In this document: in pieces, positions 1 to 64,000 of the stretch | How positions within the stretch are numbered: position 1 is the first letter of the stretch | Layout of the letters: every line of letters starts with the position of its first letter | Source of the DNA: Eledone cirrhosa | Lineage: Eukaryota | Assembly (NCBI GenBank): GCA_964016885.1 | Contig: OZ024741.1 | Location: 294,066,001-294,130,000, forward strand | DNA: 64,000 nucleotides | Reading direction: 5' to 3' | Notes under the pieces: model-generated | The model's input: only the letters and a program-made list of their open reading frames with translations | The model's database searches: none | What the model was told of the DNA's origin: nothing | Program-made: the position numbers and the translations under genes

Positions 1-335
1 CACACGTGGACATGCCTACAAAATCAGAAAACAGCACAGCTCCCATGACTTTCGGAAACATTTTTTCACGCTTAGAATTGCTGAAGCATGGAACAAACTG
101 CCTGCATCAGTTGTTAGCTGCCGAGACACTGCATCCTTTAAAACAGTCATGCTTCCTGAAATTCGTCAAAACTACACCTGATGTCCCCTTCCATACACAT
201 GCACACATGTGTATATCATGACTCATGCACTGTTCATTTTCCTGACGTTTGTACATTACCCTATGTACTATACATACACTTTTGATGAGTTCTAGTGCAC
301 CTGAGCACTGTACACAATATTTTAATTATTATTAT
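1..335 (+). mobile_element. CR1-clade LINE, 3' fragment
   Basis: Reads TRGHAYKIRKQHSSHDFRKHFF.LRIAEAWNKLPASVV; near-identical to 16070-16397; (TTA)n tail. Confidence 0.85.
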
Positions 336-360
336 ACATTATTCTCATTATTATTATATA

Positions 361-546
361 AGGTGGATTGGAAGTATCGGTAGAGGGTCGGACGCCATGC
401 TTTGATGCAAAGAGTTACGGCTATTCTGAGTTCAAATCCTGCCGAGGTTAACTTTGCCTTTCATCCTTACGGGGTCGATAAAATAAAGTACCAGTAATAC
501 ACTGGGTAATTGCTGGCCTTGTGCCAAAAGTAGAAACAATTATTAT
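361..546 (+). mobile_element. Nin/Deu-domain SINE
   Basis: B-box-like GAGTTCAAATCC, core GCCTTTCATCCTTACGGGGTCGATAAAATAAAGTACCAG, (TTA)n tail; at least 8 copies in window. Confidence 0.8.
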
Positions 547-1385
547 ATAAATATTTTATAAAGTCATTTTTTTGTATAACATATTTAAAAATATATATTT
601 CCCTACTTTCTTCCCAGTTATAAATCCAGTCTTTTTTCTGTGTATGTGGTCGTATTTATCGAAATTCTTGAAGGGAAAATGATTTTATGGAAATCTAACT
701 GATATTTCTGGCAGATGGCATGACCACTTGTAGCTGTTTTATTCAGCTGTAGTTAATATTATGGAAATTGAGTGTCCAACAAATTGTTTACTTCAGTTAT
801 ACAAACTAATTCTAAAATATCAACAATAATATGATTTTAAAAAACCAATACACAGATAAATATTTTTAAAATTCATTTATCGGAAGAATATTTTTTTAAT
901 ATACATATATATATTTCTATATTCCCAGTGAAAATTTCAGATCTATCAGGTTTTTTTTTTTTTTTGCTTTTTATTTTCAAAATTAAATTCTTAAGGAAAA
1001 AATATTCTATGTAACTGTCAATCAGAAATTTGGGTTATATTTATAAAGTAATTTGAACCAAATCTATTTTATTTTATTTATTTATTTATGTATTTATTTA
1101 TTTATTTATTTATTTATTTATTCATTTTTTTTTACAAATATATCTAAAAATGTAGGTAAACTCATCTGAATTAAGTGAAAATGTCTCAAAAAAGAGAACT
1201 ACCACAATACATAAAAAACAAAACAGAATATAAAATTTACAAATAAAGTAATTTTGAAACATAAGAAATGGTTTTCATTTATAACAAATTAAAATAGAAA
1301 TACAAGTGTATTTTTTAGTTTTGTTTTGTACATTGTATGTGCATACATATGTATGTGCATATATATACTTACATACATATATGTG

Positions 1386-1416
<31 letters not shown>

Positions 1417-1447
1417 ATATATATATATATATGTATGTGTATTTATA

Positions 1448-1507
1448 TCATCATCATCATCATCATCATCATCGTTTAACGTCCATCTTCCATACTTGCA
1501 TGGGTTT
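1448..1507 (-). mobile_element. Minimal RTE-A 3' tail (about 35 nt plus (ATG)n)
   Basis: Reverse complement AAACCCATGCAAGTATGGAAGATGGACGTTAAACGATGATG matches the RTE-A terminus; (TA)n on both sides. Confidence 0.75.
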
Positions 1508-1566
1508 ATCTATATATATATATATATATATATATATAGATAGATATATATATATGTATGTATCCG

Positions 1567-1601
<35 letters not shown>

Positions 1602-1627
1602 CTGTATTTATTAATATATATATATAT

Positions 1628-2778
1628 AAGGAGTAGGTAGAAACTCCATTTTATGTCCCAAATGCAAAGTATGGGTGCATAAAAGATGTAGTGGGATCAC
1701 AGGTAAGCTAACTAAGAACATAGATTTTATATGTGTCCGGTGCTCTGGTGCAATAAGTAGCAGCAAGTGCCGACAGAATACTAGCTCAATCCATTGCGCA
1801 GAGGGTTCTATAGAAATAGTGGACAGCTTCCGTTACCTGGGTGACAAAATCAGCAGTGGGAGAGGGTGCTCTGAAAGTACAGTAGCTAGAGTCAGAACTG
1901 GATGGAAAAAGTTCAGAGAGCTTATACCACTATTAGCCGCTAAAGGGTTCTCCCTAAAAATGAAAGGCAGGCTGTATGATGCCTGCATACGAACAGCAAT
2001 GTTGCATGGCAGTGAGACCTGGGCATTGTGTGCAGAGGATATATGCAGACTGGAGAGGAACGAAGCTTGCATGCTCCGTTGGATGTGTAATAGTAATATA
2101 CGTGAACGGCAAAGCTTAAACGAATTAAGGGAAAAATTAGAAATAAGAGGGATCAGATGTTGTTTACGCAAGAGAAGACTACGTTGGTATGGTCACGTGA
2201 TGCGCATGAAAGACGACAGCTGTATAAAAAAGTGCAGGGCAATAAAAATAGACGGTAGCCACGGAATAGGCAGACCTAGAAAAACCTGGGACGAGCTGAT
2301 AAACTCCGACCTCACACACTTACACCTCTCCAAGACAATGTCACTGGACCGAGATCTTTGGCGCTACACAGTAATAGAGAAGACCCGCCTTACCTAAGTA
2401 CAAAGTGAAACCTACTACACTCAGTAGGCACCTCTAACAAAATACATCCCCATCTCACTACCCCCACCCCATCCACACCACCCCTTTCAATGTAAAGTTA
2501 TGTTGGTACCACAGCATCCAGCCCGAAACAAATGAGGTCGTGTAGGTGTCACGACAAAAAAACACACAGTCCACGCTGAAATGTGGCCGTGTAGGTAACA
2601 CGGTAAAAACCTCCCAGTTCCACACTGTAAATGTGGTTGGTGTTAGGAAGAGCATCCAGCTGTAGAAAACCCGCCAGACTGACCTATGTGAGCACGACAA
2701 CCACTCTTGCCTCAAGTGGGAAAACTCCCGTCCAAACCCATGCAAATGGACGTTAAACGATGATGATGATGATGATGA
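1628..2778 (+). mobile_element. RTE LINE family A, 5'-truncated, with structured 3'UTR
   Basis: Open frame to 2397 with [35 protein letters not shown]; about 370-nt 3'UTR; (ATG)n tail. Confidence 0.92.
1675..2397 (+). pseudogene. RTE ORF2 C-terminal remnant (part of PHD-like finger and post-RT region)
   Basis: 240-aa ORF in track; typical RTE C-terminal motifs; no genuine start. Confidence 0.85.
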
Positions 2779-2849
2779 TATATATATATGTATCTGTATT
2801 TATAAATATATATATATATATATGTATCTGTATTTATAAATATCTCTCT

Positions 2850-3138
2850 ATTTCACATTGCTCCAGTTTACTCAGCTGTAGAAATGAGATGATAGGGACT
2901 GTGGTCCCTATCATTCCACTGCAAAGTGGTCGTGGAGGTGCCACAGCAAAAAAAAAAGCACCCAGTCCACACTGTAAAATGGACGTGTAGGCGCCATGGA
3001 AAAAAAGCACCCAGCACTCACTGTAAATGAGGTTGGTATTAGGAAGGGCATCCAGCTGTAGAAATCAAGCCAGAATCAGTTCCCGTCCCACCCTTGCAGC
3101 AGGGAAAAGCGGACATAAAATGATGATGATGATGATGA
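2850..3138 (+). mobile_element. SINE-A, 5'-truncated, two pseudoknot units
   Basis: Matches 35250-35470; tail CCCACCCTTGCAGCAGGGAAAAGCGGAC then (ATG)n. Confidence 0.85.
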
Positions 3139-3151
3139 TATATATATATAT

Positions 3152-3678
3152 ATTAGAATTGGTGCTCTGAAATAGCGATATATATATGAATGTATATATA
3201 GTGTATTTTGCAATACACTGTATGCTTAATTAGAAGCATTTTGAATGTCATACGCTATTGTTTTAAAGTAGCGACATTGTCGCTTACTTACATTTTTGGC
3301 AGGCAAGGGGAGATAAGTTGACAGCGCTGTTTCGTACTGATTGGTACTTGTGAAAACTCAGTACTCTCCCTGTCTGCCGAAAATTAGGTACGTTGGATTC
3401 TTATAGATTTCCAGTAACAATCAGAAACTGATTTTACAGAGCGGTCGCCGGCCCAGCAGAAATGGAAAATTAGAATTGGTGCTCTGAAATAGCGATATAT
3501 ATATGAATGTATATATAGTGTATTTTGCAATACACTGTATGCTTAATTAAAATTATCTCCCCCTGCCTGCCGAAAATTTAAGTAAGCGACAATGTCGCTA
3601 CTTTAAAACAGTAGCGTATGGCCTTTGAAATGCTTTTAATTAAGCATAGAGTGTATTGCAAAATACACTATATATACA

Positions 3679-3690
<12 letters not shown>
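3152..3690. repeat. Direct plus inverted (fold-back) repeat between (TA)n tracts
   Basis: 3152-3231 repeated directly at about 3469-3549; about 3553-3690 is the reverse complement of about 3180-3316. Confidence 0.85.
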
Positions 3691-3727
<37 letters not shown>

Positions 3728-4035
3728 GTATTTATAAATATCTATCTATATACATATATATATATATATATGTATATATATGTCTCTCTCTCTATAAATA
3801 TCTATATGTGGAATTTGTAGTTTACTTGAAGCATTGTATATGGTATAAACATTCGAAGTTGGAAAACCATGACAATGCAGGTATGGACAGAGAAAAGTTA
3901 AAACGCAAGAAACAGGGTTTGTTTTTTTACCTTAATTTATTCATATGTCCTCATATTTCGAGATTAATATCTCTTCATCTAAGGAAAATAAAGGAACTAT
4001 TCCAGTGTCCAATTTGGCTTGCATACATATATATA

Positions 4036-4458
4036 GGGTATATCTCCAAGATGAAGGATCATTGCCTGCCCAGTACCACACTGTACAGCAAACTCCCCAC
4101 TGACTGTGATAACAGGGTTGCTCCAAAGTAGTGATTCAAGGACTATTTGAAAAAATCCCTTGGTGCCTGTCACATCTACCATAACCAGTGGTCCAACCTA
4201 GCTGAGAACTATGATGACTTGTGTCTCAATATAAAGCATGCTATCTCTTCCTGCGAAAACACTGACAGATCCATCCTTAAGGACAAAAGGAACAGGAGGA
4301 AGAACCACAATACCAAGTCATCAAACTCTAACCAGACTTTCATCCGCAGTTGCTGTGCCTGCCTGTCCTGCATTGGCTTAAACAGCCATGAATGAGCCTG
4401 CAATCAACATGGACCACCCTCTTCATAATCTTTGTTTGCGAAGCCAAGCTCTCATGAT
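4036..4458 (+). mobile_element. RTE (BovB-like) LINE 3' fragment, degenerate
   Basis: FKDYLKKSLGAC...CACLSCIGLNSHE C-terminal zinc-knuckle-like end with stops; starts after (TA)n. Confidence 0.7.
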
Positions 4459-4726
4459 ATATACACACATATATATATATATACACAAATATATATTCAC
4501 TATGAATACTGCTTGATTATGGCTGACAATTGATACACCCAGGACACCATAGTGAAATACCAATATATGGAACATTACATTATGTAACATTCCCTCCTTA
4601 TCTTAATTTATATTCCTTTGAAGTTCCGATGAGCCGCTCTGTTTTTAAATATGTTTTTAAATATGTCAATTATTTTCAACTGAACCAAATCAATAATGAT
4701 ATATAGTCATTTGATCCAGAAATATT

Positions 4727-4810
4727 ATACGGGGTCGATAAAATAATGTACCAGTAATGTACTGGGTAATTGCTGACCTTGTGCCTAAAGTAGAAACAAT
4801 TATTATTATT
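4727..4810 (+). mobile_element. Nin/Deu SINE 3' fragment
   Basis: TACGGGGTCGATAAAATAATGTACCAG...GTAGAAACAATTATTATT. Confidence 0.8.
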
Positions 4811-5095
4811 AATATTATTATTATTATTCTCTACATTCCTTACATCAAACTAAAATATGTTGACAATCTTTTAATGTCTTCCTTGTGAAATTTGTGGTCT
4901 TGTTTTGCTTAACTAATGAATATTTCCAGCTCTGAGCACCTAACTTCTGCATGAACCCAGCCACCTAGCTGCTTTCTACTGCATATTGCACATTGAGCAC
5001 ATGCCTTTACGCTATGGCTTCTAACTAATTCACCAATCTCTCCTCTCCTATCTCCATCTCTCTCTTCAAGATTGGTTACTCTTGAATTGTGTACC

Positions 5096-5183
<88 letters not shown>

Positions 5184-5217
5184 CATATTCCCAATATATA
5201 TATATATGCATATGTGC

Positions 5218-5262
<45 letters not shown>

Positions 5263-5275
5263 AATATATATATAT

Positions 5276-6053
5276 AAGGAAAAAATTAGAAATAAGAGGG
5301 ATCAGATGTTGTTTACTCGAGAGAAGGCTACGTTGGTACGGTCACGTGATGCGCATGAAAGACGACAGCTGTATAACAAAGTGCAGGGCAATAAAGATAG
5401 ACGGTAGCCACGGAGTAGGCAGACCCAGAAAAACATGGGACGAGCTGATAAATTCCGACCTCACACGCTTACACCTCTCCAAGACAATGTCACTGGACCG
5501 AGACCTTTGGCGGTACTCAGTAATAGAGAAGACCCGCCTTACCTAAATACAAAGTAAAAACCTACTACAGTCAGTAGGCACCTCTATCAAAACACACCCC
5601 CGTCCCACCACCTCCACCCCACCCACACCGCCCCTTTCAATGTAAAGTTATGTTGGTCCCACAACATCCAGGCCGAAACAAATGAGATCGTGTAGGTGTC
5701 ACGACAAAAAACACACAGTCCACGCTGTAAATGTGGCCGTGTAGGCAACACGGTAAAAACCTCCCAGCCCCACACTGTAAATGTGGTTGGTGTTAGGAAG
5801 GGCATCCAGCTGTAGAAAACCCGCCAGACAGTCCACGCTGTAATGTGGCCGTGTAGGCAACACGGTAAAAACCTCCCAGCCCCACACTGTAAATGTGGTT
5901 GGTGTTAGGAAGGGCATCCAACTGTAGAAAACCCGCCAGACAGTCCTATGCGAGCAAGACAACCACTCTTGCCTCAAGTGGGAAAACCCCCGTCCAAACC
6001 CATGCAAGCGTGGAACACGGACGCTAAACCTGATGATGATGATGATGATGATG
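5276..6053 (+). mobile_element. RTE-A 3' fragment with tandem duplication in 3'UTR
   Basis: [15 protein letters not shown]...EKTRLT stop; about 5717-5829 duplicated at about 5829-5944; (ATG)n tail. Confidence 0.9.
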
Positions 6054-6090
6054 ATATATATGCATGTATATAGATCTATATATATGTTTA

Positions 6091-6202
<112 letters not shown>

Positions 6203-6211
6203 TATATATAT

Positions 6212-6372
6212 CTAAGGCGGGTAAAATTCCCGAGATCCATGGACGAGTTCTCTCCAGCGGTCTCTGACCCTCATTATCGCTGCCATGTCCTGCGTCTCCA
6301 ACAGACCAGTGTCTGTCCTTAGGGCATCAACATACGTTAACCTTGGTCTTTCTCTTCTAGTGTGTCCATGTA
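6212..6372 (-). mobile_element. RTE/RTE-X-like LINE extreme 3' fragment
   Basis: Minus strand reads [52 protein letters not shown] stop (not in ORF track). Confidence 0.75.
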
Positions 6373-6428
6373 TATCGTTTCTAAATTTGTTTAGCCAGAT
6401 TCTTTATCTGAAAATGTGTGTTGAAACC

Positions 6429-6919
6429 GATATTGTTATACTTTGGGAGGGTCATGTTGCCAATAAGAAACACACGCACTAGTTGCTTTCACTCCAATTT
6501 ATTATAAATTAAATTATAAATTTAAAAATTTATAAATTTCCAGTTGGCTGGTTGGTTCCACAACCGGACGGTTGTTCATATATTGTCAAAGTTTTTTCGT
6601 CACACATTCTGTGACCTCTTCAGTGACTGGGCCTCTTCCTTGTTCTGTCCTATGCCATCTTGTTTTTGTGTGTGTTGTGTGCTTAGTTTGCACATGTGTT
6701 ACATCCAGGTGTCTGTGTGTGTTTTTATTTGTTTATTTATTTGTTTATTTACATGTTACTGGCTGGTTGTTTGACAATATATGAACAACCGTCTGGCTGT
6801 GGAACCAACCAACCAACCGGAAATTTATAAATTTTTTAATTTATAATAAATTGGAGTGAAAGCAACTGGTGCGTGTGTTTCTTATTGGCAACATGACCCT
6901 CCCAAAGTATAACAATATC
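6429..6919. repeat. Fold-back element, arms 6429-6590 and 6770-6919
   Basis: GATATTGTTATACTTTGGGAGGG...TATTGTCAAA versus TTTGACAATA...CCCTCCCAAAGTATAACAATATC. Confidence 0.9.
6585..6627 (-). ncRNA. Hammerhead ribozyme-like motif, stem III degenerate
   Basis: GTCA-CTGAAGA-G-GTCACA-GAATG-TGTGAC-GAAA-AAACTT-TGAC; 6-bp stem II, 4-bp stem I. Confidence 0.6.
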
Positions 6920-8493
6920 ATCACCATCATCATCATCATCATCATTTTACGTCCGCTCTTCCCTGCTCGCAAGGGTGGGACAGGTCTTATTCAGCACACC
7001 ATCTCTCCACTTGTCACGGTCCTTTGTCATCTCCACCATGAGCTTCAACGATCTGAGGTCTGTTCTCACCACCTCCGCCCATGTTTTTCGTGGTCTACCT
7101 CTACCACGTCTTCCTTCAACTGGCAATTCCTGGCACTTCTTCACCCATCGGTCATCCTCCATGTGCATTACATGTCTATACCACCTCAGTCTCCTCTCCC
7201 GTACACTACATTCTATCCCTCTCAGACACAGTTTCTCTCTCAACGCATTCATGCTGGGTCGTTCACGCACATTTACACTGCACATCCAACGGAGCATGCT
7301 TGCCTCATTTCTCTCCAGCCATCGCATATCCTCTGCAGTTGCTGCCCATGTCTCACTACTATGCAGCATCACGCTCCTCACACAGGCATCATACAACCGG
7401 CCTTTCGTACACAGGGAAAAACCCTTCTTCATCAGCAGAGGAAGCAGCTCCCTAAACTTCTTCCAACCCGTCCTTATTCTAGATACTATGACCTCGGAAC
7501 ACCCTTCTCCCATGCTAATCTGATCTCCTAGGTACCGGAAGCTATCCACCACTTCTATAGCACCCTCCTGCATTTGAAAAATGTGTCTATCAGTGCGACT
7601 TCTACTGTCTAATTTCCCTGTACATCTACTGCATACATATTTCTCCCTACCTGTTAGTTTGCCTGCTATCCCACTACATCTCTTGCGTATCCAGGATCTG
7701 CATTGTGTGCATTTTATAGAATTTGTGCCAGTTCCTTTTCTGCATATCGAACATGGCCATTTCCCTGACAGAATCAGAGTTTCGTCCTCTTTTCTACTCA
7801 TCAACACTTTTGTCTTAGCTAGGTTCACTCTCAGTCCTTTTGCTTCCAACTGCTGTTTCCATAGCCAGAATTTATTCTCTAGCTCATCTACTGATTCTGC
7901 TATAAGAACCAGATCGTCAGCATAGAGAAGTTCCCATGGACAGCCAGTCTTAAACTCCTCTGTTATGGCTTGGAGGACTATAATGAACAAGAGCGGGCTG
8001 AGGACCGAACGTTGACGTACTCCTACTTGTATCTGGAATTCCTCACTAAACTCCATTCCTACCCTGACTTTACTGAGAGTACCTCTGTACAAAGTTTGCA
8101 CTGTCCTCACAAGCCATTCCTCAACACCTAGTTTCCTTAGGGACCACCAGATGACAGATCGGGGTACCCTATCAAAGGCCTTCTCTAGGTCAACAAAGGC
8201 TATGTATAGTGGCTTATTTTTTTCTAAGAACCTCTCTTGCAATTGTCTCACTAAGAAGAGGGCATCTGTTGTACTCTTCCCAGGCACAAAACCAAACTGC
8301 ATCTCATCTAGTTTGACCCTTTCTCTAATTAGTTGTGCTAATATCCTTTCTGCCACTTTCATAACCTGATCCATCAGTTTTATACCCCTATAATTGCTCC
8401 TCTCCAGAGCATCCCCTTTACCTTTGCAGCAATTTATGAGAATACTGCTGCACCAGTCTTTGGGTATGACACCACCATATATAGCCTGATTGA
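6918..8493 (-). mobile_element. RTE LINE family B, 5'-truncated, open RT frame
   Basis: NYRGIKL, QFGFVPGKST, FVDLEKAFDRVP, YADD at 7924-7913; ORF runs into (ATG)n tail; 5' end abuts (TA)n. Confidence 0.95.
6947..8493 (-). pseudogene. Reverse transcriptase ORF2 remnant (endonuclease domain missing)
   Basis: About 515 uninterrupted codons; the N-terminal MMIDH..YIYI part is flank read-through. Confidence 0.9.
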
Positions 8494-9319
8494 TATATAT
8501 ATATACAATATCAACGACATGATCTATCATCATTCAGTATTGTGTATCGCTACCTAGATGTATTTATTGTAAAATTTATCTCTCCCCCCCACTCTCTCTC
8601 TCAGAGCTTCACCTCTTTCTCTCTCATACAACTTTGCTAACAAACTTTCTCTTCCTGATTATCATCAATGCTCTGCTGTTTTACTGAGAGAAAGAGAAAG
8701 GAAACTAAGGACTAAAGGTGCAAGAAAAAGAGAATTTGACATTATGAATTCTATGCCTGTTGTAATGCATAATAGAATACGAGAGAGAGAAAAGCATAGG
8801 GAGATAGAGAGAGAGATATGTCATGAGAGTGGGGGGATGAGAGATAGGAAGAGTAAAGTAAAAGATGGGTTTATTTAAAATTTGAACATATAACATGTTT
8901 CATGTTAGGAATGGCATCCAGCTATAGAAACCAAACCAAAATACAGATCCATATGAGTATGACATGGTCTCTGGATCTGACTTGTCTAATAATGCGACAA
9001 CCCACCTAAACTATGCAAGCATGGAAAAATCAATGTTATATGATGATGATGATTACATTAACTAAATGTGCAGCTCAGACAATGCTCATATTTCTTTTGT
9101 ATTAAATTTTATTCGTTCACATAAAACAGGAGTAACATACCAGCATGGGTCTGTAATTTCTTAATGATGTACATTTAAAACTTGCCGGAAGGTGACCTCC
9201 AGCATGCACATGGATGGGTTTCCTGCAGACTGTTGCATGGCAGGAATGAAAATCAATGTTGTGAAGACTGAGATATTTGTCCTTTTCAGAAAGCCTGCAT
9301 AGCATGCTCTGATGTATGT

Positions 9320-9925
9320 GAGTGAAGTTACACTAAAGCAGGTGAAGAAGTATATGTATCTCAGGGCAGTTTTTAAGTGTGATGGAAGGCTGAATTAGAT
9401 GCAAGAATTGCTGGAGCTGATACAATAATGCTCCAATTTCAGCACTTTGTCATCAAAAGAAGGAAGGTAGGTGCAAAAGCCAAGCTTTAATTCAGTGTTT
9501 GTGCCTATTTTTACCTATGATCATGAATCTTGGGTAATGACCAAAAGAATACAATTGTGAATACAAGCAACCGAAATGGGGGTTTTTTTGAAAGGTCTTT
9601 GGAGTAATGTTACTCAATACAATGCAAGGCTCAGAGATCAGGCAATCGCTCATGGTCAAGGCCACCATTTCTCCACATCATGGGTAGAATATATATAAAA
9701 GAAGCACTGGACAGATTTTATGGGCAAAGCCACCTGGCAGAAGACACAGTAGTAGATGATGAACAAGATGCCTGGATAACATCCTTGAGATCAGTTGGTC
9801 TAGTTAAGGGATACAACTAGATCAATTCAAAATTGGTGTCTTCTGATAGGGCCTTCAGAAAGGTGTATCTGAGAACTCTACCCCCATTACCTTTTCAGGT
9901 ATATGTGGGCTGAGAAACAGGAAGA
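9320..9925 (+). mobile_element. Degenerate RTE (Expander/Rex3-like) fragment
   Basis: LKQVKKYMYL, SVFVPIFTYDHESWVMTKR...IQATEM; homologous to 25300-25870. Confidence 0.65.
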
Positions 9926-10145
9926 GGGGAAAAGAGGAGGTTTCCAATGGATTTTGATGCCCAATTATTCATCTATTTAAGAAACCTCTGCACTCTTCCA
10001 CTTCAATTTATGCATTGTCAGGTTTTTAAACTATTTAGACTTTTTTCATTTCTTTACATACATTATTATGTATATGAATAACATTTACTATATTTATGAA
10101 TCAGCTTGAATTTTGTTATTGCGAGCTCACTGGTATTATTTGTAT

Positions 10146-10320
10146 GGCAGTATCGGTAGAGGGTTGGACGCCATGTTTTCTAGCATAGTTACGTCCCTTT
10201 ACAGTCTGAGTTCAAATCCCACCGAGGTTAACTTTGCCTTTCATCCTTACGGGGTCGATAAAATAAAGTACCAGTAATGTACTGGGTAATTGCTGGCCTT
10301 GTGCCTAATGTAGAAACATT
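10146..10320 (+). mobile_element. Nin/Deu SINE
   Basis: Matches 361-546. Confidence 0.85.
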
Positions 10321-13104
10321 CTGTTGACTGATTATTTTAAGCACGATGTATACATAATGCAGATGTACTGTTTGGGGGTGAATCAACAACTACTCTACTT
10401 TAATCAATGGGAATGTCAAGTCCAGTCATAAGCCTTTTTCTTTCTAATATGAAAATAAGGATGTAGTGTAAATGAAGGCATGTGACTTTGTGGTTAGAGA
10501 ATTGGATTCAAAATTGTGAGGTTGTGAGGTTGTGAATTTGATTCCTGGACCAGGTGATGTGAGCAAGACATGTTATTTCACATTCTTTTTTTTTCTGCCA
10601 GAAGTTGTGACTGGTAGATAATATCAGCAATGGAAAGACCAATGTAAACATTGTTTCCTTGATCTGATTTGATGAGTGACACTCCACTAGGTAAGTGAAT
10701 GAGTTCTGGGATCTTGTTAATTGATCCTTTAGATAATGTATTGAGTTTGGTTAAAACTTTGCCAAAATAGTTGTACATTTACAGAATGTTGTCTTGGATT
10801 TCACTTGATAGTTAAAATTGTTTAGTTCTAAACATAAAGATAGAAATAATAGATATCAACTCTCAAGGTAGAAGAGGGGACAAGTGTGTAATAAAGAGTA
10901 TTGTTTTCATAGATGTTATCACCAAAGTCTACACTTCAGTAATACCTATGTAAACTTTACACTATCTCAACATTCAAATGGTTCAGTAAAAATACAATTT
11001 CAAAACAAGTTTATGGAGTTTATGATTCTGTATAAACATCTCCAACCAATTTTATAGTTTTCATAATATTTGATGACATATTTCATTGTCTCATATATTT
11101 TAACTGGCAGAATAATTTACACAATGTTATAACAGCAGAAAATGTAATAAATTCTGGTCATAAGATTGGCAAACAGATCAGCTAAAAGTAAAAGAAGAAG
11201 AGAGATAAATAATGAGAGAAACCTTTGATGAAATGCTAAAGTTGATGGAAAAATGTGAAATAAAAGAAAAGAAGCCCTACAAAAACCCTTGGCTCTTGAC
11301 GTCAAGGTTTATATCCTGTTTGGCGATATTAGGATTAAGGCAAATCAAAAACCAAAAATATAGTGCTCTTGTGTAAGATCTAAACTATTTCAGAATGCTG
11401 TGTAAAGGAATAGTTTTGACAGATTAATTCAATAGGTATGATATGATATAATGCTTAAAGGGAATTAATAATAATGATAATAAAAATAGCAACAACAACA
11501 ATAATGATGATTCTGAGGTAGAAGAAACCTAGTAGGCTCCACAGGGAAGATATTCAATGTTACAACTCTTGCTTTTAAAGTTAATGAAAATATATGATGT
11601 ATATGATGGTGATGATGCATGGTATGATGGATTTCTATTCTATCTTTCAGGCTGTTTATATTGCACTGATTAGAAAATATTCAATCACATCATCATCAGA
11701 AGTATCATTGCAATCATTTTCATCAAAGTCACCATTACAGTCAGCATTTCAATCATTATTGTCATCATCATCATTTGCAGAAACAGCATCATTATCATAA
11801 TATGACACTAACCCACGTCTTTACTTTAGAAACTGGAGAGGAAATAGGAAAATCAAAAGAGTAGAAAGCCAAACAATGACACATTATTGCTAAATTACCT
11901 TGGGTCTGAATATACTCACAATATACTCCCAAAACGTTAAACATATATACTTAAAATGCATTTGGATTGACGGAAACATTACATTCACAAACAAATACCT
12001 AACATAGCTTGGGTTTGAAGTAAGTATTACCCTCACAAATACATCTGTATATTGAACTGGTAATTCATTTATCAGCCCCAAAAGGATGAAAGTTAAATTT
12101 ATTTTCAGAAGGATTTGAACTCAGAGTGCAGAGATCCGGAACAAATATCCCAAAGCTTTCTAAACAAAATTTTAAAGACTCATCCAATTTATCACCTGTA
12201 TGAATGATCATGGAAATGTGTATCTATAAGTATATCGAGAAGTGACTTAAAAGATATAATGGAATTTCAAGTTGTTGTTCACCTCCAGATCAGCTCTGCC
12301 CAAGAATGTTTATCATGAAAATTCTTTCAGCCATTACCATCACATCTTATCCCAGTATAAAGTACCAGTAATGCACTGGAATAATTGCTGGCCTTGTGAC
12401 AAATGTAGAAACAATTATGTATTTAGAACTGCACTATCCTCTTTGTCCTCTTTTATAAGAGTTCTAGGACAATGAAAAAGTACCATTCTAATATCATAGT
12501 CAATTCTTCCTCTATATTTCTTTCTCATCCTCTCTATCACCCCTCTTTTCCTTTTAGCTGATAAAAATGACAATTGGAGGGCTAGCACTGAGGACATATG
12601 AAACCTTTGCCTTTCATCTATTCGAGGTTGATAAAAAAATGTACCAGTCTAGTACTGGGGTAGATTCTTCCTCTATATCTTTTTCTCCTTTCCATTCTCT
12701 TACTCTCTATATTTCTCTGGAAGAAATCTGCTGTAGATGGGCTCCACCAGATTTTTTTAAATGTCCTAGAAACGCTGTATGTCAACACAGCACCCCTATG
12801 ACTACCCCAAGAGTTATAGGACCATGCATAAGATGGTAGATTGTGCGATTTGGGGGAATGTTAAGTTGTTATTTCTTATAGGTTAAATGGCCACATAGAG
12901 ATTCATTCCAGGGATCTATGAACTCCTGGATGTTCACAAAGGTAGTAGTGATGTCTGTGAACTAATTTTAAAATTTCATGTACTTTGTTAAAAACACAAT
13001 ATATACATGGTACTGTATAGCCTTTCTTCACTAAATATAAACACTTCTCTCTTTCAATTGTTACTCTTATTGTATAACAATCTGATTCCTTCATAACGCA
13101 GTCT

Positions 13105-13590
13105 GAAAAGGACATCCAAATATGTAGAACTCTGGCCTGGAATGCATTTCATAGGCTGGATAAAATTTGGAAATCCAATATACCTAACAAACTTATAATC
13201 AGCCTATATAGAACAACAATAGAGCCTATCCTTCTCTATGATTCTGAGACTTGGGCCTTGCCCTTCTGTCTATAGAGCCGTTTAGATGGATGTTACACTA
13301 TCCTTCTGAAAAAGGCTACAAGTATTTCTTGGCAGACCCATCCCACACTTAATCAGATATATGGGAAGATTCCAAAAGTAAGTGCATGACTTATTGAACG
13401 TCATACATGGTTTGCTGGCCACTGATTCCGTGCAAAAGATGAGATGGTTTCAGACTTGTGGGAGATCTCATCTACCAGAAAGCTCAGATACCAGGATGCC
13501 ATAGCAAGAGAAACTGTAATTGACAAGGAAGACCTACAACTGTTGGTGTAAAGTTGTGTTTGTTGTTTCATCTTTGGACGATGGATAAAA
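13105..13590 (+). mobile_element. Degenerate RTE-X-like LINE fragment
   Basis: LAWNAFHRLDKIWKS...EPILLYDSETW...LDGCYT...FAGH. Confidence 0.7.
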
Positions 13591-15667
13591 TAAGAATAGC
13601 AATCTGAGAGAAGAGTCATAGTAACAATGGATCCATGGGAAAATCATTTAAATATAAGGAGTTCTGCTTCTGATAGTACCCACTGGAAGGAGGGCTCGAG
13701 GACTGTGCCCCCACTACCTTCTCAGGAATAAGTGAGTGAGGAAGAAGAGGAGGTAGAAGAGGAAGGGAGGAAGATGAAGAAGACAAAGAAGACAATGACT
13801 CGGTAGTAAAGAGGTTGAGAACCACTTTTTACAGGATTTTGTATTCCTCTTGTGTTTGATTCTCACTCTAGTAACCTTTGGCCTATTATCCATGCATGTA
13901 ATAAGTCCCAATATTATTAATTAGTTAATTGGATGTAGTTACAAAATAACTAACTCATCTGGTTAATTGCAAGCTAATTACTAAATGCCTTAATTTATTT
14001 AATATTAGCCAATTATACCAGTAATATTAATTAGATAATGTCTGTCTCAAGGAAAAAAATAGCACAAAGCTAATTAAAAGATAACATTTTATTTAATATA
14101 TCATTTAATTGTACTAACTGATCCAGCTGGATCCCCAAGCTTGCCTGGTCTCACTTGAGGGACCAGTCAGATCAGTTAGAGATCGTTGCTTCTGACAGAA
14201 CCCACTGGAAGGAGTGTTTGGGGGCACTGACCCCATGACCCTCTCAGGAATAAGTGGGCGAAGAAGAACTAATTGTACCAGTAATAATACTGCAATGAAG
14301 CCCAAACTAACTTATCCATTCACCTTCTCCTTCATTCCTCACGCAGACTACCACTACTACTCATTTACAGAAATTACGTCTGCTACATAATAATTAAAAT
14401 TCATTAATAACTAGAGATACTAATGAAACATTGTTTTTCTAAAGTCTATTTTTTGGCTGGGTGGGGGGTGGGGGTTCTAATGTTTGTTTTTATTGTTTGT
14501 TGTATTTCTCAGTGATTAAAATATTTTGTTGAAAAAATATATTTTATATAAATTTATTTTAAGTTCATTCATTATTGGCATGATTAGCAGAATTGTTAGA
14601 ATAGCAAATAAAATGCTTTGTGGTATTTGATCATTTTCTTTTACATAGAGTTCAAATTCCATTAAAGTCAACCTTGCATTTGATCCTTCCAAGGTCAATA
14701 AAATGAAGTAACAGCCAAGCAACAGGGTTGTTGTATTAAACTAAACCCTCCCTCAAATTTGTGATCATATGTCTATATTATGTATGATTATTATGAAGTA
14801 GGGTTGCATATACTTCATGGTTGTATAAGCTATGATATATCTTTACAGTTGGGGTTATGGTTAAGTTTTTTGTCCCTCTGCTTGCCATAATAACAACATC
14901 AAAGAATCTCCTATATCTGGCCACATAGTACAATATGGACCTTGAACTCCTGAGGGAGTCGTAGAAGTGCCATATTGACATACAGCATTCCTGAGGGCAT
15001 TCTTTAGACTTGGTGGAGCCCATCCTCTCTCCAGGCTTGAGTACAGCAGATTTCTTCCAGAGAAGGATAGAGAGTGAGCGAAAGAATATGAGAAAGAGAT
15101 ATAGAGGAGGAATTGACATCAGTACTAGACTGGTAATTTTTTTTATTGACCTCAAAGGGATAAAAGGCAAAGTTAACCTCTATGTGAACCAAGAGAGCTG
15201 GTCATTTACATTCTATAATATCAAATGGATTTAACTTGTTTAAATTAGCTAAAACTGGATTTGATTCTATAAAACAAAAACTACCCATTTTAAAGGGTTT
15301 CTATTTAAATTTAAATCTTCCAACATAATTTTATATAAGAAACATATGTAAAGTATCTTAGTAATGAAATAATTTATCATCAACATCTTCATCCTTTTAC
15401 GTCCACTTCTCCATGCTTTTATGGGTTTGATGAGTGTTTTCCTGCACAGCATCCCTCCACATATTGAAGTCCCTTTTCATCTATTTTGTGAGCTTCAGTG
15501 ATTTGAGATCAATTCTCACAACCACTGCCCAGGTCTATTTTGGTCTTCCTTTACTGCATCTTCCTTCCATTAGGATTTCTTGCATTTCTTCACCCAATGA
15601 TCATTGTACATAACAGCACAATATTTTCTCTTTAATGATTTTAGTAAAGCCTTCAAAAGTCTTAATC

Positions 15668-16397
15668 AACAGCGATTTGCGTTGGACAAAGCACATCTCT
15701 AAAATTGTCAAGAAGGCCGAGGGTGTCTTGGCATCACTCAGCAAGACCTTTGTTAGCCGCTCTCCAGCTATCTATTTAAGGCTGTACATGGCTATGGTAC
15801 GACCACACTTGGAATTCACATCATCAGTCTGGAACCCCTATCTTGCTCAGAACATTGACCTCCTGGAAACTGTTCAGAGACGTGCAACCAAGCGCATACC
15901 CTCCATCAGACACCTACCATACTCTGAACGCCTTGCTTCCCTGGGCATAGATTCATTGAAGCTCTGACGTCTGGCAATGGGCTTGGTAAACACCCACAAA
16001 GTTATTAATCATCTCGCCAACAACAACCCTGAGCACCTTTTTTATTTCCATGTGTCTAACACACGTGGACATGCCTACAAAATCAGAAAACAGCACAGCT
16101 CCCATGTCTTTCGGAAACATTTTTTCATGCTTAGAGTTGCTGAAGCATGGAACAAACTGCCTGCGTCAGTTGTTAGCTGCCGAGACACTGCATCCTTTAA
16201 AACCCTCATGCTTCTCAAAATTCGCCAAAACTTCACCTGATGTCCCCCTTCCATACACATGCACACATGTGTATATCATGACTCATGCTCTGTTCATTTT
16301 CCTGACGTTTGTACATTACCCTATGTACTATACATACACTTTTGATGAGTTCTAGTGCACCTGAGCACTGTACACAATATTTTCATTATTATTATTA
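15668..16397 (+). mobile_element. CR1-clade LINE, 5'-truncated
   Basis: DLRWTKHI, VRPHLEF..VWNPY, LETVQRRATK, one in-frame stop, (TTA)n tail. Confidence 0.92.
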
Positions 16398-16959
16398 TTT
16401 CATTATTAATTTAAATAAAATGTATTTCATTAGAGATTGTTATGAAAAGGTTAATACCAAGGTTGGGCCTTGTCACATTATGTCATTATGATTCTGCCTG
16501 AGAATTGCTTTCAGAGTACATGTGTCTGTAGAATACTCAAGGACTTACTTCTTATTTTAATGTATAGGCTGTTTTGTTAATCAAACAACTATAACAGTCA
16601 TCATCGAATCTGATGAAGGATCTATTTGAAAGTCCATTTTAAGTGCCCCAACCTCATGCATTATTGATATGGTTTATATCACATGAAGTCAAACTGTTAA
16701 TAAACACAAAATAAAATAATAGACAATGGCAATCTATTTTATTGCCTTTTCTCATATTGTTGCTGCCACAGCAAGTCTCCTCACATTTATTCAGTATCTA
16801 TCCATTATTTATTCATTATTAAGGTAGCAGAAGAAGAAGGAAAACAATTTACTTCTCAGGTGATGCTGGGTTTTCTATCTTTTCTATCATTCTTATTCTT
16901 TTCTATCATTCTTATTCTTCTCCAATTTAACGCTATTACTAGATTAACCTCCTGTATAA

Positions 16960-17860
16960 CTACCACTGCTACTGTCACCACTACTACAACTGTTATCATT
17001 TCAACCAACTCTACCCTCACTACTACCTCCACTACCATCATCACTTTCATCACCTCTACCACTACCACCAACACCATCATTACCACTACTATCATTATCT
17101 ACCATCACTTCTACCAACCCTGTCCTCACCACCTCCACCATCACTACTACTATCCCCATCTTAATCACAACTGCTGCTGCTATCACTACTGCCTCCAACA
17201 TCAACACTACATCATCTGCAAGGTGGTCGTGGAGGTGCCACGGCAAAAAAGCACTCAGCCCACACTGTAAAGTGGACGTGTAGGCACCACGAAAAAGTAC
17301 CCAGCACTCACTGTAAATGAGGTTGGTGTTAGGAAGGGCATCCAGCTGTAGAAATCAAGCTAAATCAGTTCCTGTATGAGCAAGGCATGGTCAGCCGACC
17401 GGACACTGCCCACAACAGGACAACCCGTCTAACCCATGCTAGCGTGGAAGAACGGACGTAAAACGGTGATGATGATGATCATCATCATCATCACCATCAG
17501 AATCACAATTTCCGCCAATACCACCATCACCTATATAATCACAACTGCTTCCACCACAACTACTACTACAATCAACATTTATCACCATAATTGCAACTCC
17601 TGCCTCTACTACCACCACCATTATCACCACCCTAATCACAATTACTACCACCACTAACATCACCAGCACTGATCTTCATTTTCCCTAATAAGAACTCCTA
17701 TTTCACCCCCTCATTATCTCCATCTCTCCTATAAGTAGTCAATGAAGATATTATCTACCTGGAAGTGGTAATATTGTTGTTGTTGATGGTGGTGGTGACA
17801 GTGGTAGTGGTAATGTTGTTAGTGGCAGCAGCGATGGTAGTGGTGGTGCTGATGGTGGCG
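16960..17860. repeat. Degenerate (ACC/ACT/ATC)n low-complexity tract, then (GGT)n, hosting a SINE
   Basis: Trinucleotide-rich sequence visible directly. Confidence 0.8.
17216..17480 (+). mobile_element. SINE-A variant with RTE-A-like tail
   Basis: Two pseudoknot units, GTTAGGAAGGGCATCCAGCTGTAGAAA, tail CCGTCTAACCCATGCTAGCGTGGAAGAACGGACG. Confidence 0.8.
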
Positions 17861-18243
17861 GAGAAAACTTTAGACCTTTGCATGATTGATTTCCATGTGT
17901 AATAAGGCTGTTACACACCCAGCCACCTGTCCATCCATCCTACATATAAATATAGCCTGTGATAGAATCTACATTTCACATTGCCATGGCAAAATATACC
18001 CTAATGACTGGTGTACACAATTGCCATCATTACTACTTATACTTACATCACCACCACCATGGAAGAGGAGAAGAAGGAGGTAAAATAGGCAAAGAATTAC
18101 TACTACTACTACTACTACTTTTCAGATGCCCAGATAAATATTATAAGTGATGCCTTTATTTTCTCAATAAGACATTGAAAAAAACAAAACAAAGGGAACA
18201 GACACCTGTTAGCATAAGACAGCTGGCCTTTTATAGGGTTAAC

Positions 18244-18778
18244 ACTTAACCTCCAAATTCCTTAATAGGAATGAGACATACATCATTCATTATGGACACA
18301 CAACACTAGTTCAGTGCAGCTAATTTTCCCAGAGGGAGAGTAGCTGAGATGCTAAAAGGATCTTGTTGGGTGAAACACTCATTAAATGAATTTTGAAGGT
18401 TTGCACTAGTTTTTAAGATGTGTCAGAGCAATTGATAGAGTACAATAACAAACTATCAATTTTCATATGAAGTATATTTAAATGTGTGATGTCCAAACAA
18501 GTATCTTCCACCTCCAACTAACTTACCTTCTGCCTCGTAGTTCTGGCTGACAGGATGGAGAATACATTGCCCTGGAGGAAACCAAGGGAGATGCCCTGGA
18601 ACACGTGTGGGCAGCCAACTCCATTCCAATAGCAGTGAGTAACGATGTGGTTTGGGGGTCAAGAACGCCGGAAGTCTTTACCACTACAGGTTCTACTTAA
18701 CCTTCAAATTCTTTAATAAGTGTGAGACATATATCATTCACTATGGACACACAACACTAGGTCATTGAGGCTAATTTT
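18244..18778 (+). repeat. Diverged 85-bp direct repeats (18244-18328 and 18696-18778)
   Basis: ACTTAACCT.CAAATTC.TTAATA...TATGGACACACAACACTAG...GCTAATTTT twice. Confidence 0.75.
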
Positions 18779-20229
18779 CATAAATGTTCTGCTGTTATTT
18801 CCTGGCAGTTAAAGCTTGTGGCACAGGAAATTAAGTATATTTCTTTGGAATACTTATACTGAATTTGAAATCACAAATCAGAAGCTTTTGGCCGAATATT
18901 TTACCAACATAGATCACATAGATACATTTCTTCTCCACCTACATAACATTGAAATAATTATTACTTTTATATTAGTAATTTGTGTGTGTGTGTTGCTGTA
19001 GAGATATTCTTAATTCTTTATGGGAACAAGAAATAGATCATTTACTTCACTTTTTTTTTTAATAATGTCTGCATATGTGTGTGTGTGTATGTATATATAT
19101 ATATATATATATATTATGAATATGATTATTTTTATTATTATATAGGTATGTATAATTTCACGAAAAATTTTCCGATTTGTGAATTTCTGGAAGAGAAAAA
19201 ATTGTAGAAAAATTTAGAATTCAGATATGACAGATCAAAAAAAAAATACTTTAAAGATTTTTTTTAAAGATGTGATGCTGTGTTTTGAAATGACAGAAAA
19301 ATAATCAAAGAAAGATTAAACAAGACAAAAATATTCAAAAATAAATGTTTAAATCTTTGGTCTATTTTAACATTTTTTCTGGAGGCAATGATGTGTTTTG
19401 TACAGCATGGAGTACAGCGTAACAGTTCAAAAAAGATATTATCATATTCATACTAAGAGTATAACCCAGTCATAATTTTATTTCTAATGAAATACACTGC
19501 CTATGTGTAGAATATAAGCCAAGAGAAGTAAGGAAGGGGTCATAGAATCTCTGATAACCCTCATGACCCTATCACAATTCACCACCTTGAACTGATACTT
19601 TATTTTATCAACTACAAAGGATGAAAGGTAAAGTTAGCTATGAGAGGATTTGAACTCAGATTCTAAGGACATTTTGTTCTAAACTCTAACCCTGCCAATT
19701 TTACCATCTTGGACTGGTACTTTAATTTATCAAACCCAAAAGGACGGAAGGCAAAGTTCACCTCAGCTGGATTTGAACTTAGAATGTAAAGAGTCTGGAC
19801 AAATTGTGGCAGGTATTTTGTCCCATGCTCTAATGGTTTAACCCTGGTTTCTCACATAATTGGGTTAATAGTTGATTAGAGGATGTGCATTCACAAACTA
19901 AGTCAAGTACTTGATATTTCGAGAAGTAGAGTTAAATATCGTTTTTAGAATAGGTACACCATTTACCTGCATGTTGTAAGAGGTGACTAAAAGGATTTTT
20001 GACAGGAAGGGCTTCCAGCCATAAAACACTACCTCAAAATGTCTTGTCTATCCCACACTGGCACGGAAAAGTGGGTATTAAAAGGACAATGTTGATGATA
20101 AATAGTCCACAGGTATATAAGAAGAAAACAAAATGATCAAAACAAATTTATTAGCTGGTAAATAACTATGTATATAAATATATATATATATATATAGCTG
20201 ATTATATTTACACCAGGACATAACTGGTA

Positions 20230-20690
20230 TACACTCCTATCAATATGGTCATCCTAAAAGCTCACATCACCATTGAAATTGAGGTTATTCTGGTCAATAA
20301 TTAACTCAATAACAACTTATACTGCTAACATCTGGAAGATTACTCCAGAACTGAAAATCACTTTGATACTTTTCAACAAAGATGCCCTTGAAAAATCCTG
20401 GGAATTAGATGGTAAGACAAGATTACAAACGATGTGCTTCAAGGACCCAATGGCCTAGTGTTATCATCAAGTGCAGAAGAATGCAGCTGACAGGATATAT
20501 ATCAGCAAGAACTGCAATGTCATGGTGGGAAATGACCAAAGGGTAGGATAATGAAGACCTGGAGATCCACCATAAAAGATGTCCTGCACAGGTGTGGCAT
20601 AAACTGGTTTCAAGCATCAACCTTTGCCAGAGACAAAGAAAGATGGAAGAGCTTAGTGACCCGTTGCTGTGAGGCTGGAGGTACCAGATG
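20230..20690 (+). mobile_element. Highly degenerate RTE-like fragment
   Basis: Remnants such as ILGIRW.DKITND and RRMQLTGY. Confidence 0.45.
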
Positions 20691-21849
20691 ACTAGAAAAC
20701 TGGCACTTCATTTTATCAACCCCTGTAAACATTATCCAATGTCTCCTGCAATTCTAAGACAACAACATGTGATTTGAGGAAGATTTGAGAGAGTAAGATG
20801 AGAAACTATATACAAACTCCTTTGCTGGATATTTAAATCTACTCAAAATTGTTACAGTCCATCATTAAAGCAAGGGATTGGCAGAATTTTTAGAACATCA
20901 AACATAATTCCTTGCAGTATTTATTTACATCCTTTCGTTCTTAGTTCAAATATGGCTATATCAACTTTGCATGTCATTCTCTCAGAGTAGAAAAGATTTA
21001 GCACCTGCCATGTACTGGGGTTGATATATTCAATAAACCCTTCTCAATTTTCTGGCTTTGTAGTTAACAGGTAAGAAACAATTATAGTCCCTCTCAGACA
21101 CTTGGAAAGAAAATAACAATAGATAACTTATAGATAAAGTTTACAGAAATGGAAGCGTTAGATCTCAGGTTGAGAATCATTACTAGACATCTCAGTCTAT
21201 TGATTCCTGTGATCAATAGGCCAAAATCTATAGAAGATGAACAACAAAATGCTTCTTGGTTCTAAGATAACTGATTAGTCTGAGACTTAAAAAAAAACAA
21301 GAACACAGGATTCCAATCTATTTTCTTTTTGTGTATGTATGTGTATGTATATTTTCTCCAATAATGGTTAAAGAGGGGAAAGACATCTTTTTCTTCAATT
21401 CCAAAACTGTTAATCTTTTATTTCATTAGAATGCGCATTGTATTTTTGTTTTTCTCTCTCTATATATATATATTTTTTTTTTCGATTTTACTGTTTAGTG
21501 ATGGAAGGAAAAGCAGTAGATATGAACATTTTCAGGTTTTCCAAGTTTGGTAGGAGAGAGAAAGAAAGGTATCCTTAAATGGGAGACTGGGTCCAAATGT
21601 TTGTGACAGGATGTACTCTGCTAAAGAAAACCCGAAGGACTAGGTAGTGGTGTTAGTTAAACTAGATTTTGTATTACATCTATCACAAAATAGAATCTGT
21701 CTATTAATTCTTGGTATTTGGTTATCTTCTCTTCCTTTGCATTGTAGGTGACAATGCCCACATTTAGTGTCTGATCAATATAATTGGCCCCTGAGGAGAG
21801 TATGAAAGATTATCGCCAAGATGGCATTAGCCTCTAAAGAGAGAGAGAG

Positions 21850-22173
21850 AGACCGTTTGGTCATGAATGACCATGGGCTTTGCACCTAGAAAGTTCCATT
21901 CTGCGGCTCAAAGTCTGGGGAAAGTTTTTTGTTGAAGACCAGCAGTCACCCATTCATACCAGACTCCCCTTTCCACATCACCAATGTTGTCCAAGGGAAA
22001 GGCAATGGCCAATACAACTTGGTACTAGTGATGTCGCAACTCCTTTCTATAGCTGAGTGAACTGGAGCAACATGAAATAAAGTGTCTTACACAACACATC
22101 ACCCAGTCTAGGAAACAAACTCACAATTTGGTGATTGTAAGCCCAATGCCCTAACCTCTGAGCTACGCACCTC
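21850..22173 (-). mobile_element. SINE-C (tRNA-like head and central domain shared with SINE-A, different tail)
   Basis: TTGCTCCAGTTCACTCAGCT domain; homologous to 29478-29780. Confidence 0.75.
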
Positions 22174-22632
22174 TAGACTAGTCAGTTAAAGAAACTGCAG
22201 TACTTCACTTATATTTTGTTTAATCAACTTAAGCAAGGCAAGAAAGGCAAAACTGACCTCAGTAGGATTTGAACTCCTACTCTAACAGATGTAACAAAGA
22301 AATCCAAAAGATATCTTGTTTTTGTTTGATGCTCTACTAGTTCTACAATTCAGCACAATAATAATTTTTTTTTTAATATTATGGTTTCCTTCACTGAATA
22401 TAAAATAAATAAAGCTATTATTTTCTCTCTTGCATTTAATCTAGAAAAAACATCTTTCTTTATGTTTTTTTAGATTTACAATGTAAATTTATAAAAATAC
22501 ATAACTTTTAACTGAAAAAACAATCAATTTCCTTTAACATAAATGTTAGTTTGCTGTTTTTCTTTGTTTATATTTTTGTTATTATTATCCTTACTATTCA
22601 ACTAAAGATATTATTATTATTATAATTATCAA

Positions 22633-23103
22633 GGGCGGTGAATTGGCAGTATCGGTAGAGGGTCGGACACCATGCTTTGACGCATAGAGTTATGGCCCTT
22701 GCCATTCTGAGTTCAAATCCCGCCGAGGTTAACTTTGCCTTTCATCCTCACGGAGTTGATAAAATAAAGTACCAGTAATACATTGGGTAATTGCTGGCCT
22801 TGTGCCAAAAGTAGAAACAATTATTATTATAATTATCATCATCATCATCATAACTATCATCATTATTATTATCATTAGCCCTTGTGGCCAATAAAGGAAA
22901 TCATTATTCGTTGGATTGGCAGTATCGGTAGAGGGTCGGACGCCATGCTTTGCAGCAAAGAGTTACGGCCCTTTATGGTTTGAGTTCAAATCCTGCCGAG
23001 GTTAACTTTGCCTTTCATCCTTACGGGGTCGATAAAATAAAGTACCAGTAATGTACTGGGTAATTGCTGGCCTTGTGCCAAAAGTAGAAACAATTATTAT
23101 TAT
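22633..23103 (+). mobile_element. Two tandem Nin/Deu SINEs (22633-22830 and 22912-23103)
   Basis: Both match the family consensus and lie within (TTA)n. Confidence 0.88.
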
Positions 23104-23143
23104 CATCATTATTCATAATATTTTCATATTCATTATCATTTTT

Positions 23144-23202
23144 CATTATAGATATTATAGATATTCATTATTATTATTATTATTATTATAAGCTTTTGCA
23201 CT

Positions 23203-23236
<34 letters not shown>

Positions 23237-23311
23237 ATATCTATAATATCTATAATGCTTTCTTTATTACCTTGTGGTTAATAAAGAAAGCATTATAGAT
23301 ATTATAGATAT

Positions 23312-23369
<58 letters not shown>

Positions 23370-23381
23370 AGTGCAAAAGCT
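23144..23381. repeat. Palindrome with a third inverted arm copy
   Basis: AGCTTTTGCACTTTAAT..TTTATTA / CCTTGTGGT loop / TAATAAAG..AAAGTGCAAAAGCT; 23144-23190 repeats part of an arm. Confidence 0.88.
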
Positions 23382-24817
23382 TTTTTTTTTTATGATTAAA
23401 AGATTTCTAATAATGAAGTATAGTATTTGACGATAACTTCCCTTTCTTTTCATCTGATGTGAAATTTTAATAGTGAAAATAGCAAGATGATGGAAAACCA
23501 ACAATACAAAAATCTCTCTCTCGCTCTCTCTTTCTCCATTTCCCTCTCCTCCCACTCTCTTTCTCTCTCTCTCCTTCTTCTCCCTTTCTCTCTCTCCTCC
23601 GTCTCTCTTTTTCTCTCTCACTCACTCTTTCTCTCTCCTCCCTCTCTCTTTTTCTCTCCTCCCTCTCTCTTTCTCTCTCTCACTCACTCTTTCTGTCTAT
23701 CTCATTCACTCTCATTCTTTATCACTCTCTCTTTTTCCCTCCACCTCCCTATCCAACACTCTCTCACTCATTCTCTTTCTTTTTCTCCTTCCCCTCTCTC
23801 TCACTAGAGAGAAGGGAGATTATGAAGAAGGTGGTGTTAATCAGTGGACCACTGATAGCTTAATTTACCAAAGTACTTGGCACATAGAATGGCAATCTCT
23901 TCCACCAATCTTTCAAGTATCTCTCTTTCTGGTTCTGATTCTAGTTTAAAAAAAAACCCAGTAAAGATCAATAGAAATACTGCTGACACATTAACAATTC
24001 TTATAATCCAAGAATATGGTATTGGAGCTGAGGCAGCAGTGGTGGAGTGATTGTGTGGAGGTGATGATGGTAGTAGTATTTCTAGCAGAGGAGCTAGGTA
24101 TATCAACAGGGATGTTTAATGGCACCAAAACTAGGTTGTGTGATAATTATGGGGCTGATAAGAACATTAATGGTACTTCCAGTGATAATAGTTGTTTCTA
24201 AAGTTCTGAGTTGACAACATCAATGGTGTTGGTGGTGGTAGTATTGGTAGTGGTGGTCGGGGGAGAAGGTCAGTGGGTGTAGTAGTAGTAGCAGAGGTGG
24301 TGGTAATAGTAGTGTTGGTGGTGGTGATGGTGGTAGTAGTAGTAGTAGTATTAGTAGTAGTAGTAGTAGTAGTAGTAGGTGGAGGTGGTGCTGCTGGTGG
24401 TGACGATTGAGGTAATACCATTGGGGGGGGGGGGGGGGTATGCGATCAGTGGGCATAGTAGTAGTGATGGTAGTTGTGGTGGTGTTAGTAGTGGTAGTGG
24501 TAGTCGAAGGGGGCCAGTGGGTGTAGTAATGGTGCTGGTGGTGGTGTTTGAGGTAGTAGTAGTATGTGGTAGTGGTGGTGGTGGGAGTGGTGTTGATTGG
24601 TTAGTTTCAGTGCTAGGAAATGGCAACATTCCTCATATATAGTAAATTGTTATAGGTGTATGAGAAGACAAATGGTGCCATTATATAATAACAATATTTA
24701 GCTTGACAGAATGATTCAGGGATATTATGAACGTAATGAGAGTACTAATGAATATAATAGTTTAACTTTTTTCTTACCAGATTTCTCATGAACTGAAACA
24801 CAATAAAAATAAACATC

Positions 24818-25040
24818 ATAGATTTATTGAAAATTTAGAATCTTCAACATATTTTTGTTTTGCTATGAAAAATAGTCTAACAAATTGGGCATAAAAACCC
24901 TGGGTGGTAAAAAGTTGACTACAGCAATGATGCTGTCAACTTTTTCCCATTCAGGGTCTTTTATGCTCAATTTGTTAGACTATTTTTCATAGCATTAAAA
25001 AAAAAATGTAGAAGATTCTAAATTTTCAATAAATACCTAT
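24818..25040. repeat. Fold-back palindrome, arms about 100 bp
   Basis: TTTATTGAAAATTTAGAATCTTC..GTTGAC versus GTCAAC..GAAGATTCTAAATTTTCAATAAA. Confidence 0.88.
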
Positions 25041-25299
25041 CCAGTCAACGTTTCTAAAAATAGATCTTTGTAAACATCATAGAACTTGCTGTGGTTTCAA
25101 ATGGTTTGATATCAAAAGGTTTAAGTTCACTTTGCAATCATGATATTAGTGCCACCCCATAGCATCTTGTGATATTGTCTTTTACAATACAGCGTCAGAT
25201 CAACCAAAGCCTTCTTAATGCAATTTGGTAAATAGAAACTATAGAGAAGTTCACATATCTCGGTACTGAGTTTATGAGTGATGGGAGGGGGGTTAGGAG

Positions 25300-25870
25300 G
25301 ATGAATTAAGTGCAAGAAATGAAGGAGCTGATGCAGTAATGTACCAGCTTCAACATTTGGTAATCAAAATAAGGAAAGTAGATGTAAAAGCCAAACTCAC
25401 TATCTTCAATTTGGTATTCATGCCAACCCATACCCATGGTCATGAATCATGGGTAATGACTGAAAGAATATGATCATGAATACAAGCAGCTGAAGTGGGT
25501 TTTTCCAAAAGGTTTGGGAACAACTTTTCCTCGATAGAGTCTGTAGCTCAGAAATCAGAGAGTCGCTCCAGGTAGCACTGCTACTTCTCTGAATTGAGAG
25601 ATCACAGCTCCCATATTATGGGTATCTGGTTATAATGTCTCAAGAAAGAATCACTGAACAGATTTTATGGGCAAAACCAACCGGCAGGTGACCCAGGGGT
25701 AGATCTTGAGCAAGATGGTTGGATAACATCCATGAGCTTGGCTGGTCTCAATTGGAGATCCAGCTAGATCAGGTGGAGATGATTGTTTCTGACAGGACCA
25801 GTAGGAAGATGTGTTTGAGGACTCTGCCCCCAATGAACCTCCCAGGAATAAGTGGGTGACAAAGAAGAAA
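25300..25870 (+). mobile_element. Degenerate RTE (Expander/Rex3-like) 3' fragment
   Basis: HGHESWVMTERI..IQAAEVGF; 3' end similar to 13660-13740, 14150-14270 and 26400-26570 (minus). Confidence 0.65.
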
Positions 25871-27008
25871 CTATATAGAAACTGGTCATATGTGTGAGAG
25901 TGCGTGTGTAGTTATAGCTACCAGTGTTGTTTGTTTATATCCCATAACTTTGAAATTTAATCAACAAAGATCAATGGAATAAGAAGATAGCATGGTCGAT
26001 ATTGAGGCTGAAAGAAATTAAAAGAATACATTAACCTCTTTGATATCAACACTGCCCAGAATAGTTCTAGATCTATGAAATAAACTCAACCATTTTAAAG
26101 GGTTCCTTTTTAAATTAATATCTTCTATAGATTAAGTTACTATCTTATTAATGAGATGATTAATAATTAATGATTTTAGTAAAACCCTCAAAACCCTTCT
26201 TTCATTAATTGAAACAGAATGTATTTCATAAGAAATATGATCAGAATATGGTAATACATATTATATTTATTGAGAATTACATTTTAGAAGCTGCAGGCTT
26301 GTTTAGCAATATTATGTATAGATAATTGAAACTATTCAATACGTCTTTTTAGCAGCATATATAGCAAAACCTGTCTGCAGCTCATAGAATATTCTTCTTT
26401 TACTGTGCCAACTTTTGGGAGGGTCATGAGGGGGAAGAGTCCTCAACACTCTTTCCAGGGGGTCCTGTCAGAAGCAACCATCTCCAATTGTTCTGGCAAG
26501 ATCCCCAAGTGAGACCAACCAAGCTCAAACCATATTGCTCTGGGTTATTTGCCAGTTGGTTTTGCCTGTAAAATCTTTCTTATATGCAGATACCCTAACC
26601 ATCCCATTAGATATATCAGATGTATTTATACATTGGAACAGGGTCAGTACCAGACTATTTGGAGACCCTACGCAAGAAAAATTATTTTGATTCTCACACA
26701 CAAAAAGACAATATTGCCAACACCACTTTTGAAAACATGTTAAATCTTAGCAGTTTTGAGTCAGGCTGTGATCTATGCAGTAGGTGGCTGCCTGGTTGAT
26801 CTAAGGCTAGTAATAGCCTTACACAATCACACGCATATATGTGTGTGTGTTTATACACCTATTTATTTCATATAGAAATGACTTTTACAGGAATTGAACT
26901 ATTTCATTTATTTGAAATCATTAGGGCTTTTGCAATGTTAAAGCAACAATGATGATGATCAATAATATATATGTGTGTGTTTGTCTGTGTATGTGCTTTA
27001 TATATAAA

Positions 27009-27039
<31 letters not shown>

Positions 27040-27210
27040 TATTAAGGTTAAATAGTGAAATTTGTGACCTCAGGACTTTTGCCTGGGCCATCAGACAAGA
27101 GCACACACACATGCACATATATATGCAAAGGGGAAACAGAAACAACAAAACAAATAAGACTGTAAAATGAAGATATTTATTAGTTTAATGATTGATATAG
27201 TAGGAAAAGA

Positions 27211-27246
27211 TTCTTAATGTTTAGGACACTAGTCCTTCATCAGAAG
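27211..27246 (-). ncRNA. Decayed minimal hammerhead ribozyme
   Basis: CTT-CTGATGA-A-GGAC-TAGT-GTCC-TAAAC-ATT-AAG; expected GAAACGTT carries two substitutions. Confidence 0.6.
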
Positions 27247-27466
27247 CTAGAATGAGATATAAAAGACGAAATAGAATGGTAAAGTGTGAGAATATGAGGG
27301 AACAGAAAAAAATGTTTCAAGAAAAAGCAAGTGTGAGTGCAGTCATCCATTTTGTGGAAGAAATATTATGGTGTGTGTGTATGTGTATCCAAGAAATGGC
27401 AACATGAATATATAAACACACACATATACATATACTATACTATGCATATACATATTTGTGTATCAT

Positions 27467-27524
27467 CAGAATGTATTTCATAAGAAATATGATCAGAATA
27501 TGGTAATACATATTATATTTATTG
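27467..27524 (+). repeat. 58-bp exact copy of 26215-26272 with flanking 9-nt duplication
   Basis: CAGAATGTATTTCATAAG...TATTTATTG identical; TGTATCATC at 27459-27467 and 27523-27531. Confidence 0.85.
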
Positions 27525-27814
27525 TATCATCTCCATCGTTTTGATTATCATTTGATGTCTGTTTTCCCTTTTTGCAAAAGTTGGATGGGTCATCACAGAT
27601 CATGTGTGTATGTAATCAGAGTTACTAACCTATCCAATTGGTAAAGGGGCTAAATCTAACGTATATGTTCCCAAACTCTACAATTTTCAGTGGGTGAATT
27701 TACCATGGCACTAGTTCTTGATAGGTTTGCATGTTTTTGACACAACTGGTGTGTCCCCTCAATTCATTCTTTGGCATGTTTTCAATGTATGCATGTATAA
27801 ATATATATATATAT

Positions 27815-28187
27815 ATAAATTAATAAAAATAATGAATAAAAACAAAGAAACAGTTCCTTATATTAAAAAATTCATCATTTTACGATCGTTTCTAGGCTAT
27901 ATATGTGTGTGTTGGTATGTATATCATATAGATCTATGTAAAATGTTTACAAACTATCAGAGGGAATATACATACCTACACATATATATGCTGTCTTCAG
28001 AAAAAAGACAGCATATATATGTGTAGGTATGTATATTCCCTCTGATAGTTTGTAAAAATGTTACTTAGATCTATATGATATACATACCAACACACACATA
28101 TATAGCCTAGAAACGATCGTAAAATGATGAATTTTTTAATATAAGGAACTGTTTCTTTGTTTTTATTCATTATTTTTATTAATTTAT
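27815..28187. repeat. Near-perfect palindrome, arms about 183 bp, 7-nt loop
   Basis: Centre CTGTCTT-CAGAAAA-AAGACAG; ORFs 27718(+) and 27997(-) give the same peptide. Confidence 0.95.
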
Positions 28188-28332
28188 CTTGATTCTGTTC
28201 TCCTGTGTTTTTCATCTAAAAAAAATTTTGAATACATCTCTTTTCATGATATTTGGATTACATTGAGTTCTTCATACGGATTGGGCACTACCGTATATTT
28301 TGGTAGATTTATCTACATATATATATATATAT

Positions 28333-28626
28333 ATAAAGTGTCTTGCTCAAGGAAACAACACAGACCGGGTGATGTGTTGTTTCCTTGAGCAAGACACTTT
28401 ATTTCACATTGCTCCAGTTTACTCAGCTGTAGAAATGAGATGATAGGGACTGGGGTCCCTATCATTCCACTGTAAAGTGGACGTGTAGGTGCCACGGCAA
28501 AAAAGCACCCAGCACTCACTGTAAATGAGGTTGGTGTTAGGAAGGGCATCCAGCTGTAGAAATAAAGCCAGAATCAGTTCCCGTCCCACCCTTGCAAGCA
28601 GAGAAAAGCGGACGTAAAATGAAATG

Positions 28627-28628
<2 letters not shown>
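28333..28628 (+). mobile_element. SINE-A, 5'-truncated, with 30-bp inverted duplication at its 5' end
   Basis: 28333-28362 is the reverse complement of 28373-28402. Confidence 0.88.
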
Positions 28629-28663
<35 letters not shown>

Positions 28664-29091
28664 AAATTAATAAGAGAGAGAAATACTTATGTATATACTT
28701 TTATTTGTATATATAAATATACACACATACACATATATGACAGAATTTATACAAGCGGATATTTCAGCATAAGGATTGGATATAATACTGGCATTTTGTT
28801 ATAGAATTGTGAGCAATGCAACATTTTCATACCACCTGAAATATTCAAATCTGATTGGTTGTGATCAATATTGTAACCATGTCAACCAAACAGTTAATGG
28901 TTGCTACATCCATAATACTTATTCTTACAATTTCACAAGTGATTATTACATATTTCAAGAGTTGCGTTACAAAGTGCTCATAATTCTGTAAAAGCTAAAA
29001 CTATAATAAAAACAATATTAATAATAAGACAATATTAATTCTAAAAACAATAATAATAAGAACAATAAAAGTAGTTATAATATTAAGAATA

Positions 29092-29398
29092 GAATATAAA
29101 GATTTGGAGATAAAAATAACCCAAATGTGGATGTTGAAAACAGAAACAATCCTTATAATAATAGGTGTTCTGGGAATGATAAAAATTCACACAGATAGAT
29201 ACGTAACCTAAACTCCACGACTTAGAAATATATACAACATACAGAAGATAACACTACTAGGCATTTATGCATATTAGGAAGAATACTCTTAATACAAAAT
29301 CATAAACAACACCAAAAACAAAACTGCACATAATCAAGATGCACAGAATTGGGCTCAGAGATGCAATGCAATAAAAATATGACTGGTGATGATGATGA
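29092..29398 (+). mobile_element. Dong/R4-like (RLE) non-LTR element, 3' fragment
   Basis: EYKDLEIKITQMWMLKTETILIIIGVLGMIK...IQKITLLG; follows a degenerate (TAA)n tract. Confidence 0.75.
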
Positions 29399-29477
29399 TC
29401 TTTAATTTTAGATACAATAACAAGTTTTGTTCGTCAACTGAATCAATCCAATATATTACTAGTAAAGGGTAAAGAAA

Positions 29478-29780
29478 CTGGGATTTGCATCTAGAAAGAT
29501 ACTCTTCGAGGTACAAATCTGGACAAGGTTGTTTGTGGAAGACCAGCAGTCAGCCAGTCATACCAGTCTCCCCTCTGCACACCACCAATGTAGTCCAAGG
29601 GAAAGGCAATTGCCAATATGACTTGGCACCAGTGATGTCACAATTCATTTCTACAGCTGAGTGAACTGGAGTAACATGAAATAAAGTGTCATGCTCAAGA
29701 ACACAATGCAAAGCCCAGTCCAAGAATTGAACTCACAACCTTGAGATTGTAAGCCTGATTCTCTTACCACTAAGCCAATC
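29478..29780 (-). mobile_element. SINE-C copy
   Basis: Homologous to 21850-22173. Confidence 0.75.
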
Positions 29781-30262
29781 ACCATCATATTACTAGTATT
29801 TTATTCAAATTAAGAAAGAAAATATACAAAAACAAAACATGCTATTAAAAGGAACAAGAAAAGGAAATGAAAAGAAAAAAAAGAAGGAAAAAACAATTGA
29901 GCAATGGAAGAAAGGGAGAGGGTGAGGTCAGATTTAGATGTTGGAGTAGGGCACTTCAGGTTTGGGGGACCTCTCATATACAAAAATTAGAATACTCAGC
30001 AAATCCTCAATTTTACAGGACAAAGTCAGCCTGGCACAAGTAATTGGAATTGAAAAGTTATACATACAGGTATTAAATAAATAAAAAATCTAACCACCCT
30101 CATTTTACATCCACTTTTCACACTGGCATGGTTGTCACAGTCTGAGACCAGACATACCAGACTGACCTCATCTTGTTCATACATTATATATTTGGCATGG
30201 TTTCTATGGCTTGATATCTGGTTGTAAAGTGATGATGATGAAGATACATATATATATAATTA

Positions 30263-30648
30263 TCATCGCTAGCATGGGTTAGACGGGTCCCATTTAGAGG
30301 CAAGTTGGGTCGGGTGACTGTGTCTCTCTCATATAGGGGTGTTTCTGGCTGGTTTTCTACAGCTGGATGCCCTTCCTAATGCCAACCATATTGACAGCGT
30401 GTGCTGGGTGCTTTTTGCCATGTGTTTTACACATCCACTTTACAGTGTGGGCTGGGTGATTTTTGCTGTGTCTTTGGCACATCCACTTTACAGTGTGGGC
30501 TGGGTGGTTTTTGCTGTGTCTTTGGCACATCCACTTTACAGTGTGGGCTGGGTGGTTTTTGCTGTGTCTTTGGCACATCCACTTTACAGTGTGGAATGGG
30601 TGGTTTTTGCCGTGTCTTTTACATGTCCACTTTACCATGTGGGCTGGG
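30263..30648 (-). mobile_element. SINE-A-related copy with about five 48-bp internal units
   Basis: ACATCCACTTTACAGT recurs at 30431, 30479, 30527, 30575. Confidence 0.8.
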
Positions 30649-30687
30649 TATATATTTGAAAATGTGTGCAATCCTTGATACAGTTAG

Positions 30688-30870
30688 ATATATTTGAAAA
30701 AAGGAAAAGAATGACTTCACTTGTAGTTCTAAACAATTTGATTTTATAATATTATAATTTTACAATTTAGTTTTGTACATCTTCAAAACCAAATCGTAAA
30801 ATTATAACATTATAAAATTAAATTATTTAGAACTACAAGTGAAGCCATTCTTTTCCTTTTCTCAAATATA
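30688..30870. repeat. Fold-back palindrome, arms about 87 bp
   Basis: GGAAAAGAATGACTTCACTTGTAGTTCTAAA versus TTTAGAACTACAAGTGAAGCCATTCTTTTCC. Confidence 0.88.
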
Positions 30871-30880
30871 TATATATATA

Positions 30881-30952
<72 letters not shown>

Positions 30953-33015
30953 CTGACAGACAGACAGAGAGAAAGGGAGAGATGTAAAATCCCAACCGCA
31001 GCACCAAGCTTAATCAGCTCTCCACTATGGTCAGGATTTTATATATCTCTATACCCACTCTCGATCTCCTCATACATTGAGTACTCCCATGATTAGTGGT
31101 CTCCCTAGTCTCAGCACTACAGACATTATACATATATATATGTGTGTGGTCGTATGTAGCACATGTGCATGTGATACATTCAATTATATAGTTTTCATAT
31201 CATGTCAAGAGGAAAATTATACAACCATGAAAGTTTTAACTGTTCACAATTATTTTCCTTTGTATATGTTTGTTTTATCAGCAAATGGAATATATTTTTG
31301 TTTGTAAATATTTTTTTAATATATTATCCAAGATTATTGGATATGTTTTTTAAAAAATGTATATATATATAAATTCATATCAACACCATCATTTTCATCA
31401 TTCATCATACATTATATATATTCACACACATATATGTATACATATATATGTGTGTGTCCATTTCCCACCTAGATTTTCAATTTCTTGAAGCTATTTTATA
31501 TTGGAGGTAAGAGAATTCCAGACACATTGTCTGAGAAAATTCCCATCATTCTAATAATTATGTGGTTTTAATGATGCTGTGAGAAAAATGTGTATGATAT
31601 GAGTATGTGGAATTATGTTTGTGGTTTTCTGTTTCCACTTGTTAATGTCTGTATATGTGTTGTGTTGTATTTCTGTTTGTTTATATCTTATACATCGATG
31701 GTTTTCGTAAGTGCTTGGCATGTTTGTTTTGCTTAGTTCCTTTATTTTCATTACCAAACTACAATTCATACTTCCATTGTAAGACCACATTATGTTGTTA
31801 TTTCAGGAGTGGTGGGCATGTTGTTCTTAGACTTCCAGTTTATGGGAAATATTTATTATCAAAATAAAACCAAACAAAAAAACTTAAACCAAACAAAACA
31901 AAATGTACTTTAATATATTTACGATTTGATAGAGATCAATGGCTGGCCTAATGGGTAGGGTGTTGGATTTATACTCATAATGCTGTGGGTTCAATTCCTT
32001 GACCTGGTTGCACATTGTGTCCATAAGCAAGATGGCTCATTTTCTGTTACTCCTATTGACTCGCCTTGACAACAATGAGTAGCAGCTGCAGTTGGGTGTT
32101 AACTTCTGCAACAAACTGGCATCTCGATAGTACTTAGGCCTCTATCATTAAAAATATGCAAGAAAGCCCTAATGAGATTCAACCTTGTTAGAAGCCAGCT
32201 AAACCTCCATACATTTAGATGATCTTTAGACAGTGTCAGATTTAGGACAAATAAGTCCCTGTGCTAGTTAAGTTATGAGGTCCCAAACATTTGAAAAATT
32301 CTTTGTGAAAAATATTTTTGGCAGTAAAATGGGTTCCCCTTGTCCAACATAAGCACACATAAGCACAAGGGTAAATCTGGCACTGGCCTTAGGAAGCAAA
32401 CTTAATGTTTGGGAGGTAAATTTAATGTTTAGATGATAGGCATAATCAGTTACCTGGCTTAACACCACTATGTTTGTTTATTGTAGACGTTTACATGATA
32501 TATGCCAGTTGTAAGGGAGAATTAAAGTCTAACACGAAGCTGGACATGCAGACAAATATGCAGCCACACATGCAATGATCACTAGAGTTGTGGAAATTAC
32601 AAAATAGTTCCATGTGTTGGTTAGAAATTGTTCAATATAACAATACATAATAACTGGTTCAGCAGGAAATTGGTTAATAGACTTCCAAGTTGTTTAGTCT
32701 AGCAAATATAATATATAAAAAAACTGTGCTTTAATTACCAACTACATACACACACACACACACACACACATATGTATATGTATATATGTTTATATATATA
32801 TAAATGTTTATGTATATATATATGTGTGTATGCATATATATATATATATATATACATTTGTGTGGGTGTGTCTATATGCATATATATATATATATATGTA
32901 TACAACTGTAGCAAAAAAATGTATACACATTTCAACAGTATTCTAATAAATATGTGTATATATATGTTTATGTATGTGTATATATATATATGCATATATA
33001 TATATATATATATGT

Positions 33016-33053
<38 letters not shown>

Positions 33054-33082
33054 ACATATGTATATATATATATGTATACATA

Positions 33083-33557
33083 TCATCATCATCATCATTT
33101 TACGTCTGTTTTTCCCTGCTTGCAAGGGTGGGATGGGTCTTATTCAGCACACCATCTCTCCACTTGTCACGGTCTTTCGTCATCTCCACCGTGAGCTTCA
33201 GCAATCTGAGGTCTGTTCTCACCACCTCCTCCCATGTTTTTCGTGGTTGACCTCTACCACGTCTTCCTTCAACTGGCATTTCTTGGCACTTCTTCACCCA
33301 TCGGTCATCCTCCATGCACATCACATATCCATACCACCTCAGTCTCCTCCCTCGCACACTACATTCTATCCCTCTCAGACACAGTTTCTCTTTCAACACA
33401 CTCATGCTGGGTCATTCACGCACATTGACATTGCACATCCAATGGAGCATGCTTGCCTCATTTCTCTCCATCTGTTGCATATCCTCTGCAGCTGCTGCCC
33501 ATGTCTCACTACCATGCAACATCGCGCTCCTCACACATGCATCATATAACCAGCCTA
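33083..33557 (-). mobile_element. RTE-B 3' fragment
   Basis: [17 protein letters not shown]...[10 protein letters not shown]; matches 6920-7400. Confidence 0.92.
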
Positions 33558-33782
33558 TGTATGAATATATATATATGTGTATGAGTGTGTGTGGGACCGT
33601 GTGTATAAGAATCCATATAGACAATCATGCAAGCAGTGAAGTATATAAACAAATAATATCAGAAATAAAAATATATATATATTTATATGACATTGATGAA
33701 GGGAATCATATGAAGTTAGTAAAGCAGAAACAGATTAAAGACATACAAAATCACAACAATCCATTGTATAGAAAAAACACTT

Positions 33783-33866
<84 letters not shown>

Positions 33867-34598
33867 CATATATACATACATATATAATATATCTGTGTGT
33901 TTATATGCATGTATGTATGTATATATATATATATATGATTTTGGATGGCCATTGACTCTTAAGAGCTCCTTTGCCCTTTGACAGTGTTTTTAGTCATGCA
34001 GGATGTCCAAAGTCACTCTCCTCACCAAGAAACTTTGGTGGGTTGCCAGTTTAGTCGCCAACAACCCGACCATGGGACAGGTTGTACTGGAATACATGTT
34101 ACCAGTAGCACCAAGTGGTGACCCCTTAGCCTTTGTCAAGGCAGAATTCTAAGAGAAGGAAAACTCTGATATAACACCTGCAACCCTGATGGTATCCAAT
34201 GATGTTGACTTGTTCTTCTTTTTGGTAAGTATCATCTTGTCTAAGAGAGTGGGACTGGCTTTGTGCAGTGCCTTTGCTCACTATAAAAGCTTCACTGCAC
34301 AGGCATTGCTTTATATCTGGAGATCTCTCTGCACTTGTCGTCACATGGTACCATGGGCCCAGCACTGTGTAAATAATTGTCACAAGTGTAGTGTTTGTAT
34401 CAGAGTTTTCAAGTAGCTGGCTGGACTAAAAAGTCACACTCGTCAGCGCATCGGTAGGGGTTCTCCTACATGGATATAAAGTGGTGGCCGTACTCGAAAA
34501 CGAGTTGGCAGCCACCATATATATATATATGCACATATCTGTGTGTGTGTGTATGTGCATATATATATATATATAGGAAAATAGTCAGGACCCCAACA

Positions 34599-35510
<912 letters not shown>

Positions 35511-36602
35511 TATATATATATATATATATATGCTATCAATATGGCACCAAATTAGCAGGCTGTCCTCGAATCAAATCACTCCACTATTTTCTATTCAATG
35601 TTTGGGGTCAACGTAATCCTGTTACATAATTCTGCAAATAACACCTGATGAAATCGCGTAGTCTTGCATCATAATCGAATGATAGAGCTAGGCAATCAAA
35701 ATATGTATAATGCTTTCATGGAATTAAAATTCTAAAGTAAATTTCCCATTCTGACCTTCTATTGTTCAAAGTTTAATTCAATTGGTTAATTTCCAATCAC
35801 AGTTGTTTTACAATATCACAGAGTATATATAAATTTGGTTGTTTTTTCAGAATGGCGATGTTTGGACATTATGTTATTTATATTGTTTAATAGATTCTGA
35901 GGAGATCAGTACAGAGGAAAAAATGGAATTTCTTACTGTATTGATAGTAACGTTTGTAAATCAGTTAAATAATTTAGTGTACTTTAATCCTGGTTATTTC
36001 TATTCTTTTTGTATATGTATATATATATATATGTGTGTGTGACGTTCAGTTTCTAAAGGTCTGTCTTCAGTACCTCAGCCCAAGTCTTTCTGGGTTTGCC
36101 TCTTCCATGTGTCCCAGTCACCGGAGTTTTTCAACATTTTGTTATGCAGCTGCTATCTTCCACACACACACACACACACACACATACACGCACACACGCA
36201 CACGTACACACACATGTACACACAACACATATATACTCGTGTAAAAGTCAATCGCATGTGAAGGTTGACCCTAGCTATTCACAGACAATAGATCAACATT
36301 TATGAATCAATATTCTACCCTCAATATGAATGTTATGATTAATTTTTCTTCTATTCTCTCCAGATGTGTATTTATGCCAAAAGATATGTGAGCTACATAA
36401 TAATATTAATATGGTTTAGTGAAAGCATGGTAATGTGTTTTTATGTGTAGAAATATTGCTCTTATTACTGTTAAAATGAAAAGATAACTAAATCTAACCT
36501 TTATTCAGTTAGAGGCCATTAGAGTTTCTGCATATGGATCAGGTATTTTGGATTATGGTGAAAATATCAACATCCTTAAATGTAGTGTCCATGTAATAGT
36601 TT

Positions 36603-36680
36603 ATCCCATAAATTTAACCTTAAAACGTAGTCTTAAAACATCATTTACATGAGAACACACACACATATATATATATAATA

Positions 36681-36732
<52 letters not shown>

Positions 36733-36804
36733 GTATATATATGTATATATGTTCTCATGTAAATGATATTTTGAGACTATTTTTTAAGGTTGAATTTATG
36801 GGAT
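36603..36804. repeat. 54-bp inverted arms flanking (TA)n
   Basis: ATCCCATAAATTTAACCTTAAAA..TTTACATGAGAAC versus GTTCTCATGTAAA..TTTATGGGAT. Confidence 0.8.
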
Positions 36805-37091
36805 CATATATATATGAAGGATTCAGGACCCCCAACGGCTGAGTTCCTGCTGTTCAACAGCTATCATCATCATTATCATCATTTAATGTCTACTTTCCAT
36901 GCTAGCATGGGTTAGATGGATTATCTCATTTGAGGCAAGTCAGGTCATGTGACTGTGTCTTGCTCATAGAAAACTGTTTCTGGCTTGGTTTCCTGACAAC
37001 AACCACATTTACAGTGAGTGCTAGGTACTTTTTGACATGTCACCAGCATGAACACTTTACAATGCGGTCTGGGTGCCTTTTATTGTGGCAC

Positions 37092-39346
37092 TTTAACGAA
37101 GGGTATTAGTTTTAGTTGTTAGATGGATTAACATGATTGTTGGAGGAAATAACAAGAATGGCCAATTTATTTTATATATAAATGTTTACTTCACTTCAGT
37201 CAAAAAGAACAATAAACAAGTTACCATGAGTTGCGAAGGTTGACAATGTTATTTTGTGTTGATTCATGAGGCTGGTGTAGTCTGAGACCAGGAGAGAGAG
37301 AGAGAGAGTAATGGTCTGTAGTTGACTGTAGACCACTGTGGCCTGTAGATAGAGGTGAATCTTTCACATAGCTTGTAATAGCGTACTGCTCCGATCTCTC
37401 TGTATGTCTGTAGACCTCTGGGGCCTGAAAGTAGCGGTAAATCTTTCACATAGCTTGTCTGTATCGTGGTGCTCCGATCTCTCTCATGTAAGGTGGGAAA
37501 ATACAGGCTTTATATACCTGTTGCTTTCTGTCTCCCACCTTGAGAGGATAGGGAAACACATGAACCTGTTCACACCAAAAGGGTGGTGACCTAGATTCAA
37601 GGTGTGGACAGATCTCGCTACATTAGTTCCCTACTCAGATCGGTGCAGGAACAACGATCGATTATAAAAGGGGTAGCGACATCTGATTCCAGAAGCGTGT
37701 CCCAAAACACACAAACTGTGGGTACAGCGCCCGCATTTCGAGTGTAGAAAAATTTGGAGAGAGAAAAAAAAAGATTGTATAACTGTGTATGCATGTGTGT
37801 GTGTAACATTTAGAAGAAACTGTAAATATACAAAGTTGTGATCATGTATTTCGAACTGTTGTGTTTGGATGCCTGAACATTGGGGTTACGGTATTGGATT
37901 ATGATATGATAACACAGAGGACTATTTCTCTCGATGTATTATCATACGTAAGATTCTCTTCCAGTGAGTCGAGGTTTATGCTATGACATGAGTTTGTGCA
38001 ATTTTGAGTTGCGTGCCTGGGTGAGTCCAAGCGTGCATGAGTGAGAGCGAGTCCAAGCAAGTATTACCCATGGGTTGATTATCATGTGTTTAATAGCTGT
38101 TGCCGAACCTTGATCCGTTGAATCTCGATGTATTATCATACGTAAGATGCTTTTCCAGTGAGTCGAGGTTTATGATATGACATGAGTGTATGCAATTTTG
38201 AGTTGCGTGCTTGAGTGAGTTCAAGCGAGTAGTAACCGTGGGTTGATTCTCATGTGTTTAATAGTTGTTGCTGTACCTCGACCAGTTGAAAAGTGATCTT
38301 GCAAAGACCCAACCGAATCCAGAATATACCATAGACAAAAACATGTTGGTGTGTGACAAAGAAAATGATGTGTGTTTGATGCAAAACGTGTATGTTGATA
38401 CAGGCATATAATACAGTAAAACGAATAAAAAAATAAAAATGGACGTTCATATATAACCTGTAAAAAAAATAAAAAAATATATTTATATAATCGTTCTTTA
38501 CAAAAAGTTCAGTTTTCTCTTCTTTATGTGATCATTTTCTTGCGAGGAAGCTAGTAGTATTGTCTGTTGTTGTTGTTGTTGTTGGAGATTACGAAACACA
38601 TGGTGAAGTGTTTGGTAATGAATCAAAACATAAAAGCGAAGTCACTGTAAATATTCTGTAGAATGGAAGTTTGGTGAATAATTTGAAAAGGTAAAGTTTT
38701 ATCATATCGTAGAAAAAAGGCTGCGTGTTGTTTTCTTTTTTTTTATAAATACCCCTTCGTATTATTTTTTTTATATATCACGTCGGGTTCACCAATTTAA
38801 CGATAGGTATTTGTAAGATATTGTTAGATGGATTAACATGGTTGTTAATGTAATAACAAGAATGGCCAATTTACTTAATATATAAAGGTTTACTTCACTT
38901 CAGTCAAAAAGAACAATAAACAAGTTACCATGAGATGCGAAGGTTGACAATGTTATTTTGTTGTTGGTTCATGAGGCTGGTGTAGTCTGCGACCAAGAAA
39001 GAGAGATAATGGTCTGTAGTTGACTGTAGACCACTGTGGCCTGTAGATAGCGGTGAATCTTTCACATAGCTTGTAATAGCGTACGGCTCCGATCGCTCTG
39101 TATGTCTGTAGACCTCTGGGGCCTGAAGGTAGCGGTGAATCTTTCACATAGCTTGTTTGTATCGTGGTGCTCTGATCTCTCTCATTATAACGTGAGAATA
39201 TACAGGCTTTATATACCTGTTGCTTTTTGTCTCCCACCTTGAGGGGATAGCCCACACATGAACCTGTTCACACCAAAAGGGTGATGACCTAGAGTTTGAC
39301 TTTTAGGTGTCACCCAAGGTTCAAGGTGTGGACAGATCTCACTACA
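37092..39346 (-). mobile_element. Non-autonomous LTR retroelement; LTRs 38796-39346 (5') and 37092-37622 (3')
   Basis: Direct repeats of 530-550 bp, TSD GCAC at 37088-37091 and 39347-39350, PBS, TATATAAA in both LTRs and AATAAA in the 3' LTR on minus strand, non-coding interior with about 170-bp tandem duplication. Confidence 0.92.
38777..38794 (-). promoter_or_regulatory. Primer-binding site, tRNA-Trp
   Basis: TGGTGAACCCGACGTGAT, 17/18 match to the tRNA-Trp PBS TGGTGACCCCGACGTGAT, 1 nt from the LTR. Confidence 0.9.
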
Positions 39347-40019
39347 GCACTATAACAACCACTTTACAGTGTGTGCTGTGTGCTTTTTGTTGTGATACCA
39401 ATCATGACCACTTTACACTAAAGGTTGAGGACTTTTTGTCATGGTACCAAAACAACCACTTTACAGAGATAACTTGTGATTGGGGAAGGGATGTAAAGGC
39501 ACGGGAGAAGGATAGAGGGATTAGGATGTGGGTTGAGTGTTAGAACATGGAAGCTTTATGGAAGGGGGAGGGATGATAGGGGTTGAGTGATGCATACTAG
39601 ATATATACTTCAACCCGTGCACATGGGAAGGTGTGTCTTATGTATTACTGCATAACACCAAAGATCTTGATTCTGTGTCATCACGTTTGTGAGATGCAAT
39701 ATATATATAAATATATATATATACACAAACACTTCATTTTTTTTATTGAATCACCACTCAGCTGAGCAGATTGATGCTGGAATTGGTTCCATAGCTTCCA
39801 TGAGTGTCCTTGAACCAATCATCTGCAAAATGCATGTATGAGGTTGATACTCAATAAAAACAAAAATAACTGTAAACGAAACTTATTTTTTTATCTGTTA
39901 GACACGCAGTGACTAACTACAGAATGTTTTAAGTCTGTGTGTCTGATATACATGCGTAGCTTGTGAATAAAAATTTCAAGGGATACCGCTGGCCGTGGTG
40001 ATGTCACCCAAACATCTTT

Positions 40020-40208
40020 TGTAATGTATCGCTAATTGTAATGTATTGGCTAATTTCATCGTCTTATTGGCTAATCAAACAACGAGAGTAATTGTTGCTC
40101 AAAACCATCCGCCACTTTGTTTCCATGTTTATTTATAGTTTCGCTTTCGAATCTTCCTCTAGTATTTCGTCGTTTTATCATCAAAATATTTTTCTCGTTT
40201 TGGTAAGT
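40020..40208 (+). promoter_or_regulatory. Candidate promoter and non-coding first exon
   Basis: ATTGGCTAAT at 40045 and 40066, YY1-like CCGCCACTTT at 40109, donor G/GTAAGT at 40202/40203, local CpG retention. Confidence 0.35.
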
Positions 40209-40412
40209 TATGTTAATTTATATATGATTTTTTTAAATTTATATTAACTATTAAAAGTCTGCAAATATTTTTATACATCTTACAATAATATTTATAAGAT
40301 CATTTATAAAATAACAATTATATAATCTAATTACATTACAACGATAATTTATTATTAATATATATCATGTTTAACTAGAGTTATTACAAGCGTTGCCTTA
40401 AAAAAATATTAA

Positions 40413-40848
40413 ACTAGACCTGAAAAATACGCAAGCTCAAAAGAGCCACAGAATGTTATAATAAACCTTCAAAAGTGTGGCACTAGAATTGTTGCTCAAA
40501 AATATTGTAATCATTATCTATCGTACACTTTGTGGCATCCTTTTATAAAAAAGAGACTCATAACGAACTCAAGACGACACGATAATTATTTATAATATAG
40601 AATTCGGTTTAAGTGCATTTCGTATTAATCATTACTAAACATCTAATATGAGATATTGAACATTAGCTTAAATAATTATAGTGTCGTCTTGAGTTCGTTA
40701 TGAGTCTCTTTTTTATAAAAGGATGCCACAGAGTGTACGATAGATAATGATTACAATATTTTTGAGCAACAACTATAGTACCACACTTTTGAAGGTTTAT
40801 TATAACATTCTGTGGCTCTTTGGAGCTTGCGCATTTTTCAGGTCTAGT
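40413..40848. mobile_element. MITE/fold-back element, arms about 180 bp
   Basis: ACTAGACCTGAAAAAT...ATTTTTCAGGTCTAGT; spacer about 40593-40668. Confidence 0.8.
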
Positions 40849-41305
40849 AATATATATGTGTGTGTGGGGGGGTGTGGTTATATAGAATTCATTTCTTCCC
40901 CTCTTAAATTTTGTATTCTCTACAATTCAACTCCCCTCTCCTTACTAACTATATTCTCTTTCCACTGACACTTTTTAAAATTTACTTCCTCTGTATCTCT
41001 TTCTCTCTACCTTACTGCGCTTATTCTCTCTCCATCTCGCCTTCTCCCAAATTTGCTACCCCTCTCTCAGATCCCTTGCCAGCCAGCACACATTCACGCT
41101 TACTAATGGTTAGGATTATTGACATACGATCATAATGTTTTCAGTTCAATTTCTGGGCAGGATTCCTGAGCAAAATACTGTATTTCATGTTGCTCCAGTA
41201 CACTCAGCTGAAATTGAGTGTTAGCAGTAGTTGGGGAGTTAAACATACAATAGACTGGCTTCCTATCAAGAGAAAGTATTGTACTCTCAGTTGCTTAATG
41301 CCAAG

Positions 41306-41701
41306 GTAACCATCTTGCCGACAACAACCCTGTATACCTTTTTGATATCCATGTGTCTAACACACGTGGGTATGCCTATAAAGTCAGAAAACAGCACAGC
41401 TTCCATAACTTTCGGAAACATTTTTTCACGCTCAGAGTTGCTGAAGCATGTAACAAAATACCTGCATCAGTTGTTAGCTGCCGAGACACTGCATCCTTTA
41501 AAACCTCCATCCTTCCTGAAATTTGCCAACACTACACTTAATATCCCCCCCCCTCCATACACACACACACGTGTATAACATAACTCATCACTGTTCACTT
41601 TCCTGACATTTGTACATTATTCTATGTACTATACATGCACTTTTGATAAGTTGTAGTGCACCTGAGCACTGTACACAATAATTTCATTATCATTATTATT
41701 A
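41306..41701 (+). mobile_element. CR1 3' fragment
   Basis: NTRGYAYKVRKQHSFHNFRKHFFTLRVAEACNKIP; (TTA)n tail. Confidence 0.88.
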
Positions 41702-41705
41702 AATA

Positions 41706-42110
41706 GGGCGGTGGATTGGCAGTATCAGTAGAGGGTCGGACGCCATGCTTTCCAGCATAGTTACGTCCCTTTACGATCTGAGTTCAAATCCTGCCGAGGT
41801 TGACTTTGCCTTTCGTCCTTACGGGGTCGATAAAATAAAGTACCAGTAATGCACTGGGTAATTGCTGGCCTTGTGCCTAAAGTATAAACAATTATTTTTA
41901 AATAGGGTGGTGGATTGGGCACCATACTTTGCAGCATAGAGTTACGGCCCTTTACGGTCTAAGTGCAAATCCCGCCGAGGTTAACTTTGCCTTTCATCCT
42001 TACAGGGGTCGATAAAATAAAGCACCAGTAATGTACTGAGGTCGATTTAATCGACTTTCTCCTCCCCCAAATTACTGGCCTTGTGCCTATACAAGAAATC
42101 ATTATTATTA
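41706..42110 (+). mobile_element. Two tandem Nin/Deu SINEs (41706-41897 and 41904-42110)
   Basis: Family match; the second has an extra GTCGATTTAATCGAC hairpin segment. Confidence 0.88.
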
Positions 42111-42399
42111 AATCAGGAATAAGCACTGGCCTGATGAGTCTTCAGCTTAAAATAGGCTTTAACTAACTTAATTCTTTCCCATTTCCTGTTATCCTCTATT
42201 GTGTCCTAGATCTAGTATTGTCAAATGAATAGAAACTTTTCTCTTTCTGTGAAGTAGGACTTTGTTTAAAACAACAGAGCTTAAGAAACTTTAAACTTAC
42301 CAATAAATAGAATGTTGCCAACACAGACTAACACTAGTCCACCTGGATTAGGTTTTTTGCTTGTGTTCATGTGCACATGTGTGTGTCTAACAATGCATA

Positions 42400-42830
42400 T
42401 ATACACAATCTGTATGTGAGTAATGATGCATACACACACAATGTGTGTGTGTGTGTGTAATAATGCACATACACACATAATGTGTGTATGAGTAATAATG
42501 CATACACACACATAATGTGTGTGTGAGTAATAATTGTTTCTACTTTAGGCACAAGGCCAGCAATAACCCAGTGCATTACTGGTACTTTATTTTATCGACC
42601 CCGTAAGGATGAAAGGCAAAGTCAACCTCGGCGGGATTTGAACTCAGATCATAAAGGGACGTAACTGAGTAATAATGCATACACATAATGTGTGTGTGAG
42701 TAATAATCTATACACACACATTGTGTGTGCATGTGTACTAATGCATACACACACAATATGTGTGTGTATGTGTGTAATAATGCATACACAGACAATGTGT
42801 GCATTGAAGCATATGTCATACGTGTAATAA
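42400..42830. repeat. Minisatellite (about 30-35 bp, TAATAATGCATACACACA-ATGTGTG) with a minus-strand Nin/Deu SINE at about 42527-42665
   Basis: Direct observation. Confidence 0.8.
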
Positions 42831-44528
42831 TGATGAAATCTGGAAACCTTCTGCTACTTCTTACTACTTCATTCAGAATATGTATATATTAATTTCCTCT
42901 AACCACTTTTGTCACAGTGTTAACTTATGAAATGGCTCTCAATACAACTTCGTTATATAGACTTTATTAGCTTATCTAATTTGAGCAAAAAATGAATAAT
43001 GAAAACATATATTGATTTTGTTTCTTTTTTTTTTTCTTTTTTTTTTTAGTGAGGGGGTTATACTTGATGTTGTTGTTGTTATTGTTACTATTATCCCTAA
43101 AGCATTATTGATTGGTTAGTTTAATATCTCAAGCCCTTACATCTATAATGTTCTTCTCTCACTTGACCAGGTATTTTTATTAGAACAAATTCACCATGTG
43201 GTGTTATTGTTTGTTGTTAAGTAACAGTAAAAGTGAAGAAAGTAGCCTTAGAATCTGTTGTTGTCCTGGTTTGTGTTTTTATCCAGTCCCTGTCCTCCCT
43301 CTACCCGTTGGCCATAGCTATAGCTAGAACTATGGCTAGAGCTGTTATTTCAAATGTGGAGGTGAAGTATTATTGTTTGCTTATAACATTAGCATTCCAT
43401 CCTCTCCACCTCTACTGTTTCTTTCTCTTTCTCACTCTGTTTTTCTCTACCTCCCCTCTCTCTCTCTCCCTCTCTCACTACCCTCTTTCAGTGTCTAGGA
43501 AAGAAAATGAATGTTTCCTTATTAAGTGTAATCTTGTGGAAATATTTATTTTCCACAGTTAAATGACCGTACCAGTTCTACAAGTGTCGACTTGTTTACA
43601 GTTTCCCAGGTCATCGATATACAATATATACACAGCTACAGGCACCATTGCATTTTCAGGTCTTTGTAGACACAATCATGGTGGCTGACTACTAAAGAAG
43701 TTCACTTGATGTTTACTGTTGCCCAGGTCATCGATGTATGATACATACTCAACTACAGGTTCCATTCCAGGTTCAGGCCTTTGTAGGTTCAACTGAAAAT
43801 GAGTACCAGCAATAGCTAGGAGTTTAACCCTACGATGGACTAGTATCCAGCCCAAAGGCAGTCTTGTACTTTCAGTTGCTTTATGCCACAGAAACCTAGA
43901 TAAACACCAGCCTGGTAAGCTTCCAGGCATAAGACAGAATTTAGACTCTTTTTCTTTTAAGAAAGTAAGTTCTCTCTGATCAATGTCTGGAATATCTTCT
44001 ATCATAAGTCCTCTCAATGAAAGTTGATCTAAAGATAAACAGCAACAACAAAATAAATGACACAAGTCAACAAGATAGTCTCAACATGGTCTTACAACCA
44101 ACTAGAGTTAATAGCGAAATCTCCCTCAACTCACACTGTACCATCCTATATAACAAAGTAAATATTGTGTAATTTACTCCAGGATACCTAAATGAAGAAA
44201 CCAGAAAAAGTTGTCACAGGAAAACAAATCTCAATATATGAATGATTAAATTTTTTGTTCTATTTCATTTTTTTATTTAAGCTATCTATATATAAATTTG
44301 AGCAACTTCCATCTGTCTGTCACACAATGTGTGTGTGTTTGTGTGAATGTATGTGTGTGTAAAAGGAAGGAAGGAAGGGGTTGGTGTAAAAACTATAGCA
44401 AAACAGCAGCTAGCGTTCCATTTGCTACTGTGTGTGTGTGTGTGAGAGTGTATGTGCATGTTTGTGCGAATGTATGACTGTGAGTATGTATTTTTGTGTG
44501 TCTGTATTTGCACATTTATATTTATATA

Positions 44529-44563
<35 letters not shown>

Positions 44564-45581
44564 ATGATGATGATGATGCGTATGCACATACACACATGCT
44601 CACACACATACACATATGTGTCAGCATGTTGAAAAAAATCCTAGTTAAATAACATGGAATTTTGATTTTTTTTTTTTTTTATATATGTGTAATGTCATTA
44701 TCATCATCATCACCAATGTCATCCTTTTACATCTGCTTTCCATGCTGTTATATGAGGGGCCCACCAAACATGAACTGCCTCAGATCCCACAAGGTCTAAA
44801 TGTGGCCATGTGTGTATCTAAATGAATCAATACATGTTTAGAATTTAATATGCAAGCATGGCTCAGTGGGTAGGAAGATCACTTCAGGAACATAAGTTCA
44901 TGGGTTTAATTCCATTTTGAAGAATCTTGAACAAGTTCTGTTTACCATAGGTTTGTGTTGACTCAAGCCTTGTGAAGAAGGTTTGGCTAAACAGAAACGG
45001 TATGCAATCTCATCAGATGGATTATACATGTCATGCAAAGGGGTATCCTTTGCATCATATTTTGTCACTCTGATTTCATTTGAGAATTATGTCAAGGATA
45101 CTGATGTCTGTGGAATACTCGGCCACTTTTCATGCTAATCCAATAGGTAGGGTGTTTAGTTAAATGAACAACTGGACACATATATATCATTCGCAATGGG
45201 AGGGTATATCATGTGTTTATAGCTGTGTATAAATTATAATTAACTGTGTGTATATGTTTATAATTAACTGTATATGTATGTTTATAATTGAATGTGTGTG
45301 TTTATAATTGAATGTATGTGGGTGTGTATGTGTGTGCATTTTTATAATTAAATACGTGTGTGTGTGTGTTTAATTTACCATGTGTGTGGTTCTATCAACT
45401 TGTGTGTATGTGATTATAATCAAATGTGTTTTATGTTTTTATAATTGAATATGTGGTGTATATATGTGTAAATGTTGATTTACCTCCAGCATAAATATTG
45501 TAATTAACATGCAAAATGTGTGTGCATATATGTATAAATATGTGTGTGTATCTGTATATACATACATAACATACACGTGTA

Positions 45582-45655
<74 letters not shown>

Positions 45656-45677
45656 CATACATACATACATACATACA

Positions 45678-45709
<32 letters not shown>

Positions 45710-45740
45710 CATACATACATACATACACAGACACACACAC

Positions 45741-45771
<31 letters not shown>

Positions 45772-46260
45772 TACATGTGTATGTATATATATATGCATAT
45801 ATGTTTAGGTACATATATATATATATATATATTTTTTTTTTATGTGCAAATACATGTGTGTTTGTGTGAGGTGGAATATGATTGCTTTTTTATCACATTA
45901 AATCAATGGTCACTCATGCATAAACATGATGTGCTTTATGCATGTATGTAAACATGCCTTATAGTTATGGGTCTTTACTTGAATAGGCTGGCTTGTGTGT
46001 ATGTTTATCCTTGCCTGTACATTACAGAAAGAAAGTGTATGTTTGTGTATATGTAGCTGTTTACTGTATTTAGCAAAGGAGTCGTTGATGTGAAAGTTTG
46101 GTTGCCTGCCTTAATTATCTCCAATCTCAGCTGTGTTTCACTTATCCTGTTAAACAATAAAGTTAACATACAAATACATAAACACACACACTCACACATA
46201 CTCACAAATACACATACACCCCCCTCTCTCTCTCTATATATATATATATATGTATGTATG

Positions 46261-46322
<62 letters not shown>

Positions 46323-46879
46323 TATGCATGCATATATATACATATATATACACTTATATATACATATATATATATTTATATATATATATATATGCATATA
46401 CATATATATATATTTATATATATATATGCATATACATATATATATATATATATATATTGACACATTCATGTGCAAACACATATACATAACATACAAACAC
46501 ACACATAATATATATACATGTAATGGATTTTTAAATTAGAATAATTCTACAGTTAAACCTTAAATACCAGTGAGCAGAAGTTATACAATTCCATACGCCA
46601 TTGTCACATCTATGAATTTTACTGAGTGATGATGAAGCAATGCTGCTAAAAAAAGTATTATGCTCTTGAAAACTAAATCCATATTTAAATAATTCTTTAA
46701 CTTTATTATATTTTCACTCAATTCTATTTTATTTTCGTTTGTATTTTAATCATTTGAAATATTCATTAGCGATGTAAAATGGTTTGAATTCTATAAGTTA
46801 TATCATTTTTTGGCTCTGTTTCTTAGATTTGTCATTAAAATATTTGTAATGAACATTTCATAATCATCATCATCATTAG

Positions 46880-47006
46880 CTTCTTCTTCTTCTTCTTCTT
46901 CTTCTTCTTCTTCTTCTTCTTCTTCTTCTTCTTCTTCTTCTTCTTCTTCTTCTTCTTCTTCTTCTTCTTCTTCTTCTTCTTCTTCTTCTTCTTCTTCTTC
47001 TTCTTC
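46880..47006. repeat. (TTC)n microsatellite
   Basis: Perfect run. Confidence 0.98.
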
Positions 47007-47496
47007 AGTCTATTAGGAGTTTAGTTGTGATTGCTTTTGTGAGGGATGGGTGATTGTGTTGTTGGTGGTGGTAGTCTGTGATGATGTTTTTGTTGGTGTT
47101 GTTAGTTTTGTATTGTATAACTGAATAATTTTACATATCCCAAGATATTTCTAGCTATCTTGTGTATGTATTCTTTCATTGGTTTTGGTTATTAGATTGC
47201 AGCCATACTGGGGCACTACCTCAGAGTTACTTTACCATATTTTCAGTATGGTAACATATTTCATAGATCTCAATACTATTATCCAAGGAGAGGAAGTTTA
47301 TATTGACATGGAGATGGCCTTGCTCGATTTATCAAAAATGGGTCAGGCAAAAATTACTTTAGATCTATACAGGAGGTGAGGTGAGATTACAGATAAGTTA
47401 ACAAAGAAGTTAGACTTTATATACAGGCAGATATGTAGAAGTAAGCACTAAAAACACATGTAAAATAGATTAACTAAGTTGCAAGGGAAGTTTCCT

Positions 47497-47800
47497 AGAA
47501 GTTGTTGACAGATTTTATTACCTTGCTGATCTAATGAGTATTAGAGGAAGGTTGCTCTGAAAGTGTGATAGCCAGAGTAAGAACAAGCTGGGAGATGTTT
47601 AGTGAATTGGTACTTCTGCTGGAAGCAAAAGGTTTCTCTCCCAGAGTAAAGGGTAGACTGTATGATGCCTGCATGCAAACTGCAATGCTACATGGCAGTG
47701 AGACATGGACTTTGGCTACAGAAGACCTGAGAAGGCTAGAAAGAAATGGAGTATGCTCCAATAGATGAGTAACATTAATGTGTATGAACTGAAAAGCATA
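47497..47800 (+). mobile_element. Older RTE-A/B-related fragment
   Basis: [20 protein letters not shown]. Confidence 0.85.
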
Positions 47801-49885
47801 AATGAGTAGTCAGTGGCCCTATCCCACTAGATGGAACCTTTGGCAAGTCCCTTCTTCTATAATTTTGAGTCAATCAACACATTGAGTGTGATATTTGTTT
47901 ACATTCTCTATCAATACATCCTGTTGGAATCAGGAATGATATCTGGTCTTAAAAATCTGCTTCAAAAACTCTTGCCCAACACATACCAGCTTGATAATGT
48001 TAACATAAAACTGATGACTATAATGATGAGGGAGAGGAGGAGGATTTTATTATATTAAAAAAAATGTTTTAAAATATTGCTTTTATAGTTAAAATTCTTA
48101 TTAAACCTTTAAGTCCAACCAGCAGACATGAAATTTGTTTTTATATAATTTATTCATTTATTATTATTTTTATTATTATTTTTGTATTGTATTGTCTGTT
48201 ATAAATTCATCTGAATGAAACTGTGGAGTCTGATAGTCTCTGAATTAATAGTTTTGTCTCAGTATCATTACCCTCTCATACACATTGCACTTTCAAATGA
48301 AATTTTAAAACAAATTCTTTTGCAAAAAAATATTTCTTGCTTTGTGTGTGTGTTTGCAACAGAGTATCTCTCTGTCTTTCTCACCACTGAATTGTGTTAA
48401 TTTTACAACAATGTCTAACAGAAGCAAATCTCCTTTAACAAATTCTGCCTGCAGCTTTCATTTCGTTGTGTATCAGAGATAGAAAAACTTGTTTTTTCTA
48501 TGCCCTGAAATACTAAAGAGATACTAAAGAAAGTAAGCTTTTGTAATAAGGAATACCACCAAAATCTCCAACTAAACTATTGAATAAATTAAGGCTTGTT
48601 GCTGTTTTTATTATTGTTATTGTTGTTATAGTTGCTGTAATAACACTTTTTCCCTTGCTTTAAGGGTTTTCTAAAAGGAACATGTTTAGCTCACCAACTG
48701 TAAGCTTATAAAAGATTGTATATTTTACAACTCTGTTGGCAGCAGATATTTATGCCTGAGGGAAAGATTAATTTGGAAATAAGTTCTGGCTCTCTTCTTA
48801 TAATTATCCTTGCAATTGTAAGACAAATACTTATGCCAGATATACTTAAAATTAAAAAAAAACACTTGCAAGTTAATTAAACATTTGTCAATTATCAATC
48901 TTCCTACTACTTACAGCAGTGAAACTGTACCTAATGAAGTGGGAAAGATTGAGTGTTGGGGTAGTATTCTCTTCATGTATAAGCTAACAAAACACTTGTT
49001 AATGATACACTGCTCCTACTGTTTAAAGCAATTAACTAGGACCATCAAAAGATACATTTTTACACCATAGAGGAATGAATAAGCAAGGTTTAAGAGTCTT
49101 GGTCATTGAAACAAAGACCTCTGAGAGAAATTTTCCAAATTGGAACATGATGCTTTCAGGCACCAAGAATTAGAGGTGAGGATCTCCTCTCAAAACTCAA
49201 AGGGATTGAGATGATTTTTTTTATTGAGGGTGAAGCACCAAATATTCACAGCTCTAAAGATATAAAGAAGGGGATTTACCCTTCCTCCTCACATGAAGAT
49301 AATGGCAATCATAGATGCTGATTGATACTGTATTGTATTTGAGTTATATAAAAAAAATATCTCCTAAAATTCTGCTACTTGGGAACAACTTCACGAAACT
49401 ATAAAATCTGAACCAGAACAATTCTAATTCATTATATCAATAATTTACTTTCCACTACAAAGACAAAAAAATTATTTCCAATAAAATTTCTACAGATATT
49501 CCAGAATTCTCCCTGTAACTATGCATCAAACATATCTCGTAACTAAATAAATCAAGTCCTTTAATGTTAAAAGATTTGTTAAAAATAAAGTTTCGCTACA
49601 AGTAATACCAAAGCGTATTGCCAATAATTTTCTATTTTTATATCTAGCTTGTCTCTCTTTCATTGCAAGTTCCTTTCATAAAAGCCCCCTTTATGTTATA
49701 AGTCTCCATATGTCTTGAAGGAATACTGTAGTCATGACATCTATCTAATGAAGAGTTATTTATGAATATATTATATACACACATACACACATCTATATAT
49801 ATATACTGTATTTATTTATATATATATATACTGTGTATGTGTAGATATATATATATACTCTCTGTATATATTAAATATATATATA

Positions 49886-50520
49886 TAAGAGGGATCAGAT
49901 GTTGTTTACTCGAGAGAAGACTACGTTGGTATGGTCACGTGATGTGCATGAAAGATAACAGCTGTATAAAAAAGTGCAGGGCAATAAAAATAGGAGTAGG
50001 CAGACCCAGAAAAACCTGGGACGACTTGATAAATTCCGACCTCACACACTTACACCTCTCCAAGACAATGTCACTGGACCGAGATCTTTGACGCTACACA
50101 GTAATACAGAAGACCCGCCTTGCCTAAGTACAAAGTAAAACCTACTACAGTCAGTAGGCACCTCTAACAAAATACACCCCCGTCCCACAGCCCCACCCCA
50201 TCCACAAAACCCCTTTCGATGTAAAGTTATGTTGGTGCCACAACATCCAGTCCGAAATAAATGAAGTTGTGTAGGTGTCACGAAAAAAAAAAAACACACA
50301 GTCCACGCTGTAATGTGGCCATGTAGGTAACACAGTAAAAACCTCCCAGTCCACACTGTAAACGTGGTTGGTATTAGGAAGAGCATCCAGCCGTAGAAAA
50401 CCCGCCAGACAGTCCTATACGAGCAAGACAACCAATCTTGCCTCAAGTGGGAAAACTCCCGTCCAAACCCATGCAAGCGTGGAAGATGAACGTTAAACGA
50501 TGATGATGATGATGATGATA
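49886..50520 (+). mobile_element. RTE-A 3' fragment
   Basis: [14 protein letters not shown] plus full 3'UTR. Confidence 0.9.
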
Positions 50521-50532
50521 ATGATATATGTA

Positions 50533-51011
50533 TCATCATCGTTTAACGTCTATCTTCCACACTAGCATGGGTATATCATCATCATCATCATCATCATCAT
50601 CGTTTAACGTCCATTTTCCACGCTTGCATGGGTTTGGATGGGAGTTTTCCCACCTGAGGCAAGATTGGTTGTCCTGCTCGTATAGGACTGTCTGGCGGGT
50701 TTTCTACGGCTGGATGCCCTTCGTAACACCAACCACGTCTACAGTGTGGACTGGGAGGTTTTCTCCGTGTTACCTACACGGCCACATTACAGCGTGGACT
50801 GTGTGTTATTTTGTTGTGACACCTACACGTCTGGCGGGTTTTCTACTACTGCATGCCCTTCCCAACACCAACCACGTTTACAGTGTGTACTGGGAGGTTT
50901 TTACTGTGTTACCTACACGGCCACATTACAGCGTGGACTGTGTGTTTTTTTTTTTTTGTTGTGACACCTACACAACCTCATTTGTTTCAGACTGGATGTT
51001 GTGGTACCAAC
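50533..51011 (-). mobile_element. RTE-A mini-tail (50533-50572) and 3'UTR fragment with internal duplication (50576-51011)
   Basis: Reverse complement of the preceding 3'UTR; tail-to-tail arrangement. Confidence 0.88.
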
Positions 51012-51297
51012 ATATATATATAAGTACTGTGTGTGTGTGTGTGTATATATTTGTCTAGTTAATTTCTATGGGCTAAAAGGAATGACTATATAAATTTTAT
51101 CTGACTGTTCATCGCGGAAAATAGTCTGTATTATTTGTCTATTATTTCTTCATAGTTAGATTTTAAACTTATAGCCTCGTTTAAATGATTATTTATGAGG
51201 TTGATTTCTATGGACTAGGGAGAAGAAAGACTGTGTATATTTTATCTAATAATTCTTCAAACTTGCAATTTTATATATATGTATATATATATATAAG

Positions 51298-51782
51298 AAA
51301 ATATCAGTGGATGTGAAAAGGAAAAAGGAAAAGAGAGCTCAATCAAGTATGAGAGCTGATATATTATATTATATATTTATATTCATACATGGAACAAAAT
51401 CGCTAACTAAGGTTCGAAGGCTGAATTTTTACCATCTCCCCAGATTTTGAGAGCAATCAAATTTGTGACCTAGTTTTGATGAGTTTGAAGATATCATTAT
51501 AAATATACCATACTAAACGTTTATGAAAATCTAGTATAACGAAGGGAAATAACTCAAAGATATGAAACTGAAAATGGCTATGTTAGTGTTAGTGTGTGCA
51601 CAAGATAGCAGATGTATGGTATTATGAGGAAGTATGTAATACAGAGTTATTCAAAATTGAGCCTTGGAAATGTATGTAGCGCTTTTGTTCCATGAATGAA
51701 CATGAATAAATATAATATATCAGCTCTCATACCTGATTTTGTACTATTTTCCATCTTTCTTTTTCACATCCACTGATATTTT
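51298..51782. repeat. MITE-like element with diverged inverted arms of about 105 bp within (TA)n
   Basis: AAATATCAGTGGATGTGAAAA..TATGAGAGCTGATATATTATA versus TATAATATATCAGCTCTCATA..TTTTCACATCCACTGATATTT. Confidence 0.8.
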
Positions 51783-51799
51783 ACTATACACACACATAT

Positions 51800-51837
<38 letters not shown>

Positions 51838-52311
51838 CAAGAAAACATCCGCTCGCATTACCGTTATGTCTTCCTGTTTTCTAAACGCAATATTTGATCA
51901 TAATTTTTCTCAGTTTCAGATGATCCCTCTTAGGATGAAAGCAAAAATTCATGGCGTAAACTTTTAATCCATACTAACAATTGAACATTTACTATGTAAA
52001 CCATCTCTTCTCAATTTTTCTGTGATATTTGAGGTATTTCAATATATCATACATCATATCTACCTTGAGTTTTTCTGCTTCAGTTTGATGCATTCCATCT
52101 ACCTCCATTCATCCATGCAGACTGTATACTGCCTCTACACTAAATATCAGACTTTGTTTGATAACTTTTATAAATGAATGCATAATCATGTATGTATGGT
52201 GTGAGTGCATATGTGTGTGTATGTATGGATAGATAGATATTTATATATGTATCATCATCACCATCGTCATTTGAACATCAGCTTTCCCTGTTAGCAAGGG
52301 TTAAAGGGTTA

Positions 52312-52345
<34 letters not shown>

Positions 52346-52486
52346 ATAATGAGTTGATGGACCCAGCATATTTATCAATGCCAGTTGTATCTCAGTGTAC
52401 TCAATAGGCAATATAGGATACATTCCCAGAGTATACACATAGTTATTCGCTTCAATACAACACACGTAAAAAAGGTGCCTATAATA

Positions 52487-52512
52487 GTTCTCCGACTCGA
52501 GTTTCGGCCACG
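52487..52512 (-). ncRNA. 3' half of hammerhead motif, truncated by (TA)n
   Basis: GGCC-GAAAC-TCGA-GTC-GGAGAAC; palindromic stem III and GUC triplet. Confidence 0.45.
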
Positions 52513-52565
<53 letters not shown>

Positions 52566-52595
52566 AAAATTTCGCTCTACAAGGCTGAATACAAA

Positions 52596-52978
52596 AAATG
52601 TAATCTGTGTTTATCGAATATTAATAATAACATTCGATTTGTTTGCAATTATGCAAACAAGCCTCAATTTTATAGCCATGTCAGTTGAATGAACACTTCA
52701 TTCTTGCTCTTGTGTTGGCATGTGAACAGTACTGCAGACACTAATATTTCTGGGTATCACCCTTCATCAGTACAACTGAGTGTTCACCTGCCAAATGAAC
52801 TGTACTGATGAAGTGTGATACCCAGAAACATTAGTGTCTGCAGTTCTGTTCGCATGCTAATACAAAAGCAAGAATGAAGTGTTCATTCTACTGACATGGC
52901 TATAAAATTGAGGCTTGTTTGCATAATTGCAAACGAATTGAATGTTATTATTAATATTCGAAAAACTCAGATTACATT
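52596..52978. repeat. Fold-back palindrome, arms about 178 bp
   Basis: 52596-52774 versus 52801-52978, about 12 mismatches by eye. Confidence 0.95.
52797..52846 (+). ncRNA. Type I hammerhead ribozyme motif (mirror copy on minus strand about 52729-52775)
   Basis: GAACTGTA-CTGATGA-AGTGTGATACCCA-GAAAC-ATTAGT-GTC-TGCAGTTC; 8-bp stem I, GUC site at 52836-52838; left arm retains stem II GGGT/ACCC. Confidence 0.75.
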
Positions 52979-53358
52979 TATTATATATATATATATATAT
53001 GTTTATATATACATTAGAAATACCTCTTTCTTTGAGCTATTTAATTGTAAAAGACTGTTTGAGTTTATAACTCTATATATAGTATGTTTATATATATATA
53101 TATTATTCATTCATATATGAAAATAATTCCTAATGGAGATTTTATATGTAAAGGTGTGCATATGTAGTGAATATATGCACACACATGGAAGAGATATGAA
53201 ATTCATCAAAGGAAATTTTATAAACATAATTAATGCTTATTTTTTATGTGATTTGTTTTATATTTCCATTTATTTCTTTTAAAGGATAGAAAAAAGTTTT
53301 GGAACATGACAGTGATATACAAAAAGTATTTTTTTTTAAAGTGGGTGTATGTATGTAT

Positions 53359-53398
<40 letters not shown>

Positions 53399-53399
53399 G

Positions 53400-53553
<154 letters not shown>

Positions 53554-53961
53554 TGTTGTATACAGGATGTTTATAAAAACATTTGACAGCCTTCCGTGTA
53601 TATATATATGTGTGTGTATATGTGTATGTGTGTGTATATATATATATATACAAGTGGAAGCTTAGTAAAATCGAAGCTTTGGCTGTGGCCAAGCTAGCGA
53701 CCTACAATTAGGGATGAGCAGCAAAGCACTCAATAAGGTAGGCCCTTAGAGTAATAACATATGCTTAGACAGCTTGACAAATTGATAATTGCGGCAGGCA
53801 GACCTAGCCACACAATACCCAAAACAATGAAAATACTAATCCAATTAGACAACTGACCTGGACATATCGAACAATATTTTGCAACACGTCCGATAGGTTT
53901 CTATGAATCCGAAATCATCCATCCAGCTTACATAATATGTAAGCCTATATATATATAAATG

Positions 53962-54470
53962 TCATCATCATCATCATCATCATCGTTTAACGTCCATCTT
54001 CCACGCTAGCATAGGTTTGGACGGGAATTTTCCCACTTGAGGCAAGATTGGTTGTTTTGCTCGTATAGGACTGTCTGGCGGGTTTTCTATGGGTGGATGC
54101 CCTTCCTAACACCAACCACGTTTACAGTGTGGGACTGGGAGGTTTTTACCATGTTACCTACACGGCCACATTACAGCATGGACTGTGTGTTTTTTTTGTC
54201 GTGACACCTACACGACTTCATTTATTTAGGACTGGATGTTGTGGTACCGATATAACTTTACATCGAAAGGAGTGGTTTGGATGGGGTGGGGTAGTGGGAC
54301 AGGGGTGTATTTTTGTTAAGAGGTGCCTACTGACTGTAGGTTTCGCTTTGTACTTAGGCAAGGCGGGTCTTCTGTATTACTGTGTAGCGCCAAAGATCTC
54401 GGTCCAGTGACATTGTCTTGGAGAGGTGTAAGTGTGTGAGGTTGGAATTTATCAAGTCGTCCCAGGTTTT
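53962..54470 (-). mobile_element. RTE-A 3' fragment
   Basis: Reverse complement of about 50010-50515. Confidence 0.9.
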
Positions 54471-55304
54471 TATATATGTATATATATATATGTTGGAGCA
54501 CTTATACTATATGTATGTGTATATGTATGTGTGTGTATATAAAAATATATATATATTTTTTTGTGTGTGTGTCACAATTATATTTTCTCTCAGTTGATGT
54601 ATTCAGCATTTTATTACTAAAGTTTGTCCGACATTTCATCATAGAACAATTTCCAAAGCTGCTAAACTAATACAGTATTAATGTCTACGAGTAATTGATA
54701 TAATTTAAAATATTAATTAAACACTCCTAATAGAATGAAAAAATGCTTCACAGAATATTAAAACATGTACAATACACATTGTTACTGCAAGATAAATACT
54801 GTTGATAATTTTTGTAGTAATACCCTGGTGAATTTCAGCTTAAACACATTAGTAAGATGGGACAAGATAAAAAACTATATATGTGTATATATATATATAT
54901 ATATAAATATATATGTGTGTGTGTGTGTGTTTATATGCATATATATTCAGGACTACAACGGCTCGGCTCCAGCTGTTAGATCCGGAACTGTCGAAACGAC
55001 CATAGCCCAGCCATCAAGGTCCAGAATTTTTTCATACTACCCACTTTGGTATCCCAAATATCGAGTACTCTGGTGGGTTATCGTCAACCTGGTTTTTTAC
55101 CACACCCTATCTGATATATGTGTGTGAGTGTGTGTATGTGTTTATCTTTTTTTTTACAAACTTTATTGTTCCAAACGAGCTGCAGAAAAATAATATTAAA
55201 TAATTGAATATAGTTATGCTTTTAATAACTTGTGCATTAACATCATCATCACTGTTATTTTACATCCATTTTCCCTGCAGGCAAGAATTGGACAGAAATT
55301 ATAT

Positions 55305-56050
55305 AACAATGAAATGTTTGTGTACAGTGCTCAGGTGCACTACAACTCATCATAGGTGCATGTATAGTACATAGAATAATATACAAATGTCAGGGAAGTG
55401 AATAGTGTATGAGCCATGATATACATGTGTGTATGTGTATGGAGGGGGAATATTAGGTGTAGTGTTGGCGAATCTCAGGAAGCATGGAGGTTTTAAAGGA
55501 TGCAGTGCCTCGACAGCTAATAACTGATGCAGGTAGTTTGTTCCATGCTTCAGCAACTCTGAGCATGAAAAAATGTTTCCGAAAGTCATGGGAAGTGTGC
55601 TGTTTTCTGACTTTGTAGGCATGCCCACTTGTGTTAGACACATGGAAATCAAAAAGGTACTCAGAGTTGTTGTTGGCAAGATGGTTAATAATTTTGTGGG
55701 TGTTTACCAAGTCAGTTGCCAGGCGTCGGAGCTTCAATGTATCCATGCCCAGGGAAGCAAGGCGTTTAGAGTATGGTAGATGCCTGATGGAGGGTATTTG
55801 TTTGGTTGCATGTCTCTGAACAGTTTCCAGGCGGTCAATGTTCTGAACAAAATAGGGGTTCCAGACTGGTGATGCAAATTCTAAGTGTGGCCGCACCATA
55901 GCTATATACAGCTTTAAATAGATAGCTGGAGAACGGCTGACAAAGGTCTTGCTGAGTGATGCTAAGACACCCTCGGCCTTCTTGAAAATGTTAGAGATGT
56001 GCTTCGTCCAACGCAAATCGCTGCTAACCGTAACGCCCAGGTCACGTTCA
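55305..56050 (-). mobile_element. CR1-clade LINE, 5'-truncated, open frame
   Basis: ERDLGVTVSSDLRWTKHI...RVAEAWNKLPASV. Confidence 0.92.
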
Positions 56051-57413
56051 CATTGTCTGAATGTGGGGTTGTAATCACTGAAGAAAGCGCACTGCATAAA
56101 CATAAAGATAAATGTGTATATTGTATAAAACACATGGCAAACTGGCATATACTTTCCTAAGTGCATGTGTAGGAGTCTGTGCATGTGTACTTACACATTT
56201 TCGAAGGATATTTGTTTTCATGAAGGACTTCACTGAATTTTTAGCACCAATGATACACTTTCCAATGGTTGATGAATGCAGCATCAATATCATAAGTTTG
56301 AGAACCTCTGAGGACCTAGGAAGATATATGCCAGTTTGACATGTGTTTCATATACACAGAAAAAGAGACATCAATTATTCCTTGAGATGGAAAACAAAAA
56401 TATTTAGTTAGCTATCAAGAAATAACATTTACAATATATAAATTGTAAATAGATATTAATTCTATGGAGTTCACAATTCTATGCACATAACCAATCAACG
56501 TCTCTTATTCTCCTATCTCCTTATCCACCCACTGATTTCTAAGAAGATTCTAACTTTTCTGAACATAAGAACATAACCCAGCCACAAAATTACTTGTGCA
56601 TAAACAGATACATGGCATGGTTCCACAGTTGAGTCACAGCGGTGGTGTAGTGGCATCCAGTGTTTCTTGGGATTTTTTAAGCCTATATCTCTTTCCAGAG
56701 GAGAAAGAGATATAGAGGAATTAGCATTAGTACTAGACTGGTACTTTTTAAGATCAACCTTCACAGGATGAAAGGGAAAAGTAACCTCGGCGAAATTTGA
56801 ACTCATAGAGCCAGAACAAATACCGCAAAGTATTCTATGTGACATTCTAATGACTACCAATTTGCTGCCTTGTATACAGATACATAACCAACTGTAATGT
56901 GACAGCATTCAATTTAGCCAAAATTCTTCTGAAGATATGTTCTAAATACATTGATGTCTAGTGAGTTAAAGTAAAACATTAATTCTTTAGTTCTAAAGTT
57001 AGGGCTTAAAATCTAATGGACATGACATATGGAAAATCTGATTGTATGAAATAGATCTCTGAAGAAAGCATAGCCCAAATTTTGTTATGTTGAGACATTT
57101 GTAAGGAACGCTGAATAAATACAGCTTTCAATATACATTTCATTGTTTTCTGTTCACTATTTATATATATTTGTATGCATGCGTATATATATATATATAT
57201 CTTTTAGCTGTTCTAGCCATCCGGCTGAGGCCATGGTGGGGCATGTATTTAGATGTGTATATATAATCCGTGTGTAAATTAGGAGGTGACCACTGCTATA
57301 AAAGGTACTCAATACATTAGTAGAGTATGGGTATATTTATTTTATTATAGAAACGACTTCTACATGAGTAAAACTGTTTCATTTGTAAGAAATCTTCCGG
57401 AAACTGTTCTAGT

Positions 57414-57495
57414 CCATGACAAGTGGAGAGATGCTGTGCTGAATAGGGCCTACCCCATCCTTGCAAGCAGGGAGAAGCGGACGTAAAATGATGAA
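57414..57495 (+). mobile_element. RTE-B extreme 3' end
   Basis: HDKWRDAVLNRAYPILASREKRT stop plus tail. Confidence 0.8.
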
Positions 57496-57497
57496 TA

Positions 57498-57551
<54 letters not shown>

Positions 57552-57563
57552 TATATATATATA

Positions 57564-57910
57564 ACATTGGCCTTGCAATCGAAAGGTTGTGAGTTCAATT
57601 CTCAGACCGGGTGATGTGTTGTTTCCTTGAGCAAGACACTTTATTTCATATTGCTCCAGTTTACTCAGCTGTAGAAATGGGGTCCCTATCATTCTACTGC
57701 AAAGTGGCCGTGGAGGTGCCACGGCAAAAAAGCACCCAGCCCACACTGTAAAGTGGACATGTAGGCGCCACAGAAAAAAAGCACCCACCACTCACTGTAA
57801 ATGAGGTTGGTGTTAGGAAGGGAATCCAGCTGTAGAAATCAACCCAGAATCAGTTCCTGTCCCACCCTTGCAAGCAGGGAAAAGCGGACGTAAAATGAAA
57901 TGATGAAATG
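57564..57910 (+). mobile_element. SINE-A, slightly 5'-truncated, two pseudoknot units
   Basis: Matches 35172 onward. Confidence 0.88.
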
Positions 57911-58639
57911 AATATATATATATATATTTGAGAGAGAGAGAGAGATTTGGATATGTGTGTGTGTATGCACATAAATATCGATTGCAGAGAATATAACTTA
58001 ATAAAAGAACAGCTTTCAAGTGATTAAGATAAAGAAGAACAATTACAGCTAATGAGATTGTTTATTAATAGTAAATGAATCGAAGAAAATAGAATAAGCA
58101 GCTGGGTCACCATTGGAGAGACATTAGATACTGAACTGTGTGGGGGTGTGAAGGAGAGTGTGAGAGAGAGGTGACAAGACCAGTATGGACATGTAGAAGA
58201 AAATAGAAAAGGATCAATTTTAGAAAAAATGTGAGTTACTGGGTGAAGTTTTTCATTAAAGAGTATATACCAAGGAAGACATAGAAGAAATTGATTTGAT
58301 GATATTTGATAATGTTAGGACTAACAAAGGAATGGTAAGAAAATCAAGGTATCTGGAGAGGTTTCTTATTACAGAAGGACCTCTTTTACTAACACCCAAA
58401 AATATCTGCCCCACAGATGTACAGCCTTCATAATCTGACCACTCCTTACACTAGGGTTTCAGGTATTTCAGCCATTCTCTTCCAATTCAATCTTTCACCC
58501 AAATAGAGCAAAAAGATTGACAGGCCCCTATGCTTAAACCTACTTAGCTTTTTGGATAATACAACCCTACTTACATTTCTACAACATTTTTGCTTCAGAG
58601 TTAATTAGTTGAATACATTTTGCACTGAAGACCACACAT

Positions 58640-58800
58640 CTCACACATTTCTACACTTCTCTCTTTGCCCATTCTACACCTTCCTTCAGACCCCACTAAC
58701 CACTATTCCCAATCTTTCACAATCATTTCTCCCTAGAATATCAAGTCCCTGGAATTCTCTTCTTGACTACATCTTACCTGCAGGTTGTTATGACATCAAA
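58640..58800 (+). mobile_element. Ancient CR1/L2/Jockey-group LINE 3' remnant
   Basis: SQSFLPRISSPWNSL resembles the SFFPR....WN.LP motif. Confidence 0.45.
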
Positions 58801-60084
58801 CATCAATCTCACCTATCTTAAAAAGCCTGCAAAGTCCATGAACACAGTCCCTTCATGAAGACCAAATTAATGTTTTAAAAAATATGGAAATTCCTTCCAT
58901 CTCATGTTTCCCTTGTAGTTTTCAATGTATAGCTTTTATCTACATCAGTCTTACCAGTAACAAAACATGTGTACAGGCCTTAAGCACACTCCATTCCTTT
59001 TGAATAAAACCTTTTAAAAAATCATATGAACAAGTTAAGTTAAAATGATGATCTTAATGAGGATAATGATTATGACTGATTGATTTAAAAGATATATTAA
59101 ATAAAAAGCCATGAATATATAGAAAAAAATATGAACAAAATCATTAGTAGTTTGACAAATAGAGGTTTATAAAATAAATACAAGATATAAAATTAAGTAC
59201 TAGGGGTGGGGGTTGATATTATTGGCTAAACCCTTGAAGGCCAGAGTGCATTGATTAAAACCAGTAAAATAGTATGAAGAGTTAACAGTCTATTTGTTAA
59301 AATCCAAATAGTTTCCTATTAATTCCTTAGGTATATGCTTGCCTAGTGGTAAGGGTGTTAGACTTATGGCCATACTGTCATGGGTTCATTTCCTGGACTG
59401 GTTTGTTTGTTGTGTTCTTGGGCAAATCAATTCATTACATGTTGCTCCTGCATACTCAATATTTATGTATGTATTTCATACGTTCACACAAACGTATATA
59501 CAAACATACACATATGTATATAAACATATATACATGCAGGCATGTATGTATACATACATATATACATACAAGTAAAACATTAATACTCATACAGATAGAT
59601 ATATACATAAATATGTTTATACATAAAATTCCACATATTTTTATCATTTTTCTCTCAGTTCATCACAAACATGAAAGATTGCTATCTATAAACACCACCC
59701 TCGCCACAACCATCTATCCTATACCAGCACCACCACCAACATTAATATTACCATCACCAGCATCACAAACACCATCACCACCACCACCAGCATCACCATT
59801 ACCACAATATCACTGTCACCATTATTAGCACAGCCTATCTCTATATCAATACTTCTACCATCAAAATTAACTATTTACTTTTATATTGCAATTGAATATT
59901 ACTAAGCATACAGTCACACACCCGCACAAATATATAATTGTATATATGTACACACACACACACACAGATATATATATCATTTAATGCCATGTTTTCCATG
60001 CTTATTTAAATGTTGATGATGATGATTATGTATATTTATAAATGTGCATGTGTATATACATATATGTTTACGTATATAAGTATC

Positions 60085-60109
<25 letters not shown>

Positions 60110-60115
<6 letters not shown>

Positions 60116-60160
60116 ATGCCAGCGTGGAAGATAGACGTTAAATGATGATGATGATGATAA

Positions 60161-60163
<3 letters not shown>
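60110..60163 (+). mobile_element. Minimal RTE-A 3' tail
   Basis: AAACCCATGCCAGCGTGGAAGATAGACGTTAAATGATGATG between (TA)n tracts. Confidence 0.75.
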
Positions 60164-60208
<45 letters not shown>

Positions 60209-60841
60209 TGAGAGAGAGAAATATACACTATATATAGATAGGTAGATAGATATGTATATGCATATTTGTATATATACATATATAAATATATATATGACCG
60301 TCATAAAAGAACAATTTATTAAATACAGTTTGTGCTAAGTTACATTTACCATTTCACAGTATTTAGTTTGTGGTTATTACTACAAGTCTTTGATATTTTC
60401 CTCTTGGTAAAAGAAATTGTCCATTTTTGGAATTGTGATGGCACCGACAATGATAATGATGGGGACAGTGGTGGTAGGGTGAATTTGTCTCTTGTTAAAC
60501 ATGTTATAGTGGTGTTATACATGTGTTGGTGTTAGACTAGCAATGGTGGCTTTATACATGTTGTAGTGGTGTTTGATATATATCAGAGATTTGATGTGTA
60601 TTGAAACCATATGGTTTAAACACACTTTCTCCAATATGTAAATGACTAAATATCAGCAGACAGGCACTCAGGAGCCATGACCTGGATGTGGCCCCACTGC
60701 ATTAGAATGTAAGAAGTTAAGGACCAAAACATTTGCTTGAGTGGGTTTTTTTTCTCTGAAAACTTTTTGCTGTCTTGCTCTCCTGAGAGTTTTTTTACCT
60801 CCATATTCAGTTGTGTGTGTGTGTGTGTGTCTATATATATA

Positions 60842-61187
60842 TCATCATCATCATGATCATCATTTTACGTCCGCTTTTCCCTGCTTGCAAGGGTGGGACG
60901 GGAACTGATTCTGGCTTGATTTCTACAGCTGGATGCCCTTCCTAACACCAACCTCATTTTACAGTGAGTGCTGGGTGCTTTTTTTTCCGTGGCACCTCCA
61001 CGACCACTTTGCAGTGGAATGATATGGACCCCAGTCCCTATCATCTCATTTCTACAGCTGAGTAAACTGGAGCAATGTGAAATAAAGTGTCTTGCTCAAG
61101 GAAACAACACATCACCTGGTCTGAGAATTGAACTCACAACCTTTCGGCTGCAAGGCCAATGCTCTAACCACTAAGCCATGTGCCTCC
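60842..61187 (-). mobile_element. Full-length SINE-A
   Basis: Reverse complement of 35145-35470. Confidence 0.9.
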
Positions 61188-61473
61188 ATATATATATATA
61201 TATATTTATATAAACCTCCATATATATATATATTTATATAATCATTACCTATGTCTGCATGAAAGGTGTCTGTAAAAACAATGATGATAAGCAGGAGAAT
61301 CATACAAATACATATATATTCACAACATGTATCTGAAGAATTAGTTATGTTTGTTTATCAGTACTTGTTTACAAAAGTACAGCGGGGGAAAAAATATATA
61401 TATACATACATATATGCACATATATATACATATATAGATATATAATATATGTACATATATTTTTTATATATAA

Positions 61474-61544
<71 letters not shown>

Positions 61545-63374
61545 CAGACAGAGAGAGAGAGAGAGAGAGAGATTGACTGACAGGTAGCTAGATATAGAAA
61601 CAGATAAACAAATAGATAAAGGTGTGGTGGAAGAGGAGGATGGGATATTGGTTAAATGGTTAAATTGTTGTGGGGGCCCCCTTGGCTATCTGACATGACT
61701 AAGTGAATTATAGTTTCACTGTAACAGTTTTAAGGAGGCCAAGCTCTTTATTGATTGCATTAGTTTAATCTGTTTAAAACTGTTGTATTCCACTTTGTCT
61801 TTATCCGGACTGCAGATATTAGTGATAAATTCCATTATTTCACTTCAGGAAAATTTACATTTCTATCAAGAATCTTTTATGGTCTTTTCATGTTAAATAC
61901 AAGAAGTAGTGTTGAGGTTTACACAAAGTTTTACCAATTCTTTCTATTTCTTCTTTGTTTTTATGTTTACTTTTTCCATGACCAGATGATCTTACTGATA
62001 CCAAAACATATTTTGTTTTTAAATGTGATACTTTTTTCACTGATCTATATGTTGTGAGACATATTCTTTATATGGGATCAACTACCCCCCCCCCCCCCCC
62101 AATCTAACCCAATCCATGGTTCTTAGCTATCATCAGGCCAACACTTATCCCTGATTTCTTTGGCGCTAAGTAACTGAGAGTATAAGGCTCTCCCTGGACA
62201 GGTTTAACTCTCCAGCTACTGTTGGTATTCATCTCAGCTGAGTATACTGCAGCAATGAAGTGTTTTGCTCAAGAACACAACACAGCAGCTGGTCCAGGAA
62301 TCAAACCGACGACATTACAATCACACGTCAAGCATCATAACCAATTCATGGTAGCAGGGAAATACAGATAAACAACATTGATAATGATGATGATGATGAT
62401 GATAATTGTGTGTTTGTGTATAAAATACTGGTGGTGGTGGTGGTGGTAGTGGTGGTGGTAGTGTAAGGGTTGCTGATAAGTGGTGATGTTTGTGGTATAG
62501 CTGATGGTGACAGTACTGGTAAATGTGATGGGGGGAAGGGGTGATGCTACAGAAGACAGTGGTGATAATGATGACAACTAATGATGATGATGCTAATGGT
62601 AATAGGGATTATGGTGATGATGATGATAGTGGTGTTGGTGGTGATGATAATGATGGAGGTATTTATAACAATGAAGGTGGTAATAATGATGATGGTAGTA
62701 ATGATAGTGATAATGATGGTGATGGTGATAATATTGAACACAATGAAATTTCAGACAGGCATTTATGAGACAGGGACACCTCCACACATACACATACACC
62801 CCCCCACACACACACACACCTACACACCCACACGCCAACATACCCACACACAGACACACACACATACACACGCCTACACACTCCACACACCAACATACCC
62901 ACACACATGCCTTCACACCCCACACACACGCCTACACACTCCACACACACCACACATACACATGAATGTATGTGCGCACATGCTAACACACACAAACACA
63001 CACATATACAGCTGTGCTTTCTTCCTCACTGTTGATATCACAGTATGGTGGTCATTTGTGGTTTGGAAACTTGGTTGACCGTTATCTTGGTATTCTTTAA
63101 TTAAAATTTATTTTAATTAGCACTCAGTTCAATGATGTCTTTGATGAAGAATAAAACACAAACAAAAACTAAATAAGAAAACAAAACAAAACTAAAGGTG
63201 TGGTTGTACTAATTCATCTTTGAAAAGTACAATTATTTCCACAGTCTGTTGGTCAACTCTGTAATACCAATCTTCTAATGAAACTAATTCATCAATAGTT
63301 TCTTCTACACAGTAACATATGTATGGGGGATGGGAGGAGTTGACAGATTAATTACAGAAGTTTATTTACTTCAG

Positions 63375-64000
63375 GGGTGTGTGATGGATGGGGGATGTGT
63401 GTCTACTTGTGTGTGTGATGGATGAGTGGATGTGTGTGTACTTATGTGTGTGGTAGATGTGTGTGTACTTGTGTCTGATAGATGAGTGGATGTGTGTATA
63501 CTTATGTCTGATGGATGAGTGGATGTGTGTGTACTAGTGTGTGTGATGGATGAGTGGGTGTGTGTCTACTTATGTGTGTGATGGATGGGGGGATGTGTGT
63601 CTACTTGTGTGTGTGATGGATGAGTGAATGTGTGTGTACTAGTGTGTGTGATGGATGAGTGGATATGTGTCTACTCGTGTGTGTGATGGATGGGGGGATG
63701 TGTGTGTACTTATGTGTGTGATGGATGAGTGGAAGTGTGTGTACTTGTGTGTGTGATGGATGGGTAGATGTGTGTGCATCTATGTGTGTGATGGATGAGT
63801 GGATGTGTGTGTACTTGTGTGTGATGGATGAGTGGATGTGTGTGTACTTATGTATGTGATGGATGATGTGTGTGTACTTGTGTGTGATGGATGAGTGGAT
63901 GTGTGTGTACTTGTGTGTGATGGATGAGTAGATGTGTGTGTACTTGTGTGTGATGGATGAGTGGATGTGTGTGTACTTATGTATGTGATGGATGATGTGT
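63375..64000. repeat. Minisatellite, about 33-bp unit GTGTGTGATGGATGAGTGGATGTGTGTGTACTT
   Basis: Many tandem units running off the window end. Confidence 0.92.

Follow-up and report, generated by a model that had tools for sequence, protein, structure and literature searches.

What is the short repetitive block that lies behind the stop codon of a LINE in the octopus Eledone cirrhosa and recurs in the body of a SINE, does its RNA fold into pseudoknots, and what might it do? The block was originally predicted, from a 64,000-nt stretch of contig OZ024741.1 (here called the window), to be a virus-like structured 3' domain built of tandem H-type pseudoknots and anticodon-like hairpins. We find that the module is a real and abundant repeat, for which a knot fold is plausible and, in the alignments modelled here, partly covarying.

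A 48-nt unit with a predicted pseudoknot

The module occupies the 3'UTR of a 5'-truncated family A LINE whose ORF ends with a PHD-type finger (Table 1). Its repeating unit is 48 nt long and consists of a predicted H-type knot, CAG, a spacer and a CUGUAAA hairpin. Inspection of the sequence bore out the pairings first proposed for PK1 (GTCGTG/CACGAC and GTGT/ACAC), which leave the loop TAG between stem strands and a loop of six A residues. Those proposed for the SINE unit at 57707-57736 (GCCGTGG/CCACGGC with GGTG/CACC) are also present, and the same letters allow an alternative parse, GCCGTG/CACGGC with GGTGC/GCACC. An H-type knot cannot have a loop 1 of 0 nt. A knot is possible for PK2, but the parse first suggested, CCGTGT/ACACGG with AGGT/ACCT, leaves exactly that; a workable parse is GCCGUG/CACGGU with U as loop 1, AGGU/ACCU, and AA between the stems, 2 nt rather than the 0-1 nt said to hold throughout. 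In the T2596C subfamily, stem 2 of PK2 is down to 3 bp.

Two further details of the original description need correcting. Alternation with CTGTAAA hairpins holds at 2620-2636, but the hairpin in the PK1-PK2 spacer, CCAC-GCTGAAAT-GTGG, has an 8-nt loop without that word. A CCA after the pseudoknots exists only if a paired C is borrowed from stem 2 (CACC-CAG), and what follows PK1 is ACAG.

Interleaved stems, a loop 1 of at least 1 nt, a loop 2 of 0-2 nt and a loop 3 spanning stem 1 were found in ten of 12 representative units, and no favourable knot form in two of the 12. A strict knot scan returned seven matches on both window strands versus two in 12 resampled single strands, and a first scan returned five, all inside LINE or SINE elements with the module; as such matches are copies of the same repeats, they show a repeat and are not independent support for the fold.

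Table 1. Features of the window that bear on the module (positions within the 64,000-nt stretch).
Feature	Position	Strand	Remarks
5'-truncated LINE family A	1628..2397	+	C-terminal 255 aa of a single EN-RT-PHD ORF; ORF end 1630-2397, stop 2395-2397
PK1, unit 1, predicted H-type pseudoknot	2537..2565	+	GUCGUG/CACGAC, GUGU/ACAC
Hairpin 1	2571..2586	+	CCAC-GCUGAAAU-GUGG, 8-nt loop; other copies have T at 2579
PK2, unit 2, predicted pseudoknot	2586..2612	+	Re-registered, weak stem 2 AGGU/ACCU
Hairpin 2	2620..2636	+	CCACA-CUGUAAA-UGUGG, 7-nt loop
GGAAGGGCATCC motif, predicted third pseudoknot	2635..2675	+	GUUGG/CCAGC + GGC/GCC; A at 2651 here
RTE-type 3' tail and (ATG)n microsatellite	2727..2779	+	Resembles family B tail
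5'-truncated SINE copy	2846..3138	+	Two units, motif, family B tail
Family A 3' end	5496..6031	+	Tandem duplication of ~112 nt of the module
5'-truncated LINE family B	6900..8533	-	LINE B also given as 6947-8533; ORF runs into tail, no 3'UTR module
Array of five 48-nt units, then motif	30340..30660	-	Degraded stem 2
SINE tRNA-like head (5'-truncated) and CORE-like domain	57565..57681	+	A/B boxes; CORE identity by eye and from the accessible Kojima 2018 supplement
SINE module	57707..57846	+	Unit 1 (57707-57736, intact), hairpin, unit 2, CUCA-CUGUAAA-UGAG hairpin, motif
Family B tail, 42 nt, and (ATGAA)n repeat	57854..57912	+	

Abundance and tandem duplication

A profile of the unit matched 265 times in 92 elements within 1.054 Mb of sampled sequence (34 of 100 stretches) and had no match in reversed control sequence; outside the source genome, 120 metagenome loci likewise gave none. 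Most elements carry one or two units, and nearly all run on into the GGAAGGGCATCC motif. Roughly extrapolated, these counts correspond to ~260,000 elements and ~750,000 units in the 3.0-Gb genome, figures biased upward because the sample includes the window itself. The unit also forms minisatellites, with up to 45.7 copies at 92% match.

Arrays of 5-46 copies of the 48-nt unit, often with a degraded stem 2 or stem 1, occur at four sampled loci (L039, L077, L079 and L085) as well as in the window (Table 1). At the level of subfamilies, a block of 112-113 nt of the module has been duplicated in tandem, joined at a short CAGAC/ACAGTCC microhomology (window 5563-6031, plus strand, and 50580-51030, minus strand; L059, L065 and L374).

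Covariation and folding energetics

Genomic copies are dead and drift neutrally; the comparison was therefore made on 14 rows, a single representative for each position in each subfamily. In this alignment 85.7% of cells are paired, 11 of them two-sided, as against 27-47% paired in slid registers. None of 500 shuffles paired as highly as the observed rows, in a control that ignores relatedness and takes a structure derived from the same sequences. Stem 1 covaries at two pairs among the 14 representatives. Its second pair occurs as U-A, U.G or C-G; the junction base, depending on the family, joins stem 1 (as U-A, G-C or C-G) or stem 2 (as C-G, U-A or U.G).

In stem 2, conservation outweighs covariation, and the two clean two-sided changes both fall in the second unit of A and D. 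Subfamily D carries a double transversion from U-A to A-U (GGUG/CACC to GGAG/CUCC) in 19 of 22 parsed copies (25 in total), and an intermediate subfamily changes G-C to A-U in a single representative row. Two-sided pairs number six in all, including one due to CpG decay in a single copy and another from a lone old copy. The last hairpin, read directly from the sequence, has A-U versus U-A in LINE A versus the SINE. Second units have a broken stem 2 in young A (33 loci with GGCAA) and in G and the SINE (eight loci with GGCGC), and in three contig sets the stem-breaking variants T2596C and G2537A account for ~33-73% and ~46-60% of depth. Some of the covariation is real, but the claim that every unit keeps its fold is not supported, given the broken second-unit stem 2 of young subfamilies.

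Energetically, the knot ties with or slightly beats the nested fold in five of 12 units and loses by 1-3 kcal/mol in five others, under a conservative loop penalty of 9.6 kcal/mol that leaves out coaxial and triple terms; the family B knot loses by 2.9 kcal/mol. Nested folding was no stronger on the sense strand (z of -1.7, -0.8 and -0.8, versus -2.4, -2.3 and -0.5), and recurring GUGG/CCAC words permit alternative registers. We regard the predicted knot fold as plausible and modestly supported, most strongly for first units.

These data also bear on an unlikely alternative that gives weight to the hairpins and the old GGAAGGGCATCC motif alone and sees in the 48-nt unit a duplicated, drifting piece, its stem 2 being leftover complementarity and no pseudoknot being under selection. 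Several successful young subfamilies do have a broken stem 2, and the expansion of the unit as plain 48-bp minisatellites fits as well. Similarity between unit and motif is weak (scores matched by 2, 9 and 13 of 300 shuffles in the best comparisons and by up to 300 of 300 in the others) and suggests duplication. The double transversion in D, the re-registered AGGU/ACCU that follows the break, and a first-unit junction base that can always pair are, however, hard to explain without selection on pairing.

The module lies at opposite ends of sister LINEs

Long copies of family A encode 974-1155 aa, with endonuclease, reverse transcriptase and PHD in one ORF, and have an (ATG)n tail; ORFs of 1045 and 1155 aa carry PF03372/PF14529, PF00078 and a PHD-type finger. 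Families A and B, sisters with 63% protein identity, would on this anatomy and by comparison with RTE-2_OV (PMC9115989) belong to the RTE clade.

Family B has no 3'UTR, and its ORF reads straight into the tail. In six of ten long loci the unit lies in the 5'UTR, about 45-190 nt upstream of the ATG, and 30 of 30 loci retrieved with that stretch have the module there. The last 190 nt before the ATG hold, in order, a hairpin with CUGUAAA, a larger predicted knot into which a hairpin is inserted, a single small knot (GUGC/GCAC with GGUG/CACC), CAG, a second hairpin and the motif. In family A, unit and motif follow the stop codon; upstream of the ORF neither was present in 18 of 18 parsed loci (of 20), and four further loci gave no credible match. 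Subfamilies D and G, sister to A, likewise carry the module after the stop, and G (three loci, C-terminus 69-75% identical to A) has the SINE's version of it. The dedicated 3' domain first envisaged is not supported, since the unit stands in the 5'UTR of family B. Older relatives repeat the 5'UTR block with periods of ~90 and ~143 nt, and stem 1 has only 3 bp in family C.

Several observations concern the surroundings of these modules. Family B copies are alike up to >1.5 kb upstream of the module, an exceptionally long 5' region that includes a poly-T run of 20-30 nt just before the module (L305-L334). The larger predicted knot upstream of the small one reads AGGGGU/GCCCUU with AGAGAGG/CCUCUCU in family B (L100, about 1800-1850, plus strand) and AAAGGGU/ACCCUUU with UGGGAGG/CCUCCCU in family C (L110-L134); the two have different inserted hairpins and look covarying by eye, uncounted. 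An HDV-like reading of the family B upstream knot was rejected: it has no room for P3/L3, copies extend upstream, and Rfam gave no match. Fragments of other LINE C-termini lie at 55453-56190 (minus strand), 1-181 and 15990-16355 (both plus strand); we take them to be CR1/L2-like, and the longest had no Pfam match.

The SINE is a composite

A/B boxes in the tRNA-like head of the SINE and a CCTTGAGCAAG core were recognised by eye; ARAGORN and Rfam reported no tRNA in the window. In the CORE-like domain behind the head, a hairpin loop GAGCAA (57629-57634) is complementary to TTGCTC (57651-57656), after which come CAG and a CUGUAGAAA hairpin. Unit 2 of the module in this copy (57707-57846) has decayed, with a C.A mismatch in stem 2. 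The 3' end equals 41-42 nt of B's tail in 16 copies. The body thus matches a piece of an RTE 5'UTR (the family B unit and motif) and the 3' end the B tail, so that by its letters the SINE would be a tRNA-like head, a CORE-like domain, a LINE-derived module and a B tail joined together. That the LINE 3'UTR and the SINE have the module in common was confirmed, the sharing being one of common descent, and the SINE's module probably came from the 3'UTR of a sister LINE. A perfect 11-bp hairpin (ATGATAGGGAC/GTCCCTATCAT) links the CORE-like domain to the module in other SINE copies, for instance at 28440-28466 of the window (plus strand), and is partly deleted in the copy at 57565.

This layout is that of the bipartite SINEs, which combine a tRNA head, CORE, an RTE-5'UTR-derived body and an RTE 3' tail with a microsatellite (Kojima 2018, PMC5786205). 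Bov-tA, Mar-1, AfroSINE and the Ceph-SINEs share it, and the domain there is internal to the 5'UTR and sometimes duplicated (PMC5786205). The accessible text of that study proposes no fold for the domain, whereas the module described here also occurs in the 3'UTR of an autonomous LINE and in minisatellites; the GGAAGGGCATCC motif had no match in the accessible text of its supplement (PMC5786205).

A candidate position-independent RNA handle

The reading we lean towards, still tentatively, is that this RTE-type repeat module of predicted knots and CUGUAAA hairpins, placed in the B 5'UTR, the A 3'UTR and the SINE body, serves as a position-independent RNA handle that loads an element protein or a host factor. 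That an untranslated SINE retains the module, and that it has switched ends between sister LINEs, favours a role independent of position and translation, most simply RNP loading. Placement is complementary, 5' only in B and 3' only in A. R2 proteins recognise structured 3'UTR RNA, with a pseudoknot in A-clade elements (PMC12503042), and engineered RTE-1 templates carry both UTRs (PMC13708176).

On this model the module would have arisen in the 5'UTR of a B-like LINE. Template switching with a bipartite element would have carried it to the 3'UTR in the A/D/G lineage, and later it would have entered a tRNA-CORE SINE that swapped to B's tail. It would load protein while reverse transcription is primed by a separate 3' tail; since a single intact knot would be enough for an element, duplicated second units could decay. 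We infer that the 5'UTR position is the older one, because the motif stands directly behind twister ribozymes in eight of 120 metagenome loci and published work assigns domains of this kind to RTE 5'UTRs.

The knots could alternatively be RNA stabilisers, barriers that shield transcripts lacking a cap or a long poly(A) tail from exonucleases. This would serve LINE and SINE alike and suits the compact H-type geometry with its A-rich loop 3; a double-pseudoknot ribozyme fold is known to protect R2 templates from 5' exonuclease (PMC13708176). We nevertheless consider it quite unlikely here, since the stems are short with marginal energy and 5' truncations do not pile up at the module (of 13 points in 30 family A loci, two fall in the 11 nt that precede unit 1 and two inside the module, a count of low power).

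A role in translation appears similarly improbable. The module would then be an element recruiting ribosomes or eEF1A, in the manner of the tandem upstream pseudoknot domains of tobamo- and hordeiviruses, on which the SINE hitchhikes. Family B has three predicted knots directly before the ATG, and the upstream pseudoknot domain of TMV boosts translation from the 3'UTR and binds eEF1A (PMC10870377), so either end could work. Against this stand the non-coding SINE, which keeps its first knot intact, and the lack of any match to Rfam viral pseudoknot families or viral contigs.

The module is probably neither tRNA-like nor of viral or ribozyme type

The hairpin loop had been equated with a tRNA-Tyr anticodon loop, and the module could accordingly mimic tRNA-Tyr with an anticodon hairpin and a pseudoknotted acceptor arm, engaging TyrRS or tRNA-processing enzymes. 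The order of hairpin, knot and CCA is indeed TLS-like, and among 152 non-array units the loop is a 7-nt CUGUAAA in 44, 8 nt long in 22 and 9 nt in ten, with 56 lacking the exact word and 20 otherwise built; family B loops have 8 nt. The eukaryotic cytosolic tRNA-Tyr loop, though, is CUGUAGA, CUGUAAA being the bacterial form. Every TLS-Tyr ends in CCA at its 3' terminus, has adenosine as the discriminator base, keeps a terminal C-G pair and mimics the anticodon with a tetraloop, not with CUGUAAA (PMC10870377). Our module shows none of the first three features: it lies inside the transcript, at 148-160 nt from the tail, or else in a 5'UTR; its CCA overlaps stem 2 and is preceded by C, and its stem 2 ends in G-C. 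We therefore hold such mimicry to be highly improbable. CUGUAAA looks rather like a retroposon word than an anticodon, because the same word forms the 7-nt loop of a 6-7-bp hairpin in MIR-type CORE rows (accessible Kojima supplement) and also follows the stem of the widespread motif.

The viral comparison fared no better. Upstream pseudoknot domains and TLS-Tyr of tobamo-, hordei- and bromoviruses likewise consist of small H-type knots in tandem, placed in a UTR of RNAs that lack a long poly(A) tail (PMC10870377); the module differs in the three end features just named and in having its knots separated by hairpins. Two search patterns found no match in viral contigs, Rfam reported nothing at gathering level in the window, and on 2380-3140 and the family B 5'UTR it gave chance-level matches only.

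Could the module be what is left of a self-cleaving twister ribozyme, or a variant of one? The eight metagenome loci in which the GGAAGGGCATCC motif directly follows a twister core, another RTE-like family of the same genome that starts at a twister, and the precedent of Perere-3 (PMC8501958) would invite this view, and in some elements twister-P1 at RTE 5' ends (Perere-3; RF03160) takes the position that the unit has ahead of the motif. The unit, however, lacks the P4/L4 catalytic domain and resembles twisters no more than shuffled sequence does (alignment scores matched by 165-300 of 300 shuffles), the family B 5'UTR gave no twister match, and family B copies remain alike far upstream of the module and therefore have no fixed 5' end there. 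Twister ancestry is thus very hard to credit. A direct twister reading of the unit was rejected, as the P4/L4 core (UCCCAAGC) with both tertiary pairings is absent.

The twister-start family merits description on its own. This RTE-like LINE begins at a twister-P1 (RF03160, best E 4.8e-7, below the gathering score; L280-L304, for example G000:C4:96354674-96354728, plus strand), and in 18 parsed loci the predicted cleavage site has two A residues, past which the flanks vary. Behind the ribozyme come a hairpin and CGUAAAA, with a loop that could pair downstream (UAGC/GCUA). The eight twister-motif loci (L207, L208, L185, L191, L201, L243, L267 and L205, of 120) are metagenomic and probably of animal-host origin.

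A possible wider pattern of knotted retroposon domains

By eye, the GGAAGGGCATCC motif itself fits a knot, GUUGG/CCAGC with GGC/GCC. The GCC partner stands at one offset in 72 of 93 copies from this genome, and a GC(C/T) partner in only 35 of 123 metagenome matches. In 23 aligned rows stem 1 is 85% and stem 2 67% paired with no two-sided change, an alignment uninformative on covariation because the search pattern fixed the 3' strand.

Comparable folds can be drawn elsewhere. The vertebrate BovB-type 5'UTR domain in the accessible Kojima supplement fits an H-type knot by eye, with a covarying stem 1 (CTGGAG/CTCCAG, CTGGGG/CCCCAG, CGGAAG/CTTCCG and CAGAGG/CCTCTG) and an invariant stem 2, GGCAA/TTGCC. 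The CORE-like pairing GAGCAA/TTGCTC (window 57621-57681, plus strand, and others) reached at least five pairs in 22 of 28 matches, versus 30% for shuffled flanks, these copies being related to one another; MIR and MAR1 rows of the same supplement have GGGCAA with TGCCT. The CORE domain of MIR and MAR1 further resembles the unit by eye in having a hairpin with a downstream-pairable loop, CAG and a CUGUAAA-loop hairpin (MIR1_AMi row), with G-C in MIR versus A-U in this SINE at the second pair of stem 2. Its loops are longer and its stem sequence is different. It is conceivable, though doubtful, that the CORE domain, the RTE 5'UTR domain and the 48-nt unit belong to a single class of RNA elements, each built of an H-type pseudoknot, then CAG, then a hairpin or loop with CUGUAAA. 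Their fold would be conserved from cephalopods to mammalian MIR and BovB, and they would load retroposon RNA into a replication complex wherever they are placed.

Pseudoknots in retrotransposon UTRs are already known from R2 (PMC12503042). The A-clade 3'UTR knot of R2 is likewise a non-LTR UTR knot in RNA recognised by an element protein, but it belongs to another clade, lies at the priming end and is not tandem (PMC12503042). As for pseudoknots in RTE UTRs, CORE domains or octopus SINEs, no description turned up in the accessible literature, in line with the original statement; the sequence or a fold may already be given in Akasaki 2010, Gogolevsky 2008, Ohshima and Okada 1994, Dfam, Repbase or patents. 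The word pseudoknot does not occur in the accessible text of PMC4758252 and PMC4824008. Within the sources available to us, the module's architecture in SINEs is known, and its fold and 5'-to-3' relocation were not found in print.

Why unrelated SINEs across phyla keep pieces of RTE 5'UTRs and CORE domains is an open question, on whose functional side the accessible text of Kojima 2018 only speculates. A specific knot model with natural compensatory variants, together with a natural 5'-to-3' relocation, makes it testable by probing and stem swaps. RTE-1 UTRs are being optimised empirically for RNA-based gene insertion (PMC13708176), where a defined structural element would be useful.

Two further groups of elements were noted in connection with the motif. 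Old elements carry a GTYGTAAGAGGYRACTAAAA-type hairpin instead of the unit upstream of the GGAAGGGCATCC motif (window 19930-20090, plus strand; L062, 3450-3620, plus strand; L068), and similar arrangements occur in metagenome loci L224, L171 and L164. An abundant short repeat at L176 (about 365-440, plus strand), with some 49 similar metagenome matches, has a fixed (T)GCCTTCAGT start behind a variable upstream flank. Two members scanned had no Rfam match. Pairing is possible between the first bases of the repeat and the motif loop (CCUUC/GAAGG), as well as a downstream ACUGA, and the start of the repeat may be a structured or self-cleaving 5' end.
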